DNA of 64,000 nt from Desulfuromonadales bacterium (lineage in GTDB: Bacteria > Desulfobacterota > Desulfuromonadia > Desulfuromonadales > SZUA-540), in contig JAWSUS010000009.1 of assembly GCA_033549025.1 (NCBI GenBank), positions 1 to 64,000 on the forward strand, written 5' to 3'. A program made the position numbers and the translations under genes. Numbering within the stretch: the stretch's first letter is position 1; every line of letters begins with the position of its first letter. Positions 1 to 64,000 of the stretch are shown here, piece by piece. The notes under the pieces were generated by a model. That model had not been told where the DNA came from, ran no database searches, and saw nothing but the letters and a program-made list of their open reading frames with translations.

Positions 1-15
1 ACGCTTACTGCTCAT
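1..15 (-). CDS. 5' end of a gene running off the left edge (MSSKR...)
   Basis: Minus-strand ATG at 15-13 preceded by AGGAGG RBS (cctcct at 21-26); only 5 codons visible. Confidence 0.55.
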
Positions 16-102
16 GGGTTCCTCCTGAAGTCATTTTTTATAACTCAGGAGTGTCCGAGATTCTAGGGTCAATTCAGTTGTGACTCTTTTAATCATTTCA
101 AA

Positions 103-153
103 GCCTAACAGGGATTAGGCGGTTACCGTAAATATCGGATAGAGCGGTAACCG
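103..153 (-). other. attI-like recombination site (putative)
   Basis: Minus strand reads GCCTAAT-CCCT-GTTAGGC (GTTRRRY core plus inverted L box). Repeats gcggttaccgt (119-129) and gcggtaaccgt (144-154) lie upstream. It sits next to an integrase-like remnant. The spacer is 1 nt shorter than in attI1. Confidence 0.35.
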
Positions 154-258
154 TCATATCAGTTGAATTTTCGAGTAATTCTGGTATATTGCAAATTAGA
201 AAAATTTCATTACGAGTTTAATGTCTGTATTATGCCTGTTAATTCTGGGGGGTGCTTT

Positions 259-575
259 GTGTTTGAAGTCCAATTTTGGCAAAACTACGAAAAAGTTCTG
301 GAGGAAAAGCAAGTCAATCCCCAGTATTTTCAGTGGCATGTCAAGTGGTGTCGGAAGTTTATCAAATTTATTTATTCTTTGCCATTAATGGATTGTCTGC
401 CCACGCACGTTTCGGCGTTTCTTGATAACCTGCGGGCCGACGCGAATCTCAAGTCGTGGCAGGTCGGCTAGACGCGCAGGTGGCTTCTAGCGGCTCGCGT
501 GAAAAAAGGCCTGCTCTTTTAGCAGCCCACGAGGCCACGCTGAAGAAGATGCGCCGTTCTTTGGAAGCGGTGTGA
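259..575 (+). pseudogene. truncated integron-integrase-like N-terminal fragment
   Basis: GTG at 259 after GGGGGG. FWQNY..L...V....WHVKW..KFIKF....L......V.AFL..L....NLKSWQVG* resembles the N-terminal extension of long integron integrases. TAG at 469-471 falls where Gln would be expected. A second fragment in another frame (ALLAAHEATLKKMRRSL) ends at 575. No catalytic domain; AT-rich. Confidence 0.45.
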
Positions 576-694
576 AGCAGTTGTTTTCGCCGCTTTGATG
601 GTGGGGCCTAACCGCAGGCAAAATCCATTTTTGCCAACTGTCGCACCCTCTGGTATATTTTCTGCCTACTTATCTCAAATCTCAGAGGTTTTCC

Positions 695-1207
695 ATGGCT
701 GCCGATGCTTACGAGCAAGACGACGATCTGCGTATCCGCGAGATGACCATCGATGACTTCCCGGTGGTTTTTCATATCGGGGAAGACCTGTTTACCTCCG
801 ATTATTCGCCCAGCATGTACCGGACCTGGGACGAGTACGAAATCACGACTCTTTACAATTCGGACAGCGAACTGTGCCTGGTGGCGGAATTCCGGGGGGA
901 GATTCTTGGTTTTGCCCTGGGCACCACGGTGGAAAAGAGCAATTCGGCCTGGAAATACGGCTATCTGGTGTGGCTGGGGGTGAAACCTGGCATTCAGAAA
1001 GGCGGCGTGGGTTCGGCCCTGTTCAAGGAGATCCGGCGGCGCATGCGCGAGCAGGGGGTGCGCATGATTATTATCGACACCGACGCCGACAACGAGGCGG
1101 GTATCCGCTTTTTTGAGAAGCAGGGCTTTGGTAATCCTCAGCAGCACGTCTACATGACTCTCAATCTTTCGCGCAAGACCAAGCGCAAGAGGAGTAAACC
1201 GGTATGA
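695..1207 (+). CDS. GNAT family N-acetyltransferase
   Basis: GNAT motif A-like LGVKPGIQKGGVGSALF and N..GIRFFEKQGF. Confidence 0.85.
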   Translation: MAADAYEQDDDLRIREMTIDDFPVVFHIGEDLFTSDYSPSMYRTWDEYEITTLYNSDSELCLVAEFRGEILGFALGTTVEKSNSAWKYGYLVWLGVKPGIQKGGVGSALFKEIRRRMREQGVRMIIIDTDADNEAGIRFFEKQGFGNPQQHVYMTLNLSRKTKRKRSKPV

Positions 1208-2331
1208 GCGACCGTCTGGAGCGTGTCTGGCACGCCATCGACCCCGCCCGTCTGCGCACGACACTGATGGAGATGCTGGAGATCTATTCGCCGGCGGGCA
1301 AGGAGGAGGATGTGCAGCTCTACCTGGAAGAGGTTCTGCAGCGGGCCGGCTTTGCCGTGGAGCGGCAGGAGGTGGAGGAGGACCGCTTCAACTTGCGGGT
1401 GACGATGGGGAGCGCGCCGCCGCGCCTCTACCTGGTGGGGCATGTCGATACGGTGCCGGCCTGGGATCTGGAAGAGTTTGAGCCGGTGGAGGAGTGGGGC
1501 GTAGTGCGCGGCCTCGGCAGCGCCGATATGAAGGGGGGCTGCGCTGCCATGGTGGAGACCTTTGTCGCCCTGGCTTCCCTGCCGGAAGAGGAGCGGCCGC
1601 CGGTGGGGCTGCTGCTGGTGGTGGGCGAGGAGGAGAACGGCGACGGCAGCGCCACTTTTCTGCAGACCGAGTCGCCGCCCTGGGTGGTGATCGGCGAACC
1701 AACCTCGCTGGCGCCCTGTTTCAATCATTACGGCTATCTGGAGGCGGGGCTGGTCACGCGCGGCCGCCGCATTCATTCGTCGCTGCCCGAGCTGGGGCAC
1801 AACGCCATCGAGTCGATGCTGCGGGTGCTGCTGCATCTGGGGCGCCACCCTCTGTTCAGCCGCGAGACGCCGGAACTGGTCTATTCCATCCGCGAGCTCA
1901 GTTCATCACGGGCGGGCTTTGTGGTGCCCGACCGCTGTGAGACCTGGATCGATATCCATCTGCCGCCCGAGATCGATCCGGCCGTCGTGCGACAGGAGAT
2001 GGAGAAGCAGGTTGAAGAGGCCTCGGCCTTTGTGGACAGCCTTGAGATCGAGATGACCTTTACCTTCGATTCCCGCGGCTACCGACTGGACGCCGAAAAC
2101 TGGCTGGCCGGGGTGCTGGAGGAGGTCTATCCGCGCCTGAATCTGCCCCTGCAGCATGACGCTTTCCGTTCCCACTCGGACGGCAACCTCTTTTTTGAAG
2201 CCGGCGTCAAACCGCTTATTCTCGGGCCCGGCTCCCTGGAGACGGCCCACACCCCTGATGAACAGACCACTTTGGGGCAAGTGGAGGACGCCGCCCGTAT
2301 CTACGCCGCTCTCTGCCTGGCGGCTGAGTAG
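1204..2331 (+). CDS. M20 family metallo-hydrolase (ArgE/DapE-like deacylase)
   Basis: GHVDTVP, GLGSADMKGG, GEEENG, GEPT, GPG...AHTPDE motifs; ATGA overlap with GNAT gene. Confidence 0.88.
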   Translation: MSDRLERVWHAIDPARLRTTLMEMLEIYSPAGKEEDVQLYLEEVLQRAGFAVERQEVEEDRFNLRVTMGSAPPRLYLVGHVDTVPAWDLEEFEPVEEWGVVRGLGSADMKGGCAAMVETFVALASLPEEERPPVGLLLVVGEEENGDGSATFLQTESPPWVVIGEPTSLAPCFNHYGYLEAGLVTRGRRIHSSLPELGHNAIESMLRVLLHLGRHPLFSRETPELVYSIRELSSSRAGFVVPDRCETWIDIHLPPEIDPAVVRQEMEKQVEEASAFVDSLEIEMTFTFDSRGYRLDAENWLAGVLEEVYPRLNLPLQHDAFRSHSDGNLFFEAGVKPLILGPGSLETAHTPDEQTTLGQVEDAARIYAALCLAAE

Positions 2332-2367
2332 GAAAGCCCGCAGGCGACGGGTGCCTGAGGGCCAAGC

Positions 2368-2383
2368 TGGCGAAACCCTTGCA
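2368..2383 (+). promoter_or_regulatory. putative sigma54 (-24/-12) promoter
   Basis: TGGCGA-N5-TTGCA upstream of the TPR gene. Confidence 0.45.
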
Positions 2384-2471
2384 TTAGAACCATTTTTTTT
2401 TTATGCTCGAACGGTCAGGCGATGAAGCCGGTATGGATAACGGTATCCCTAAATGAATAAGAGGTGTGTGG

Positions 2472-2912
2472 ATGACGGCAGAAACCAAAGACATGATCAA
2501 GCGGGGGATTGACGCCGCCGAGCGCGGTAATATGGTGGAGGCGATTCACCTGCTGGAGAACGCGGCCAAGGACGCCAAAACGCCCATGGTCAAGTCGTAT
2601 CTGGCTTATTGCCTGGCCCGGGAGCATCGGCAACTGAAACAGGCGGCCAGCATGTGTCACGAGGCCATGCAGCTCGAACCGAACAATCCGGTTCACTATC
2701 TCAACCTGGGTCGCATTTATATTCTGGCCGATCAGAAGTATCGCGCCATTCAGACGTTTCGCAAGGGGCTCAAGCTAGGGCGCAATGCCCGCATCGTCGC
2801 CGAACTCAAGAACCTGGGGCTGCGCAAGCCCTCCTTATTTCCCGCCCTTTCCCGCGACAATCCGCTGAATAAATACCTCGGCATTCTGTCCTCCAAGCTG
2901 GGAGTCCGTTGA
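2472..2912 (+). CDS. tetratricopeptide repeat protein
   Basis: TPR pattern (A..LEPNNPVHYLNLGRIY..A); ATG 2472 follows GAGG RBS. Confidence 0.8.
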   Translation: MTAETKDMIKRGIDAAERGNMVEAIHLLENAAKDAKTPMVKSYLAYCLAREHRQLKQAASMCHEAMQLEPNNPVHYLNLGRIYILADQKYRAIQTFRKGLKLGRNARIVAELKNLGLRKPSLFPALSRDNPLNKYLGILSSKLGVR

Positions 2913-2988
2913 CCGGCGGCCGCTCCCTGTGGACGCAGCGCTTCTTTTCTTCAGCCGGTCAACGCACCGGTGACAGGGGGACCAGGTC

Positions 2989-4635
2989 ATGATGGACAAA
3001 GATGAATCGGCCAGCGACAGCTGGCAGCGCGATCTGACACGCCTGGCCGGGCGGCGGTTCGACGCCCTCATTGTCGGTGGCGGCATCAACGGGGCCGGGC
3101 TGGCGCGCGACCTGGCCCTGCGCGGCCTGCAGGTGGCGCTGGTGGAAAAGGGCGATTTCGCCTCGGGCACTTCGAGCACCTCGACCAAGCTCATCCATGG
3201 CGGCCTGCGCTACCTGGAAACCTACAGTTTTCATCTGGTTTTCGAGTCGCAACGGGAACGCCGAACCCTGCAGCGCATCGCCCCCCATCTGGTACGTCCT
3301 CTTTCCTTTCTGATTCCCGTCTATCGGGATGACCCCCGCCCCCTGTGGATGATCCGGGCCGGGCTCACCCTCTATGACCTGCTCGCTCTTTTTCGCAATA
3401 CCCACCATCACAGCATTCTCTCCGCCGGGGAAGCTCTGCGGCGGGAGCCCGTGCTGCAAGACGCCGGCCTGGTCGGAGTGGCCCGTTACTGGGACTGCCG
3501 CATGGACGATGCCCGCCTCTGTCTCGAAAACGTACTGGCGGCGGTGGAGGCCGGGGCCGAGGCCGTGAACTATGCCGAAGTGGTGGATCTGCTCAAACGG
3601 GAAGGGCGAACCTGCGGCGCGCTCGTGCGCGATCGGGAGAGCGGCGCCGAGCTGGAGATAGAAGCCGAGGTGGTGATCAACACGGCCGGTCCCTGGCTGG
3701 ATAAAGTCTGCGCCCTGGATGGCGACACCGACCGCAAGCTGCGCCCCACCCGCGGCACGCACATCGTGGTGCCGCGCATCAGTCGGGGGGGCGAGGCCCT
3801 CTATCTGAGCTCCAAGAGCGACGCCCGCCTCTTTTTCGTCGTCCCCTGGGGCGATTATTCGCTGGTGGGCACCACCGACGTCGACTATGCCGGTGACCCT
3901 GACGCGGTGACGCCGACGGAGGACGATATCGATTACTTGCTGGCCGAATCGGGTCGCCACCTGCGCGATCACCAGCTGCGGCGCCAGGATGTGCTGGCAG
4001 CCTTTGCCGGTCTGCGCCCCCTGGTGGCGGAAGAGTCGGTGAAGGCTTCCCGCGTCTCCCGCGAGCACCGCATCTTCGTCTCTTCTTCCGGGCTGATTTC
4101 CGTCGGCGGCGGCAAATATACCACCTATCGCTCCATGGCGGCCGAGATGGCCGACCTGGTGGTCGGGCGCCTGGGGCGGGGACGGACGGAGTGCCGTACC
4201 GACCGCCTGCCGCTGCCGGGCGGCCAGACGGGTGATTTCGACCGCTATGTCCAGGACCGGCTGGCCGCGCTCTGCGGGCGCAGCGGGCTGTCGCCGCGGG
4301 TCATGGAACGCCTGCTGGGCCTTTACGGCAGCCGCATTGACCAGGTGCTGGCCCTGGGCCGCCGTGAGCCCGGCCTGCTGGCACCGGTCAGCCCCGGTTC
4401 CGAACTGTTGGGCGTGCAGGTGGCCTACGCCGCCGACTATGAGCTGGCCCGCACCGTGGAAGATGTGCTGCGGCGCCGCAGTAGCCTGGCCCTGGAGGAA
4501 GGCTGCGGTCTGGCCGAAGCGGAGGCAGTGGCCGAGCTGCTGGGTGAGCGGCTGCAGGCAGAAGCGTCACAACGACAGGAATGGCTGCGGCATTACCGCA
4601 GCGTTAGCCATGGGCAAGGAAAGGAAAGGGCATGA
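2989..4635 (+). CDS. glpD: FAD-dependent glycerol-3-phosphate dehydrogenase/oxidase
   Basis: GGGINGAG, GTSSTSTKLIHGGLRYL, DDARL, GLRPL, GGKYTTYR motifs. Confidence 0.9.
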   Translation: MMDKDESASDSWQRDLTRLAGRRFDALIVGGGINGAGLARDLALRGLQVALVEKGDFASGTSSTSTKLIHGGLRYLETYSFHLVFESQRERRTLQRIAPHLVRPLSFLIPVYRDDPRPLWMIRAGLTLYDLLALFRNTHHHSILSAGEALRREPVLQDAGLVGVARYWDCRMDDARLCLENVLAAVEAGAEAVNYAEVVDLLKREGRTCGALVRDRESGAELEIEAEVVINTAGPWLDKVCALDGDTDRKLRPTRGTHIVVPRISRGGEALYLSSKSDARLFFVVPWGDYSLVGTTDVDYAGDPDAVTPTEDDIDYLLAESGRHLRDHQLRRQDVLAAFAGLRPLVAEESVKASRVSREHRIFVSSSGLISVGGGKYTTYRSMAAEMADLVVGRLGRGRTECRTDRLPLPGGQTGDFDRYVQDRLAALCGRSGLSPRVMERLLGLYGSRIDQVLALGRREPGLLAPVSPGSELLGVQVAYAADYELARTVEDVLRRRSSLALEEGCGLAEAEAVAELLGERLQAEASQRQEWLRHYRSVSHGQGKERA

Positions 4636-6137
4636 ATCTTCACCTGAAAAAAGGCTCCCCTCTGCAGCAGAAGACCGCCTGTCTGGTGCTGGGGGTATTT
4701 GAAGGCAAGTTCAAGACGCCGCTGCTCAAGGAACTCGATCAGGCGCTGGGCGGTGCCCTGGGCCGGGCGGTACGCGACGGCGAATTCACCGGCAAGGCCC
4801 GCGAGACCGTCCTCTTTCATCCGGGCAAGGCTCTGCCGGCGGAAAGGGTGCTGCTGGCCGGGCTCGGCAAAGAGAAGAGCGCCGGCCTCGAATATCTGCG
4901 TCAGGTGGCCGGTACGGTGATCGGCGCTCTGCAGTCGCGGCGCATCCATTCCTTTGCCTGCAATTTCCTCAGCCTCCCTGTGCGGGGCGGCGGTCTGGGG
5001 GAGCGGGCACAGGCTGTTGCCGAGGGACTGCTGCTGGGGACCTACCGTTTCGACCGTTTCCGCACGGAAAACGGCAAGGAGCTGCCCCCTCCCATGAAGG
5101 ACGGGGTGCTGCTGGTGGATAAGCAGGCGGAGGTGACTGCCGCCCGTCGCGGCCTGGACGAGGCCCGCGCGATCTGCCGGGGAGTCTGTCTGGCCCGGGA
5201 CCTGGTCAATGAGCCCGGCAACGTGAAGTCTCCCGAATACCTGGCCCAGACCGCCCGAAACCTGGCGGACGAAGGAGGCTTCGCCCTGCGGGTGCTCGAG
5301 CGGGACGCCCTGGAGAAAGAAGGTTTCGGGGGTCTGCTGGGTGTGGCGCAGGGGAGCGTGCGGGAGCCCCGCCTGATCGTCATGGAATACAGCGGCGGCA
5401 GCAGCGAGGCCAAGCCCATCGTGCTGGTGGGCAAAGGCGTGGTCTTCGACGCCGGCGGCATCTCGCTCAAACCGGCGGAGAAGATGGACGAGATGAAGAT
5501 GGACATGGCCGGGGCGGCCGCCGTACTGGGAACCTTTCAGGCCGTGGCGGCGCTGAAGCTGTCCATCAATCTCGTCGGTATCGTGCCGGCGGTGGAAAAC
5601 ATGCCGTCGGGTTCGGCCATGCGCCCGGGGGATATTCTCACCTCCCTGTCAGGCCGCACCATCGAGGTGCTCAACACCGACGCCGAGGGGCGCCTGATTC
5701 TGGCCGACGCCCTGACCTGGGCCAAGCGCTATGAACCGCGCCTGGTCATCGACCTCGCCACCCTGACGGGGGCCTGCGTCATCGCCCTGGGGCACCAGGC
5801 CACGGCGGTGCTGGGCAACCACGACGGCCTCATCCGCCAGCTCATTCGGGCCGGCGAGAACAGCGGCGAGCGCCTCTGGCAGCTGCCTCTGTGGGACGAA
5901 TATGCCGCCCAGCTCAAGAGCGAGGTGGCCGACCTCAAGAACACGGGGGGAAGACCGGCCGGGACCATCACCGCCGCCGCCTTCTTGCAGAAGTTCGCCG
6001 AGGATACCTCCTGGGCCCATCTGGATATCGCCGGTACGGCCTGGGAAGAAAAAGGGCGGCCCTATGTGCCCAAGGGGGGGACAGGGGTTGGTGTCCGTCT
6101 GCTCGTCCACTACCTCAAGACGGTGGCCGGGGCTTAG
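4632..6137 (+). CDS. pepA: leucyl aminopeptidase (M17)
   Basis: GKGVVFDAGG, MKMDMAG, NTDAEGRL, DLATLTG, HLDIAG motifs. Confidence 0.95.
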   Translation: MNLHLKKGSPLQQKTACLVLGVFEGKFKTPLLKELDQALGGALGRAVRDGEFTGKARETVLFHPGKALPAERVLLAGLGKEKSAGLEYLRQVAGTVIGALQSRRIHSFACNFLSLPVRGGGLGERAQAVAEGLLLGTYRFDRFRTENGKELPPPMKDGVLLVDKQAEVTAARRGLDEARAICRGVCLARDLVNEPGNVKSPEYLAQTARNLADEGGFALRVLERDALEKEGFGGLLGVAQGSVREPRLIVMEYSGGSSEAKPIVLVGKGVVFDAGGISLKPAEKMDEMKMDMAGAAAVLGTFQAVAALKLSINLVGIVPAVENMPSGSAMRPGDILTSLSGRTIEVLNTDAEGRLILADALTWAKRYEPRLVIDLATLTGACVIALGHQATAVLGNHDGLIRQLIRAGENSGERLWQLPLWDEYAAQLKSEVADLKNTGGRPAGTITAAAFLQKFAEDTSWAHLDIAGTAWEEKGRPYVPKGGTGVGVRLLVHYLKTVAGA

Positions 6138-6176
6138 AACTCATTAATTCTGCGACAAAATTTCACGCTGAGGCCA

Positions 6177-6204
6177 TTGACAGAGGCCGTCTTGGTGCTA
6201 CCTT
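6177..6204 (+). promoter_or_regulatory. sigma70-type promoter for small Cys-rich ORF
   Basis: TTGACA-16 nt-TACCTT with TG extension. Confidence 0.55.
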
Positions 6205-6233
6205 TTAATTAAGCTTAAAAAACGAGGTGGCCG

Positions 6234-6398
6234 ATGCTGAGGTACTGCGCTTGGTGTGGAAAATACCAGGGATACGTCGTGGGAGCCGGGCACCAGATTC
6301 GCAAGAATTTGAGTGAGATCGACACGGCAACCATCTGTGTCACCTGCATGGCCAAGGTTCTGGGGGAGATGCCGAGATCCTGCCGGCATAAAAGCTGA
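6234..6398 (+). CDS. small (54 aa) CxxC...CxxC putative Zn-binding protein, not in ORF track
   Basis: MLRYCAWCGKYQGYVVGAGHQIRKNLSEIDTATICVTCMAKVLGEMPRSCRHKS; GAGGTG RBS; own promoter and terminator. Confidence 0.75.
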   Translation: MLRYCAWCGKYQGYVVGAGHQIRKNLSEIDTATICVTCMAKVLGEMPRSCRHKS

Positions 6399-6418
6399 GC
6401 CTGGCCTGTATAGAAGGG

Positions 6419-6459
6419 AAAAAGGGGATACGCCTCTGAGGAGGTGCGTCCCCTTTTTT
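6419..6459 (+). terminator. intrinsic terminator
   Basis: ggggatacgcctc/gaggtgcgtcccc stem followed by T-tract. Confidence 0.75.
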
Positions 6460-6561
6460 GTGTCGGCGCCAGGGGGCTGGCCGCCGCGAAACAACAGTTG
6501 ACACCTCAAGGGCCAACCTGTAAAGATTGGGCACATTTCAAGGGGAGGTACAGGTCATACC

Positions 6562-8241
<1,680 letters not shown>

Positions 8242-8263
8242 GGGTCCATTATCCACCAACACG

Positions 8264-8303
8264 AAAACGCCCATCCCGTCGCTGCCGGGGTGGGCGTTTT
8301 TTT
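8264..8303. terminator. bidirectional intrinsic terminator between ettA and metX
   Basis: aaaacgcccatccc/ggggtgggcgtttt stem flanked by A and T tracts. Confidence 0.8.
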
Positions 8304-8345
8304 GTTACAGAAGATTGCGTGATTTGGTGGTGAAAAAGGTCGAAG

Positions 8346-9467
8346 TCAGGCGCCAGACGTCAGCCGGTCGAGAAACTCCACCACCAGGGGGGTGAACTTT
8401 TCCGGCTCCACCAGGAAGGAGTCGTGGCCGTAGTCCGAATCGATAAGGTGATAGGCGACCGGTTTGCCCAGACGGTGGAGGACGTCGACCACCTCTTCGG
8501 TCTGGGAGGGCGGGTAGAGCCAGTCGGAGGTAAAGGCGAACCAGAGGGAGGGACACTGCAGGTTGGCCAGGGCTTCTTCGAGCCCATCGAAGTTCCAGGC
8601 CACGTCGTAGAGATCGAGAGCTTTGGCCAGGTAGAGGAAGGAATTGGTGTCGAAGCGGTCGACGAAGCTGCTGCCGTTGTATTCGAGGTAGCGTTCCACT
8701 TCGAAGCGGCCGAAAAAGTCAAAGAGACCGTCACGGGCGGAAAAGCGGCGGCCGAACTTCAGATGCATGGAGGCGTCGGACAGAAAGGAGACATGTCCGA
8801 CGGCCCGGGCCAGGGTCATTCCGTCAGCCGGAGGGTGCTCGGGCTTGTAGTTCCCCTTTTTCCACATGGGATCGTTGAAGATGGCCTGCCGAGCCAGGGA
8901 GTTCAGGGCGATGGCCATGGGCGAGGTGCGGCCGGTGCCGGCGATGGGGATGATGGAGCGGGGGACTTCCGGGTAGAGGATGCCCCATTCCAGAGCCTGC
9001 ATGGCGCCCATGCTGCCGCCGATGACGGTGACCAGGGAAGAGATGCCCAGATGGTCGAGGAGCAGTTTCTGCGCGCGGACCATGTCTCGCACCATGAGGA
9101 CCGGAAAGCTGAGGTTGTAGGGGCGGTCGGTGCGAGGATTGAGGCTGGTCGGGCCGGTGGAGCCTTTGCAGGAACCGATGACGTTGGAACAAAGGATGAA
9201 GTAGCGGTTGGTGTCGAGGACCTTGCCGGGTCCGATCATGTCGTCCCACCAGCCGGGCTTGCGGTCCTCTTCCGAGTGGCGGCCGGCAGCGTGGGCGTCG
9301 CCGGTCCAGGCGTGGGTGACCAGGATGGCGTTGGAGCGGTCGCGATTGAGGGTGCCGTAGGTCTCGTAGGCCAGAGTGATGGGCCCGAGGACGCGGCCGC
9401 TTTCAAGCTTCAGCTCGACGTCGAAAGTGACCGATTCGGTTTTGACCAGGCCGATGGATTGGTTCAA
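8346..9467 (-). CDS. metX: homoserine O-acetyltransferase
   Basis: [26 protein letters not shown] motifs. Likely TTG start at 9467; the longer ORF runs through the riboswitch. Confidence 0.92.
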
Positions 9468-9486
9468 CGCGCGACACCCTTTGACG

Positions 9487-9523
9487 TAAAAAGGCCCCTT
9501 CCCAGGGTGACAGGAGGGGCCTT
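9487..9523 (-). terminator. riboswitch expression-platform terminator
   Basis: aaggcccct...aggggcctt stem plus TTTTT, between aptamer and metX RBS. Confidence 0.75.
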
Positions 9524-9565
9524 GACGATACGGGAAAAGATAAGCGCGTATCTTTCGGGCTCCGT

Positions 9566-9671
9566 CCTCATCTGTCCCAGTTACAGGGCAGGAATTAGCA
9601 CCTGGCATCCGCATCTGCGGATCGGTTGCTGTGGCTTCACAGGGCCTTTCCCTCCACCACTCGCGATAAAG
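9566..9671 (-). promoter_or_regulatory. SAM-I (S-box) riboswitch
   Basis: Minus strand CTTTATCGCGAG..GGAGGGA..GGCCC..TGAAGCC.CAGCAACC...GGTGCTAATTCCTGC...GATGAGG upstream of metX; promoter TTGACA-17-TAGAGT at 9720-9692. Confidence 0.93.
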
Positions 9672-9759
9672 ACGATGCAATTGTGCTTGGGACTCTAACG
9701 AATCACGCCTGGTTTGTCAAATGCATTCGTTGCCGTACCAAAGAAGGGACGCCGGCCGT

Positions 9760-9789
9760 TTGACGGGGTAGGGAGGTGGAGGGTATAAT
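9760..9789 (+). promoter_or_regulatory. near-consensus sigma70 promoter with no downstream CDS
   Basis: TTGACG-18 nt-TATAAT. Confidence 0.65.
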
Positions 9790-9795
9790 AAAAAC

Positions 9796-9874
9796 AGATA
9801 GAAGGTTGGGAGGCCGGCAAGGTCTCCTCGTTCGCCCTGGATGACTCGCCCTCCTGGTCTCCAGGGTGTTTTTT
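9796..9874 (+). ncRNA. candidate small RNA (~80 nt, two hairpins, anti-SD loop)
   Basis: Follows the promoter. Hairpin ggaggcc/ggtctcc, then terminator hairpin cgccctgga(t)gac/gtctccagggtg + TTTTTT with loop TCGCCCTCCTG. Confidence 0.55.
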
Positions 9875-9882
9875 GTCCCGAT

Positions 9883-10323
9883 TCAGCGCAAATCGCCGCT
9901 GAGTTGCTGCAGATTGTTCTTCTCCTGCCGGGCCAGGTCGGCGAAGGTATAGCTTTTGAGTACGGCAATCATCCTTTCCTGAACTTCGTGCCAGGCGCCA
10001 TGAACGGGGCAGAAGACGTCGCGGGAACAGGCCCCGTTCTTTTCCAGACAGAGATTTAGGTGCAAGGGACCCTCTTCGGCCTCGACGATGTCCAGCAGGC
10101 TGACCTGGGTGGGGTCCTTGGCCAAAAAGAAACCGCCGCCGACCCCCCGCTGTGAGCCGACGATGCCCGCCTTGATGAGAGGCTGCAGAACTTTGGTGAG
10201 GAAGGCCGGCGTGATATCCTGCGTCTGGCAGATATCCTTTTTGTAGACGATCTCCCCCTCGGGCTGTTTGGCCAGAAAAAGCAGGGCTCTGATAGCGTAC
10301 TCGGTGGCGCGGGTGATAACCAA
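9883..10323 (-). CDS. Rrf2 family transcriptional regulator (3 Cys, probable Fe-S)
   Basis: TEYAIRAL, SQRGVGGGF, C-x6-C-x5-C; TTG start after GGAGG. Confidence 0.9.
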   Translation of the reverse strand: MVITRATEYAIRALLFLAKQPEGEIVYKKDICQTQDITPAFLTKVLQPLIKAGIVGSQRGVGGGFFLAKDPTQVSLLDIVEAEEGPLHLNLCLEKNGACSRDVFCPVHGAWHEVQERMIAVLKSYTFADLARQEKNNLQQLSGDLR

Positions 10324-10340
10324 AATGGGACCTCCTATTG

Positions 10341-10357
10341 ATAACCGTATGGGTTAT
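10341..10357. promoter_or_regulatory. palindromic operator candidate (Rrf2 autoregulation)
   Basis: ATAACC-N5-GGTTAT between the minus-strand promoter (TTGACA at 10385-10380) and the Rrf2 RBS. Confidence 0.4.
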
Positions 10358-10476
10358 GGATACCTGCCGGATGGTTTTTTGTCAATGGCAAAGGCCTGTC
10401 TTATCGCAAAAGACGATCGCTTGACAGAGCGCTGGTGCGCGGGCATCATCTATTCCTGATGCGTGGTGATGTGATC

Positions 10477-11391
10477 ATGAACCCTGAAAAAAGCCAGCGG
10501 ACCGTCGGCCGCTTTGCCCCCAGTCCCACCGGTCCTCTGCACTTCGGCTCCCTGGTGGCGGCTGTCGGCAGCTACTGCCTGGCCCGCCGGGAGCACGGCA
10601 AATGGCTGGTGCGGATCGAGGATCTGGACCAGCCTCGGGTGATGGCGGGAGCCGCCGATCTCATTCTGTCGACCCTGGAGGAGTTCGGCTTCGAATGGGA
10701 TGAAGCGCCTCTTTACCAGAGCCGGCGTATTGCCCGCTACGAAGAGGTACTGAGCCATCTCAACGAGGACGGCCATATCTTTCCCTGTGCCTGTTCGCGG
10801 CGGGAGGTTCTGGCCAGCGCGCCCCATCCGGGCGAGGAAGGGCCGGTCTATGCGGGGACTTGTCGTCAGGGGCTTCCCCCCGGGCGGTCGCCCCGTTCCC
10901 TGCGCCTGCGAGTACCTGCTGGGCCCCGGCTGTTTGTCGACGGTATCTTCGGCCCGGTGGAACAATGTCTGGCCAGTGCCGTCGGTGATTTTGTCCTGCG
11001 CCGGGCCGACGGGCTTTTTGCCTATCAGCTGGCTGTGGTGGTCGACGACGCCGATAGCGGCGTCAACCAGGTGGTGCGCGGCGCGGACCTGCTTCATTCC
11101 ACCCCCCGACAGATTTATCTCTATGCCTGCCTGGGCTGGCCGGTGCCCCGCTACATCCATTTGCCGCTGGCGCTGGATGCCGCCGGCGACAAAATCAGCA
11201 AGCGGCAGGGTGAGGTGTCCGCTCCCCGTGAGGGCGAAAGCGGCCGGTTGCTCGCCCAGGCTCTGCGCTTTCTGGGGCAGGCGGTGCCGTCCGAACTGGT
11301 AGAGGCACCGCCCGGGGAAATCCTGCGCTGGGGTGTGGAGCATTTTCGTCTGGAGGCTGTCCCCCGCGAGAATCGTATGGCCGGTGTCTGA
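10477..11391 (+). CDS. gluQ: glutamyl-Q tRNA(Asp) synthetase
   Basis: GRFAPSPTGPLHFGSL, CACSRR, YQLAVVVDD, KISK; no anticodon-binding domain. Confidence 0.92.
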   Translation: MNPEKSQRTVGRFAPSPTGPLHFGSLVAAVGSYCLARREHGKWLVRIEDLDQPRVMAGAADLILSTLEEFGFEWDEAPLYQSRRIARYEEVLSHLNEDGHIFPCACSRREVLASAPHPGEEGPVYAGTCRQGLPPGRSPRSLRLRVPAGPRLFVDGIFGPVEQCLASAVGDFVLRRADGLFAYQLAVVVDDADSGVNQVVRGADLLHSTPRQIYLYACLGWPVPRYIHLPLALDAAGDKISKRQGEVSAPREGESGRLLAQALRFLGQAVPSELVEAPPGEILRWGVEHFRLEAVPRENRMAGV

Positions 11392-11486
11392 CCGGGTGGC
11401 GGGCATTGCTGCCGGGAGTGTCTGCCGCTGAAGGTGTTTGTCAGCCCGGGTTAAAACTGAAGAAGAGGAAAGAAGGGAGGAAGACC

Positions 11487-12314
11487 ATGCGCAGGATATC
11501 TCTGTTGTTGATCTTTGTACTGCTGGCTGGCTGCAGCGGCAGTTATTTCAAGGTGCCCAAGGAGGAATATCAGGCCCGCGTCCGTACGCTCGGCGTCCTG
11601 CCGCTGCTGGTGGACGAAAAGGCTTCACTGGGTCATCCCGATGAGAGCCTTATCTTCGAAGTGCTTCAGCGCGAGAATGCCGGCAAGGAGCAGCTTCTCG
11701 TCGAGGAACTGCGTGCCCAGAAGGGTTATTTTGATGTGCGGCGCCTTGGCGGTCATCCGCAGGATCTTGTTTATGGCCTGGTGCGCGGCAGCTCCCTGGG
11801 CGGCGAGGGTGAAACGCTCTATCGGCGCTACGCTTTCAATGCCGAGGCCGTCAGAAACCTGACGGACGGGCATGTGGTGGATGGCCTGCTGGTAGTCATT
11901 CTCAATGGTCTGCAGAGGCCGGAAAAACGCTGGGACCGCACCCGCCTAAGGTATCTGGAGGCAGACTACAGTGCCATTCAAGTCACCGCCGCCGTCGTCA
12001 CCCCGACGGGTGAGGTGGTCTGGGAATATCCGAGCCCACCGGGGAGCGAATTTCTGCTTCTGCAGTATCCGGATTTTGACGAGGCCCATTACAACCGGGC
12101 CGAGGCGGTCGCCATCAAGGACATTTCGGTACAAGGTTTGCGGCGCGCCTTACAGGAGCGGACGAGAGGGCTGCTGGGCCAAGAGAAGGAGCCCGATCTC
12201 TATAGGAAACTCTTCAGCGATCTGGCCGCTCAGCTGCAGCCGGCCACCTTCCAGCTGCCGGGGAAGACTCCGGCTGCCGCTGCCGGCACGGAGGAAAAGG
12301 AACCTCGTCCCTAG
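11487..12314 (+). CDS. hypothetical lipoprotein
   Basis: MRRISLLLIFVLLAGC lipobox; GGAGG RBS before ATG 11487. Confidence 0.75.
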   Translation: MRRISLLLIFVLLAGCSGSYFKVPKEEYQARVRTLGVLPLLVDEKASLGHPDESLIFEVLQRENAGKEQLLVEELRAQKGYFDVRRLGGHPQDLVYGLVRGSSLGGEGETLYRRYAFNAEAVRNLTDGHVVDGLLVVILNGLQRPEKRWDRTRLRYLEADYSAIQVTAAVVTPTGEVVWEYPSPPGSEFLLLQYPDFDEAHYNRAEAVAIKDISVQGLRRALQERTRGLLGQEKEPDLYRKLFSDLAAQLQPATFQLPGKTPAAAAGTEEKEPRP

Positions 12315-12731
12315 TTGAAAACACCCGGGAGCCCGCCGGGTTCCCGGGTGAGACACGGAAAAGTGACGAATGAGTATTGACATCATCAGGTAAAGATAGT
12401 AGATAGTTTGAGCAAGTTTATCCATCTAGTCTCCCCAGGTTCGCCTTTATTTCGATTTTTCACTCCGTCGGGACAGCCAGGTAAGCGGCATTTTTCATAT
12501 AAAAAGAGGTCTGCTTCGTCCAAATCCTGAGTGTGGACACCCAGCTTTGTGGAATCCTTGACGGGAGGTCCTGTCGTTCCATCCTTTTTCCCATACCATT
12601 CCTTATAAAAAAGCTAATCCATAGATTGAAAATTACATATTTCAAACATGCTTATGCCAGTGGTGCGTTGCGGGGCCTTTCCTTTTGAAGGCGCTGCTAT
12701 CTGCCGTGCGCGGTAGTCTCAAGGAGAAAAA

Positions 12732-13979
<1,248 letters not shown>

Positions 13980-14095
13980 CCGGCTCGACAAGAAAGCGCT
14001 TGCATGGGCGGGGGTAAAAATGGTATGTACTCTCTTTGCCCGAAAAGCACGAAAAATACCGGCCTGTACAAAGCCAGGCTCCAAGGAGAAAAGAC

Positions 14096-14299
14096 ATGAA
14101 AGACGGAATTCACCCCAAGTACGAAGCCGTGACGGTCAAGTGTCACTGCGGCAACACCTTCGAAACCCGCTCCACCCGCACGGACGAGATCGTCACCGAG
14201 ATCTGCTCGGCCTGCCATCCCTTCTATACCGGTAAGCAGAAGCTGATCGATACCGCCGGCCGCATCGATCGTTTCCGCAAGAAGTACGGCCAAAAGTAG
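14096..14299 (+). CDS. rpmE: 50S ribosomal protein L31 (Zn-binding type)
   Basis: [13 protein letters not shown]...[13 protein letters not shown]. Confidence 0.97.
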
Positions 14300-14306
14300 T
14301 CTGCAG

Positions 14307-14337
14307 GAGACGGCCCTCCAGGGCCGTTTCTTTTTTT
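14307..14337 (+). terminator. intrinsic terminator after rpmE
   Basis: gacggccct/agggccgtt stem followed by T-tract. Confidence 0.75.
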
Positions 14338-14455
14338 CGGACCGGGTGGAAATCCATCCGGTCTGTTGTCGTTTTTTCGCCACCATTCTGTGCGCTTGGA
14401 ACTCCCCGTCCCTGGCTGTCACTGGCATCGGGCGCGGCGGGGATGTTGAGGGATT

Positions 14456-15142
14456 ATGCTCGTCCAGCTGTTAACCCACACGCCTGAACCGGAACAGGTG
14501 GTCGCCGCGGCGGCCCGCTTGTGTTATTCGGCCTCATCCGTCGCGGATCTGATGGAGAAGAGCCGCCACGACCGCGACGGTCTGTTGCGAAAAATTCTTT
14601 CCCTCGGTCATTATTCGGTCCTTGAGCACGTGTCTTTCACCTTCGGCGTGGAGGGCATCAGTCGCGCCTGCTCCCACCAGCTCGTCCGCCACCGCCTGGC
14701 CTCCTACTCCCAGCAGAGCCAGCGCTACGTGTCCCATGAAAAGCGCTTCGACGCCGTCACGCCTGCCACCATTGCCGCCCAACCCGAACTGTGTCAGCGA
14801 TACGAGGCCCTGCTGGAAGAGACGCATCGGGTCTACTGCGAGCTGCTTGCGGCCGGTATTCCGGCCGAGGACGCGCGTTTCGTACTGCCCAACGCGGCGG
14901 AAACCAAAATCGTGCTGACCATGAACGCCCGCGAGTTGCTGCACTTTTTCGAGCTCCGCTGCTGCCGTCGGGCCCAGTGGGAGATTCGGCTCATGGCTAT
15001 CGACATGCTGCGGCTCGCCCGTCAGGCCGCCCCGCTGCTCTTTGCCAAGGCCGGGCCAGGATGCCTGCAGGGTCCCTGTCCCGAGGGGAGCATGACCTGC
15101 GGCGAGATCACGGCCGTTCGCCAGGAATTCGAAGCCCTGTAA
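14456..15142 (+). CDS. thyX: FAD-dependent thymidylate synthase
   Basis: [14 protein letters not shown] motif, [15 protein letters not shown]. Confidence 0.95.
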
Positions 15143-15191
15143 CCCCCGCGGCCCGGGGCCTGTCATCACGCGCAAGGGCTGTCAGGATACG

Positions 15192-16259
15192 ATGTTTACC
15201 AAACTCGAAGAAGTGGTCGATCGATTTCAGGAAGTGGAGGGGCTGCTCTCCGATCCTTCCGTCATGGCCAATCAGGAGAAATTCCGGCAGCTCACCAAGG
15301 AGCACGCCGATCTTTCCGAACTGGTCGAAGTCTATCGCGAATACAAGAAGGTGACCGAAGAGATTGCGGGAAACCGTGAGCTGCTGCGGGACGCCGATAC
15401 CGACCTGCGTGAAATGGCCCAGGCCGAACTGCCTGAACTGGAAGACCGGCGCGACGCCCTGGACCAGCAGCTGATGGTTCTGCTGTTGCCCAAAGATCCC
15501 CGGGACGAGAAGAACGTCATCCTGGAGATTCGTGCCGGTACGGGTGGCGACGAGGCGGCGCTTTTTGCCGGCGACCTTTTCCGCATGTACTGCCGCTACG
15601 CTGACGAAAAAGGCTGGCGGGTGGAAATCATGAGCGAGAGCGAGTCGGAGGCCGGCGGCTTCAAAGAGGTCATCGCCATGATCAGCGGCCAGCGCGTCTA
15701 TTCGCGACTCAAATATGAGAGCGGGACCCACCGCGTACAGCGGGTGCCTGAAACGGAGGCCCAGGGACGCATTCATACTTCCGCCTGCACGGTGGCGGTG
15801 CTGCCTGAAGCCGAAGACGTCGATCTCGACATCGACCCCAGCGATCTGCGCATCGACGTCTATCGCGCCTCTGGCGCGGGAGGACAGCATGTCAACAAGA
15901 CGGAATCGGCCGTGCGCATTACCCATATCCCCACGGGGGTAGTGGTCGCCTGCCAGGACGAGAAGTCCCAGCACAAGAACAAGGCCAAGGCGATGAAAGT
16001 GCTCAAATCGCGGATTCTGGATGCCAGGCAGGCCGAGCAGGATGCCAAAATGGCGGCGGACCGCAAGAGCCAGGTCGGCAGCGGCGACCGCAGTGAGCGC
16101 ATCCGCACCTACAACTTTCCGCAGGGGCGCTGCACCGATCACCGCATCGGCCTCACCCTCTACCGCCTGGACGCCATCATGCAGGGCGATCTCGACGAGG
16201 TTGTCGATGCCCTCAGTGCCCATTACCAGGCGGCAGGCATGGCCAACCAGGAGGGCTGA
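15192..16259 (+). CDS. prfA: peptide chain release factor 1
   Basis: GGQ motif, PET (PxT) peptide anticodon, RIRTYNFPQ. Confidence 0.97.
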
Positions 16260-16261
16260 TC

Positions 16262-17110
16262 TTGTCCGAAACCTGGACGGTGCTCAAGGTGCTGCAGTGG
16301 ACGGCAAACTATCTGCAGCAGGCCGGCGTGGAAAACGGTCGTCTCGACGGCGAACTGCTTCTGGCCGCCACGCTGGGGCTGGATCGGGTCGGTTTGTATC
16401 TCAATTACGATCGCCCCATGGCGCCGGCAGAGCTGGAAGGTTTCCGTGAGTTCGTCAAGCGGCGGGCGCGGCGCGAGCCCCTGCAGTATATTCTGGGCAC
16501 GACGGAGTTCTGGTCGCTGCCTTTCAAGGTGACGCCGGCGGTGCTTATCCCCCGGGCCGATACCGAGATTCTGGTGGAAGAGGCCCTGAAAAGGGCGGAT
16601 GGAGCCAGCACGATTCTCGATGTGGGAACCGGCAGCGGCGCCATTGCCGTGGCCCTGGCCCATGAATTGTCGGCCGCCCAGGTGGTGGCGGTGGACTGCA
16701 GCGCGGAGGCGCTGGCCGTCGCCCGGGACAATGCCGCTCTCAACGGAGTGGACGGTCGCATATCCTTTCAGGAGGGCGACCTTTTTGCCCTGGAGTCCGT
16801 TGAGTACGATTTGGTGCTCTCCAATCCGCCCTATATTCCGGTGGCGGATATCCCAACCCTGATGCCGGAGGTGCGGGATCATGAGCCCCGGGGCGCCCTC
16901 GTCGGCGGGGAGGACGGCCTCGAGGCCTATCGGGCTCTGGCCCGGCAGGCGCCGACCTTGCTCAGGGCACAGGGCTGGCTTCTGGTGGAAGTCGGTATCG
17001 GTCAGGCCGAGGCGGTCGCCGAATTGCTGGAGACAGAGGGACTGCGCCATATTTCGGTGCGCGCCGACTATGCCGGCATCCCCAGGGTGGTCGCCGGCCA
17101 AAAACCTTAA
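16262..17110 (+). CDS. prmC: release factor glutamine methyltransferase
   Basis: [27 protein letters not shown]; follows prfA. Confidence 0.95.
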
Positions 17111-17171
17111 GCTTTTGCACCGCACAGCCGTAAGTCGGTTGGCGGGATATCAACAGGGACGGAAACAGACG

Positions 17172-18425
<1,254 letters not shown>

Positions 18426-18469
18426 CGGACGGCTTTTCTGGCCGTTTCTTTTTCAAGACAGGGTTGATT

Positions 18470-19132
18470 ATGAGCGACACCATCACCTTTGCCCTGCCCA
18501 AAGGGCGCATCATGAAAGACTCCATGGCTCTTTTCTCCCAGATCGGCATTACCTGCCCGGAGATGGAGGAGGGGAGCCGCAAGCTGATTTTCGAGAACCG
18601 GGAGAGCCGATTCCGGTTCATGGCCGTGCGGGCGACGGACGTTCCCACCTACGTGGAATATGGCTGTGCCGATGTCGGCGTGGTCGGCAAGGACACCCTG
18701 CTGGAGCAGGGTAAGGACCTTTACGAGCCCCTCGATCTCAAGTTTGGCTACTGCCGCATGGTGGTGGCGGAGCCGAAGGAGCTGCAGCGCGAGGACGATC
18801 CGGCCAACTGGTCCAATATCCGGGTGGCCACCAAGTATCCCAACATCACCGAGCGCTATTTCGCGTCCAAGGGGGTGCAGGTCGAGCTGATCAAGCTGTA
18901 CGGGTCCATTGAACTGGCGCCTCTGGTGGGGCTGTCCGAGCGCATTGTCGACCTGGTCTCCACGGGGGCGACCCTGCGCGAGAACGGTATGGTGGAGGTG
19001 GAAACCATCGCCGAAATCACGACGCGTCTGATCGTCAATCGCGCCAGCCTCAAGACCAAGCACCAGCGCATTACGCAGATTATCGAGGGTCTGGAGAAAA
19101 TCATCGGCGACGAAGCCCGTATTTCGCTGTAA
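18470..19132 (+). CDS. hisG: ATP phosphoribosyltransferase, short form
   Basis: ALPKGRI, VATKYP, GSIELAPLVGL, STGATLRENG; lacks C-terminal regulatory domain. Confidence 0.95.
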   Translation: MSDTITFALPKGRIMKDSMALFSQIGITCPEMEEGSRKLIFENRESRFRFMAVRATDVPTYVEYGCADVGVVGKDTLLEQGKDLYEPLDLKFGYCRMVVAEPKELQREDDPANWSNIRVATKYPNITERYFASKGVQVELIKLYGSIELAPLVGLSERIVDLVSTGATLRENGMVEVETIAEITTRLIVNRASLKTKHQRITQIIEGLEKIIGDEARISL

Positions 19133-19164
19133 AGCGGCCGATAGCCTGTCAGGGAGAGTTTAGC

Positions 19165-20454
19165 ATGCAGATGTTGCGATTCAGCGATGCCGATTTCACG
19201 GCATCCTTCCAAGCCATTCTTGACCGGGGCGAGTCGACCCAGGCGGATGTCGAAAAGGTCGTGGCCGACATCATTGCCGATGTCCGTCAGCGTGGGGATA
19301 AGGCCCTGTTCGACTACACGTCCCGCTTTGACCGTCTGGAACTGAGTGCGGCCACCCTGGAGGTGAGCCCCGAGGAGATCGAGGCCGCCATGGCGTCCGT
19401 CAGTGCCGAGTCCCTGCGGGCGCTGCAGCTGGCGACGGAGCGCATCGCCGCTTTCCACCGCAAGCAGAAGACGGAGACCTGGCTCTCCACCGAAGAGGAG
19501 GACGTCCTCCTCGGGCAGATGGTGCGGCCTCTGGATCGGGTGGGGATTTACGTTCCCGGCGGCAAGGCGGCGTATCCTTCCTCGGTGCTGATGAATGCCG
19601 TGCCCGCCAAGGTGGCCGGTGTGGCCGAGGTCATCATGGTCGTGCCCATGCCGGGCGGGGAGGTCAACCCCCATGTGCTGGCGGCGGCCAAGCTGGCCGG
19701 CGTCGATCGCATTTTCAAAGTCGGCGGCGCCCAGGCCGTGGCCGCGCTGGCCTACGGGACCGAAACGGTTCCCCGCGTCGACAAGATCACCGGGCCGGGC
19801 AACATCTATGTGGCCACGGCCAAACGCCAGGTTTTCGGCCGGGTCGATATCGACATGATCGCCGGGCCCAGTGAGATTCTGGTCATCAACGACGGTTCGG
19901 GCGACCCGGCCCATATCGCCGCCGATCTCCTCTCCCAGGCCGAACACGACGAGCTGGCCTCCTCCATCCTCATCACCACGGATGAGGCTTTTGCCGGTCG
20001 CGTGCGCGATGAGGTGGAAATCCAGCTGCGCCAGCTCTCCCGCGAGTCCATCGCCCGCCGGTCCATCGACGACTTCGGCGCCATCATTCTGGCGGAGACC
20101 GTGCAGGAAGCCATCGAGTTCAGCAACCGCATCGCCCCCGAGCACCTGGAGCTGGCTGTTGACAATCCCTTCGAGATCCTCCCCCGCATCCGTCATGCCG
20201 GGGCGATCTTTCTCGGCCATCACACCCCCGAGGCTGCCGGCGATTACCTGGCCGGCCCCAACCACACCCTGCCCACCGGCGGAACCGCCCGCTTCTTTTC
20301 TCCTCTGGGTGTAGACGATTTCGTCAAGAAGTCGAGCCTGGTGGCCTTCTCCCGGCAGGGGTTGCAGCGCCTGGGGAACGAAATCGTTCATATTGCCGAA
20401 CTTGAAGGGCTGCAGGCCCACGCCCGTTCGGTCTCCATCCGTCTGAAGTCATAG
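19165..20454 (+). CDS. hisD: histidinol dehydrogenase
   Basis: [37 protein letters not shown]. Confidence 0.97.
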
Positions 20455-20464
20455 GGAGTTGCCC

Positions 20465-21055
20465 ATGTCTCGACCAGCCAGTATCGACCGCCAGACCAAG
20501 GAAACGCAGATTCAGCTGAGCCTGGAAATCGACGGGAAGGGGCAGAGCCAGATCGCCACCCCCGTTCCTTTTCTCGACCACATGCTGACCCTGTTCGCCC
20601 GCCACGGCTTTTTCGACCTGAGCGTGGCGGCCAGGGGGGATATCGAGATCGACGCTCACCACACGGTGGAGGATCTCGGCATCTGCCTGGGCGAGGCTTT
20701 CAAGCAGGCCCTCGGCGACAAGGCGGGCATCCGCCGCTTCGGGCGGGGCACCATGCCCATGCACGAGGCCCTCGCTTCGGTCATTATCGATTTCTCCGGA
20801 CGCCCTTTCCTCGTTTTCAATGTGGACATGCCCAAGGCCCAGATCGGCAACTTCGAGACTGAACTGGTGGAGGAGTTTTTCGTCGCCTTCTGCAATCACG
20901 CCGGTGCCAACGTCCATATCAACCTGGCCTACGGCGACAATCTGCATCACATCATCGAGGCGATCTTCAAGGCCTTCGGCCGCGCCGTCGATGAGGCCAC
21001 CCAACTGGATCCCCGCATCGAAGGGGTCCTCTCGACCAAAGGGAAGCTCGAGTAA
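20465..21055 (+). CDS. hisB: imidazoleglycerol-phosphate dehydratase
   Basis: [23 protein letters not shown]. Confidence 0.96.
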
Positions 21056-21056
21056 C

Positions 21057-21686
21057 ATGAGCCAGCTCGTCATTATCGATTACGGCATGGGCAATCTGCG
21101 TTCGGCCCAGAAGGGGTTCGAAAAAGTCGGATTCGCCGCCAAGGTGAGCGCCGACCCGGCGGACATCGCTCGCGCCGACAAGGTGGTGCTGCCGGGAGTG
21201 GGCGCCTTTCGCGACTGCATGACCAACCTGCGGGAGGGGGGCTTTGTCGAGCCTCTGCTGGCGCATGTCGCCGCCGGCAAGCCGATGCTCGGCATCTGCG
21301 TCGGTTTGCAGCTCCTCTTCAGCGAAAGCGAGGAATTCGGGCGCCATCAGGGGCTCGGTATCATCCCAGGCAAAGTCGTGCGCTTTCCCGCCGGCATGCG
21401 GGAAGGGGGAGAAGAGCTCAAAGTGCCCCACATGGGCTGGAACAGCCTGTCCTTCACCCAAGAAGCGCCTCTGTTCAAGGGGATCGAAGCGGGGAGTTAC
21501 GTCTACTTCGTCCATTCCTACTATGGGGTCCCCGACGACGCCGCCGTGGTGACGGCAGAGTCGACCTACGGCGACGTGACCTTCTGCGCCGCCCTCAGGA
21601 AGGACAACGTCATGGCCACCCAGTTCCACCCGGAGAAGAGCCAGCAGGTGGGGCTGCGGATCCTGCAGAATTTCGGGGAGATGTAA
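21057..21686 (+). CDS. hisH: IGP synthase glutamine amidotransferase subunit
   Basis: DYGMGNLRS, PGVGAF, GICVG, VPHMGWN, QFHPEKS. Confidence 0.96.
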   Translation: MSQLVIIDYGMGNLRSAQKGFEKVGFAAKVSADPADIARADKVVLPGVGAFRDCMTNLREGGFVEPLLAHVAAGKPMLGICVGLQLLFSESEEFGRHQGLGIIPGKVVRFPAGMREGGEELKVPHMGWNSLSFTQEAPLFKGIEAGSYVYFVHSYYGVPDDAAVVTAESTYGDVTFCAALRKDNVMATQFHPEKSQQVGLRILQNFGEM

Positions 21687-21687
21687 C

Positions 21688-21747
21688 ATCGGCCTCGCGC
21701 CCGCTCCTCGCAGTCGCTAGAGCTCGCGGAGGACACAGAGAAAGACC
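21688..21747 (+). repeat. intergenic palindromic repeat, copy 1
   Basis: atcggcctcgcgcccgctcct..cgctagagctcgcggaggacacagagaaagacc; matches copies at 23376 and (inverted) 24244-24304. Confidence 0.8.
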
Positions 21748-21806
21748 AGGGCTTTTCTTTTCTCATTCCTTTGGGCGCTTTTAACAGATTGTAAAAGGAT
21801 ATTTGC

Positions 21807-22538
21807 ATGCTTGTCATACCCGCTATCGATTTGAAGGAAGGCCGCTGTGTCCGTCTCGAACAGGGCCTCATGGACAAAGATACTGTCTACAGCGACGATC
21901 CGGCCGCCCAGGCGCTCATCTGGCAGGAGCAGGGCGGCGAACTGCTGCATCTCGTCGATCTCGACGGGGCCTTTGCCGGGGTGCCGCGGAACCGCGACGC
22001 CATTCGCGCCATTGTGGAAGCGGTGAGCATTCCCACCGAGCTCGGCGGCGGCATTCGCGACATGGCCACCATTGAAGCCTATATCGATCTTGGCATCGAC
22101 CGGGTGATTCTGGGGACGGTGGCCCAGGAAAATCCGGCCCTGGTCGGCGAAGCCTGCCGTTATTTCCCCGGCAAAATCGTGGTGGGGATCGACGCCAAAG
22201 ATGGCCTCGTGGCCGTGCGGGGCTGGGCCGACGTCACCGAAAAACGGGCCAGCGACCTCGCCCGCGAGATGGAGGATTTCGGGGTGGCAGCCATCATCTA
22301 CACCGACATCGCTCGCGATGGCATGATGCAGGGGCCCAACATCGAGGCCACCCGCCAGCTGGCCGAATCGATCTCCATCCCGGTTATCGCCTCCGGCGGG
22401 GTGTCCAGGCTGCAGGATATCGAGAACCTCATGGCGATCGAAGCTTCGGGGGTGACGGGCGTCATCACCGGCAAGGCCATCTATACCGGCGCTCTTGACC
22501 TGCGGCAAGCCGTGGCGCTGACCCGCGGTCGCGCTTAA
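21807..22538 (+). CDS. hisA: ProFAR isomerase
   Basis: [33 protein letters not shown]. Confidence 0.96.
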
Positions 22539-22602
22539 AAAGAACGCCGCTGCCCTTGTAAAGGGCCGGGATCGTACTTATCTTGGACGAAATGGATCCG
22601 CT

Positions 22603-23370
22603 ATGCTGAGCAAACGCATCATTCCCTGTCTGGACGTCAAGGACGGCCGCGTCGTCAAAGGGGTGCAATTTTTAGAGCTGCGCGATGCCGGGGACCCGGT
22701 GGAGGCGGCCGAAGCCTACGATGCGCAGGGGGCCGACGAGCTGACCTTTCTCGATATCACCGCTTCCAGCGACAAGCGCAATATCATCCTCGACGTGGTG
22801 GCCCGCACCGCCGAACGGGTTTTCATGCCCTTGACCGTGGGCGGCGGCGTGCGCGAGATCGCCGATATCCGCAACCTGCTCAACGCCGGTGCCGACAAGG
22901 TGTCCATCAACACGGCGGCGGTGCACCGGCCCGAATTTGTACGGGAAGCCGCCGAGCGGTTTGGCTCCCAGTGCATCGTGGTGGCCATCGATGCCCGCCG
23001 TGTCGACAGCACCGAAGGCATGAAATGGGAAGTCTTCACCCACGGCGGCCGTCACGGCACGGGGATCGACGCCGTGGAGTGGGCGGCCCGCATGGAATCC
23101 TATGGCGCCGGCGAGATTCTGCTGACCTCCATGGACAAGGATGGCACCAAGGACGGCTACGACATTGCCCTGACCCGGACCATCAGCGACCGCGTGAGCA
23201 TCCCGGTCATCGCCTCCGGCGGCGTCGGCAATCTCGAACATATCCGCGAGGGGCTCGTCGAAGGGGGCGCCAGCGCCGCTTTGGCGGCGAGCATCTTCCA
23301 CTTTCGCGAATACACCATCGCCGAATGCAAGGAGTATCTGCGCGAGCATGGGGTGCCGGTGCGTTTGTAA
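22603..23370 (+). CDS. hisF: IGP synthase cyclase subunit
   Basis: [34 protein letters not shown]. Confidence 0.97.
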
Positions 23371-23375
23371 CCCCG

Positions 23376-23443
23376 ATCGTCTCTCGCCCGCTCCTTGTCG
23401 TCGCTAGAGCTCGCGGAGCACACCGAACGGGCGCGAGGCCGAT
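23376..23443. repeat. intergenic palindromic repeat, copy 2 (left arm plus short inverted arm)
   Basis: atcgtctctcgcccgctccttgtcgtcgctagagctcgcggag...cgggcgcgaggccgat. Confidence 0.8.
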
Positions 23444-23459
23444 TTTAAGGATTGGAAAC

Positions 23460-24152
23460 ATGTCTCTTTCTGCGCAACTGAAATTTGACGCCCACGGCCT
23501 GCTCCCCGCCATCACCCGCGACGCGGCGACCGGCGAGGTGCTTATGCTGGCTTACATGAATGCCGAAGCGGTCGACCTCACCGTCAAGACCGGCAAGGTT
23601 CACTACTATTCCCGTTCGCGGCGGGCGCTTTGGATGAAAGGCGAGAGCTCGGGGCATGTGCAGACGGTGCGGGAGATCCGCTTCGACTGCGATGCCGACT
23701 GCCTGCTGATCACCGTCGAACAGGAAGGGGCGGCCTGCCATACCGGCCATCACTCCTGTTTCCACCGTATCTTCGAGGAGGGCGAGGTGCGCAGCGACGG
23801 GGAGAAAGAGGTGGACGCCACGGCCCTCTACGCCAGGCAGGACATCCTCGACGCGGTTTATCACGTGATCCAGGAGCGGCGCCAAAATCCGTCGGAGAAG
23901 TCCTACGTCGCCTCGCTCTTTGCCAAGGGGCTCGACAAGATCCTTGGCAAGATCGGCGAAGAAGCCACCGAGACCGCCGTGGCCGGCAAGGGCGGTGACC
24001 GGGACGAAGTCGTCTATGAAGTGGCGGATCTCTTTTTTCACACCCTGATTCTGCTGGGTTACTACGACCTGCCGCCGGAGAGAATCTACCAGGAACTGCG
24101 GCGTCGCTTCGGTCTGAGCGGCATCGAAGAGAAGGAAAGCCGGGACAAATAA
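23460..24152 (+). CDS. hisIE: bifunctional PR-AMP cyclohydrolase / PR-ATP diphosphatase
   Basis: LMLAYMN, SRSR..LW.KGESSG, DCDAD, ACHTG..SCF, KIGEEA.E, EVADL. Confidence 0.95.
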
Positions 24153-24164
24153 GCTCAAAGCATT

Positions 24165-24304
24165 TTGCGCCCGTTCGCTTCGCTCACTTGAGCTCGCGGA
24201 GAACGCAGCGTTTAATCCCATATTAATACCAATTCTTTTCGATGGTCTTTCTTCCGCGTCCTCTGCGCTCTCTAGCGTCGGCAAGGAGCGGGCGCGAGGC
24301 CGAT
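24165..24304. repeat. intergenic palindromic repeat, copy 3 (two inverted arms with AT-rich centre)
   Basis: gcgcccgttcg..gagctcgcggagaacgcag left arm; right arm 24244-24304 is the reverse complement of copy 1. Confidence 0.8.
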
Positions 24305-24329
24305 TCGAACTTAAAAAGGAACCGATGCC

Positions 24330-24776
24330 ATGAGTCTGCAGGAACAATTGAACACCGCCATGAAGGACGCCATGAGGGCCAAGGACAGTTTGCGCCTCAA
24401 TACGATCCGCATGATCCGCACCGCCATCAAGAACCGCGAGATCGACGAGCGCAAAGAACTCGACGATCAGGGGGTGATCGCCGTGCTGTCGACGGTGGTG
24501 AAGCAGCGGCGCGAATCGGCCCAGGTCTACCGCGAGAACGGCCGACCCGAACTGGCCGAAAAGGAAGAGCAGGAACTCGCCGTGGTCATGGAGTTTCTCC
24601 CTTCCCAGCTCAGCGATGATGAGCTCAAAGCGCTAATCGAGGAAGCGGTGACCGAGGTGGGCGCGGCCTCCCTGAAGGACATGGGCAAGGTCATGAAAGT
24701 GGTGGCGGCGAAAACGACCGGGCGCGCCGACGGCAAGATCGTCAGCGAGCTGGTCAAGGCGCGCCTTTCGGCCTGA
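24330..24776 (+). CDS. GatB/YqeY domain protein
   Basis: MK.AMRAKD..RL.TIR, KQRRES, E..EL..L..FLP.QL, DMGKVM. Confidence 0.9.
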   Translation: MSLQEQLNTAMKDAMRAKDSLRLNTIRMIRTAIKNREIDERKELDDQGVIAVLSTVVKQRRESAQVYRENGRPELAEKEEQELAVVMEFLPSQLSDDELKALIEEAVTEVGAASLKDMGKVMKVVAAKTTGRADGKIVSELVKARLSA

Positions 24777-24807
24777 GTCGGCGCCGACGGGCCGGCGGAG
24801 TCATGGA

Positions 24808-25299
24808 ATGAACATTGTCGACATCGCCATTCTGGTTATCCTGGCCGGGTTTACCCTCAAGGGCCTGCTGCGTGGACTGTTGAAGGAGCTGTGCTCCCTG
24901 CTCGGCCTGGTCACCGGTGCCCTGTTCGCCCTCTATTTCCACGCACCCCTGGCCGAGCTGCTGGTGGAGTCCTTCCGGTTTCCGCTCAAGCTGGCTGTCG
25001 GCATCGCTTACGTCGTCCTGTTTGTGGTCTGCCTGCTCTTTTTCGCGCTGCTGGGCTACCTGCTCTCCCGCTTCGTCAAGCTCGTCTTCCTGGGCGGGGT
25101 GAACCGGGTTGCCGGCGGCTTTTTCGGCCTAATGCAGGGGGGAGTGCTGCTGGCTATCGGCCTGTTCGCCCTGAGTATCGGGCCGCTACCCGCCACCCTC
25201 GGCCCCATGCTCAAGGGCTCCCAGCTGGCACCTCCCTTCGTCCGGCTGGGGCAGGTTGTTTTTGAGGAGAGCCGGGATTTTTATTCGTCCCGCTCCTGA
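24808..25299 (+). CDS. CvpA family membrane protein
   Basis: MNIVD...GLLRG..KE..SL.G; four TM segments; NR..GG.FG. Confidence 0.85.
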   Translation: MNIVDIAILVILAGFTLKGLLRGLLKELCSLLGLVTGALFALYFHAPLAELLVESFRFPLKLAVGIAYVVLFVVCLLFFALLGYLLSRFVKLVFLGGVNRVAGGFFGLMQGGVLLAIGLFALSIGPLPATLGPMLKGSQLAPPFVRLGQVVFEESRDFYSSRS

Positions 25300-25350
25300 A
25301 AGTCTACCCCCTGAAGTAAAGGTGGTACGCGGTGACGAAGAAGATTGTTG

Positions 25351-27714
25351 ATGACTGAAGAAACCCTGCGGGTGCTGGAATATGACAAGGTCAGGCAGCT
25401 GCTGGCCGCGCAGGCCCTGACCGTACCGGGACGGCGACTGCTCGAAGCGCTGCAGCCTCTCGATGAGGCCGGCGCGGTTCGCACGGCCCTGGAGGAAGTC
25501 AGTGAGATGGTCGGGCTGCTCGATGAGCGGGGGCGGCCTCCTCTGGGCGGCTGTCGCGACCTGCAGCCCTGTCTGAACCAGCTGCGAACCGAAGGGACGT
25601 GGCTGCTGCCGGAAATCCTGCTGGATATTCGCTCCACCCTGGAGGCCACCGTCGCCTGCCGGGGATATTTCGCCGAAGGGGAAAAAAAACTGCGGCTTTC
25701 GGTTCTGGCCGTGGATCTGCACGGCTGCCGGGAACTCTATGAAGAGTTGCGGCGCAGCATCGGCCTGCGGGGCGAGATCCTCGACAGCGCCTCCTTCGAG
25801 CTGGGCACCCTGCGTCAGGATATGCTGCAGGTGCGGACCCGCATCAAGCGGGCACTGGAGGGCCTGCTCAGCTCGGACCGGCTCGCCGGTGTCTTTCAGG
25901 ACCAGCTTATCACCGAGCGCCATGGGCGCTATGTGCTGCCGGTCAAGGCGGATCATCGCGGGCGGGTCAAGGGCTTCGTCCACGACGAATCGGCCAGCGG
26001 ACAGACCCTGTTCGTCGAACCGACTTCGGTGCTGGAGGCGAACAACGAACTGCAGACCCTGCAGCGGGAAGAAAAACGCGAGGAAGAACGGATTCTGCGC
26101 CGTCTGGCCGATGCCGTACGGCGGCACGCCGACGTTCTGCGGGAAAACCAGCGGATACTCGCTCATCTCGACGGCAGGACGGCGGCGGCCCGGTTGTCGC
26201 TGCTCATGGAGGGCGTCGCCCCCGAACTGGCGGAGACGCCTGTGCTGGAGCTGCGCCAGGCGCGGCATCCTCTCCTGCTTTTCCACGCCGATGGCAGTCG
26301 GCGGGAAAAGGGGGCCGTTCCCGTCGATGTACGCCTGGGTCGTCAGAGGAGCGCCCTGATTATCAGCGGGCCGAATACCGGCGGCAAGACGGTGGCCCTT
26401 AAGACCGCGGGCCTGCTGCTGCTGATGGTGAAGTCGGGCCTGCATGTGCCCTGTCACCCTGATAGCCAGGTTTACCTGTTCCGCCATGTCTTTGCCGACA
26501 TTGGCGATGAACAGAGCATTGAATCTGACCTCTCCACCTTCTCCGGGCATTTGCAACGGGTCCGGCGCCTGCTGGAGCAGGCCGATAACGATTCGCTGGT
26601 GCTCCTTGATGAGGCCGGCACGGGGACGGATCCGGCGGAAGGTGGCGCCCTGGCGCTGGCCGTGCTGGATACACTGCGAGAGCGGGGAACCCGGGTTTTG
26701 GTGACCACGCATCTCAATGTCGTCAAGCACTACGCCTGGCAGCGGCCCGATGTGGAAAACGCCTCGGTGGAGTTCGACCGCCAGACCCTGCGGCCGACCT
26801 ACCGGCTGCACTACGGCATGCCGGGGGCGAGCAGCGCCTTTGCCATCGCCCGCTGTCTCGGCCTGCCCGAGGACGTACTGCAGCGCGCCGAATCCTATCT
26901 CGGCGCCAAAGAGCGCGAAGGGGAGCAGCAGCTGGAAGCTCTTAATCGGCTCAGCCATAACCTGGAGCAGGAGCGGACGGAGCTCGGGGCCCTGCGGGCC
27001 GCCGCCGAGCAGGACCGGGAGAAACGCCGGCGCCTGCTGGCCGAACTGGAAACGCAAAAGCGGAGTATCATCGAAAAGACGACGCGGCGAGCGGAGCAGA
27101 AAGCCAAAGAGGCCGAGCGCCAGCTCAGGGCGATTCTGAAAGAGGCCCGCGGCGCCGGTGTGGATGCCCGCGCCCAGGCCGAGTTGAACCGCCAGCTGCG
27201 CGAGGTTAAAGAGGAACTGGTGCAGGCGGCTTCGCAACCGGCTGCCGGCGCTGCCCCTAAACAGGTGGAGGTCGGCGAAGTGCTGCGTATCCCGGCGCTT
27301 GCGACCGAGGGTGTGGTGGTCCGAGCCCTGGAGGGCGAGGCCGAGCTCAGCGTGCAGGGGAAGAAGCTACGCCTGCCCCTGGCGCAGCTGGAAGCCTTCA
27401 GCCCGCGCCGTTTCGTGGAAAAGCAGGCCAAAAAGAGTAAGATTCAAAGCCGGGTGGAGCGCGATCACTTTTCTGCCCGGCTTCTGTTGGTGGGCCAGCG
27501 GGCCGAGGAAGCCCTTATTGCCCTGGATCGCTTTGTCGATGACGCCTTGCTGCAGGGCGTGCGCGAGGTGGAGATCGTCCATGGCAGCGGCACCGGCATC
27601 TTGCGCCGCGTGGTGCGGGATTTTCTCGCCGGGCATCGGGGCGTGCAGGCCTTTCGCGGCGGCGACCTGGCCCAGGGCGGAGATAATGTGACCCTTGTCG
27701 AATTGAGACGTTGA
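25351..27714 (+). CDS. mutS2: endonuclease MutS2
   Basis: HDESASGQTLFVEP, GPNTGGKT, DIGDEQSI, STFSGH, DEAG.GTDP; C-terminal Smr domain HGSGTGILR. Confidence 0.93.
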   Translation: MTEETLRVLEYDKVRQLLAAQALTVPGRRLLEALQPLDEAGAVRTALEEVSEMVGLLDERGRPPLGGCRDLQPCLNQLRTEGTWLLPEILLDIRSTLEATVACRGYFAEGEKKLRLSVLAVDLHGCRELYEELRRSIGLRGEILDSASFELGTLRQDMLQVRTRIKRALEGLLSSDRLAGVFQDQLITERHGRYVLPVKADHRGRVKGFVHDESASGQTLFVEPTSVLEANNELQTLQREEKREEERILRRLADAVRRHADVLRENQRILAHLDGRTAAARLSLLMEGVAPELAETPVLELRQARHPLLLFHADGSRREKGAVPVDVRLGRQRSALIISGPNTGGKTVALKTAGLLLLMVKSGLHVPCHPDSQVYLFRHVFADIGDEQSIESDLSTFSGHLQRVRRLLEQADNDSLVLLDEAGTGTDPAEGGALALAVLDTLRERGTRVLVTTHLNVVKHYAWQRPDVENASVEFDRQTLRPTYRLHYGMPGASSAFAIARCLGLPEDVLQRAESYLGAKEREGEQQLEALNRLSHNLEQERTELGALRAAAEQDREKRRRLLAELETQKRSIIEKTTRRAEQKAKEAERQLRAILKEARGAGVDARAQAELNRQLREVKEELVQAASQPAAGAAPKQVEVGEVLRIPALATEGVVVRALEGEAELSVQGKKLRLPLAQLEAFSPRRFVEKQAKKSKIQSRVERDHFSARLLLVGQRAEEALIALDRFVDDALLQGVREVEIVHGSGTGILRRVVRDFLAGHRGVQAFRGGDLAQGGDNVTLVELRR

Positions 27715-29504
27715 TGCACGGTCGCATACCGGAAGACAAGATTCAGGAGATCCGCGACCGCAATGACATTGTGGAGGTCGTCTCCTCCTACCTGCCGCTG
27801 AAGGCGGCGGGGCCCAACAACTTCGGCCTCTGCCCCTTCCACAGCGAGAAGTCGCCGTCCTTCAACGTCAATGCGGCGCGGCAGACTTTTCACTGTTTCG
27901 GGTGCGGCGTGTCCGGCAACGTCTTCTCCTTCCTCATGCGGATGGAGGGACTCTCCTTTGTCGAGGCCGTGCGGCGCCTGGGTGAGCGGGTGGGGGTTCA
28001 GCTCGAACGGGAGACCCTATCGCCGGAAGAAAAGCAGCGCCGCCAGCAGCAGATCCTCTACTACCGCATTAACGAGGCCGCCTGCGACTTCTTTCACGCT
28101 AACCTCATGCGGTCCGAAGAGGCCAAGGCGGCCAGGGAGTATCTCAAGAAGAGAGGATACGGGCATGAGATCGCGCGCGAGTTTCGTCTCGGCTACGCGC
28201 AGGACCGCTGGGACGGGTTGACCCGTGCCCTGGCGGAAAAGGGTTTCGACCCCAAGGATATTCAGACCCTTGGCCTGACGCGGCCCGGACAGCAGGGGCG
28301 GGGGGATTACGACCTCTTCCGTGGTCGGCTCATCTTTCCCATTCTCGACCTGCATGGGCAGGTACAGGCCTTCGGGGGGAGGGTGCTCGGCGATGAACTG
28401 CCCAAGTATCTGAATTCGCCTGAATCGCCGATCTACCACAAGGCGCGTATTCTCTATGGTCTCTACCAGGGCCGGGAAGAGATGCGGCGCAGCGGCGAAG
28501 CAATTGTGGTCGAGGGCTACTTCGATCAGTTGGCCCTGCATCGCGCCGGTTTTCCCCAGGCGGTGGCGACCTGCGGTACCGCCCTGACGGAAGAGCATGC
28601 CCGGCTGCTCAAGCGTTACGCCAAAAAAGCCCTGCTCCTTTTCGATCAGGATGAGGCCGGCCGGCGGGCCACCTTCAAGGCCATGGATGTGCTTCAGGCC
28701 GCCGGCCTGCCCGCCGCCGTTATCGCCCTGGATGAGGGGGACGACCCCGACTCCTTCCTGGCGAAAAAAGGGGCAGAGGCCTTTCGGAGCCGATTGCAGG
28801 CCGCCCGTCCGGTTATGGAAGTCTTCATCGATGACGCCCTGGCCCGGTACGGAGGCAGCGTCGAAGGGCAGGCGAAGGCGGTGGAGGAAGTCGCCGCCAA
28901 GCTGCGTGCCCTGACGGATGAGATCGAGCGCAGCCTCTATATACGCATGGTGGCGCAAAAGGTCGGATTGGACGAGAGCCTGTTGCAGGCCAAGGTTTCG
29001 GGACGCCGGCCGGCAGCGCCGTCGCCCCGACAGGAAATGCGGCCCAAACGGCCGACTGCCTCGCCGCCTTCGGCGCCTGCTGCCGGTCTGCGGGCCCAGA
29101 TGATGCTTCTCTACCTGCTGGTGCGTGAGCCGCGGGCCCAGGAACGTGTAAAAGAGGAGGGAGTTGAAAATCTCTTTTTAGATGCGAATATAAAGGAGCT
29201 TGCTGAAAAAATTCTGACCCTGCCCTCCCAGGAAACCTCATCGGCCGAAAGTCTGTTGTCCCTGGCTGCCGATGACGTTCAGCAAGATATTGTGCGGGGG
29301 GTTTTGCGCGAAGATGCCGCCGCTTTTGCCGAGGAGGCGGAAGCTATTTTTGTCGATTGCCGCCAGGCCGTGGCCAAGGAGAGGCTCCGGCGGCGCAAAC
29401 AGGAGCTTCATCAGCTTATCCAGAGAGCCGAGAGCAGCGGCGATCTGCCGGAGATGGCCAGATTGCAGGTAGAACTCATGCAGGTGAACCGTCAACTGAA
29501 ATAA
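27714..29504 (+). CDS. dnaG: DNA primase
   Basis: CPFH.EK.PSF Zn finger, FGGR, KYLNSPES, VEGYFD, FDQDEAG. Confidence 0.96.
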   Translation: MHGRIPEDKIQEIRDRNDIVEVVSSYLPLKAAGPNNFGLCPFHSEKSPSFNVNAARQTFHCFGCGVSGNVFSFLMRMEGLSFVEAVRRLGERVGVQLERETLSPEEKQRRQQQILYYRINEAACDFFHANLMRSEEAKAAREYLKKRGYGHEIAREFRLGYAQDRWDGLTRALAEKGFDPKDIQTLGLTRPGQQGRGDYDLFRGRLIFPILDLHGQVQAFGGRVLGDELPKYLNSPESPIYHKARILYGLYQGREEMRRSGEAIVVEGYFDQLALHRAGFPQAVATCGTALTEEHARLLKRYAKKALLLFDQDEAGRRATFKAMDVLQAAGLPAAVIALDEGDDPDSFLAKKGAEAFRSRLQAARPVMEVFIDDALARYGGSVEGQAKAVEEVAAKLRALTDEIERSLYIRMVAQKVGLDESLLQAKVSGRRPAAPSPRQEMRPKRPTASPPSAPAAGLRAQMMLLYLLVREPRAQERVKEEGVENLFLDANIKELAEKILTLPSQETSSAESLLSLAADDVQQDIVRGVLREDAAAFAEEAEAIFVDCRQAVAKERLRRRKQELHQLIQRAESSGDLPEMARLQVELMQVNRQLK

Positions 29505-29573
29505 AAAATGTTTCGATATTAGAAATAAATCCACCAGGCCCCGCCAGGCAGGGGCAAGAGGAGAAGAGGTTCA

Positions 29574-31331
<1,758 letters not shown>

Positions 31332-31354
31332 GCGAAAAAAAAGGGAAAATGGCC

Positions 31355-31383
31355 TTGACACGCCTGAGCCCAGGCCATAAACT
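31355..31383 (+). promoter_or_regulatory. sigma70 promoter of tRNA
   Basis: TTGACA-17 nt-TAAACT. Confidence 0.65.
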
Positions 31384-31403
31384 AGGCGCTTGTTCAAAGC
31401 AAC

Positions 31404-31479
31404 GGGCCTATAGCTCAGTTGGTAGAGCCACCGGCTCATAACCGGTTGGTCCCAGGTTCGAATCCTGGTGGGCCCACCA
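31404..31479 (+). tRNA. tRNA with CAT anticodon, most likely tRNA-Ile2 (lysidine)
   Basis: Cloverleaf GGGCCTA..TAGCTCAGTTGGTAGAGC..ACCGG CTCATAA CCGGT..GGTTCGAATCC..CCA. No initiator features; position after rpoD is typical of Ile2. Confidence 0.93.
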
Positions 31480-31552
31480 ACAAGGAAGCGCATGAGACGA
31501 ACGCTCATATTGCACATACAACAGACAGAAAAAGCAAAACCATAAGTTCACA

Positions 31553-31589
31553 GGAGTGCAACCAGACCCAGAGTTGCACTCTTTTTTTT
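31553..31589 (+). terminator. intrinsic terminator after tRNA
   Basis: ggagtgcaac/gttgcactct stem followed by T-tract. Confidence 0.8.
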
Positions 31590-31614
31590 GGTATTCAAAC
31601 GTAACAAGCGGAGC

Positions 31615-32739
31615 ATGAAGAAAGAACAGATCGTTCGCATACAGGATCTCGTCGGCCTGATCCATTCCCTCTATCCTGCGGCCCTGGCCGAGGAATGGGA
31701 TAATGTCGGGCTGCAGGTCGGGGATCCGGCGGCCGCAGTGAAGACCGCCCTGATCTGCCTGGATCCCACGGAAAAGGCCCTGACCGCCGCCCGCTCGGCG
31801 GGGGCCCAGGCCATCATCTCCCACCACCCTCTCATCTTTCGCCCCCTTAAAAATATCCAGCCCACCGACGAAACAGGCCGCATCCTTTTCCAGGCTATCC
31901 GCGACGGCATCGCTGTCTTCAGTGCGCATACCAATCTCGACCGGGGACGTGACGGCCTCAACGACTGGCTTGCCCACGCCCTGCAGTTGACGCAGGTGGT
32001 TCCCCTGGCCTTGGGCGGCAGCCTGGTCAAGCTGGTGGTTTTTGTACCCCGTGGCCACGAAGAGGCGGTGTCAGAGGCTCTCTTTGCCGCCGGGGCCGGC
32101 CAGGTCGGTCGCTATGACCGGGTCTCTTTCCGCAGTGCGGGGCAGGGCAGTTTTCGGCCGGGGCCCGGCGCCCAACCGTTTATCGGCGCCATCGGCGAGA
32201 CCGAGCGGGTCGACGAGCTGCGACTGGAAGTCATTCTGCCGCGGGAGATGGTGAACAAAGTGGTCAGCAAGATGATCAAGGCCCATCCCTACGAGGAGGT
32301 GGCCTATGATCTTATCCCGCTGCTCAACAGTCCGTCGGATATCGGCTTGGGCCGCCTTGGGCGCCTGTCCGAACCAACCACCCTTGCGGACTTCACCGAA
32401 CGCGTCAAGCAGGCTCTCGGGCTCTCGTCCCTGCGCATCGTCGGTGGCGCGGATCACCGCATTGCCAAGGTCGCGGTGTGTGGCGGCAGTGGCGCTTCCC
32501 TCCTTAACGAGGCCAAGCGCCAGGGGGCTGACGTACTGGTGACGGGTGATGTGAAGTACCATGAGGCGCGCCAGGCCCAAAGCCAGAATATGGCCCTCAT
32601 TGACGCCGGCCACTTTGCCACCGAACGGCTTATGGTGCCGAATCTGGCGAGGGTGCTCAAAGAGGAAGCAATCAAGAGAAAACTGGAAGTCGAATTCATA
32701 GAAATGGAAGGGGAGGGGGATCCGTTTAGCGCGGTCTGA
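31615..32739 (+). CDS. Nif3-like dinuclear metal centre protein
   Basis: WDNVGLQVG, HHPLIF, HTNLD, HPYEEVAYD, GDVKYH, DAGHFATE. Confidence 0.92.
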   Translation: MKKEQIVRIQDLVGLIHSLYPAALAEEWDNVGLQVGDPAAAVKTALICLDPTEKALTAARSAGAQAIISHHPLIFRPLKNIQPTDETGRILFQAIRDGIAVFSAHTNLDRGRDGLNDWLAHALQLTQVVPLALGGSLVKLVVFVPRGHEEAVSEALFAAGAGQVGRYDRVSFRSAGQGSFRPGPGAQPFIGAIGETERVDELRLEVILPREMVNKVVSKMIKAHPYEEVAYDLIPLLNSPSDIGLGRLGRLSEPTTLADFTERVKQALGLSSLRIVGGADHRIAKVAVCGGSGASLLNEAKRQGADVLVTGDVKYHEARQAQSQNMALIDAGHFATERLMVPNLARVLKEEAIKRKLEVEFIEMEGEGDPFSAV

Positions 32740-32810
32740 TTCCCCTTTCCCGTTTCAACCGTTTCGCTGTCAAGCAACAACCTGAAAGTTTCAACCGGGA
32801 GGTAAGGAAG

Positions 32811-33518
32811 GTGCAAGCAAAGATGGAAAAGCTCAGAGATCTGCAGGGACTGGATCAGGAACTCATCGGTATTCGCCACAAGCGTCAGACGCTCGAAAAA
32901 GAGCAGCAGGCTCTTGGCGAGGACCAGGCCCGCATCCAGGCCATGGTGGACAAACTCGACGGCGAGATCGACGCCCTCAAGGAGGAGCGGGCTGCCTTGC
33001 AGCAGGCCCTCGTCCAGGAACAGGACAACGTGCAGAAGGCGGAAAGCCGTCTGCCGGCCATCAAGACCCAGAAGGAGTACGTGGCCGTCCTCAAGGAGGT
33101 CGATACCGCCAAGAAGATGAACAAGGAACTTCTCGACAGCATTCAGCGCAAGGACGCCGAGATTGACGTGCTCGCCAAGGATCGGGAGGAAAAGGCCGAG
33201 GAACTGGGGGCCCTGCAGGAGAAAGCCGGCGCCCGCAACGCCGAAATCGATGCCGCCATGGCCGAGTTCGACGGCGTCCTCGAAGAAAAAGGGGGGCAGC
33301 GGGAGGCCTTGCTCAAGGAGCTCTCCACCACCGTGCGCAAGCGCTACCAGATGCTGCTTGAGCGGCGGGGCGGTATCGCCGTGGTCGAGGCCCGCAACGA
33401 GACCTGCCTCGGCTGCAACATGCATCTGCCGCCGCAGCTTTTTAACAACCTGTTCACGGCCGACGAGATCCAGAGCTGCCCCCACTGCAATCGCCTCCTG
33501 TACGTCTTGCCCCGCTGA
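32811..33518 (+). CDS. coiled-coil C4-type zinc-ribbon protein
   Basis: Long coiled coil, then CLGCNM.LPPQ...CPHCNRLL; typical nif3 neighbour. Confidence 0.88.
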   Translation: MQAKMEKLRDLQGLDQELIGIRHKRQTLEKEQQALGEDQARIQAMVDKLDGEIDALKEERAALQQALVQEQDNVQKAESRLPAIKTQKEYVAVLKEVDTAKKMNKELLDSIQRKDAEIDVLAKDREEKAEELGALQEKAGARNAEIDAAMAEFDGVLEEKGGQREALLKELSTTVRKRYQMLLERRGGIAVVEARNETCLGCNMHLPPQLFNNLFTADEIQSCPHCNRLLYVLPR

Positions 33519-33558
33519 CCTCTTGTCTTTTCGGGCAAAGACATCGATAATGGCACAC

Positions 33559-33945
33559 GGCTGGAGAAGGACAGATGATCGCTGGCCCCTTCGGGGGCGG
33601 GAGGAAAGTCCGGGCTCCATAGGGCAGGATGGTCCCTAACGGGGACCGGGGGCGACCCCAGGGAAAGTGCCACAGAGAGGAGACCGCCCGTCCACGCTTC
33701 GGCGAAGACGGGTAAGGGTGAAAGGGTGAGGTAAGAGCTCACCAGTTCCGGCGGTGACGTCGGAAGCTCGGTAAACCCCATCCGGAGCAAGACCAAATAG
33801 GGGAGCGTTTGAGGGCGGCCCGTCCGAAGCTCCCGGGTTCGGTTGCTTGAGGCTGTCGGCAACGGCAGCCCTAGAGGAATGATCATCACCCCGTCGCGGG
33901 GAACCGCGGCGAGGAACAGAACCCGGCTTACGGCCTTCTCCAGCC
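33559..33945 (+). ncRNA. rnpB: RNase P RNA (class A)
   Basis: GAGGAAAGTCCGGGCTC, GAAAGTGCCACAGA, GGTAAACCCC..GGAGCAA, AACAGAACCCGGCTTA; terminal pairing ggctggagaagg/ccttctccagcc. Confidence 0.96.
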
Positions 33946-34005
33946 TGCTTTTTTTTGCGCAAACGGCACGTCCTTTTTCCGGCCGTGCCGTTTGCCGTTT
34001 ACAGG

Positions 34006-34560
34006 ATGCCGATGACGTCTTGTCCCGAGATTTTTCACCGCTGGTCCCGCATCGTCGACACCGTGCGGGCGGAGTTTCTGCAGCTGTCCTCCCCGGAGCG
34101 GGACTGGATGGAGCACCGCCTGCGAAGCATCGGGCTTCTGCAGGAGCAGCTCCAGGCTCTTTTTCTCCAAGCCGGTGGGGATAAGTGCTGCGCCGATTGT
34201 CTGGGGGCCTGCTGTGACTGCGGCAAAAATCACCTGACCCTGGTGAACCTGCTGGGACTCCTGCAGGCGGGAGCGACGATTCCCCGGCCGGATTTTACGG
34301 CGCCCTGCCCCTTTCTGGGCCTGTCCGGCTGCCTGCTGCCGGCGAGCTTTCGCCCCTTCAATTGCGTCACTTTCAATTGCGAACAGGTCGAGAACCGCAT
34401 GACGCCGGCGGAGCGGGAAGAGTTTTACGACATTGAAAGGCGCCTGCGTCAGCTCTATACTGAATTTGACGCGCGCTACGCCGGCGCCGGGCTGAGCGGC
34501 CTCTTCATTCGGCAGGAGCGTTTGGCCGGCCAGGCTTTTCTGGCCCGCAAGTCCGCCTAG
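34006..34560 (+). CDS. Cys-rich hypothetical protein (YkgJ-like Zn/Fe-S cluster pattern)
   Basis: CCADCLGACCDC ... CPFL...GCLL....RPFNC..FNC. Confidence 0.7.
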   Translation: MPMTSCPEIFHRWSRIVDTVRAEFLQLSSPERDWMEHRLRSIGLLQEQLQALFLQAGGDKCCADCLGACCDCGKNHLTLVNLLGLLQAGATIPRPDFTAPCPFLGLSGCLLPASFRPFNCVTFNCEQVENRMTPAEREEFYDIERRLRQLYTEFDARYAGAGLSGLFIRQERLAGQAFLARKSA

Positions 34561-34611
34561 CCGGTTCGGGCGATTATTTTTCAGGCCTTATCGGGCCGAG
34601 GAGGGATACCT

Positions 34612-35640
34612 ATGGATTTGCATTTCAGTCGCTCCAACGGCGAGGTGGACGAGATGATCGACGACCTGCTCCGCCGGGTCGACGTGCATCACCCGGGGCT
34701 GGTTCGCGAGATGATTATCAGCTCTCTGATGGCCGGTCAGGAGACCGATTACCTGGCCGACCTCAAACTCATGCGCACCACCATGAAGGAGATGCGCTAT
34801 ACCAACAAAGTCTTCGGGCCCTATCGCCAGCGCAAAAAGGTGACCATCTTCGGCTCGGCTCGCACCGAGCCCAGCGAGCCCATCTATCAGAAGTGCGTCG
34901 AATTTTCCCGGCGCCTGGCCGAGCTCGGCTACATGGTCATCACCGGCGGCGGGGGCGGCATCATGCAGGCCGGCAATGAAGGCGCCGGAGCGGATAACTC
35001 CTTCGCCGTCAACATCCGCCTTCCTTTCGAGCAGGACACCAATCCGGTGATGGAGAACAGCAAAAATGTCATCACCTACAAGTATTTTTTCAACCGCAAG
35101 GTGGCTTTCCTCAAGGAAGCGCAGGCGGTGGCCCTCTTCCCCGGCGGTTTCGGCACCCTCGACGAGGCCATGGAGACCCTGACCCTGGTGCAGACGGGCA
35201 AGAACCCTCCCATTCCCCTGGTGCTCATCGATGACGACAATGGGGACTACTGGGAGCACTGGTTTCAGTTCATCAAAAAAATTCTGCTCAAACGCGGCCT
35301 GATTTCCGGCGAAGATTTCAGCCTGTTCACCATCACCCGGGACGTCGAAGAAGCGGTGCAGGTCATTGACGAATTCTACCGGGTCTACCATTCCAGTCGC
35401 TTCGTCAAGGACACCCTGATTATTCGCCTGAACAAAGTCCTCAGCGAAGAGCAGGTCGCCACGCTGCAAAGCGAATTCAGCGAGATCATCGAACCCGGCA
35501 GCTCCCTGCGTCTGACCGAGGCTTTTCCGGAGGAAAAGGACGAGCCGGATCTCCTCGGTCTGCCGCGTTTGGCCTTCGAGTTCAACCGGCGCAGCTTCGG
35601 CCTGCTTAAAGCCTTCATTCGCCGCATCAATTCCTTCTGA
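34612..35640 (+). CDS. LOG family nucleotide phosphoribohydrolase-like protein (long form)
   Basis: FGSART, ITGGGGGIM.A.N.GA, YFFNRK, PGGFGTLDE. Confidence 0.88.
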   Translation: MDLHFSRSNGEVDEMIDDLLRRVDVHHPGLVREMIISSLMAGQETDYLADLKLMRTTMKEMRYTNKVFGPYRQRKKVTIFGSARTEPSEPIYQKCVEFSRRLAELGYMVITGGGGGIMQAGNEGAGADNSFAVNIRLPFEQDTNPVMENSKNVITYKYFFNRKVAFLKEAQAVALFPGGFGTLDEAMETLTLVQTGKNPPIPLVLIDDDNGDYWEHWFQFIKKILLKRGLISGEDFSLFTITRDVEEAVQVIDEFYRVYHSSRFVKDTLIIRLNKVLSEEQVATLQSEFSEIIEPGSSLRLTEAFPEEKDEPDLLGLPRLAFEFNRRSFGLLKAFIRRINSF

Positions 35641-35655
35641 TTCTCCCGCACCCCG

Positions 35656-35695
35656 GCCCCAGAGGCGCTTTTGTCGCCTTTGGGGCTCTTCTTTT
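35656..35695 (+). terminator. intrinsic terminator
   Basis: gccccagaggcg/cgcctttggggc stem followed by T-rich tail. Confidence 0.6.
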
Positions 35696-35836
35696 GCAGA
35701 AATCCGCTCATCCGTTATACTGAAAAAGTTTCCCGACGCGCTGCCATTGCCGCCCCACGAGGGAGGAAGGCGAGCTGCGTGAGGCCCTTCTGCTGTTCTG
35801 ACGCAGGTTAAAAACCCATCAAGGAGGAAAATCGGT

Positions 35837-36805
35837 ATGAAAAAGCTGTCCGTGTGGATTCTTGCCCTGGCGCTGCTTGTCTTCGCCGGGGGCGATGCCC
35901 TGGCCGTCCAGTATGTCACCATCGGCACCGGTGGAGTCACCGGAGTCTACTACCCTACGGGGGGCGCCATCAGCAAGCTCATCAACAAGAAGCGCCGGGA
36001 ATACAACCTGCGCATGACCGTCGAATCGACCGGCGGTTCGGTTTTCAACGTCAACGCCCTGATGAACGGCGATATCGAGATGGGAGTCGTCCAGTCGGAC
36101 CTGCAGTGGCAGGCCTACAACGGCAAAGGGGAGTGGGATGGGGCGCCTCAGAAGAAATTGCGGGCCATGTTCGCCATCCATCCCGAAGCGGTGACCATTC
36201 TGGCTGCCGATGACAAGAACATTCGCTCGGTGGCCGACCTCAAAGGCAAAATCGTCAACATCGGCGCTCCCGGCACCGGCCAGCGCGTTAACGCCATGGA
36301 CTTTTTCCAGGCGGCCGGAATCGATGTGGACAAGGATCTCAAGGCTGAAGGGATCAAGCCGTCCGAAGCGGCCAGCATGCTGCAGGATGGCCGCATCGAC
36401 GCCTTCTTCTACACGGTCGGGCACCCCAACGGCTCGATCAAGGAGGCCGTTGCCGGCGCCCGCAAAGTCAACTTCGTACCCGTCGAAGAGGCCCTGATTG
36501 CCAAGCTGACCGCCGAGCAGCCCTACTACGCCCCGGCAGTTATTCCTGTGGCCCCCTATCCCGGCGTCGTCAACAAGGAGGACGTGCCCACCTTCGGCGT
36601 CAAGGCCACCATCTGCACCTCCGCCGATGTGCCGGAAGACATCATCTACACCATCACCAAGGAAGTCTTCGAGAATATCGACGAACTGCGCGACCTGCAT
36701 CCGGCTTTGGGCGTACTGACCCGTGAAAATATGCTGCAGGGGCTCTCGGCGCCTCTGCATCCGGGGGCCGAAAAGTATTTCAAAGAAGTCGGTCTGATTC
36801 AGTAA
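35837..36805 (+). CDS. TAXI family TRAP solute-binding protein
   Basis: Signal peptide; IGTGGVTGVYYP.G, STGGSVFN, DLKGK.VNIG.PG.G, PLHPGA.KY. Confidence 0.92.
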   Translation: MKKLSVWILALALLVFAGGDALAVQYVTIGTGGVTGVYYPTGGAISKLINKKRREYNLRMTVESTGGSVFNVNALMNGDIEMGVVQSDLQWQAYNGKGEWDGAPQKKLRAMFAIHPEAVTILAADDKNIRSVADLKGKIVNIGAPGTGQRVNAMDFFQAAGIDVDKDLKAEGIKPSEAASMLQDGRIDAFFYTVGHPNGSIKEAVAGARKVNFVPVEEALIAKLTAEQPYYAPAVIPVAPYPGVVNKEDVPTFGVKATICTSADVPEDIIYTITKEVFENIDELRDLHPALGVLTRENMLQGLSAPLHPGAEKYFKEVGLIQ

Positions 36806-36898
36806 CCGCGACGGCTGGAGCCTGGCGAGCCCAGGCTCCGGCTGGCTGATGACGGCAGAGAGGGTGAAGGCCCTTTCTATTCATGAGCGAGTGAATCT

Positions 36899-38977
36899 AT
36901 GACGGAAACTCCCCAGGAAGTTCGTGACGAAGGCTTGGCTGCGGCCCAGCGCATGAAGGAAGAGGAAGAACTCGGCCTGCGCCGTCTGCAGGGGTGGACC
37001 CGCTACCTGGTGCCGACCATCGCGTTGGCCTGGTCCCTTTTTCAGCTTTCCCTGTCGAGTTGGCTGCTGCTCGATTCCACCTATATCCGTGCTATTCACC
37101 TGGCTTTTGCCATGGCCATTGTCTTTCTGTCCTATCCGACTTTTCGGCGCGACATTCACCTGCCCGGATTGCGCTGGCTGGGAGAAAAGCACAAGATTCC
37201 CATCGCCGATTTCATTATCGCCCTGCTGGCTACCCTGGCGGCGCTCTACATCGCCCTGGATTATGAGGGCATCGCCAACCGGGTGGGACGCCCCAGCTCG
37301 CGGGACATTGTGGTCGGCATCTTCCTGGTCATCATTCTGCTGGAAGCGGCGCGCCGCGTGATCGGCCCGGCCCTGCCGGTGATCGCCTCGGTCTTTACCG
37401 CCTATGTCTTTTTCGGGCAGTACATGCCCGACTTCCTCGCCTTCAAGGGGGTCAGCGTTTCCCGCTATGTCAGCCAGATTTCCCTCACCACCGAAGGGAT
37501 TTACGGTATCCCCCTGAGCGTGTCGGCGCGCATCGTCTTTCTTTTTGTGCTCTTCGGCGCCATGCTGGAAAAAGCGGGAGCCGGCAAGTTTTTCATTGAT
37601 CTCGCCATGAGCCTGCTTGGCCGCTACAAGGGGGGGCCGGCCAAGGCGGCGGTGCTGGCCAGCGGTCTCACGGGCATCGTCTCCGGCTCCAGTATCGCCA
37701 ACGTTGTTACCACCGGCACCTTCACCATTCCCCTGATGAAGAAAGTCGGTTACCCGGCCAAAAAGGCGGCGGCCATCGAGGTGGCCGTATCGACCAACGG
37801 CCAGCTGATGCCGCCGATCATGGGAGCAGCCGCTTTCATCATCGCCGAGTACGTCAACATCTCCTATCTCGAAGTCTGCAAGGCCGCCGCGGTACCTGCC
37901 TTTGCCTCCTACGCCGCCCTGTTCTGGCTGACCCATCTGGAGGCCGGCAAGTTGGGCATGCGGGGGTTGAGTAAAGAGGAATTACCAGTCTTCTTCCAGA
38001 TTCTGCGACAGGGTCTGCACTACCTCATCCCCATCTTCATGCTCCTCTATGAGCTCATCATCCCGAGGCATTCCCCCGATCTGGCTGCCTTTCGAGCCAT
38101 CCTGGTGCTGATGGTTATCATGCTCTTCCAGCGTGCTATCGGCCGTCGCAAGTATGGCATCAGCTTCGGGCAGGGAGTCAAGCTCGGTGTTCTGGAAATT
38201 CTGGGGGGGATGGTCTCCGGCGCCCGCAACATGGTCAGCGTCGCCATCGCCACCGCCGCTGCCGGCATCATTGTCGGCGTGGTGACCATGGGTCTTGGCG
38301 GTCTGATTACCGACATCATTGACACCCTGAGTATGGGCAATCTCATCCTGATGCTGCTGATCACCGCGGTGGCCAGCCTCATCCTGGGCATGGGCTTGCC
38401 GACCACGGCCAACTACATCGTCATGGCCTCGTTGACGGCTCCAGCCCTGGTGACCATCGCCGAATGGCAGGGCTTCGAAGTGCCCCTGATCGCCGCCCAT
38501 CTTTTTGTCTTCTATTTCGGTATCCTGGCCGACGATACGCCCCCCGTCGGGCTGGCCGCCTATGCCGCCAGCGCCATTGCCAAATCCGATCCCATCCCGA
38601 CGGGCCTGCAGGGGTTCATGTACGACATCCGCACGGCGATCCTCCCCTTCATGTTCATCTTCAACACCGATATGCTGCTGATCGGGGTGGACGGCATCGG
38701 TCTTTCCCTCTACATCTTCGGCATGACCTGTGTCGGCATGTTTGCTTTTGCCTCGGCCACTCAGGGCTGGTTTCTGGTCCGGACCCGCTGGTATGAGATC
38801 ATCCTTCTGCTCGGCGTGGCACTCATCATGTTCCGGCCCGGTTTCTTTGCCGGCTTTGTCGGCATCAGCAACCATTACCTCAGTTATCTCGTGGGCCTGG
38901 CCCTGTGGGGAGGGATTTTTGCTCTGCAGAAGATGCGCATCAATAATGACCGGCCAGCGGGTAAGGAGGCGTTATGA
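36899..38977 (+). CDS. TRAP transporter fused 4TM/12TM permease
   Basis: GGPAKAAV, SGSSIANVVTTG.FTIPLMK, GQLMPPIMGAAAF, GMGLPTTANY, DDTPPVGLAA. Confidence 0.93.
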   Translation: MTETPQEVRDEGLAAAQRMKEEEELGLRRLQGWTRYLVPTIALAWSLFQLSLSSWLLLDSTYIRAIHLAFAMAIVFLSYPTFRRDIHLPGLRWLGEKHKIPIADFIIALLATLAALYIALDYEGIANRVGRPSSRDIVVGIFLVIILLEAARRVIGPALPVIASVFTAYVFFGQYMPDFLAFKGVSVSRYVSQISLTTEGIYGIPLSVSARIVFLFVLFGAMLEKAGAGKFFIDLAMSLLGRYKGGPAKAAVLASGLTGIVSGSSIANVVTTGTFTIPLMKKVGYPAKKAAAIEVAVSTNGQLMPPIMGAAAFIIAEYVNISYLEVCKAAAVPAFASYAALFWLTHLEAGKLGMRGLSKEELPVFFQILRQGLHYLIPIFMLLYELIIPRHSPDLAAFRAILVLMVIMLFQRAIGRRKYGISFGQGVKLGVLEILGGMVSGARNMVSVAIATAAAGIIVGVVTMGLGGLITDIIDTLSMGNLILMLLITAVASLILGMGLPTTANYIVMASLTAPALVTIAEWQGFEVPLIAAHLFVFYFGILADDTPPVGLAAYAASAIAKSDPIPTGLQGFMYDIRTAILPFMFIFNTDMLLIGVDGIGLSLYIFGMTCVGMFAFASATQGWFLVRTRWYEIILLLGVALIMFRPGFFAGFVGISNHYLSYLVGLALWGGIFALQKMRINNDRPAGKEAL

Positions 38978-39471
38978 TCCCCCAGTACAGAACCATCCTT
39001 TATGCGACAGATCTGACCCCCAATGCAACGACGGCGTTTCGCCACGCGGTCGGTATTGCGCGCTGTCACAATGCCCGCATTCACCTGCTGCACGTGATGC
39101 CCGAGATGGAACCGGCGGTTCTCAACTATGTTTCCACCGTCATGGGCGAGGATAAACTGGCTGATTTCGAACTGGAACACAAGCAGGAGGTCAGCGAGAC
39201 GATTCGCCAGCAACTGAAGGCCTTTGCCGAAGAGGAACTGGCCAACCACCCGGAAGACTTGGCGCGGATCGCCGCCATCGAAATTCATCACGGCCATGCC
39301 GTGGGACTTATCCTTGAATTATCGGACCGCATTGAGGCCGATCTGGTGGTGCTGGGGAGTCATGGCAAGGGGGCGCTCAAGTATACTTTTCTGGGGAGCG
39401 TGGCCGAGAAGGTGCTGCGCAAGTCACGGCGACCCGTGCTGGTGGTACCGCTTCACCACCCGCATGATTAG
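38974..39471 (+). CDS. universal stress protein
   Basis: ILYATDL, ADLVVLGSHG....FLGSVAEKVLR...PVLVV; ATGA overlap. Confidence 0.92.
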   Translation: MIPQYRTILYATDLTPNATTAFRHAVGIARCHNARIHLLHVMPEMEPAVLNYVSTVMGEDKLADFELEHKQEVSETIRQQLKAFAEEELANHPEDLARIAAIEIHHGHAVGLILELSDRIEADLVVLGSHGKGALKYTFLGSVAEKVLRKSRRPVLVVPLHHPHD

Positions 39472-39568
39472 AAATGCCGCCGTACCTTGCCAAGAGGGAA
39501 TTTGGCGCTAGTATGTAATTCTGCCGGCAAAAAATACAGGTTCCTTAAATGAAAACGAGGGTAGAGCG

Positions 39569-40018
39569 ATGATCCGTTCAGAAGCACTGGTCGATTATGA
39601 AAAGTTTCGCAGCGCCAAAGTGGCCATCTTCGTCGATATCGGCGATACGGGCCGCTCTTACGAAACCATGGCCCGCCATCGCGAGGCCATTGAACGTCTG
39701 GCAGGGATGTTTGGCGCCCGCATCCTGTTGGTAGAGCAGAAGAAGCTCCTGTGCGATGCCATTGTGGAGAGTGACTATGCCGATGCCTGGGTTCTGCTGG
39801 TGTCCGATGGTCCCAACCGCTCCATGACCACCAAAAAGAATCCCCAGCGGATCAATGTCGATGCCAAAGCGCCCTGGGAAGGATGCGCCTTCAAGGAGCT
39901 GGTCCGCCAGGTCAAGGAGTCGACCCGCATTCTTGAAGACATGACGGACTACTACAGCCGTTTTACCGCCGCCTCTTCCCGCCTGGGCCTAACCTCCGTG
40001 CAGACCAGCCCGAACTAG
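39569..40018 (+). CDS. hypothetical protein
   Basis: 149-aa ORF with GAGGG RBS, host-like codon usage, fills the gap; no recognised motif. Confidence 0.65.
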   Translation: MIRSEALVDYEKFRSAKVAIFVDIGDTGRSYETMARHREAIERLAGMFGARILLVEQKKLLCDAIVESDYADAWVLLVSDGPNRSMTTKKNPQRINVDAKAPWEGCAFKELVRQVKESTRILEDMTDYYSRFTAASSRLGLTSVQTSPN

Positions 40019-40046
40019 CTTTGCCAACCTCCGAGCTTCCCGCCCA

Positions 40047-41471
<1,425 letters not shown>

Positions 41472-41519
41472 AGATCATTTCCTTGGGTTGCTATCGGGTT
41501 GCAGGGGGCTAAAGACGAC

Positions 41520-42743
41520 TCAGAGCTCGAAGAGCAGCTCTTCCGGCGCTTCGAGAACCTCTTTGATCTTGCGCAGGAACTGGACCGCCTGCCGTCCGTC
41601 GATGATGCGGTGATCGTAGCTTAAGGCCAGGTACATGATGGGCCGGATGACGATCTCGCCATCGCGCACCACCGCCCGCTCCTCGATGGCGTGCATGCCG
41701 AGCACACCGCTTTGCGGGGGGTTGAGTATGGGGGTGCTGAGCATGGAACCGTAGATACCGCCGTTGCTGATGGTGAAGGTGCCCCCTTCCAATTCGTCGA
41801 GGGTGATGCGGTTGTTCTGGATGCGGTCGACCAGCTCTTGAATGCCCTCCTCGATGCCGGCGAAGCTGAGCTGATCGGCGTCGCGCAGGACCGGTACGAT
41901 GAGGCCCCGCTCGGAGCCGACGGCGATGCCGATATCGTAGAAGTTCTGATGGACGATATCCTCACCGTCGATGCGGGCGTTGACGTCGGGGAAGGCCTTG
42001 AGCGCCTCGACGCAGGCTTTGACGAAAAAGGACATCAGCCCCAAAGAGACGCCGTGTTTTTCACGGAAGGCTTCCTTGTGCTGCTGGCGCAGAGCGGCAA
42101 TGCGGCTCATGTCCGCTTCGTTGAAGGTGGTCAGCATGGCCGTCTGCTGCCGCACAGCGACGAGCCGTTCGGCGATCTTCTTGCGGATCGGGCTCATGCG
42201 CTGGCGGGTGGTGCGTCCGCTCTCGTCGGGTTCGGTGGCGGGTTTCTTACGGGGAGCAGCGGCCGTTTCTTTTGCCGGAGGCGCGGGTGTCTGCTCCTTT
42301 TCTCCCTCGTCGCTGGCGCGCAGGACGTCGTCGACGGTGATGCGGCCATCCCGGCCACTGCCGGAGACGCTGTCGAGGTCGATCCCTTTCTCTCGCGCCA
42401 TCTTGGCGGCGGCCGGATTGACGACTGGTGCTTTGCCTTCAGTCTTCGTGGGTTTTTCGTCCTCTTCTTCGTCGTCCTCGGACGATTCCTGGTCGGCATC
42501 TGCTGGTGACGACGCCTTTTCGTCGATGCTGCCCAGGGTGCCGCCGACCTTCACCGTCTCCCCTTCCTGGGCGCTGATGGCCAGGGAACCTTCCGCTTCC
42601 GCCTGTATTTCCAGATTGATCTTGTCGGTCTCCAGTTCGAGCAGAACTTCGTCTTTGCGGACGAAGTCCCCGTCTTTTTTGTGCCATTTGCCAACGACCG
42701 CTTCAAAAACGGATTCGCCGATTTCAGGAACTGTAATCTTCAT
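41520..42743 (-). CDS. sucB: 2-oxoglutarate dehydrogenase E2 (succinyltransferase)
   Basis: Lipoyl domain ETDK, GSGRDGRIT, TAMLTTFNE, SYDHRIIDG. Confidence 0.95.
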   Translation of the reverse strand: MKITVPEIGESVFEAVVGKWHKKDGDFVRKDEVLLELETDKINLEIQAEAEGSLAISAQEGETVKVGGTLGSIDEKASSPADADQESSEDDEEEDEKPTKTEGKAPVVNPAAAKMAREKGIDLDSVSGSGRDGRITVDDVLRASDEGEKEQTPAPPAKETAAAPRKKPATEPDESGRTTRQRMSPIRKKIAERLVAVRQQTAMLTTFNEADMSRIAALRQQHKEAFREKHGVSLGLMSFFVKACVEALKAFPDVNARIDGEDIVHQNFYDIGIAVGSERGLIVPVLRDADQLSFAGIEEGIQELVDRIQNNRITLDELEGGTFTISNGGIYGSMLSTPILNPPQSGVLGMHAIEERAVVRDGEIVIRPIMYLALSYDHRIIDGRQAVQFLRKIKEVLEAPEELLFEL

Positions 42744-42805
42744 GGGGATCTCCGGGAAAAAAACGGGGTTAAAATCTCAACAGCCTGACCTGAGGTGCGT
42801 GCCGC

Positions 42806-45499
42806 TCAGGAGGAGAAGGCCGCTTCAAGAATCTCCTCCTGTTCTTTTTTGTGCAGGCGATGGGAACCCACGGCGGGGGCCGCAGCCGGTTCGCGGCCGA
42901 TATAGTCTGGCTCCAGGCCGGTAGCCTTCGCCAGGCGCGGCCGCACGAACTCCCAGGCGCCGGCGTTGCGGGGCTCCTCCTGAACCCAAACCACCCGCTC
43001 CAGCTGGACGAAGGGGGCTAAAAGCTCCTGCAGGCGCTCGCCGTGCCAGGGGTAGAACTGCTCGACGCGCACCAGGGCGATGGTTTTGTGACCCTCGTCC
43101 TTCGCCTTTTCCTGCAGTTCGTAGAAAATTTTGCCGCTGCAGAAAAGAAGCGTCTTGACGGTCTCGGGTTTTTCGGCCGTCAAAAGGAAATCCTCGAAGC
43201 GCCCTTCGGTGAATGCCTCCAGCCTGGAGCGGCAGGCGGGATGCCTCAGCAGGCTCTTGGGGGTGAAGACAATCAAGGGGCGCCGGAAGGGTTGCCGCAC
43301 CTGCCGGCGCAGCAGATGAAAAAACTGGGCCGGCGTGGTGGGGTTGGCTGCCTGCAGGTTGTTGTCGGCGCACAGCTGCAGAAAACGCTCGATGCGGGCG
43401 CTGGAATGTTCGGCACCCTGCCCCTCGAACCCGTGGGGGAGGAAGAGGGTCAGGCCGCTGTGCCGGTCCCACTTGGAGGAGCCGCTGGCGATGAATTGGT
43501 CGATGATGACTTGGGCGCCGTTGGCGAAGTCGCCGAACTGGGCCTCCCAGATGGTCAGGGCGTGAGGCGTTTCGAGGGAATAGCCGTAGTCGAAGCCGAG
43601 CACTGCCGCTTCGGAGAGCATGCTGTTGTAGATGCGGCAAGCCGCCTTGTCCTTGGCCAGGGTCGCGAGGGGCATGAAGGTCTCGCCGTTTTTGGCGTCG
43701 ACCAGCACGGCGTGGCGGTGGTTGAAGGTCCCCCGGCGTACGTCCTGGCCGGAGAGGCGCACGCTATTGCCTTCGTGGAGCAGAGTGGCCAGGGCCAGAT
43801 GCTCGGCGTTGCCCCAGTCGATCTCCTCCCCGGTTTCGATGGCTTCCAGCCGCTTCTGCAGCAGGGTGGCGATTTTGGGGTGCGGCGAAAAATCGTCGGG
43901 GACCAGGGCCAGTTGGCGGGCGATATCCTGCAGGGTGTCAGCGGAAACCGCTGTGGAGACCGGCGCCGGCGTGGTGTCGCGGGCGATATCTTTCCACTTC
44001 CCCCGAAAACCGGCATCGGCCGGCTTCCCCTGTTTTTCCAGGGACTCCTCCAGATGCTGCGAGAAACTGTCGGCCATCGCCTCCATCTCCTCAGGGGGGA
44101 CGCCCTCTTCCTGCAAGCGCGCGCTATAGATTTCGTAGGCGGGCGGGCGCTCTTTGATCTTTTCATACATCAGGGGTTGCGTGAAATAGGGCTCATCCCC
44201 TTCGTTGTGCCCGTGCCGGCGATAGCAGATGACTTCGAGGATGACGTCGCGGCCGTAGCGCTGGCGGTAGTCGAGGGCCAGGTCGGCCACATAGGCCGCC
44301 GCCTCGGGATCCTCCCCGTGGATGTGGAAGATGGGAACCATGAGCATCTTGGCCATGTCCGTGGCATAGTGGGTGGAGCGGGCGTCAGCCGGGGCGGTAG
44401 TAAAGCCGATCTGGTTGTTGAGGACGATGTGCACCGTACCGCCGGTACTGTAACCTTCCAGCTGAGAAAGATTGAGGGTTTCGGCAACCATCCCCTGGCC
44501 GGCGAAGGCGGCGTCGCCATGGATGAGCACCGGTAGGACGCGCTTGGCCCCGTCCTCACCGAGGGCTTCCTGTCGCGCCCGGGCCTTGCCTTCGACGACG
44601 GGGTTCACTACTTCCAGGTGGCTGGGGTTTGAGGCCATGGTCAGGTGCAGGCTTTCCTGGTCGGGGAAATCGTGGTCGATGGAGAAGCCCTTGTGGTATT
44701 TGACATCGCCCTCGCCGACGAATTCGTACTCCAGGTTGTCTTTAAACTCGGCGAAGATGTTTTCCAGAGGTTTATGGAAGTTGTTGGCCAACACGTTGAG
44801 ACGTCCCCGGTGCGCCATGCCCAGAACCAGGGTTTTCAGAGAGAGTGCAGCGGCCCGGTGAATAAAGCGGTCGAGCAGCGGGATGATGATTTCGCCCCCT
44901 TCCAGGCTGAAGCGCTTCTGCCCGAGAAACTTGCGGTGCAGAAAATTCTCGAACAGGGTCGCCTGCTGCAGCTTCTGCAGGATGGCCTTCTTCTCCGCCA
45001 CCGAGAAGGAGGGACGGTTGCGGCAGTTCTCCATGCGATCGATGAGCCATTGGCGCTCGGCCGGATCCTGAATATGCATGAATTCCACCCCGATGGACCG
45101 GCAGTAGGTCTCCTGCATGGTCGTCAGGATTTCTTTCAGGGTGGCGCTTTCCTTCAGAAACCGCTTGGTATGAAACTCCCGCGGCAGATCGGCCTCTTCC
45201 AGACCGAAGGCCTCAAGGTCGAGCAACGGGTGGGAGAGGGGGCAGGGATTAAGCGGATCGGTGCAGGCCAGCAGGTGACCAAGGGAACGGTAGCGGTACA
45301 GGAGCGACTGAACGGCGGACTGCTTGAGTTCCAGGGCATGGCACGCGCCGGCCGGCGTCGTCTTGGTCGATTCGGTGCGCCCCAGGGCAAAGCCTTCGAA
45401 GAAGATCTGCCATTGGCGGGGTACCTGCTGTGGATCCTCCTTCCAGAGGACATACTGGGCTTCAAAATAGTCGGGGCTGGCGTTGTCGAGAAAGGTCAT
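42806..45499 (-). CDS. sucA: 2-oxoglutarate dehydrogenase E1
   Basis: KRFSLEG, GMAHRGRLN, GDVKYH, HGDAAFAGQG, WEAQFGDFANGAQ; ATG 45499. Confidence 0.96.
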   Translation of the reverse strand: MTFLDNASPDYFEAQYVLWKEDPQQVPRQWQIFFEGFALGRTESTKTTPAGACHALELKQSAVQSLLYRYRSLGHLLACTDPLNPCPLSHPLLDLEAFGLEEADLPREFHTKRFLKESATLKEILTTMQETYCRSIGVEFMHIQDPAERQWLIDRMENCRNRPSFSVAEKKAILQKLQQATLFENFLHRKFLGQKRFSLEGGEIIIPLLDRFIHRAAALSLKTLVLGMAHRGRLNVLANNFHKPLENIFAEFKDNLEYEFVGEGDVKYHKGFSIDHDFPDQESLHLTMASNPSHLEVVNPVVEGKARARQEALGEDGAKRVLPVLIHGDAAFAGQGMVAETLNLSQLEGYSTGGTVHIVLNNQIGFTTAPADARSTHYATDMAKMLMVPIFHIHGEDPEAAAYVADLALDYRQRYGRDVILEVICYRRHGHNEGDEPYFTQPLMYEKIKERPPAYEIYSARLQEEGVPPEEMEAMADSFSQHLEESLEKQGKPADAGFRGKWKDIARDTTPAPVSTAVSADTLQDIARQLALVPDDFSPHPKIATLLQKRLEAIETGEEIDWGNAEHLALATLLHEGNSVRLSGQDVRRGTFNHRHAVLVDAKNGETFMPLATLAKDKAACRIYNSMLSEAAVLGFDYGYSLETPHALTIWEAQFGDFANGAQVIIDQFIASGSSKWDRHSGLTLFLPHGFEGQGAEHSSARIERFLQLCADNNLQAANPTTPAQFFHLLRRQVRQPFRRPLIVFTPKSLLRHPACRSRLEAFTEGRFEDFLLTAEKPETVKTLLFCSGKIFYELQEKAKDEGHKTIALVRVEQFYPWHGERLQELLAPFVQLERVVWVQEEPRNAGAWEFVRPRLAKATGLEPDYIGREPAAAPAVGSHRLHKKEQEEILEAAFSS

Positions 45500-45655
45500 A
45501 GGGTATCCGCGGAGTGAAAAAGACGTTGCTGTCGCGAGGTGAGGACAAGCCTCGGCCGGCATGGCCAACCCGATAAGTATAACAGGGGGGCAGAGGCATG
45601 CAACGGCCACGAAGCCTGGGCTGGAACGCCGCTCGGCAGGGCGGAGAAAAGGCCT

Positions 45656-46279
45656 CTACGGGGTCAGGGTCTGGCCAAGGTACTGGCTGACGCCTCCCAT
45701 AATCATCTGCACGGCGATGGTCGTCAGGATCATGCCCATCAGTCGCTCAATGGCAATAATCCCCCTTTTGCCCAGCCAGCGGTTGAGGTTGGTCGCCAGG
45801 GAAAGGATGGTGCCGGTGATGAGCCAGGCTATGAAAATGGCCAGCAGCCATTCGGGCCAGCGGGCGCTGTCCCGGTTCATGATGAAGAGCACGGAGGCCA
45901 GGGCGGAAGGGCCGGCAATAAAAGGAATGGCCAGGGGAACGATAAAGGGTTCGCCATCGAGGGCGATAGGGACTTCGTAGAGCCCGCCGGGGGAGGGAAA
46001 AACCATGCGGATGGCGATCATGAAGAGAATGATGCCGCCAGCCACCGTCAGCGTCGGATCCGAGATGTTGAGTACGCGCAGCAGAAATTTGCCGAGAAAC
46101 AGAAAGAGCACCAGAACCAGCAGGGCGATGAGCAGCTCCCGGATGATGACCTTTTTTTGCCGCTCGGGGGGAACGTCCTTGAGTGCCGTCAGGAAGAGGG
46201 GGATGTTGCCGATGGGGTCCATGACAAAGAGGAGCAGCAGAGTGGCCGACAGAATCGTCACGGCGGATACCTCGTCCAA
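45656..46279 (-). CDS. MarC family membrane protein
   Basis: DPIGNIPLF, IVPLAIPFIAGP, ERLMGMIL; exact start uncertain. Confidence 0.88.
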   Translation of the reverse strand: MDEVSAVTILSATLLLLFVMDPIGNIPLFLTALKDVPPERQKKVIIRELLIALLVLVLFLFLGKFLLRVLNISDPTLTVAGGIILFMIAIRMVFPSPGGLYEVPIALDGEPFIVPLAIPFIAGPSALASVLFIMNRDSARWPEWLLAIFIAWLITGTILSLATNLNRWLGKRGIIAIERLMGMILTTIAVQMIMGGVSQYLGQTLTP

Positions 46280-46337
46280 AGGGGCAGTGGATTTCTGATT
46301 GGAGACCGAAGGTGTGGCAGGTGGTCAAGCTAGCATG

Positions 46338-46367
46338 AAAAAAAACGGGCGTCCAGTCTGTTGCCCG
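46338..46367 (-). terminator. intrinsic terminator (minus strand)
   Basis: cgggc/gcccg stem followed by T8 on the minus strand. Confidence 0.5.
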
Positions 46368-46478
46368 GCGGCGTTCGGCCTTGGTCAGAAAAACGTCAAG
46401 AACAATAAATATGAACATAAACAAAAGATGAACATCGTGGGTCAGGCAGTGCTGTGTTCGAGCGGTCAGGAGGATGTT

Positions 46479-47009
46479 TCAGCCAGCGCCGGGCAGCGCC
46501 AGGGCTTCGCCTATGGGGATGCGGTCGGCCGGTGCCTGCGGCCCGAAGAGCCGAGTGACAAAGTCGTGGTTGATCGCGGCCAGCAGCTGGTTCAGACGGT
46601 CGAGGTCGATGAGCGAATTGCCGGACAGGCTGTCGCAGCCGACAAAGTTGAGAGGGCAGAAATCGACGCGGTTTCCCTCGGGTTCGCGCAGGAGGATGGG
46701 CAGACCATGAGTGCGGCAGATGATGGGGCGGTCATCATAGAGAAGGCAGCGTCCCCCTTCCAGCAGGGGACAGGATTCGGTATCGGCAGCTTCGCCTGCC
46801 CGTGCGCGCAGTCTTTCCCGAATCGGCTCCGGCTGGGTGGCGACGGCCCTGGCCAGGGCATAGGCCTCCACCGGAAAGAGGGTGAGAGCCTGGCAGCAGC
46901 GGTCGCAGCCGGCCCGGCAGGAGATGGCGTCGGAGTGGGCGCTTTCGATCTGGTGGCAGAGGGCGTCGACCTTGTCGCGCAGTTGCAGATAGGTGTCCAG
47001 TGAAGCCAT
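46479..47009 (-). CDS. YkgJ family cysteine-cluster (putative Fe-S/Zn) protein
   Basis: CRAGCDRCC, CPLL..GRCLLYDDRPIICR. Confidence 0.85.
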   Translation of the reverse strand: MASLDTYLQLRDKVDALCHQIESAHSDAISCRAGCDRCCQALTLFPVEAYALARAVATQPEPIRERLRARAGEAADTESCPLLEGGRCLLYDDRPIICRTHGLPILLREPEGNRVDFCPLNFVGCDSLSGNSLIDLDRLNQLLAAINHDFVTRLFGPQAPADRIPIGEALALPGAG

Positions 47010-47042
47010 GGCAGTGATCCTTGAGGGCGGTGGAGCTGGCGG

Positions 47043-47666
47043 TCAGGGGGGAGACGTTGGCGAGGCGCCGATGCGCGGGGCCAGATCCGGGTGGTGGTCG
47101 AGCAGGCGTTTGAGCAGCTGTTTGACCATGCGAAAGGTCAGACCCCAGAGCACGGGACGGCCTTCCCCCAGCAGGTCGATGGAGGGCACGGCCCGGTTGC
47201 GCTCGTTCCAGCGGATGCTGGTCTGCAGGTGGCGCTGCGGGTTGATCAGTTCGGCGACAGAAAACCAGAAAACTTCCCTGACCTCGTGGTTGAGGGTGAA
47301 AGGGCCGGCGTGGGGGAGGTGGTAAACGAAGCAGGCGACCTGTACGGGGAGAACCGCACCGGTGACATCGTCCAGGCGGCCGAGATATTCCGCCTCTGAC
47401 AGGTCGAGGCCGATCTCTTCCCGCGTCTCCCGCTCGGCGGCGTGGCGCAGGTCGGGGTCGCCAGGATCAAGGCGGCCGCCGGGAAAAGCAATATTGCCTG
47501 ACCAGGGGTCGCGCTCATGCCGGGCCCGTTCGATGAAGAGAATTTTGAGCCCCTCCCGGCTCTGCCAGAGAATGAGGGCGACGGCGGCCTGGGTTTTTTG
47601 GCCGGCGGCGCAGAGCTTCGGCTCATAGGGAGCCAGCGCGTCGCGGATGTGATCGATGGAAATCAT
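47043..47666 (-). CDS. Nudix hydrolase, CoA pyrophosphatase type
   Basis: AAVAL, SGNIAFPGG, AAERETREEIGL, LWGLT. Confidence 0.88.
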   Translation of the reverse strand: MISIDHIRDALAPYEPKLCAAGQKTQAAVALILWQSREGLKILFIERARHERDPWSGNIAFPGGRLDPGDPDLRHAAERETREEIGLDLSEAEYLGRLDDVTGAVLPVQVACFVYHLPHAGPFTLNHEVREVFWFSVAELINPQRHLQTSIRWNERNRAVPSIDLLGEGRPVLWGLTFRMVKQLLKRLLDHHPDLAPRIGASPTSPP

Positions 47667-47753
47667 GACGAAAGGAACCTTTGTGATTTTCTCCTAGTGT
47701 AACGGCAGAGAGGGGGCGCGGTCCAGTCTCCTGTGCATCCGGCTGGAAAAGAT

Positions 47754-48731
47754 TCAGGCCTGCGCGCACTGGCGGGCGCACAGCTTCTGCCGATCGTTAA
47801 GTTCTTCCAGGTAGCGCTGGGCCTGCAGGGCGGCCATGGCTCCGGTGCCGGCGGCGGTGATGGCCTGCCGGAAGTGGGGATCCTGCACATCGCCGGCAGC
47901 GAAGACGCCGGGAATGTTGGTCTCGGTGAAGTTGCGCGTAACGAGAAAGCCCTCCTTGTCCATGTCGAGTTGACCTTTGAAGAGCTCGGTGTTGGGGTGG
48001 TGGCCGATAGCGATAAAGAGGCCGTCACAGGCCAGGTCGTCTTCACGGCCGTTTTCAAGGTTGCGGATGCGCACACCGGTCACGCCTTCGGTTTTATCTC
48101 CTAGGATGGCAGCAATTTCCGAGTTCCAACGGAAGTTGATCTTCTCGTTGTCCCGGGCGCGCCGTTGTAGAGGCGGCGAAGCCCGCAGGCTGTCGCGGCG
48201 GTGCACTACGGTGACCTGGCGGGCGAAGCGGGTGAGAAAGGAGGCCTCCTCCATGGCGGTATCGCCGCCGCCGACGATAACGACCTCCTTGTCGCGGTAG
48301 AAAAAACCGTCGCAGGTGGCGCAGACGGAGACGCCGCGCCCGTAGAGATCCCATTCGTTGGGCAGCCCCAGCATCCTGGGGGAGGCGCCCGTGGCGATGA
48401 TGAGGGAGCGACAGCTGAGCAGATCTTCACCGAGCCACAGGCGGAAAGGGCAGCAGCCCACCTCTACCCGGGTCACCTGCCCCTGGAGAAACTCGGCGCC
48501 GAACCGCTGCGCCTGAGCTTCAAAGCGCTGCATCAGCTCATTGCCGTCGATCCCCTCCGGAAAGCCGGGGAAGTTCTCGATGGTGGTCGTGGTGGTGAGC
48601 TGGCCCCCGGGCTGCTGTCCGTAAATCAGCAGCGGCTTGAGATTGGCGCGGGCGGCATAGGTGGCGGCGGTCAGGCCGGCCGGGCCGGAACCCAGGATGA
48701 TGACGTCGCGAATATCAGGGGATGCGGTCAT
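47754..48731 (-). CDS. trxB: thioredoxin-disulfide reductase
   Basis: GSGPAGLTAA, GGQL, CATCDGFF, GGGDTAMEE, AAGDV; ATG 48731 overlaps lipA end. Confidence 0.94.
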   Translation of the reverse strand: MTASPDIRDVIILGSGPAGLTAATYAARANLKPLLIYGQQPGGQLTTTTTIENFPGFPEGIDGNELMQRFEAQAQRFGAEFLQGQVTRVEVGCCPFRLWLGEDLLSCRSLIIATGASPRMLGLPNEWDLYGRGVSVCATCDGFFYRDKEVVIVGGGDTAMEEASFLTRFARQVTVVHRRDSLRASPPLQRRARDNEKINFRWNSEIAAILGDKTEGVTGVRIRNLENGREDDLACDGLFIAIGHHPNTELFKGQLDMDKEGFLVTRNFTETNIPGVFAAGDVQDPHFRQAITAAGTGAMAALQAQRYLEELNDRQKLCARQCAQA

Positions 48732-49596
48732 GCAGCGACTCCTCGAACTGTTCTTCAGCGTGAAAGGACGAGCGCACCAAAGGGCCGGCTTCAACATGGG
48801 TAAAGCCGAGCGAGCCGGCGGTGTCCTTCCAGGCGGCGAATTCCGCCGGCGGCACATAACGCCGCACGGGGTGATGGTCTCGACTCGGCGCCAGGTACTG
48901 GCCGATGGTCAGCAGACTGACACCGCAGTCGCGCAGATCGTGCAGCACGGCGGCGACTTCTGTCTCCTCTTCACCCAGGCCAAGCATGATGCCCGTTTTG
49001 CTGGGAATGTGAGGAGCCTTCTCGGTAACTTGGCGCAAAATCTCCAGGGAACGACTATAGGAGGCGCCTTGTCGGACTTCGGGATAGAAGCGTGGCACCG
49101 TTTCAATGTTGTGGCCGAGGATGTCCGGCCCGGCGGCCAGAATGGTGTGCAGGGCGGCCCGATTGCCGCCCAAATCCGGGATCAGCAGTTCGACGCGGCA
49201 GCCGGGCGCCAGGGCGCGAAAGGCCGCAACCAGCGCGGCAAAGTGCGCGGCGCCGCCATCGGCCAGGTCGTCCCGGGTGACGGAGGTGACCACGGCATGT
49301 TTCAGACCGAGTTCGGCGGCGGCCGCAGCCACCTTGGCCGGCTCTTCGGCATCGACGGGCAGGGGGCGGCCGCCGGCGACATTGCAGAAGGTGCAGCTTC
49401 GCGTGCAGCGATCGCCCAGAATCATGAAAGTGGCGACGCCGCGGCTCCAGCACTCGCCCTGATTGGGGCAGGCGGCGCTGCGGCAGACGGAGTGAAGCCC
49501 CTGCTGCCGGTGGTAGCGGTCGATACGGGCGTACTGCGGCCCGGCCGGGAAACGGACCTTGAGCCAGTCCGGTTTGCGTTCAGGTCGTTGCTTCAT
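48715..49596 (-). CDS. lipA: lipoyl synthase
   Basis: KPDWLK, CX4CX5C and CX3CX2C, GQYL.PS, RSSF. Confidence 0.95.
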   Translation of the reverse strand: MKQRPERKPDWLKVRFPAGPQYARIDRYHRQQGLHSVCRSAACPNQGECWSRGVATFMILGDRCTRSCTFCNVAGGRPLPVDAEEPAKVAAAAAELGLKHAVVTSVTRDDLADGGAAHFAALVAAFRALAPGCRVELLIPDLGGNRAALHTILAAGPDILGHNIETVPRFYPEVRQGASYSRSLEILRQVTEKAPHIPSKTGIMLGLGEEETEVAAVLHDLRDCGVSLLTIGQYLAPSRDHHPVRRYVPPAEFAAWKDTAGSLGFTHVEAGPLVRSSFHAEEQFEESLHDRIP

Positions 49597-50242
49597 AGGC
49601 TCCTGTGTGCGTGCTGCTAAAGACGCTGGCAAAGGACGAGATGAGCTGCTCCTCGACCTCGGTCAACGTGATTCTATGGCCAAGCAGTTCCTCCATGGAG
49701 GTCATGGCCACTCCCGTCAGCCCACAGGGGACGATGTGGGCGAACCCGGCGGTCTGGTCGCTGACATTGAGGGCGAAGCCGTGCCAGGTCACCCACTGGC
49801 GAACGCCGACGCCGATGGAGGCGATTTTCTTTTCGCCGACCCAGACCCCCGTCTTCCCCTCCAGGCGCCGGCCGGCGATGCGGAAGGACGCCAGGGTGCC
49901 GATGAGCACCTCTTCAAGATGTCGCAGATAGAGGTGCAGATCCCGGTTGAGGGGCTGCAGATCGACGATAGGATAACCGATGACCTGACCCGGGCCGTGG
50001 TAGGTGACGTCGCCGCCGCGTCCGGTATGAATCACCTCCAGGCCCATGCGTTCAAGTTCGGCGCGGACAGTCAGCAGGTGAGCGTCCTGGCCGCGCCGAC
50101 CCAGCGTGATGACCGGCGGATGTTCGAGCAGCAGCAGGATATCCTCCCGCCCCTCTCGACGGGCGAGCAGGAGCTGCTCTTGAATAGCAAGGCCCTGGCG
50201 GTAGCTGACCCGCCCGGGCCTCAGGGTACAGAATCGTCTCAT
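49580..50242 (-). CDS. lipB: octanoyltransferase
   Basis: EHPPVITLG, RGGDVTYHGPGQ, KIASIG, HGFALN, IVPCG. Confidence 0.95.
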   Translation of the reverse strand: MRRFCTLRPGRVSYRQGLAIQEQLLLARREGREDILLLLEHPPVITLGRRGQDAHLLTVRAELERMGLEVIHTGRGGDVTYHGPGQVIGYPIVDLQPLNRDLHLYLRHLEEVLIGTLASFRIAGRRLEGKTGVWVGEKKIASIGVGVRQWVTWHGFALNVSDQTAGFAHIVPCGLTGVAMTSMEELLGHRITLTEVEEQLISSFASVFSSTHTGAYEATT

Positions 50243-50269
50243 CAAGAAAGACGCGGAGCGATAAGGGTT

Positions 50270-50428
50270 TCAGGCTTTCTCAAAGCTGGCTTTGCCGGCC
50301 CCGCAATCGGGACAGACCCAGTCGTCGGGCAAATCGGCGAATGAAGTGCCGGCGCTTATTCCCGCTTCCGGGTCGCCCAGAGCGGGATCATAGACGTAGC
50401 CGCAGATGGTGCAGATGTATTTATCCAT
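50270..50428 (-). CDS. rubredoxin 2 (not in ORF track)
   Basis: [59 protein letters not shown]. Confidence 0.93.
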
Positions 50429-50452
50429 AGAAAAGACTCTCCGCTGAGGTGG

Positions 50453-50611
50453 TCACATTTTTTCAAATTCGGACTTGTCGGCGCCGCACAGGGGGCAGAC
50501 CCAATCCTCCGGCAGTTCTTCAAAAGGGGTACCCGGCTCGACGCCGTTTTCCGGATCGCCGGCGGCGGGATCATAGATGTAATCACAGATGAGGCAACGG
50601 TATTTGTCCAT
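50453..50611 (-). CDS. rubredoxin 1
   Basis: [45 protein letters not shown]. Confidence 0.95.
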
Positions 50612-50703
50612 AATGCAGTCCTCCGAGACAAAGGCTTTGGTTGACAACCCGGGCGAAAGAAACTCATTTCATTCTAGACGAAATCCCTGTCTTGACAAGG
50701 GGG

Positions 50704-53700
50704 CTATTCCGTCATGGTGGCCGGGCGCACCGGTGTACCCTCCGGCACGATCTTGACGAAGCGGGTGCGGCAGTGGGAAACAACGCGGCTGACCCAGTCG
50801 GCCTCCTCCATCTGGTCCGAGTGGAGCAGTTCGCGGTGATACTGCATGAGCAGTTCGTTGATGTTGTTGACGTCCTCTTCTTCGAGGCTGCGAATTTCCA
50901 CGCCGGAGCCCTGGGCCAGCCGCCGCCGCAGCGCCTCGCGGGTCATGCCCATTTCGGCGTCGAGATGGCAGTAGACGACGCCGCCGGTCATACCCGAACA
51001 GATCCAGGGGCCGGGGTCGCCGAGCACGACGACGCGGCCGGCTGTCATGTATTCGAAGGCGAATCCCTTGAGGTTGGCCCGGCCGGCGATATTGTCGGCA
51101 CTGTCCGCGAGGGGGCGGCGGATGCGGCCGCCGAGAACCACATCGGCCCCCGACAGGCGGATGCAGGCCCGGCTGTCGGCGTCCCCCTGGATGAGGAACG
51201 TACCGCCAAGGGCGCCGTAAGCCAGTCCTTTGCCGACGGAGCCGCCGACGCGGAGTCCGTTGCGGTTTTCCCCTTTCAGGATGACGATTTTGCCGCCGCG
51301 GGCCGATTTGCCCAGACCGTCCTGGGCGCCTCCCTCGACCCGGTAGTTGATGCGCGGGATGTTGAAAGCGGCCAACCCGTTGCCGGGGATGGAATCCCGG
51401 CGGAAGTGCAGAAGAACTTCCTTTTCAGGGCCGTAGCGGTCGTCGGCCGTCCCTCGGGTCATGGCGCCAGCCAGGTAGGTGCCCAGGGCCCGGTCCGAAC
51501 TGCTGGCGCTGTCGTCGTTGTAGCGTACCCGATTTTCGCCCTCGTCGAACGCCTTGGTGACCAGGGAGGCGATGAGAGAGGTCAAGTAGTTGAGAGGCTT
51601 GCGGATGATGCGCACCTTGTTGAGCACATCCGGGGTGGGATCGGTGGGGTTCGGCGCCAGCAGCGCGTCGAGGTCGAGCCGGTCCTGCCCCCGGTTCTGT
51701 GCCAACAGCTCGGCCCGGCCGACCAGATCCTGCGTGCGGCGGAAGCCGAGCTTGGCGGTAATGGTCTTGATCTCCTGTCCGAGGGCACGGAAGAACGTCG
51801 TTTCGTAGATGATGCCGTTTTCCAGAACACGGGGAACAAAACGTTTGAGTCCTCGCTGTTCGGCTTCCGCGGCGGTCTCGATCTGGGTGGCGATGCCGAC
51901 ATGGCAGGTGTCGAGATGGCAGCCCCGGCAGGTGGTGCAGCCGATGACCACCATGGCCAGGGTGCCGAAGCCCACCCGGTTGGCTCCCAGGAGCATGAGC
52001 TTGACCACGTCGCGTCCGGTGCGGGCGCCGCCGTCTACCCAGATTTCCAGGCGGTCTCGCATGCCGGCGCTCACCAGGGCCCGATGGGCTTCGCGGACAC
52101 CGATCTCCGCCGGCAGGCCGACGAACTTGATGGCGTGCTTGCGGGCCGCGCCGGTGCCGCCGCTGTAGCCGCTGACGGTGAGGATATCGGCGCCGGCTTT
52201 GGCGACGCCCATGGCGATGGTTCCGATACCGGCCACGGCGGGGACCTTGACCGAAATGCGGGCCCGCGGATTGGCGGTACGCAGTTCTTCGATGATCTGG
52301 GCCAGATCTTCGATGGAATAGATATCGTGATTGTTAGAGGGCGAAATCAGGGCCACTCCAGGCGTGGCGTTGCGGGCAGCGGCGATTTTGGCCGTGACCT
52401 TGAAACCGGGCAGATGGCCGCCTTCGCCGGGCTTGGCCCCCTGTCCCACCTTGATTTCGAGAAAGTCGGCGGAATTGAGCAGGTCCATGTGCACGCCGAA
52501 ACGGCCCGAGGCGATCTGCTGGCCGCGATTGGCGCGGTAGCGCCCCAGCATGTCGGCGATTTCGCCACCTTCGCCATTCATGCAGATGATGTTGAGACGC
52601 TTGGCGGCTTCGGCGTAGATGCGGAAAGGGATCTCCCCCTGAGAACCGAAACTCATGGCGGAGATGAGGATAGGCAGATCATGGTTGCCGACGGTCGCGT
52701 CGACCTCTTCGGGGTCGACGGTCAGTTCCGGCGTAAAGCGAAAATCGACGAGATGGCGGATGGCCAGCGGATTTTCCGTTTCCAGTTGCCGGATGAGTCG
52801 GGAGAGGTCGGCATAGCTCTCTTCCATCTTGGCGACGGCGCCGACCATCTTCCAGATGCGCGGATAGATACGAAACTGGGCGGGCACGGGCTGTTTTTTC
52901 CGGCTGCGGGCGACCGTGCCGCGCTGACGGTTGTCCTCTTCGAGCCTGGCCAGGGTCAGGCCGCCGCGAGCGGTACCACAAAAATCGGGGGTCTCGAAAA
53001 TGGCGGCGATCTCCGGTGACAGGCCGATTGAGGCGAAATATTTCCCGTACCCGCCAATCTCGTGAGTGCCCATGGTGGAAATGACTTTTTCCAGCCCTTT
53101 GCTCAAAACGTCCAGCAGGTGGCCGAGGCCTTTTTCCTCCTGGGCGGCGATTTCCCACATGAGGTAGGGACAGAGGGCGTCGGCTCCCATCCCTAAAGCC
53201 AGGATGAGGTCGTGCAGGTTGCGCAGGGCGCCGGAGCGCAGCACCAGGGAGACCTGGCTGCGCAGGGAGACCCCGCCGCGGCTGCGGGTTTCCTTCAGGG
53301 CCTTGTGCAGGCTGGCAATAACGAGGTAGGGATCGAGGAAACTCCGGGTGGGGGAAAAAACCAGGGAGTCGTCGATGAGCAGCAGCAGTTTGCCGCCCTT
53401 GGCGGCGGCCAGGGCTTCCTGCGCCAGCCTCTCCAGGGCTTGCTCGACCGTCTCACCGCGACGCAGACTGCAGGAGAGGACCCGATAGCGGGGACGCGGA
53501 CCGCTGAAATGATGCAGCAACGACTCCAGGGTGCAGGTGCCATGAGCTTTGGCCACGTCTTCGTCAGCAGCGGTCGGCGCCTGCCGGCCACCCCCCGTCA
53601 ACAGGGGCGAGTCCAGTTCGACCGCCGGCTGTTTGCGGCCTCCCAGGCGGGGACGCGGGCCGAGGTAGACCCGGGTGGAGAAGTGCTCCGATTCGCGCTC

Positions 53701-55242
53701 CCGGTCAATGGCCGGATTGGTGACCACGGCCACCTGCTCCTTGAAATAGTCGGAGAGATTCTGACGGCCGCTGGCCAGGGCCGCCAGGGGTCCGTCATAG
53801 CCGAGGGAGGCGATGGGATCCTGACCGTTGCGGGCCATGTCCTCCAGGTTGCGCAGGTCGCTCTTCTTCCAGGCGAGCGCCGTGAGCAGGTTCTCCTGCA
53901 CGAAGGAGCGACTGCGGGCGAAAGAGGCTGCCTCTTTCACCGGTGCGGGCTTAAGATCCAGGGCTCGGGTCAGCAGCTGCCCATGCTCCTGCAGCCGGGT
54001 TCTGCGGCTGAACAGCCGGTGGACCTCCTGCCGCAGGGCGTCGTGTTCCAGCAGTTCGACCTGTTGCCCGCCTTTGACCCGGAGGGCGACTTTTTCACCG
54101 GGAGCGAGCACTTTGGGGTCTGAGAGAATCTCCTCCTGCGGCACCACGCCCACTTCGGAAGAGACGAAGTATTCCTTCTCGGTCTCGCCCACCCACAGGG
54201 GGCGCAAGCCCATGGCGTCGACGCTGAAAACGCAGCTGTCCTGATGACGGGCGATGATGGCGGCGGGTCCCTGGGCGCTGGCGGTGAGGAGGCGCCGAAA
54301 GACGCGATACATGTCCTGCAGGGGCGCAGGAAGCGTCTCCATGATGCTGAAGATCGGCGGAAAGACCATCTCCATGGCCTCGGCCAGGGTCAGACCGACC
54401 TGGTGAATGAGGCCTTCGAGGAGACGGTTGAGATCCTGGGAGTCGCTGCCTCCCGGCGGCAGGGGAATGCCGAGGATGGCGGCCTCTTCGCGCAGGCGGG
54501 CGATGGTGTTGATCTCGCCGTTGTGGCCGAGCAGACTGAAAGGCTGGGCCCGCAGTACCGTCGGCAGGGTGTTGGTGGAAAAACGGCTGTGTCCGATGGT
54601 GACCGCTGACAGAAAATCGCGGCGCTTGAGTTCCGGGTAGTAGCGCGACAGGATTTCCGGGGCGCCGTGCACCTTGTAGGAAGCGACCTGGGTGGAGAGA
54701 GAGGCGACATGGACCGGAAAGCGCGCCTCGATGTCGGCGTGCAGCCGGTAGAGGACCGCCGGCGCTTTGTTGGGCTGAGGCAGCAGCAGCGCCACCTGCC
54801 AGAAGCGGGGTTCGGTGCGCCGCGCCATGGCCGAGAGCAGCTCGTTGCGCACCGGCCCAGGCCGCTCGACCAGGATCTGGGCCCCGGCGTCGCGAAAGAG
54901 GGACAGAATTTTTTCCTGCAATTCGGGATCGTCGGCGAGAGCCTCTTTGGGCAGGAGGAAGTGGCCGATGGCGAACCCCTTCGTGTCGACGAGGTCGCCG
55001 TTGTGGCCTGCCCCCTCCAGAATATCGCGCCAGAGACGTCGCGGCAGGTCGGTCAGGATGCCGCAGCCGTCCCCTTCGCCGCTGATCTCGCCGGCCCGGT
55101 GTCCCATCTTGATAAGCGCCTCGATGGTTCGCTGCACGTTGCCATGGGTCGGATGCCCGGCCTTGTTGATGTAGGAAATGATGGCGCAGGCGTCCCTTTC
55201 GGGGGGCATCAGGCCGGAAGGATCATGGCTGGCGTTTATCAT
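50704..55242 (-). CDS. gltB: glutamate synthase large-subunit-like protein (divergent, no adjacent gltD)
   Basis: ERDAC N-terminal GATase, HSRFSTNT, HNGEINT, VTNPAID..RE, AMSFGS, QQIASGRFGV, GQGAKPGEGGHLPG.KV, C-terminal FEYMTAG. Confidence 0.88.
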   Translation of the reverse strand: MINASHDPSGLMPPERDACAIISYINKAGHPTHGNVQRTIEALIKMGHRAGEISGEGDGCGILTDLPRRLWRDILEGAGHNGDLVDTKGFAIGHFLLPKEALADDPELQEKILSLFRDAGAQILVERPGPVRNELLSAMARRTEPRFWQVALLLPQPNKAPAVLYRLHADIEARFPVHVASLSTQVASYKVHGAPEILSRYYPELKRRDFLSAVTIGHSRFSTNTLPTVLRAQPFSLLGHNGEINTIARLREEAAILGIPLPPGGSDSQDLNRLLEGLIHQVGLTLAEAMEMVFPPIFSIMETLPAPLQDMYRVFRRLLTASAQGPAAIIARHQDSCVFSVDAMGLRPLWVGETEKEYFVSSEVGVVPQEEILSDPKVLAPGEKVALRVKGGQQVELLEHDALRQEVHRLFSRRTRLQEHGQLLTRALDLKPAPVKEAASFARSRSFVQENLLTALAWKKSDLRNLEDMARNGQDPIASLGYDGPLAALASGRQNLSDYFKEQVAVVTNPAIDRERESEHFSTRVYLGPRPRLGGRKQPAVELDSPLLTGGGRQAPTAADEDVAKAHGTCTLESLLHHFSGPRPRYRVLSCSLRRGETVEQALERLAQEALAAAKGGKLLLLIDDSLVFSPTRSFLDPYLVIASLHKALKETRSRGGVSLRSQVSLVLRSGALRNLHDLILALGMGADALCPYLMWEIAAQEEKGLGHLLDVLSKGLEKVISTMGTHEIGGYGKYFASIGLSPEIAAIFETPDFCGTARGGLTLARLEEDNRQRGTVARSRKKQPVPAQFRIYPRIWKMVGAVAKMEESYADLSRLIRQLETENPLAIRHLVDFRFTPELTVDPEEVDATVGNHDLPILISAMSFGSQGEIPFRIYAEAAKRLNIICMNGEGGEIADMLGRYRANRGQQIASGRFGVHMDLLNSADFLEIKVGQGAKPGEGGHLPGFKVTAKIAAARNATPGVALISPSNNHDIYSIEDLAQIIEELRTANPRARISVKVPAVAGIGTIAMGVAKAGADILTVSGYSGGTGAARKHAIKFVGLPAEIGVREAHRALVSAGMRDRLEIWVDGGARTGRDVVKLMLLGANRVGFGTLAMVVIGCTTCRGCHLDTCHVGIATQIETAAEAEQRGLKRFVPRVLENGIIYETTFFRALGQEIKTITAKLGFRRTQDLVGRAELLAQNRGQDRLDLDALLAPNPTDPTPDVLNKVRIIRKPLNYLTSLIASLVTKAFDEGENRVRYNDDSASSSDRALGTYLAGAMTRGTADDRYGPEKEVLLHFRRDSIPGNGLAAFNIPRINYRVEGGAQDGLGKSARGGKIVILKGENRNGLRVGGSVGKGLAYGALGGTFLIQGDADSRACIRLSGADVVLGGRIRRPLADSADNIAGRANLKGFAFEYMTAGRVVVLGDPGPWICSGMTGGVVYCHLDAEMGMTREALRRRLAQGSGVEIRSLEEEDVNNINELLMQYHRELLHSDQMEEADWVSRVVSHCRTRFVKIVPEGTPVRPATMTE

Positions 55243-55285
55243 GGGGACTCCCTTCAACACGGTCGCCCGGTCAGGCAGGCAGCCG

Positions 55286-55316
55286 AAAAAAAAGGCGGGC
55301 ACCGCCGGTGCCCGCC
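55286..55316 (-). terminator. intrinsic terminator between elbB and gltB
   Basis: ggcgggcacc/ggtgcccgcc stem followed by T8 on the minus strand. Confidence 0.8.
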
Positions 55317-55353
55317 CGGAACGGATCGGGGGGGAAAGGTCAAGGCGGCCGGC

Positions 55354-56016
55354 TCAGATCATGTCGATGAGGGTCTTGATCGTTTTTTCAATCCCGTCAG
55401 CCGCCTCGCTGATGTGCTCTGCCAGCATGTAGGCCGGCGTCGTGATGATTTTGTTTTTCTGGTCGATGACAATTTCCCGTACGGGACAGGTCACATGCTT
55501 GCCCCCCATGGTCTCAAGGGCCTGGGCGGTTCCCTGGTCGCTGCCGATGGTGATTTCGGGGGTAAGACGGTCGCCGCCCAGCACCTTGGCGACAAGGGCC
55601 GGGGCAATGCAGATGGCCGCCAGCGGTTTTTTTGCCTGGACGATTTCCCGCATCAGACGTGCCACCTCGGGGTTGACCGTGCAGTCGGGCCCCTTGACGG
55701 CAAAATCGCACAGGTTCTTCGCCGCGCCGAAACCGCCGGGGAGGACGAGGGCGTCGATGTCTGCCGCCTTCACATCCTTCAAGTTCCTGATTTTGCCGCG
55801 GGCGATGCGGGCGGCCTCCTGCAGAACATTGCGCTGCTCGCCCGGCACGGGTTCGCCGGTGAGGTGGTTGATGACATGCATCTGGGGGATGTCGGGGGCC
55901 ATAAAGACCGCTTCGGCTCCGGCCCGGTCAATAGCCAGCAGGGTGAGGACGGTTTCGTGGATTTCGCTGCCGTCATAGACACCGCAGCCGGAAAGAATGA
56001 CGCCAATTTTAGCCAT
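55354..56016 (-). CDS. elbB: glyoxalase ElbB (DJ-1/PfpI, ES1 family)
   Basis: LSGCGVYDGSEIHE, EAARIARG, PGGFGAAKNL, CIAP, TTPAYM. Confidence 0.93.
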   Translation of the reverse strand: MAKIGVILSGCGVYDGSEIHETVLTLLAIDRAGAEAVFMAPDIPQMHVINHLTGEPVPGEQRNVLQEAARIARGKIRNLKDVKAADIDALVLPGGFGAAKNLCDFAVKGPDCTVNPEVARLMREIVQAKKPLAAICIAPALVAKVLGGDRLTPEITIGSDQGTAQALETMGGKHVTCPVREIVIDQKNKIITTPAYMLAEHISEAADGIEKTIKTLIDMI

Positions 56017-56169
56017 GGGACACCTCCTTTGTATGAACAGGTTCACTGATGGACAGAAAATGGGGACAGGCCGCTGGCTATGAAATTTTAAGCTGGCCTG
56101 ACTTGAAAGCGTAGAAAATTTCCACCGTTTGTCAAGTTGTCCGCTCGCGAAATCGGCCCGGTTTCCCCG

Positions 56170-56763
56170 TCAGCTTCGAGAGTAGAGCACGGCCACGGCC
56201 CGGGTGGGAAGATCGGTGGTGGCAATGTAGCCGTGGGGTTCGGAGGAGTCGTAGTAGACCGAGTCGCCGGGGTTGAGTTGCATGACCTGGTCGCCGTAGC
56301 GGAATTCCAGCTGTCCTTCCAGCAGGAACAAAAACTCCTCACCATCGTGGCTGACCTGCAGATCGTCCCGCCACTGCCGGGCTTCAAATTCCACCACGAA
56401 GGGCTCCAGGTGGCGGTTCTTTTTGCCGTAGGCCAGGGAATGATAGCTGTAGGGAGGGAGCGGGTCGCCCTGCTTGCCCCATTGCCGCAGCTGACGGCTT
56501 TCGCCCGCCCGGACGAGGATGCATTTTTCCGAATCGCTCTCTTCCTGAAAAAAGGTGTGGAGTTCCACCTTGAAGGCTTTGGAGATGCGCAGCAGCGTGG
56601 CCAGCGGCGGAATGACCTGCTCGTTTTCAATCTGGGAAAGCAGGGGCTTGGACAGCCCGGTACCCTCGGCCAGATCCTGCAGAGTCATGCGGCGTTCCTG
56701 GCGCATGCGACGGATCTTCAACCCGATCTGGAGTTCTTTCACCTCGTCCCGGATATTTTCCAT
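56170..56763 (-). CDS. XRE family regulator with cupin domain
   Basis: HTH (MTLQDLAEGTGLSKPLLSQIEN) plus cupin H.GEEF...GDSVYYDS..PH. Confidence 0.9.
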   Translation of the reverse strand: MENIRDEVKELQIGLKIRRMRQERRMTLQDLAEGTGLSKPLLSQIENEQVIPPLATLLRISKAFKVELHTFFQEESDSEKCILVRAGESRQLRQWGKQGDPLPPYSYHSLAYGKKNRHLEPFVVEFEARQWRDDLQVSHDGEEFLFLLEGQLEFRYGDQVMQLNPGDSVYYDSSEPHGYIATTDLPTRAVAVLYSRS

Positions 56764-56910
56764 AGAGCAGTTTACCTCACTGTTTTTGCTGAGATTTTTA
56801 CCCCTTGATTCCCGCTCAAGTCAAGGTATTTGTCATGCTGACGCCCGGGAGGGGCGAGCAGGAACATAAACTCTTACGGCAGCAGGGCCATTTATGTTAC
56901 CCTTGGCGTT

Positions 56911-57693
56911 ATGAAAATGTTCGGAACCCCCTCTAGGAAAACCCTCTGCGCCGCGGCTGACCTCGCCGACGTCCGTGGGATATTCTTTGATCTGGACGGC
57001 ACTCTGCTCGATGTGGAGATGTCTGCCTTCATCCCGGCCTATCTCAAAGGGTTGGCGGCAAGTTTTGCTGATGTGGCGCCGGCGGACAAGCTGGTCGAAG
57101 TGCTGCTGGACACGACCTGGAGTCTGCTGCGTGCCGATGACGGCAGCCGCACCAACGAGGAGGCCTACCTTTTGGCCGTGCAGCAGCAACTGGGTATTCC
57201 CCCCGACCTCTATCGTCATCGCCTGACCGGCTATTTTCGGGAGGGTCTGGCCCCCCTGGAAGAGCATGTACGACCGCTCCCCGTCGCCCGCGATATTCTG
57301 CAGGTCTGCTTTGACAAAGGGTTGACGGTCGCTGTCGCCACTAATCCCGTTTTCCCCCGTCCCGTCGTAGAGGCCCGGCTGGCCTGGGGCGGGCTACTCG
57401 GCTTTCCCTTCCGGCAGGTGACCAGCTACGAAAACAGCCGCTACTGCAAGCCCAATCCTCGCTATTTTACCACTCTTCTGGCGGAGTTGGGGCTGCAGCC
57501 CGGGGAAACAATCATGGTCGGCAATGATACGGAGCACGATCTGGCCGCCCGGCAGGCGGGGATACGCACCTTTCTGGTCGACACCTGGCTGGAGGACAGA
57601 ACCCACAACGGCTTTGTCACCGATTATCGCGGCAGTCACCAGGACCTGCTGGCTTTCGTGGAGGACCTGGGCGAAAAAACTGACAATAATTGA
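56911..57693 (+). CDS. HAD family hydrolase
   Basis: FDLDGTLL, ATNP, KPNP.YF, MVGND..HD. Confidence 0.88.
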   Translation: MKMFGTPSRKTLCAAADLADVRGIFFDLDGTLLDVEMSAFIPAYLKGLAASFADVAPADKLVEVLLDTTWSLLRADDGSRTNEEAYLLAVQQQLGIPPDLYRHRLTGYFREGLAPLEEHVRPLPVARDILQVCFDKGLTVAVATNPVFPRPVVEARLAWGGLLGFPFRQVTSYENSRYCKPNPRYFTTLLAELGLQPGETIMVGNDTEHDLAARQAGIRTFLVDTWLEDRTHNGFVTDYRGSHQDLLAFVEDLGEKTDNN

Positions 57694-57750
57694 CAACATA
57701 CCCGATTTTAGCTAATCTGCCGGAGACTCCTGCTGATGAAAGGAATGATC

Positions 57751-59172
57751 ATGGGGACGATCGGAAGGCTGATTTTTTTCCTGTTTTGCCTCCCCGTGCT
57801 GGCGGGGCTTCTGGTCGCCTGCGGAGAACAGAAAAATGAGACCCGCATCGCGACGTCGGTCCGCGATCAGCAGGCCAAGCCGCCGGTGGAAGAGCCGGCC
57901 CAGGAGCTTCTCTCCACGCAGGCCTCCTTCATTGAAGTCTCGCAGAAAGTCACCCCCTCCGTCGTCAATATCAGCACGGCCCGAACCCGTTCGGCCCAGG
58001 CCCTGCCCCCCTTCTTCGAAGATTTCTTCGGCGAGTTCTTTCGGGGGCATCCCCCGATCCCGCGCAAGGAGCAGAGCCTTGGCTCGGGTGTCATCATCAG
58101 TGCGGACGGATTCATCCTCACCAATGAACATGTCATTCGCGGCGCCGAAGAGATCAAGGTCAAGCTTTCCGACCAGCGCGTCTACGACGGTACGGTGATC
58201 GGTGGCGACCCTCGCACGGATGTAGCTGTGGTGAAAATTGAGCCCGAAGAGGATCTGCCGGCCGCCGTCCTGGGTAATTCGGACGGGCTACAGGTCGGGC
58301 AATGGGCGCTGGCCATCGGCAATCCCTTCGGTCTGGACCGCACCCTGACGGTCGGCGTCATCTCGGCGACCGGCCGCACCAATGTGGGCATCGAGGATTA
58401 CGAAGATTTCATTCAGACCGATGCCTCCATCAATCCCGGGAACTCGGGTGGCCCCCTGCTCAACATCTATGGCGAAGTGGTGGGAATCAACACCGCCATC
58501 GTCGCCTCCGGGCAGGGGATTGGTTTTGCTATTCCGATCAACCTGGCCCGGCTGATCGCCGACCAGTTGATCGAAAAGGGAGAAGTGACCCGCGGCTGGC
58601 TGGGCGTCAGCCTGCAGCCGCTCACGCCGGAGCTGGCCCGGTCCTTTGGTCTGGACAAGGTCGGCGGCGCTCTGGTCAACCAGGTCTTTGATGATTCCCC
58701 GGCGGCTGCGGCCGGCGTGCGGCGTGGCGATATCCTGCTCACCTTTGCCGGCAAGGAAATCCGCGGCGTGCGGGAGTTGCAGCTCCTGGTCGCCAGTACC
58801 CCGGCCGGCAAGACCGAAACACTGGAGGTGCTGCGCGACGGCAAGATCGTCGAGCTGGAGGTCAGACTCGCGGTTCGCGATGAAGAGGCGGCTGCCCCTA
58901 AAGTAAGCGCCGGGCAGAGCCGGGGGCTGGGAATGGTCGTCGCCGCCAACGCCGATGGTCCGGGCGTCAAAGTGGTCCAGGTCGACGAGAATAGCCCCGC
59001 GGCCCAGGCCGGTATCCGCGAAGGGGATGTCGTCCTGACGGTGAATCACGAAGATGTCAACGATGTGGCCGCTTTTGAGCGGTCGGCCAAAAAGATCACG
59101 GAAGGCAAGAACGTGGTTCTGCTCGTACAGCGCGGCGACACCACGCTCTACCTTGCTTTCCCGGCGCCCTGA
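57751..59172 (+). CDS. DegP/DegQ (Do family) serine protease, probable lipoprotein
   Basis: GSGVII, LTNEHV, QTDASINPGNSGG, two PDZ domains, LVAC lipobox; start could be 57736/57745. Confidence 0.92.
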   Translation: MGTIGRLIFFLFCLPVLAGLLVACGEQKNETRIATSVRDQQAKPPVEEPAQELLSTQASFIEVSQKVTPSVVNISTARTRSAQALPPFFEDFFGEFFRGHPPIPRKEQSLGSGVIISADGFILTNEHVIRGAEEIKVKLSDQRVYDGTVIGGDPRTDVAVVKIEPEEDLPAAVLGNSDGLQVGQWALAIGNPFGLDRTLTVGVISATGRTNVGIEDYEDFIQTDASINPGNSGGPLLNIYGEVVGINTAIVASGQGIGFAIPINLARLIADQLIEKGEVTRGWLGVSLQPLTPELARSFGLDKVGGALVNQVFDDSPAAAAGVRRGDILLTFAGKEIRGVRELQLLVASTPAGKTETLEVLRDGKIVELEVRLAVRDEEAAAPKVSAGQSRGLGMVVAANADGPGVKVVQVDENSPAAQAGIREGDVVLTVNHEDVNDVAAFERSAKKITEGKNVVLLVQRGDTTLYLAFPAP

Positions 59173-59235
59173 ATGGATCCGGTGGCACACGGATCGCCCT
59201 GAACTATTATAAAAGTCACTTTTGAGGAGATAGCC

Positions 59236-59505
59236 ATGGCCAGGCTGGTAGAAAACCCGGATCTCGCGTTTCGATTGGCGCGAGCCATCATTTCCGACAT
59301 TGCCCTTTACAATCAGGAAAAGGTCAAGGACGGCATCAAGAACGACAACCTCTTCGACGTTCTCGCTGACGAACTGGCGGAGGGGCGGGAACATTTCCAC
59401 TCCCGGGTCACCCCCGATCTCACCAACCGGGATCACCTCTACGACCGTGCCATTGTCGATGTCATGGTCAAGCAGGCGGGAAAAATCGAAAGTTCTATCT
59501 GGTAG
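59236..59505 (+). CDS. small conserved-looking hypothetical protein
   Basis: GAGGAG RBS; A.RLARAIISDIALYN motif; stop abuts rluD ATG. Confidence 0.78.
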   Translation: MARLVENPDLAFRLARAIISDIALYNQEKVKDGIKNDNLFDVLADELAEGREHFHSRVTPDLTNRDHLYDRAIVDVMVKQAGKIESSIW

Positions 59506-60486
59506 ATGGAAGAACGTCACCAGTTTATCTTCAGTCGCGGCCGGCCGCCCGAACGACTGGACCATTATCTGGCGGAACAGCTTCCCGAGCTGACGCGGTC
59601 CCAACTGAAAAAACTGATCGACGAAGGACGGATAACGCTCAACGGCGCTGCTGCCAAGCCGGGGGGCAAGCTGAAGGGGGGGGAGGAGATTTCCGTCACC
59701 CTGCCGGCGCCCGCCCCATCAGAGGCTATCCCCCAGGAAATTCCCCTGAAGGTCCTTTACGAGGATTCTCATCTGATCGTGATCGACAAACCGGCGGGAT
59801 TAGTGGTCCATCCGGCTCCCGGCCATCAGGAGGGAACCCTGGTCAACGCGCTGCTGCATCACTGCCGTGACCTCGCCGGGATCGGCGGCGAACTGCGTCC
59901 CGGCATTGTCCATCGTCTCGACAAGGACACCTCCGGCGTCATGGTGGCGACCAAGGACGATGAGACCCACCAGAGTCTGGCCGCCCAGTTCAAGGCGCAT
60001 TCTATCTGCCGCCGCTATGTCGCTCTGGTGCACGGCCTGCTCGAGAAGGATCGCGGAACGGTGGACAGGTCCATCGGCCGTCATCCGACCCAGCGCAAGA
60101 AGATGAGCACCCAGGCGCGGTCCGGTCGTCGGGCCGTCACCCACTGGCGGGTCCTTGAGCGGTTTGAACTGGACAGGCTTACCTGGGTGGAGCTGACCCT
60201 GGAGACGGGGCGTACCCATCAGATACGTGTTCACCTCTCCGGGTTGAATTACCCCATCGTCGGTGATCCCGTTTATGGCAGCAGCAGCCGGCTCGCGTCG
60301 TTGCGCGATGACGACTTGCGCAGGCGGATACAGACACTTGGCCGGCAGGCGCTGCATGCCCGTTTGTTGGGCTTCGTCCATCCGGCCAGTGGCGAGTACA
60401 TGGAGTTCGAGAGCGCCCCGCCGGAGGATATGGGCAGTGTCCTCGCCTTTTTGCGAGAAAAACACGGGCACCAAAGCGGGCTCTGA
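59506..60486 (+). CDS. rluD: 23S rRNA pseudouridine synthase RluD
   Basis: S4 domain (RLD.YLA..L...RSQ), RPGIVHRLDKDTSG, LETGRTHQIRVH, QALHA. Confidence 0.9.
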   Translation: MEERHQFIFSRGRPPERLDHYLAEQLPELTRSQLKKLIDEGRITLNGAAAKPGGKLKGGEEISVTLPAPAPSEAIPQEIPLKVLYEDSHLIVIDKPAGLVVHPAPGHQEGTLVNALLHHCRDLAGIGGELRPGIVHRLDKDTSGVMVATKDDETHQSLAAQFKAHSICRRYVALVHGLLEKDRGTVDRSIGRHPTQRKKMSTQARSGRRAVTHWRVLERFELDRLTWVELTLETGRTHQIRVHLSGLNYPIVGDPVYGSSSRLASLRDDDLRRRIQTLGRQALHARLLGFVHPASGEYMEFESAPPEDMGSVLAFLREKHGHQSGL

Positions 60487-60552
60487 TCTGAAACACAGGA
60501 CGTTTATTCAAAAAGCGTCTTATCTTTAAGAAGTTACGGAGACATTCTCATC

Positions 60553-61347
60553 ATGAAACAGGTACGCCAGGGTAAGATCACCTATCTGCAGCCGGCATGG
60601 GCCGAGGGACTCCCCCTTGCGGCCGGCTTTACCACCCGCAACGGCGGGGTCAGCCGGCCACCCTACAACTCCTTGAACCTGGGTTTCAATACGGATGACC
60701 CGGTTTACAATGTCGAGGGCAATCGTTCCAACCTCGCCCGCGCCTTCGATTTGCAGCCGCGTCAGCTGCTGACCGTCAAACAGGTCCATGGTACCGATGT
60801 GCTCATTATCGATGCGCCCAATCCCGATCTCTCCCATTTTCTCACCGTGGAGAGCGATGCGGTGATCACCGACCAGGCCGGCATCATGGTGGGGGTGCTG
60901 GTGGCCGACTGCTATCCCGTCCTGATTTACGACGCCAAACGCAAAGTCGCCGGCGTGGTTCATGTCGGCTGGCGCGGGGCGGCAGCGGGCATCATCGCCA
61001 AGACCATTGGCGCCATGGAAGCCAACTTCGGCTGTCAGGCCGAGAATCTGCTGGCCGCCATTGGTCCCGGTATCGGTGCGCACAAGTATGAGGTGGATCG
61101 TCCCGTGCGTGACGCCTTCCGCCAGGGCTCCGGTTTCTGGGAGGATATTGCCAAGGAAGTGAGTTTGGGCCGCTGGCAGCTCGATTTGAAAAAGAGCTGT
61201 CTGCTTCAACTGGAAAAGGCGGGCGTAAAAAGCGGACAGATCACAGCGGCGCAGGAATGCACCTGTTGTCACCGGGAGCTCTTCTTTTCCTACCGCCGTG
61301 ACAAGGGTGCGACCGGGCGGCAATTGGGTTTCATGCTCATTAAGTGA
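60553..61347 (+). CDS. pgeF: peptidoglycan editing factor / purine nucleoside enzyme PgeF (YfiH)
   Basis: FTTR.GGVS, LNLG, QVHG, ADC.PV, HVGWRG, IGPGI, FFSYRR; follows rluD. Confidence 0.92.
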   Translation: MKQVRQGKITYLQPAWAEGLPLAAGFTTRNGGVSRPPYNSLNLGFNTDDPVYNVEGNRSNLARAFDLQPRQLLTVKQVHGTDVLIIDAPNPDLSHFLTVESDAVITDQAGIMVGVLVADCYPVLIYDAKRKVAGVVHVGWRGAAAGIIAKTIGAMEANFGCQAENLLAAIGPGIGAHKYEVDRPVRDAFRQGSGFWEDIAKEVSLGRWQLDLKKSCLLQLEKAGVKSGQITAAQECTCCHRELFFSYRRDKGATGRQLGFMLIK

Positions 61348-61372
61348 CGGGGCCTTCGCCCCGCCGCATAGT

Positions 61373-61414
61373 AAAAACGAGAAGGGGGAGCGTTATGCGC
61401 TCCCCCTTCTCGTT
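61373..61414. terminator. terminator between convergent genes (T-tract on minus strand)
   Basis: aacgagaagggggagcg/cgctcccccttctcgtt perfect stem. Confidence 0.8.
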
Positions 61415-61420
61415 GGATGA

Positions 61421-61738
61421 CTATTGCCGGTCGCCATGCTCGATTGTCGCCAGCGTTCCCCCCTTGAAGGTGAGAATGCGCATGAAGCTGCCCGCCCCCA
61501 TGTCGTAGACCCACTGCTCAACCACCACCTTGCGGGCGGAGCCGCTGCCGAGAAAGTAATCGAAAACGGTTTCTTCTCCGACAACGTCCTTCATCAACGG
61601 TTTGCCGCATTTCTGCAGGACTTCGATCTTGGTGGCCCCTTCGGAGATAACGTAGCCATCGCAGCGCATACCCGCCGCCACCGCGATGAGGGGAGAAAAA
61701 AGTATCAACAGGACGATAGGGATGGTTGTTTTTTTCAT
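61421..61738 (-). CDS. exported protein, DUF2845-like
   Basis: Signal peptide; MRC....I..G....EVL.KCG.P ... EQWVYD.G......L.F..G.L..I. Confidence 0.8.
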   Translation of the reverse strand: MKKTTIPIVLLILFSPLIAVAAGMRCDGYVISEGATKIEVLQKCGKPLMKDVVGEETVFDYFLGSGSARKVVVEQWVYDMGAGSFMRILTFKGGTLATIEHGDRQ

Positions 61739-61749
61739 TTCCAGTTTCC

Positions 61750-63192
61750 TTATTTGCGCCAGAACGAGGGAAAGAGCAGCACTAGCACAGTGAATATTTC
61801 CAGACGCCCGAGCAGCATGCAGGCTGTCAGGACCAATTTGCCGAAGGGGACGATGTGGGCGTAGTTGTCCACCGGTCCCACCGAGCCGATACCCGGACCG
61901 ATATTGCCCAGGGTGGCCACCACGGAGGCGCCGGCGGAAACCACATCCATCCCTGTTGCCGCCATGAGAAAGGAAGCGAAAACGAAGAGGCCCATGTACA
62001 GGGCGAAAAAGCCCAGAATGGCCTGCATGACCTCACGGTCGACGGGCTTTCCGCCGAGTTTGACAAGGCGGATGGCCCGCGGGTGAATGAGACGGTAGAG
62101 GCCGACCATGGCGTGCTTGAACAGCAGCAGGATACGGGCCACCTTCATGCCGCCGCCGGTGGAGCCGGCACAGCCGCCCACGAACATGAGAAAGAGGAGC
62201 AGATACTGGGAGAGCACAGACCATGTTTCGTAATCGGCGGTACCAAAACCGGTAGTGGTGAGAATGGAAGTGGTCTGAAAGGCGCTGTATCGCAGGTTGT
62301 CGACCAGGGAGGTGTAGACGCTGCCGTGATTGAGAAAGGCAAGAATAACAGTCACGCCGAGAGTCAGGGCGAGGTAGAAGAGGAATTCCTCGTTGCGGTA
62401 GACTTCCCGTAGTTTTCCACGCAGGGCCTGGAAATGCAGGGCAAAGTTGACCCCGGCCAGGAACATGAAGAAGGTGATTACCCAGTCGATGTAGGCGTTG
62501 TCGTAGGCGGCGACCGAGGCGTTGCGGGTGGAGAAGCCTCCCGAGGACAGGGTCGAAAAGGAGTGGGAGAGGGCTTCGTAGAAGTTCATGCCTCCCAGCA
62601 TGAGCAGGCCCGTCTCCACGGAGGTCAACAGCACGTAGACCCCCCACAGCAGCTTGGCCGTATCCTGAATGCGCGGTTTGAGACGGTCCGCCGTGGGGCC
62701 GGGGACTTCGGCCTTGAACAACTGCATGCCGCCGACCCCCAGCATGGGCAGAATGGCCAGAGACATGACGATGATCCCCATGCCGCCGAGCCACTGGGTC
62801 AGCGAGCGCCAGAGGAGAACACTTTGCGGCAGGCCTTCGATGGCCGTCAGAATAGTGGCTCCTGTCGTGGTGAAACCGCTCATGGTTTCGAAGCAGGCGT
62901 CCACCGGGTTGGTGATGGCACCGCTGAAGAGATAGGGCAGGGCCCCGAACAGGGCATAAAAGAGCCAGCCGAAGGTGACCACGGCGAAGCCCTCGCGCAC
63001 GGAGAGCTCTTTTTCCGAGCGGCAGCCGAAAAACATGGCCAGTCCCGAAGCCAGCGTGACCAGCGAGGCCAGGCCGAAAGCGGCGGCAGCCCCGTCGGCG
63101 AAGTAGAAAGAGAAGGGGATGGGAACAAGGATCGCGGCCGATAAAAAGAGCAGCATGGCCCCGAGAATGCGAAAGGTCAGCAGCACGTTCAT
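61750..63192 (-). CDS. trkH: Trk potassium uptake membrane protein
   Basis: FETMSGFTTTG, QWLGGMGI, TTTGF, GGCAGSTGGG.K, GNIGPG, GRLE. Confidence 0.95.
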   Translation of the reverse strand: MNVLLTFRILGAMLLFLSAAILVPIPFSFYFADGAAAAFGLASLVTLASGLAMFFGCRSEKELSVREGFAVVTFGWLFYALFGALPYLFSGAITNPVDACFETMSGFTTTGATILTAIEGLPQSVLLWRSLTQWLGGMGIIVMSLAILPMLGVGGMQLFKAEVPGPTADRLKPRIQDTAKLLWGVYVLLTSVETGLLMLGGMNFYEALSHSFSTLSSGGFSTRNASVAAYDNAYIDWVITFFMFLAGVNFALHFQALRGKLREVYRNEEFLFYLALTLGVTVILAFLNHGSVYTSLVDNLRYSAFQTTSILTTTGFGTADYETWSVLSQYLLLFLMFVGGCAGSTGGGMKVARILLLFKHAMVGLYRLIHPRAIRLVKLGGKPVDREVMQAILGFFALYMGLFVFASFLMAATGMDVVSAGASVVATLGNIGPGIGSVGPVDNYAHIVPFGKLVLTACMLLGRLEIFTVLVLLFPSFWRK

Positions 63193-64000
63193 CTATTCAA
63201 AAAACCTTTCCACCTTGGCGAGGGCGCCGGGGAGGGCGAAGATAACGACGCGGTCTCCCTCTTTGAGCCGGCTTTCGCCGCTGGGGATTTCATAGGTGGT
63301 GCCGCGGACGATGGCGCCGATGATGGCGCCGGTGGGGAAATGTAGATCCTGCAGGGTCTTGTTCTCGATGCCGCTGCCATGCTTGACTTCGATTTCAAGC
63401 ACTTCGGAGTTGCTCCCTTCGACGGTGGCCAGGGAAATGACGCCGCCGCGGCGCACGTATTTGAGAATGGCGCCGGCGGCGGCCAGGCGCGGCGAGACGC
63501 TGGCGTCAAGACCGAGGGTGGGGGCCAGGTTGACCAGTTCTGGGTTGTTGACCAGGGCGAGGGCACGGCGGGCGCCGTGTTTTTTGCACAGCAGCGAACA
63601 GAGGATGTTTGTCTCGTCGTTGTCGGTGACGGCGATGAAGACATCGGCGTTTTCCACGCCCTCGTCGATGAGGGTACGGATATCCGTGCCCTCGGCGTGA
63701 ATAACCATGGTCCGGTCGAGTTTGGCCGAAAGCTTGATGCAGCGATCTTCGTTGCGGTCGACCAGTCGCACATCGAAGCGACGCTTCTCCAGCATCTCGG
63801 CGATGCGCAAACCGATATGGCCGCCGCCCAGAATGAAGATGCGCGGTTTTTTGCTGACCTGGTCCTCTTCCAGCTTGAGCATGTACTGGATGGCCGGCAT
63901 GTCCTTCTGGTGCGCAAAGATGAAAATGCGGTCCCCGGCCTGGATGGTGTCGTCCCCGCGGGGAATGATGGTTTTGTCCCCACGGCTGATGGCCGTGACG
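63193..64000 (-). CDS. trkA: Trk potassium uptake regulatory protein (3' part; 5' end beyond window)
   Basis: RCK_N (GGGHIG, VTDNDETNI) and RCK_C (IP.G...L..GD.V) domains; frame open to the window edge. Confidence 0.92.
   Translation of the reverse strand, partial: VTAISRGDKTIIPRGDDTIQAGDRIFIFAHQKDMPAIQYMLKLEEDQVSKKPRIFILGGGHIGLRIAEMLEKRRFDVRLVDRNEDRCIKLSAKLDRTMVIHAEGTDIRTLIDEGVENADVFIAVTDNDETNILCSLLCKKHGARRALALVNNPELVNLAPTLGLDASVSPRLAAAGAILKYVRRGGVISLATVEGSNSEVLEIEVKHGSGIENKTLQDLHFPTGAIIGAIVRGTTYEIPSGESRLKEGDRVVIFALPGALAKVERFFE

Follow-up and report, generated by a model that had tools for sequence, protein, structure and literature searches.

The RF01733 (atoC RNA) element of a Desulfuromonadales bacterium read as a probable small-RNA gene with a conserved CCCUCCU terminator loop

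The locus

The window, a stretch of 64 000 nucleotides of contig JAWSUS010000009.1 from a Desulfuromonadales bacterium, carries a short intergenic element between the SAM-riboswitch leader of metX and a gene for an Rrf2-family regulator (table 1). The two boxes of its promoter are separated by 18 nt and match 11 of the 12 consensus bases; within 8500-11500, three promoter-like sites were found against 0.5 +/- 0.7 in shuffled sequences. The start of the RNA is predicted 6-7 nt past the -10 box (9795-9797).

Table 1. Features of the element and of its immediate neighbours in the window.
Feature	Position	Strand	Remarks
-35 box TTGACG	9760-9765	+	sigma70-type promoter scan; TTGAC/TTGC kept across the family at the same place
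-10 box TATAAT	9784-9789	+	positions 3-8 of the RF01733 model; T-A---T invariant in 31/31 aligned loci
Predicted small RNA, ~78-80 nt	9796-9874	+	family length 71-92 nt, median 78
Hairpin P1	9808-9828	+	structure kept, sequence variable
Hairpin P2, intrinsic terminator stem	9834-9867	+	P2 pairs in 95.9% of cells
CCCUCCU (CCCTCCT in DNA)	9849-9855	+	inside the 9-nt P2 loop; complements AGGAGGG
U tract TGTTTTTT	9867-9874	+	five T invariant, 68/68
Rrf2-family regulator gene	9883-10323	-	convergent; stop 8 nt past the U tract; TIGR00738, 117.8 bits
SAM-I riboswitch aptamer, neighbour only	9565-9672	-	leads metX (8346-9470); divergent promoter TTGACA-17-TAGAGT, 9720-9692

Two open reading frames touch the element (9717-9968 on the - strand and 9841-10059 on the + strand); they overlap the promoter or run antisense to rrf2. 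Relatives do not keep the ATG at 9841. On the rrf2 strand no U tract follows the hairpin. The initial annotation had described a near-consensus + strand promoter placed back-to-back with that of the SAM riboswitch, no credible coding sequence, and two hairpins with a U tract on the + strand only, and its observation of the element is confirmed.

The RNA of 9795-9876 folds with a predicted energy of -34.7 kcal/mol (z -2.16), and 6 of 200 shuffled sequences are equally stable. The terminator scan alone does not rise clearly above chance (6 sites found, 2.8 +/- 2.0 expected). Fold stability by itself is only modest, and it is the comparative data that carry the case. Elsewhere in the window, the class A RNase P RNA (33563-33945) and a tRNA gene (31404-31476) are both ordinary.

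Identity of the element

The Rfam covariance model assigns positions 9782-9873 of the + strand to RF01733, 'atoC RNA', with 52.1 bits against a gathering cut-off of 50. The match is full length (model positions 1-93 of 93, E 1.7e-6). The element of the window is a new member of RF01733, and the 'novel' small RNA of the initial annotation, which had itself proposed an Rfam scan, turns out to be already catalogued.

The family was introduced by Weinberg et al. (2010; PMC2864571), whose alignment has five rows from delta-Proteobacteria and who typed it as cis-regulatory; the entry in their Table 1 reads lower-case 'y' for RNA and for cis-regulatory, and '?' for riboswitch. Our element shares with RF01733 the two hairpins, the CCCUCCU loop, the U tract and a deltaproteobacterial host. 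What the model treats as the 5' end of the RNA is the -10 box of the promoter, which the supplement of Weinberg et al. may already mention. One of the five seed rows matches a stretch of genome G169 that has neither CCCTCCT nor the promoter pattern, and it looks like an ordinary terminator. The label of the family does not suit the window: a cis-regulatory element would be the 5' leader of a dependent gene on the same strand, whereas here no gene lies downstream on the strand of the RNA and the next gene is convergent.

Conservation of promoter, stems and loop

The promoter was surveyed at 134 loci, 121 of them distinct, and 120 of these have enough upstream DNA. The pattern TTG-N(3+16-18)-TAnnnT, ending 38-59 nt before P2, is present at 110 of the 120 and at none in a control shifted by 200 nt. 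The members share one architecture, consisting of an A-rich 5' tail, a variable P1 and the terminator P2 with its CCCUCCU loop.

Both hairpins covary among relatives, a check that the initial annotation had suggested. In P2, four of 12 pairs show compensatory change, and none of 500 shuffles reaches the observed number of alignment cells with such change. One-sided changes in P2 mostly yield G-U pairs on the + strand, which fixes the + strand as that of the RNA. In a model-fitted alignment of 77 matches, which leans towards the structure, 14 of 18 pairs have changes in both partners, and for P1 the figure is six of six. P1 folds with z < -2 in 98 of 103 distinct regions, compared with 10 of 115 control regions.

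The heptamer CCCUCCU is present in all 77 aligned matches. Part of this invariance comes from the way in which the loci were collected: a pattern containing the loop yielded 73 of them, and the others are the top hits of a model in which the loop adds to the score. Loci with divergent stems nonetheless keep the loop (L297-L304). The invariant stretch is 7 nt long, and the flanking position varies. The loop is predicted to be unpaired (mean >= 0.8) in 102 of 104 RNAs. The exposed anti-Shine-Dalgarno loop of the initial annotation is thus borne out, as is its expectation that promoter and loop should be conserved in relatives.

The family alignments contain no conserved start codon; an ATG occurs in the 5' part at 46 of the 121 distinct loci.

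Taxonomic distribution

RF01733 was found in 66 of 151 genomes of the window's order. For the class the count is 101 of 151, to which four families outside that order contribute 71 of 75. Our own covariance model, R1, built from 68 sequences, finds the RNA in 88 of the 151 genomes of the order. Some families of the order mostly lack it (f2, 0/4; f5, 0/14; f10, 0/7; f22, 1/23), and two genomes tested from such RNA-poor families still encode Hfq. In a sample of the phylum, R1 has matches in five of 151 genomes, all in the class, and none was found in the 146 outside it among the best 30 candidates per genome.

A search pattern combining the -10 box, the loop and the U tract is matched in 172 of 251 class genomes, some of the matches belonging to a multi-copy sibling family described below; the reversed pattern is matched in none. 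A GTDB scan for P2 returned 73 named records, nearly all from Geobacter, Geomonas or Pelobacter-type organisms. No copies of the RF01733 family were found in viral contigs. Judged from these matches, the predicted RNA gene is conserved through most of the class Desulfuromonadia and is usually single-copy.

Expression in a relative

Four raw RNA-seq runs of 2026, from two studies, were mapped onto the locus L038 of the relative G169, where the RNA is identical to an RF01733 seed row and the -10 box lies at 1503-1508. Depth on the + strand is 0-3 up to position 1535 and reaches 36, 4.6, 19 and 4.1 in the next bin of the four runs. Since this rise falls inside the element in 4/4 runs, the promoter of the RNA appears to be active in L038. 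In one run the molecule ends pile at 1538 and 1543.

At the U tract the depth does not drop and no 3' end is seen, in libraries of 150-nt paired reads that largely exclude an RNA of about 78 nt. The molecules observed are therefore read-through. Of the + strand transcript with two defined ends foreseen in the initial annotation, the start inside the element is therefore seen in the relative, whereas the 3' end is not.

A second, larger rise (about 150-300 in three runs, some 30 in X22) occurs near 1697-1700 and fits the downstream gene's own promoter (-10 box at 1672-1677). In run X24 the antisense depth over the element (about 20) exceeds the sense depth (4-5). Six chimeric reads of run X21 join position 1695 to the ribosome-binding site, in reverse, of a gene for a 74-aa small protein (G169:3751336); they are probably a library artefact.

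Neighbouring genes

Among 31 loci of the order, rrf2 lies convergent downstream of the RNA at 26; two loci are cut by contig ends and three have other genes there. The upstream gene is metX at seven loci, cysH at seven, an ammonium transporter gene at eight, a multiheme cytochrome gene at four, a DUF2061 gene at two and another gene at three, so that the sulfur-pathway genes metX and cysH account for 14 of 31. A link to methionine status, raised speculatively in the initial annotation, is only local, because the upstream gene varies in this way.

The same passage raised a link to Rrf2. The neighbourhood with rrf2 is kept at most loci of the order, but other genes stand there in Geobacter-type loci. 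No conserved operator was found at the promoter of the RNA; no conserved motif was found upstream of the -35 box in the window's order. The Rrf2 protein scores below the cut-offs for IscR, CymR and NsrR. Control of the RNA by Rrf2 was rejected: the palindrome ATAACC-N5-GGTTAT (10341-10357) precedes rrf2 rather than the RNA and was found at only 4 of 31 loci. It is the sole exact copy in the genome, is kept in the genus, and is a possible autoregulatory site of rrf2.

The short transcript could instead act locally, meeting the 3' end of the rrf2 mRNA or shielding the divergent upstream promoter. The rrf2 stop codon lies close to the U tract, scanning for terminators gives none on the - strand from rrf2 to the metX leader, the convergent arrangement is the usual one in the order, and antisense transcription covers the relative's element in the one run mentioned. 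Geobacter-type loci nevertheless keep the same RNA without a convergent gene, and an RNA complementary to its partner by construction would have no need of an invariant loop; we give this local antisense or insulator role little credence.

In Geobacter-type loci the downstream gene is on the same strand (78 of 121 distinct loci). Reading of their sequences alone leads us to take these genes to be an Fe-S/sigma54 activator (44 loci) and folK (34 loci). Both genes are present in the window's genome on other contigs. Past the U tract, 43 of the 44 activator genes and 32 of the 34 folK genes, or 75 of 78, have -35 and -10 boxes of their own, against 0 in controls on coding DNA and on the other strand. 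A conserved repeat, GTGTGCCA-N4-TTGCACA, overlaps the activator's -35 box in this type of locus (e.g. L038:1590-1690). In the other family folK is seemingly leaderless, starting a few bases past its -10 box. Tandem copies of the RNA occur in G035 (L299, G035:C38:18511-18738), each with its own -35 box, -10 box and U tract; G059:C14 also carries tandem duplicates.

These loci bear directly on the reading of the Rfam entry, in which the element acts in cis, as a leader or attenuator, and its terminator sets how much transcription continues into the following gene. Besides the typing by Weinberg et al. (2010), this reading can call on the same-strand gene that follows at the 78 loci, on RNA-seq fragments that cross the L038 U tract at roughly 3-20% of the gene's depth, and on the G-rich 5' arm of P1, for which pairing with the C-rich loop is conceivable. 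It must be set against a next gene that is convergent in the window and at 26 of 31 order loci, same-strand genes that are mutually unrelated (activator, folK, hydrogenase) and nearly all served by promoters of their own, the existence of tandem copies, and the seed row that has neither loop nor -10 box. The changing neighbours, the downstream genes' own promoters and the tandem copies with promoters argue for a small-RNA gene and not a leader. We consider a cis-acting leader improbable. The functional type given to RF01733 is probably wrong, and a free-standing small RNA fits better than the cis label; the initial annotation's proposal of a free-standing RNA on the + strand, here about 78 nt long and with promoter and terminator of its own, is supported by the family-wide comparison.

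Units sharing the same terminator loop

In genome G000, CCCTCCT occupies the loop of 5 of 1013 terminator-like hairpins against 0.4 expected, and its reverse complement that of one. In the scanned part of G169, the loop was found in one of 493 hairpins, namely that of the main RNA itself.

One G000 unit (C8:112307-112387, + strand; L144) has a perfect sigma54 box, TGGCAC-N5-TTGC, a length of about 60 nt and the terminator loop UUUCCCUCCUU; this layout was found in two genera, in 6 of the 251 genomes of the class. A unit of about 65 nt on C17 (end near 44202, - strand) has the sigma70-like promoter TTGATT-17-TATGAT and the loop UUCCCCUCCU; G021 and G026 have the same hairpin. On C16 (about 55990-56112, + strand), a sigma54 box is followed by a C/A-rich stretch and a terminator with the loop CCCUCUCUCC, between genes for an Fe-S/sigma54 activator and a GAF-domain protein; this may be a further small RNA, or else an attenuator. 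In three genomes of the genus (L007:1500-1587, which is G000:C17:56013-56099, L005 and L006), a gene of the sodium:sulfate symporter family ends in a pair of hairpins whose loops are rich in C, a possible 3'-derived sibling.

The multi-copy family of small RNAs, met in genomes of family f17 (G048, G105, G121, G130 and G133; L305-L369), reaches about nine copies per genome and seems to be undescribed. On 65 metagenome contigs, 57 copies have a terminator, 44 of these 57 have the CCCTCCT loop, and 49 of 54 have a sigma70 promoter of the form TTGAC-N17-19-TAnnnT. A single-stranded 5' stretch is antisense to AGGAGG-N-ATG-AAG-AA, a feature demanded by the search pattern. No conserved open reading frame was found on the opposite strand.

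That antisense match to a ribosome-binding site and ATG, in a family with the same terminator loop, is what could suggest that the atoC RNA, too, is a type I antitoxin or encodes a small peptide as a mini-gene. The opposite-strand frames of the multi-copy family nevertheless have 6-62 codons and no conserved product. The atoC family, inspected by eye, keeps no ribosome-binding site with start codon on either strand, and an ATG in its 5' part is confined to the minority of loci noted above. Such a function is highly improbable, and the toxin-antitoxin reading in particular was rejected, there being no conserved opposite-strand frame in the atoC family (by inspection) or in the multi-copy family.

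Outside the class, two Patescibacteria genomes (L125/L146 and L147; 2 of 101 in their order, one of them Candidatus Moranbacteria) carry a P2 and U tract that are nearly letter-identical to those of the RNA. In both, the location is the interval that separates grpE from dnaK, on the strand opposite to the operon. A TTGACA promoter is present in L125, whose genome gave no Hfq match.

Taken together, these units may form a superfamily of Desulfuromonadia small RNAs that has not been described before, built around a common CCCUCCU terminator-loop module, with RF01733 as its constitutive core member. The siblings of RF01733 would be controlled by sigma70 or sigma54, derived from an mRNA 3' end, or present in multiple copies with an anti-start-codon seed, and the whole would amount to class-wide translational control in Geobacter-like metal reducers; the module may also have passed into some Patescibacteria. 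We put this scheme forward tentatively, as a possibility that we hold to be the less probable outcome.

Candidate targets and proposed function

CCCUCCU is found in 3 terminator loops of phage contigs, against 4, 2 and 10 for heptamers of the same composition. It is not a generic terminator loop, because the phage matches do not exceed those of the control heptamers; a looser pattern gave 73 phage hairpins and strict patterns gave no excess over the controls. Hfq is encoded in the genome. Since CCCUCCU is the sole invariant single-stranded sequence of the RNA and not a generic terminator loop, and since Hfq is encoded, repression of translation initiation in trans is the favoured function.

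By analogy with known small RNAs, the element is thus probably a constitutive trans-acting RNA whose terminator loop would pair with ribosome-binding sites of the AGGAGGG type. The near-consensus sigma70 promoter would drive an RNA of about 78 nt, which we infer to accumulate free in the cell. Its CCCUCCU loop would start pairing with AGGAGGG, or through a wobble pair with AGGAGG, in the ribosome-binding sites of several mRNAs. Pairing in trans would then repress the translation of these mRNAs, perhaps with the help of Hfq.

Upstream of the 2902 gene calls of G000, AGGAGGG occurs in 38 cases and is the rarest AGGAGGN class. Orthologues were compared between these calls and 2213 of our own calls in 2.61 of the 3.81 Mb (69%) of G169, which gave 1264 reciprocal best hits. 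In that 69% of G169, AGGAGGG is kept in one of the 11 G000 genes that have both this site and an orthologue (p = 0.13), and its sharing between the two genomes is no better than that of other AGGAGGN sites. The sole shared site precedes pilN and is confounded by its position in the pilM coding sequence. Loop-only duplex energies gave no standout pair between G000 and G169.

The fraction of G after AGGAGG has a median of 0.151 in 101 genomes of carrier families and 0.181 in 48 genomes of non-carrier families (p 5e-7). Taken per family, avoidance of AGGAGGG before ATG gave p = 0.85; two genomes of family f4 were left out of this test as ambiguous, and its result is not counted as support. A multi-copy family of 70-aa small proteins has an AGGAGGG site in one member per genome; it also occurs in a family without the RNA (9/10). 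Pairing with the SAM riboswitch or with RNase P RNA was rejected, as neither contains AGGAGGG. The P1 loop contains GGA (CUGGACGCAG) in only part of the family, so that titration of CsrA is unlikely as a shared function.

The loop of a free-standing RNA might also be read by a protein or by another RNA, for example as a decoy imitating the 3' tail of 16S rRNA (CACCUCCUUU in this genome) or as a stability tag recognized by a chaperone. Such a role would suit a loop in which just seven nucleotides are invariant, target tests that gave no conserved mRNA target, and the sharing of the loop by unrelated small RNA units of the order, as seen in the multi-copy family, the sigma54 unit and the excess of CCCTCCT hairpins in G000. 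It has, however, no candidate protein, the enrichment is absent from the scanned part of G169, and the C-rich loops of RepG and the cuckoo RNAs act or are thought to act by pairing (PMC8295292, PMC4615179). We regard recognition by a protein or another RNA as rather unlikely, and pairing with mRNAs remains our preferred reading.

A literature search under the gene tag GSU3363 returned nothing. The literature searched contains no functional study of a base-pairing small RNA in Geobacter or its relatives, and none of atoC RNA or RF01733 beyond the original motif paper; the G. sulfurreducens transcriptome of Qiu et al. (2010) may list the RNA. In the available part of PMC6013743, 30 small RNAs of G. 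soli are listed without annotation, and in that of PMC11934962 only predicted CsrB-like RNAs are mentioned.

Should the proposed function hold, an Rfam entry typed as a cis-element would be a small-RNA gene kept through most of the class, among whose species are some that produce current and can be manipulated genetically. Its 7-nt seed could be mutated in one step, which would make post-transcriptional control in metal reducers directly testable. The database annotation would be corrected; taken without a target, the result is a re-annotation and not a new mechanism.

Comparison with known small RNAs

In several bacterial small RNAs, among them RsaE/RoxS, Yfr1, CJnc190 and the 6C sRNA of Actinobacteria, C-rich single-stranded motifs pair with G-rich translation-initiation regions. 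These RNAs differ from the atoC RNA in architecture and taxa (6C, RsaE/RoxS, CJnc190 and Yfr1 alike), and none gave an Rfam match at gathering level.

RepG of Helicobacter pylori, whose C/U-rich terminator loop pairs with G-rich mRNA leaders (PMC8295292), resembles the atoC RNA as a small intergenic RNA in which the terminator loop is the pairing site, proposed in our case. The RepG loop is long, made of C and U, and reads a variable G repeat, whereas that of the atoC RNA has 9 nt with a fixed heptamer; the window has no match to the RepG family at gathering level in Rfam.

The cuckoo RNAs of Alphaproteobacteria (RSs0680/CcsR, alpha-r14) have two to four hairpins, each with the loop CCUCCUCCC (PMC4615179). 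They share with the atoC RNA variable stems, an invariant anti-Shine-Dalgarno loop and the existence of paralogous copies. The atoC RNA differs from them in having one such loop, with the motif CCCUCCU, placed in the terminator and found in another class, and by this single loop, other motif and other class it falls outside the cuckoo family. By analogy, the atoC RNA is most likely an anti-Shine-Dalgarno small RNA of the RepG or cuckoo type, yet a member of neither family.
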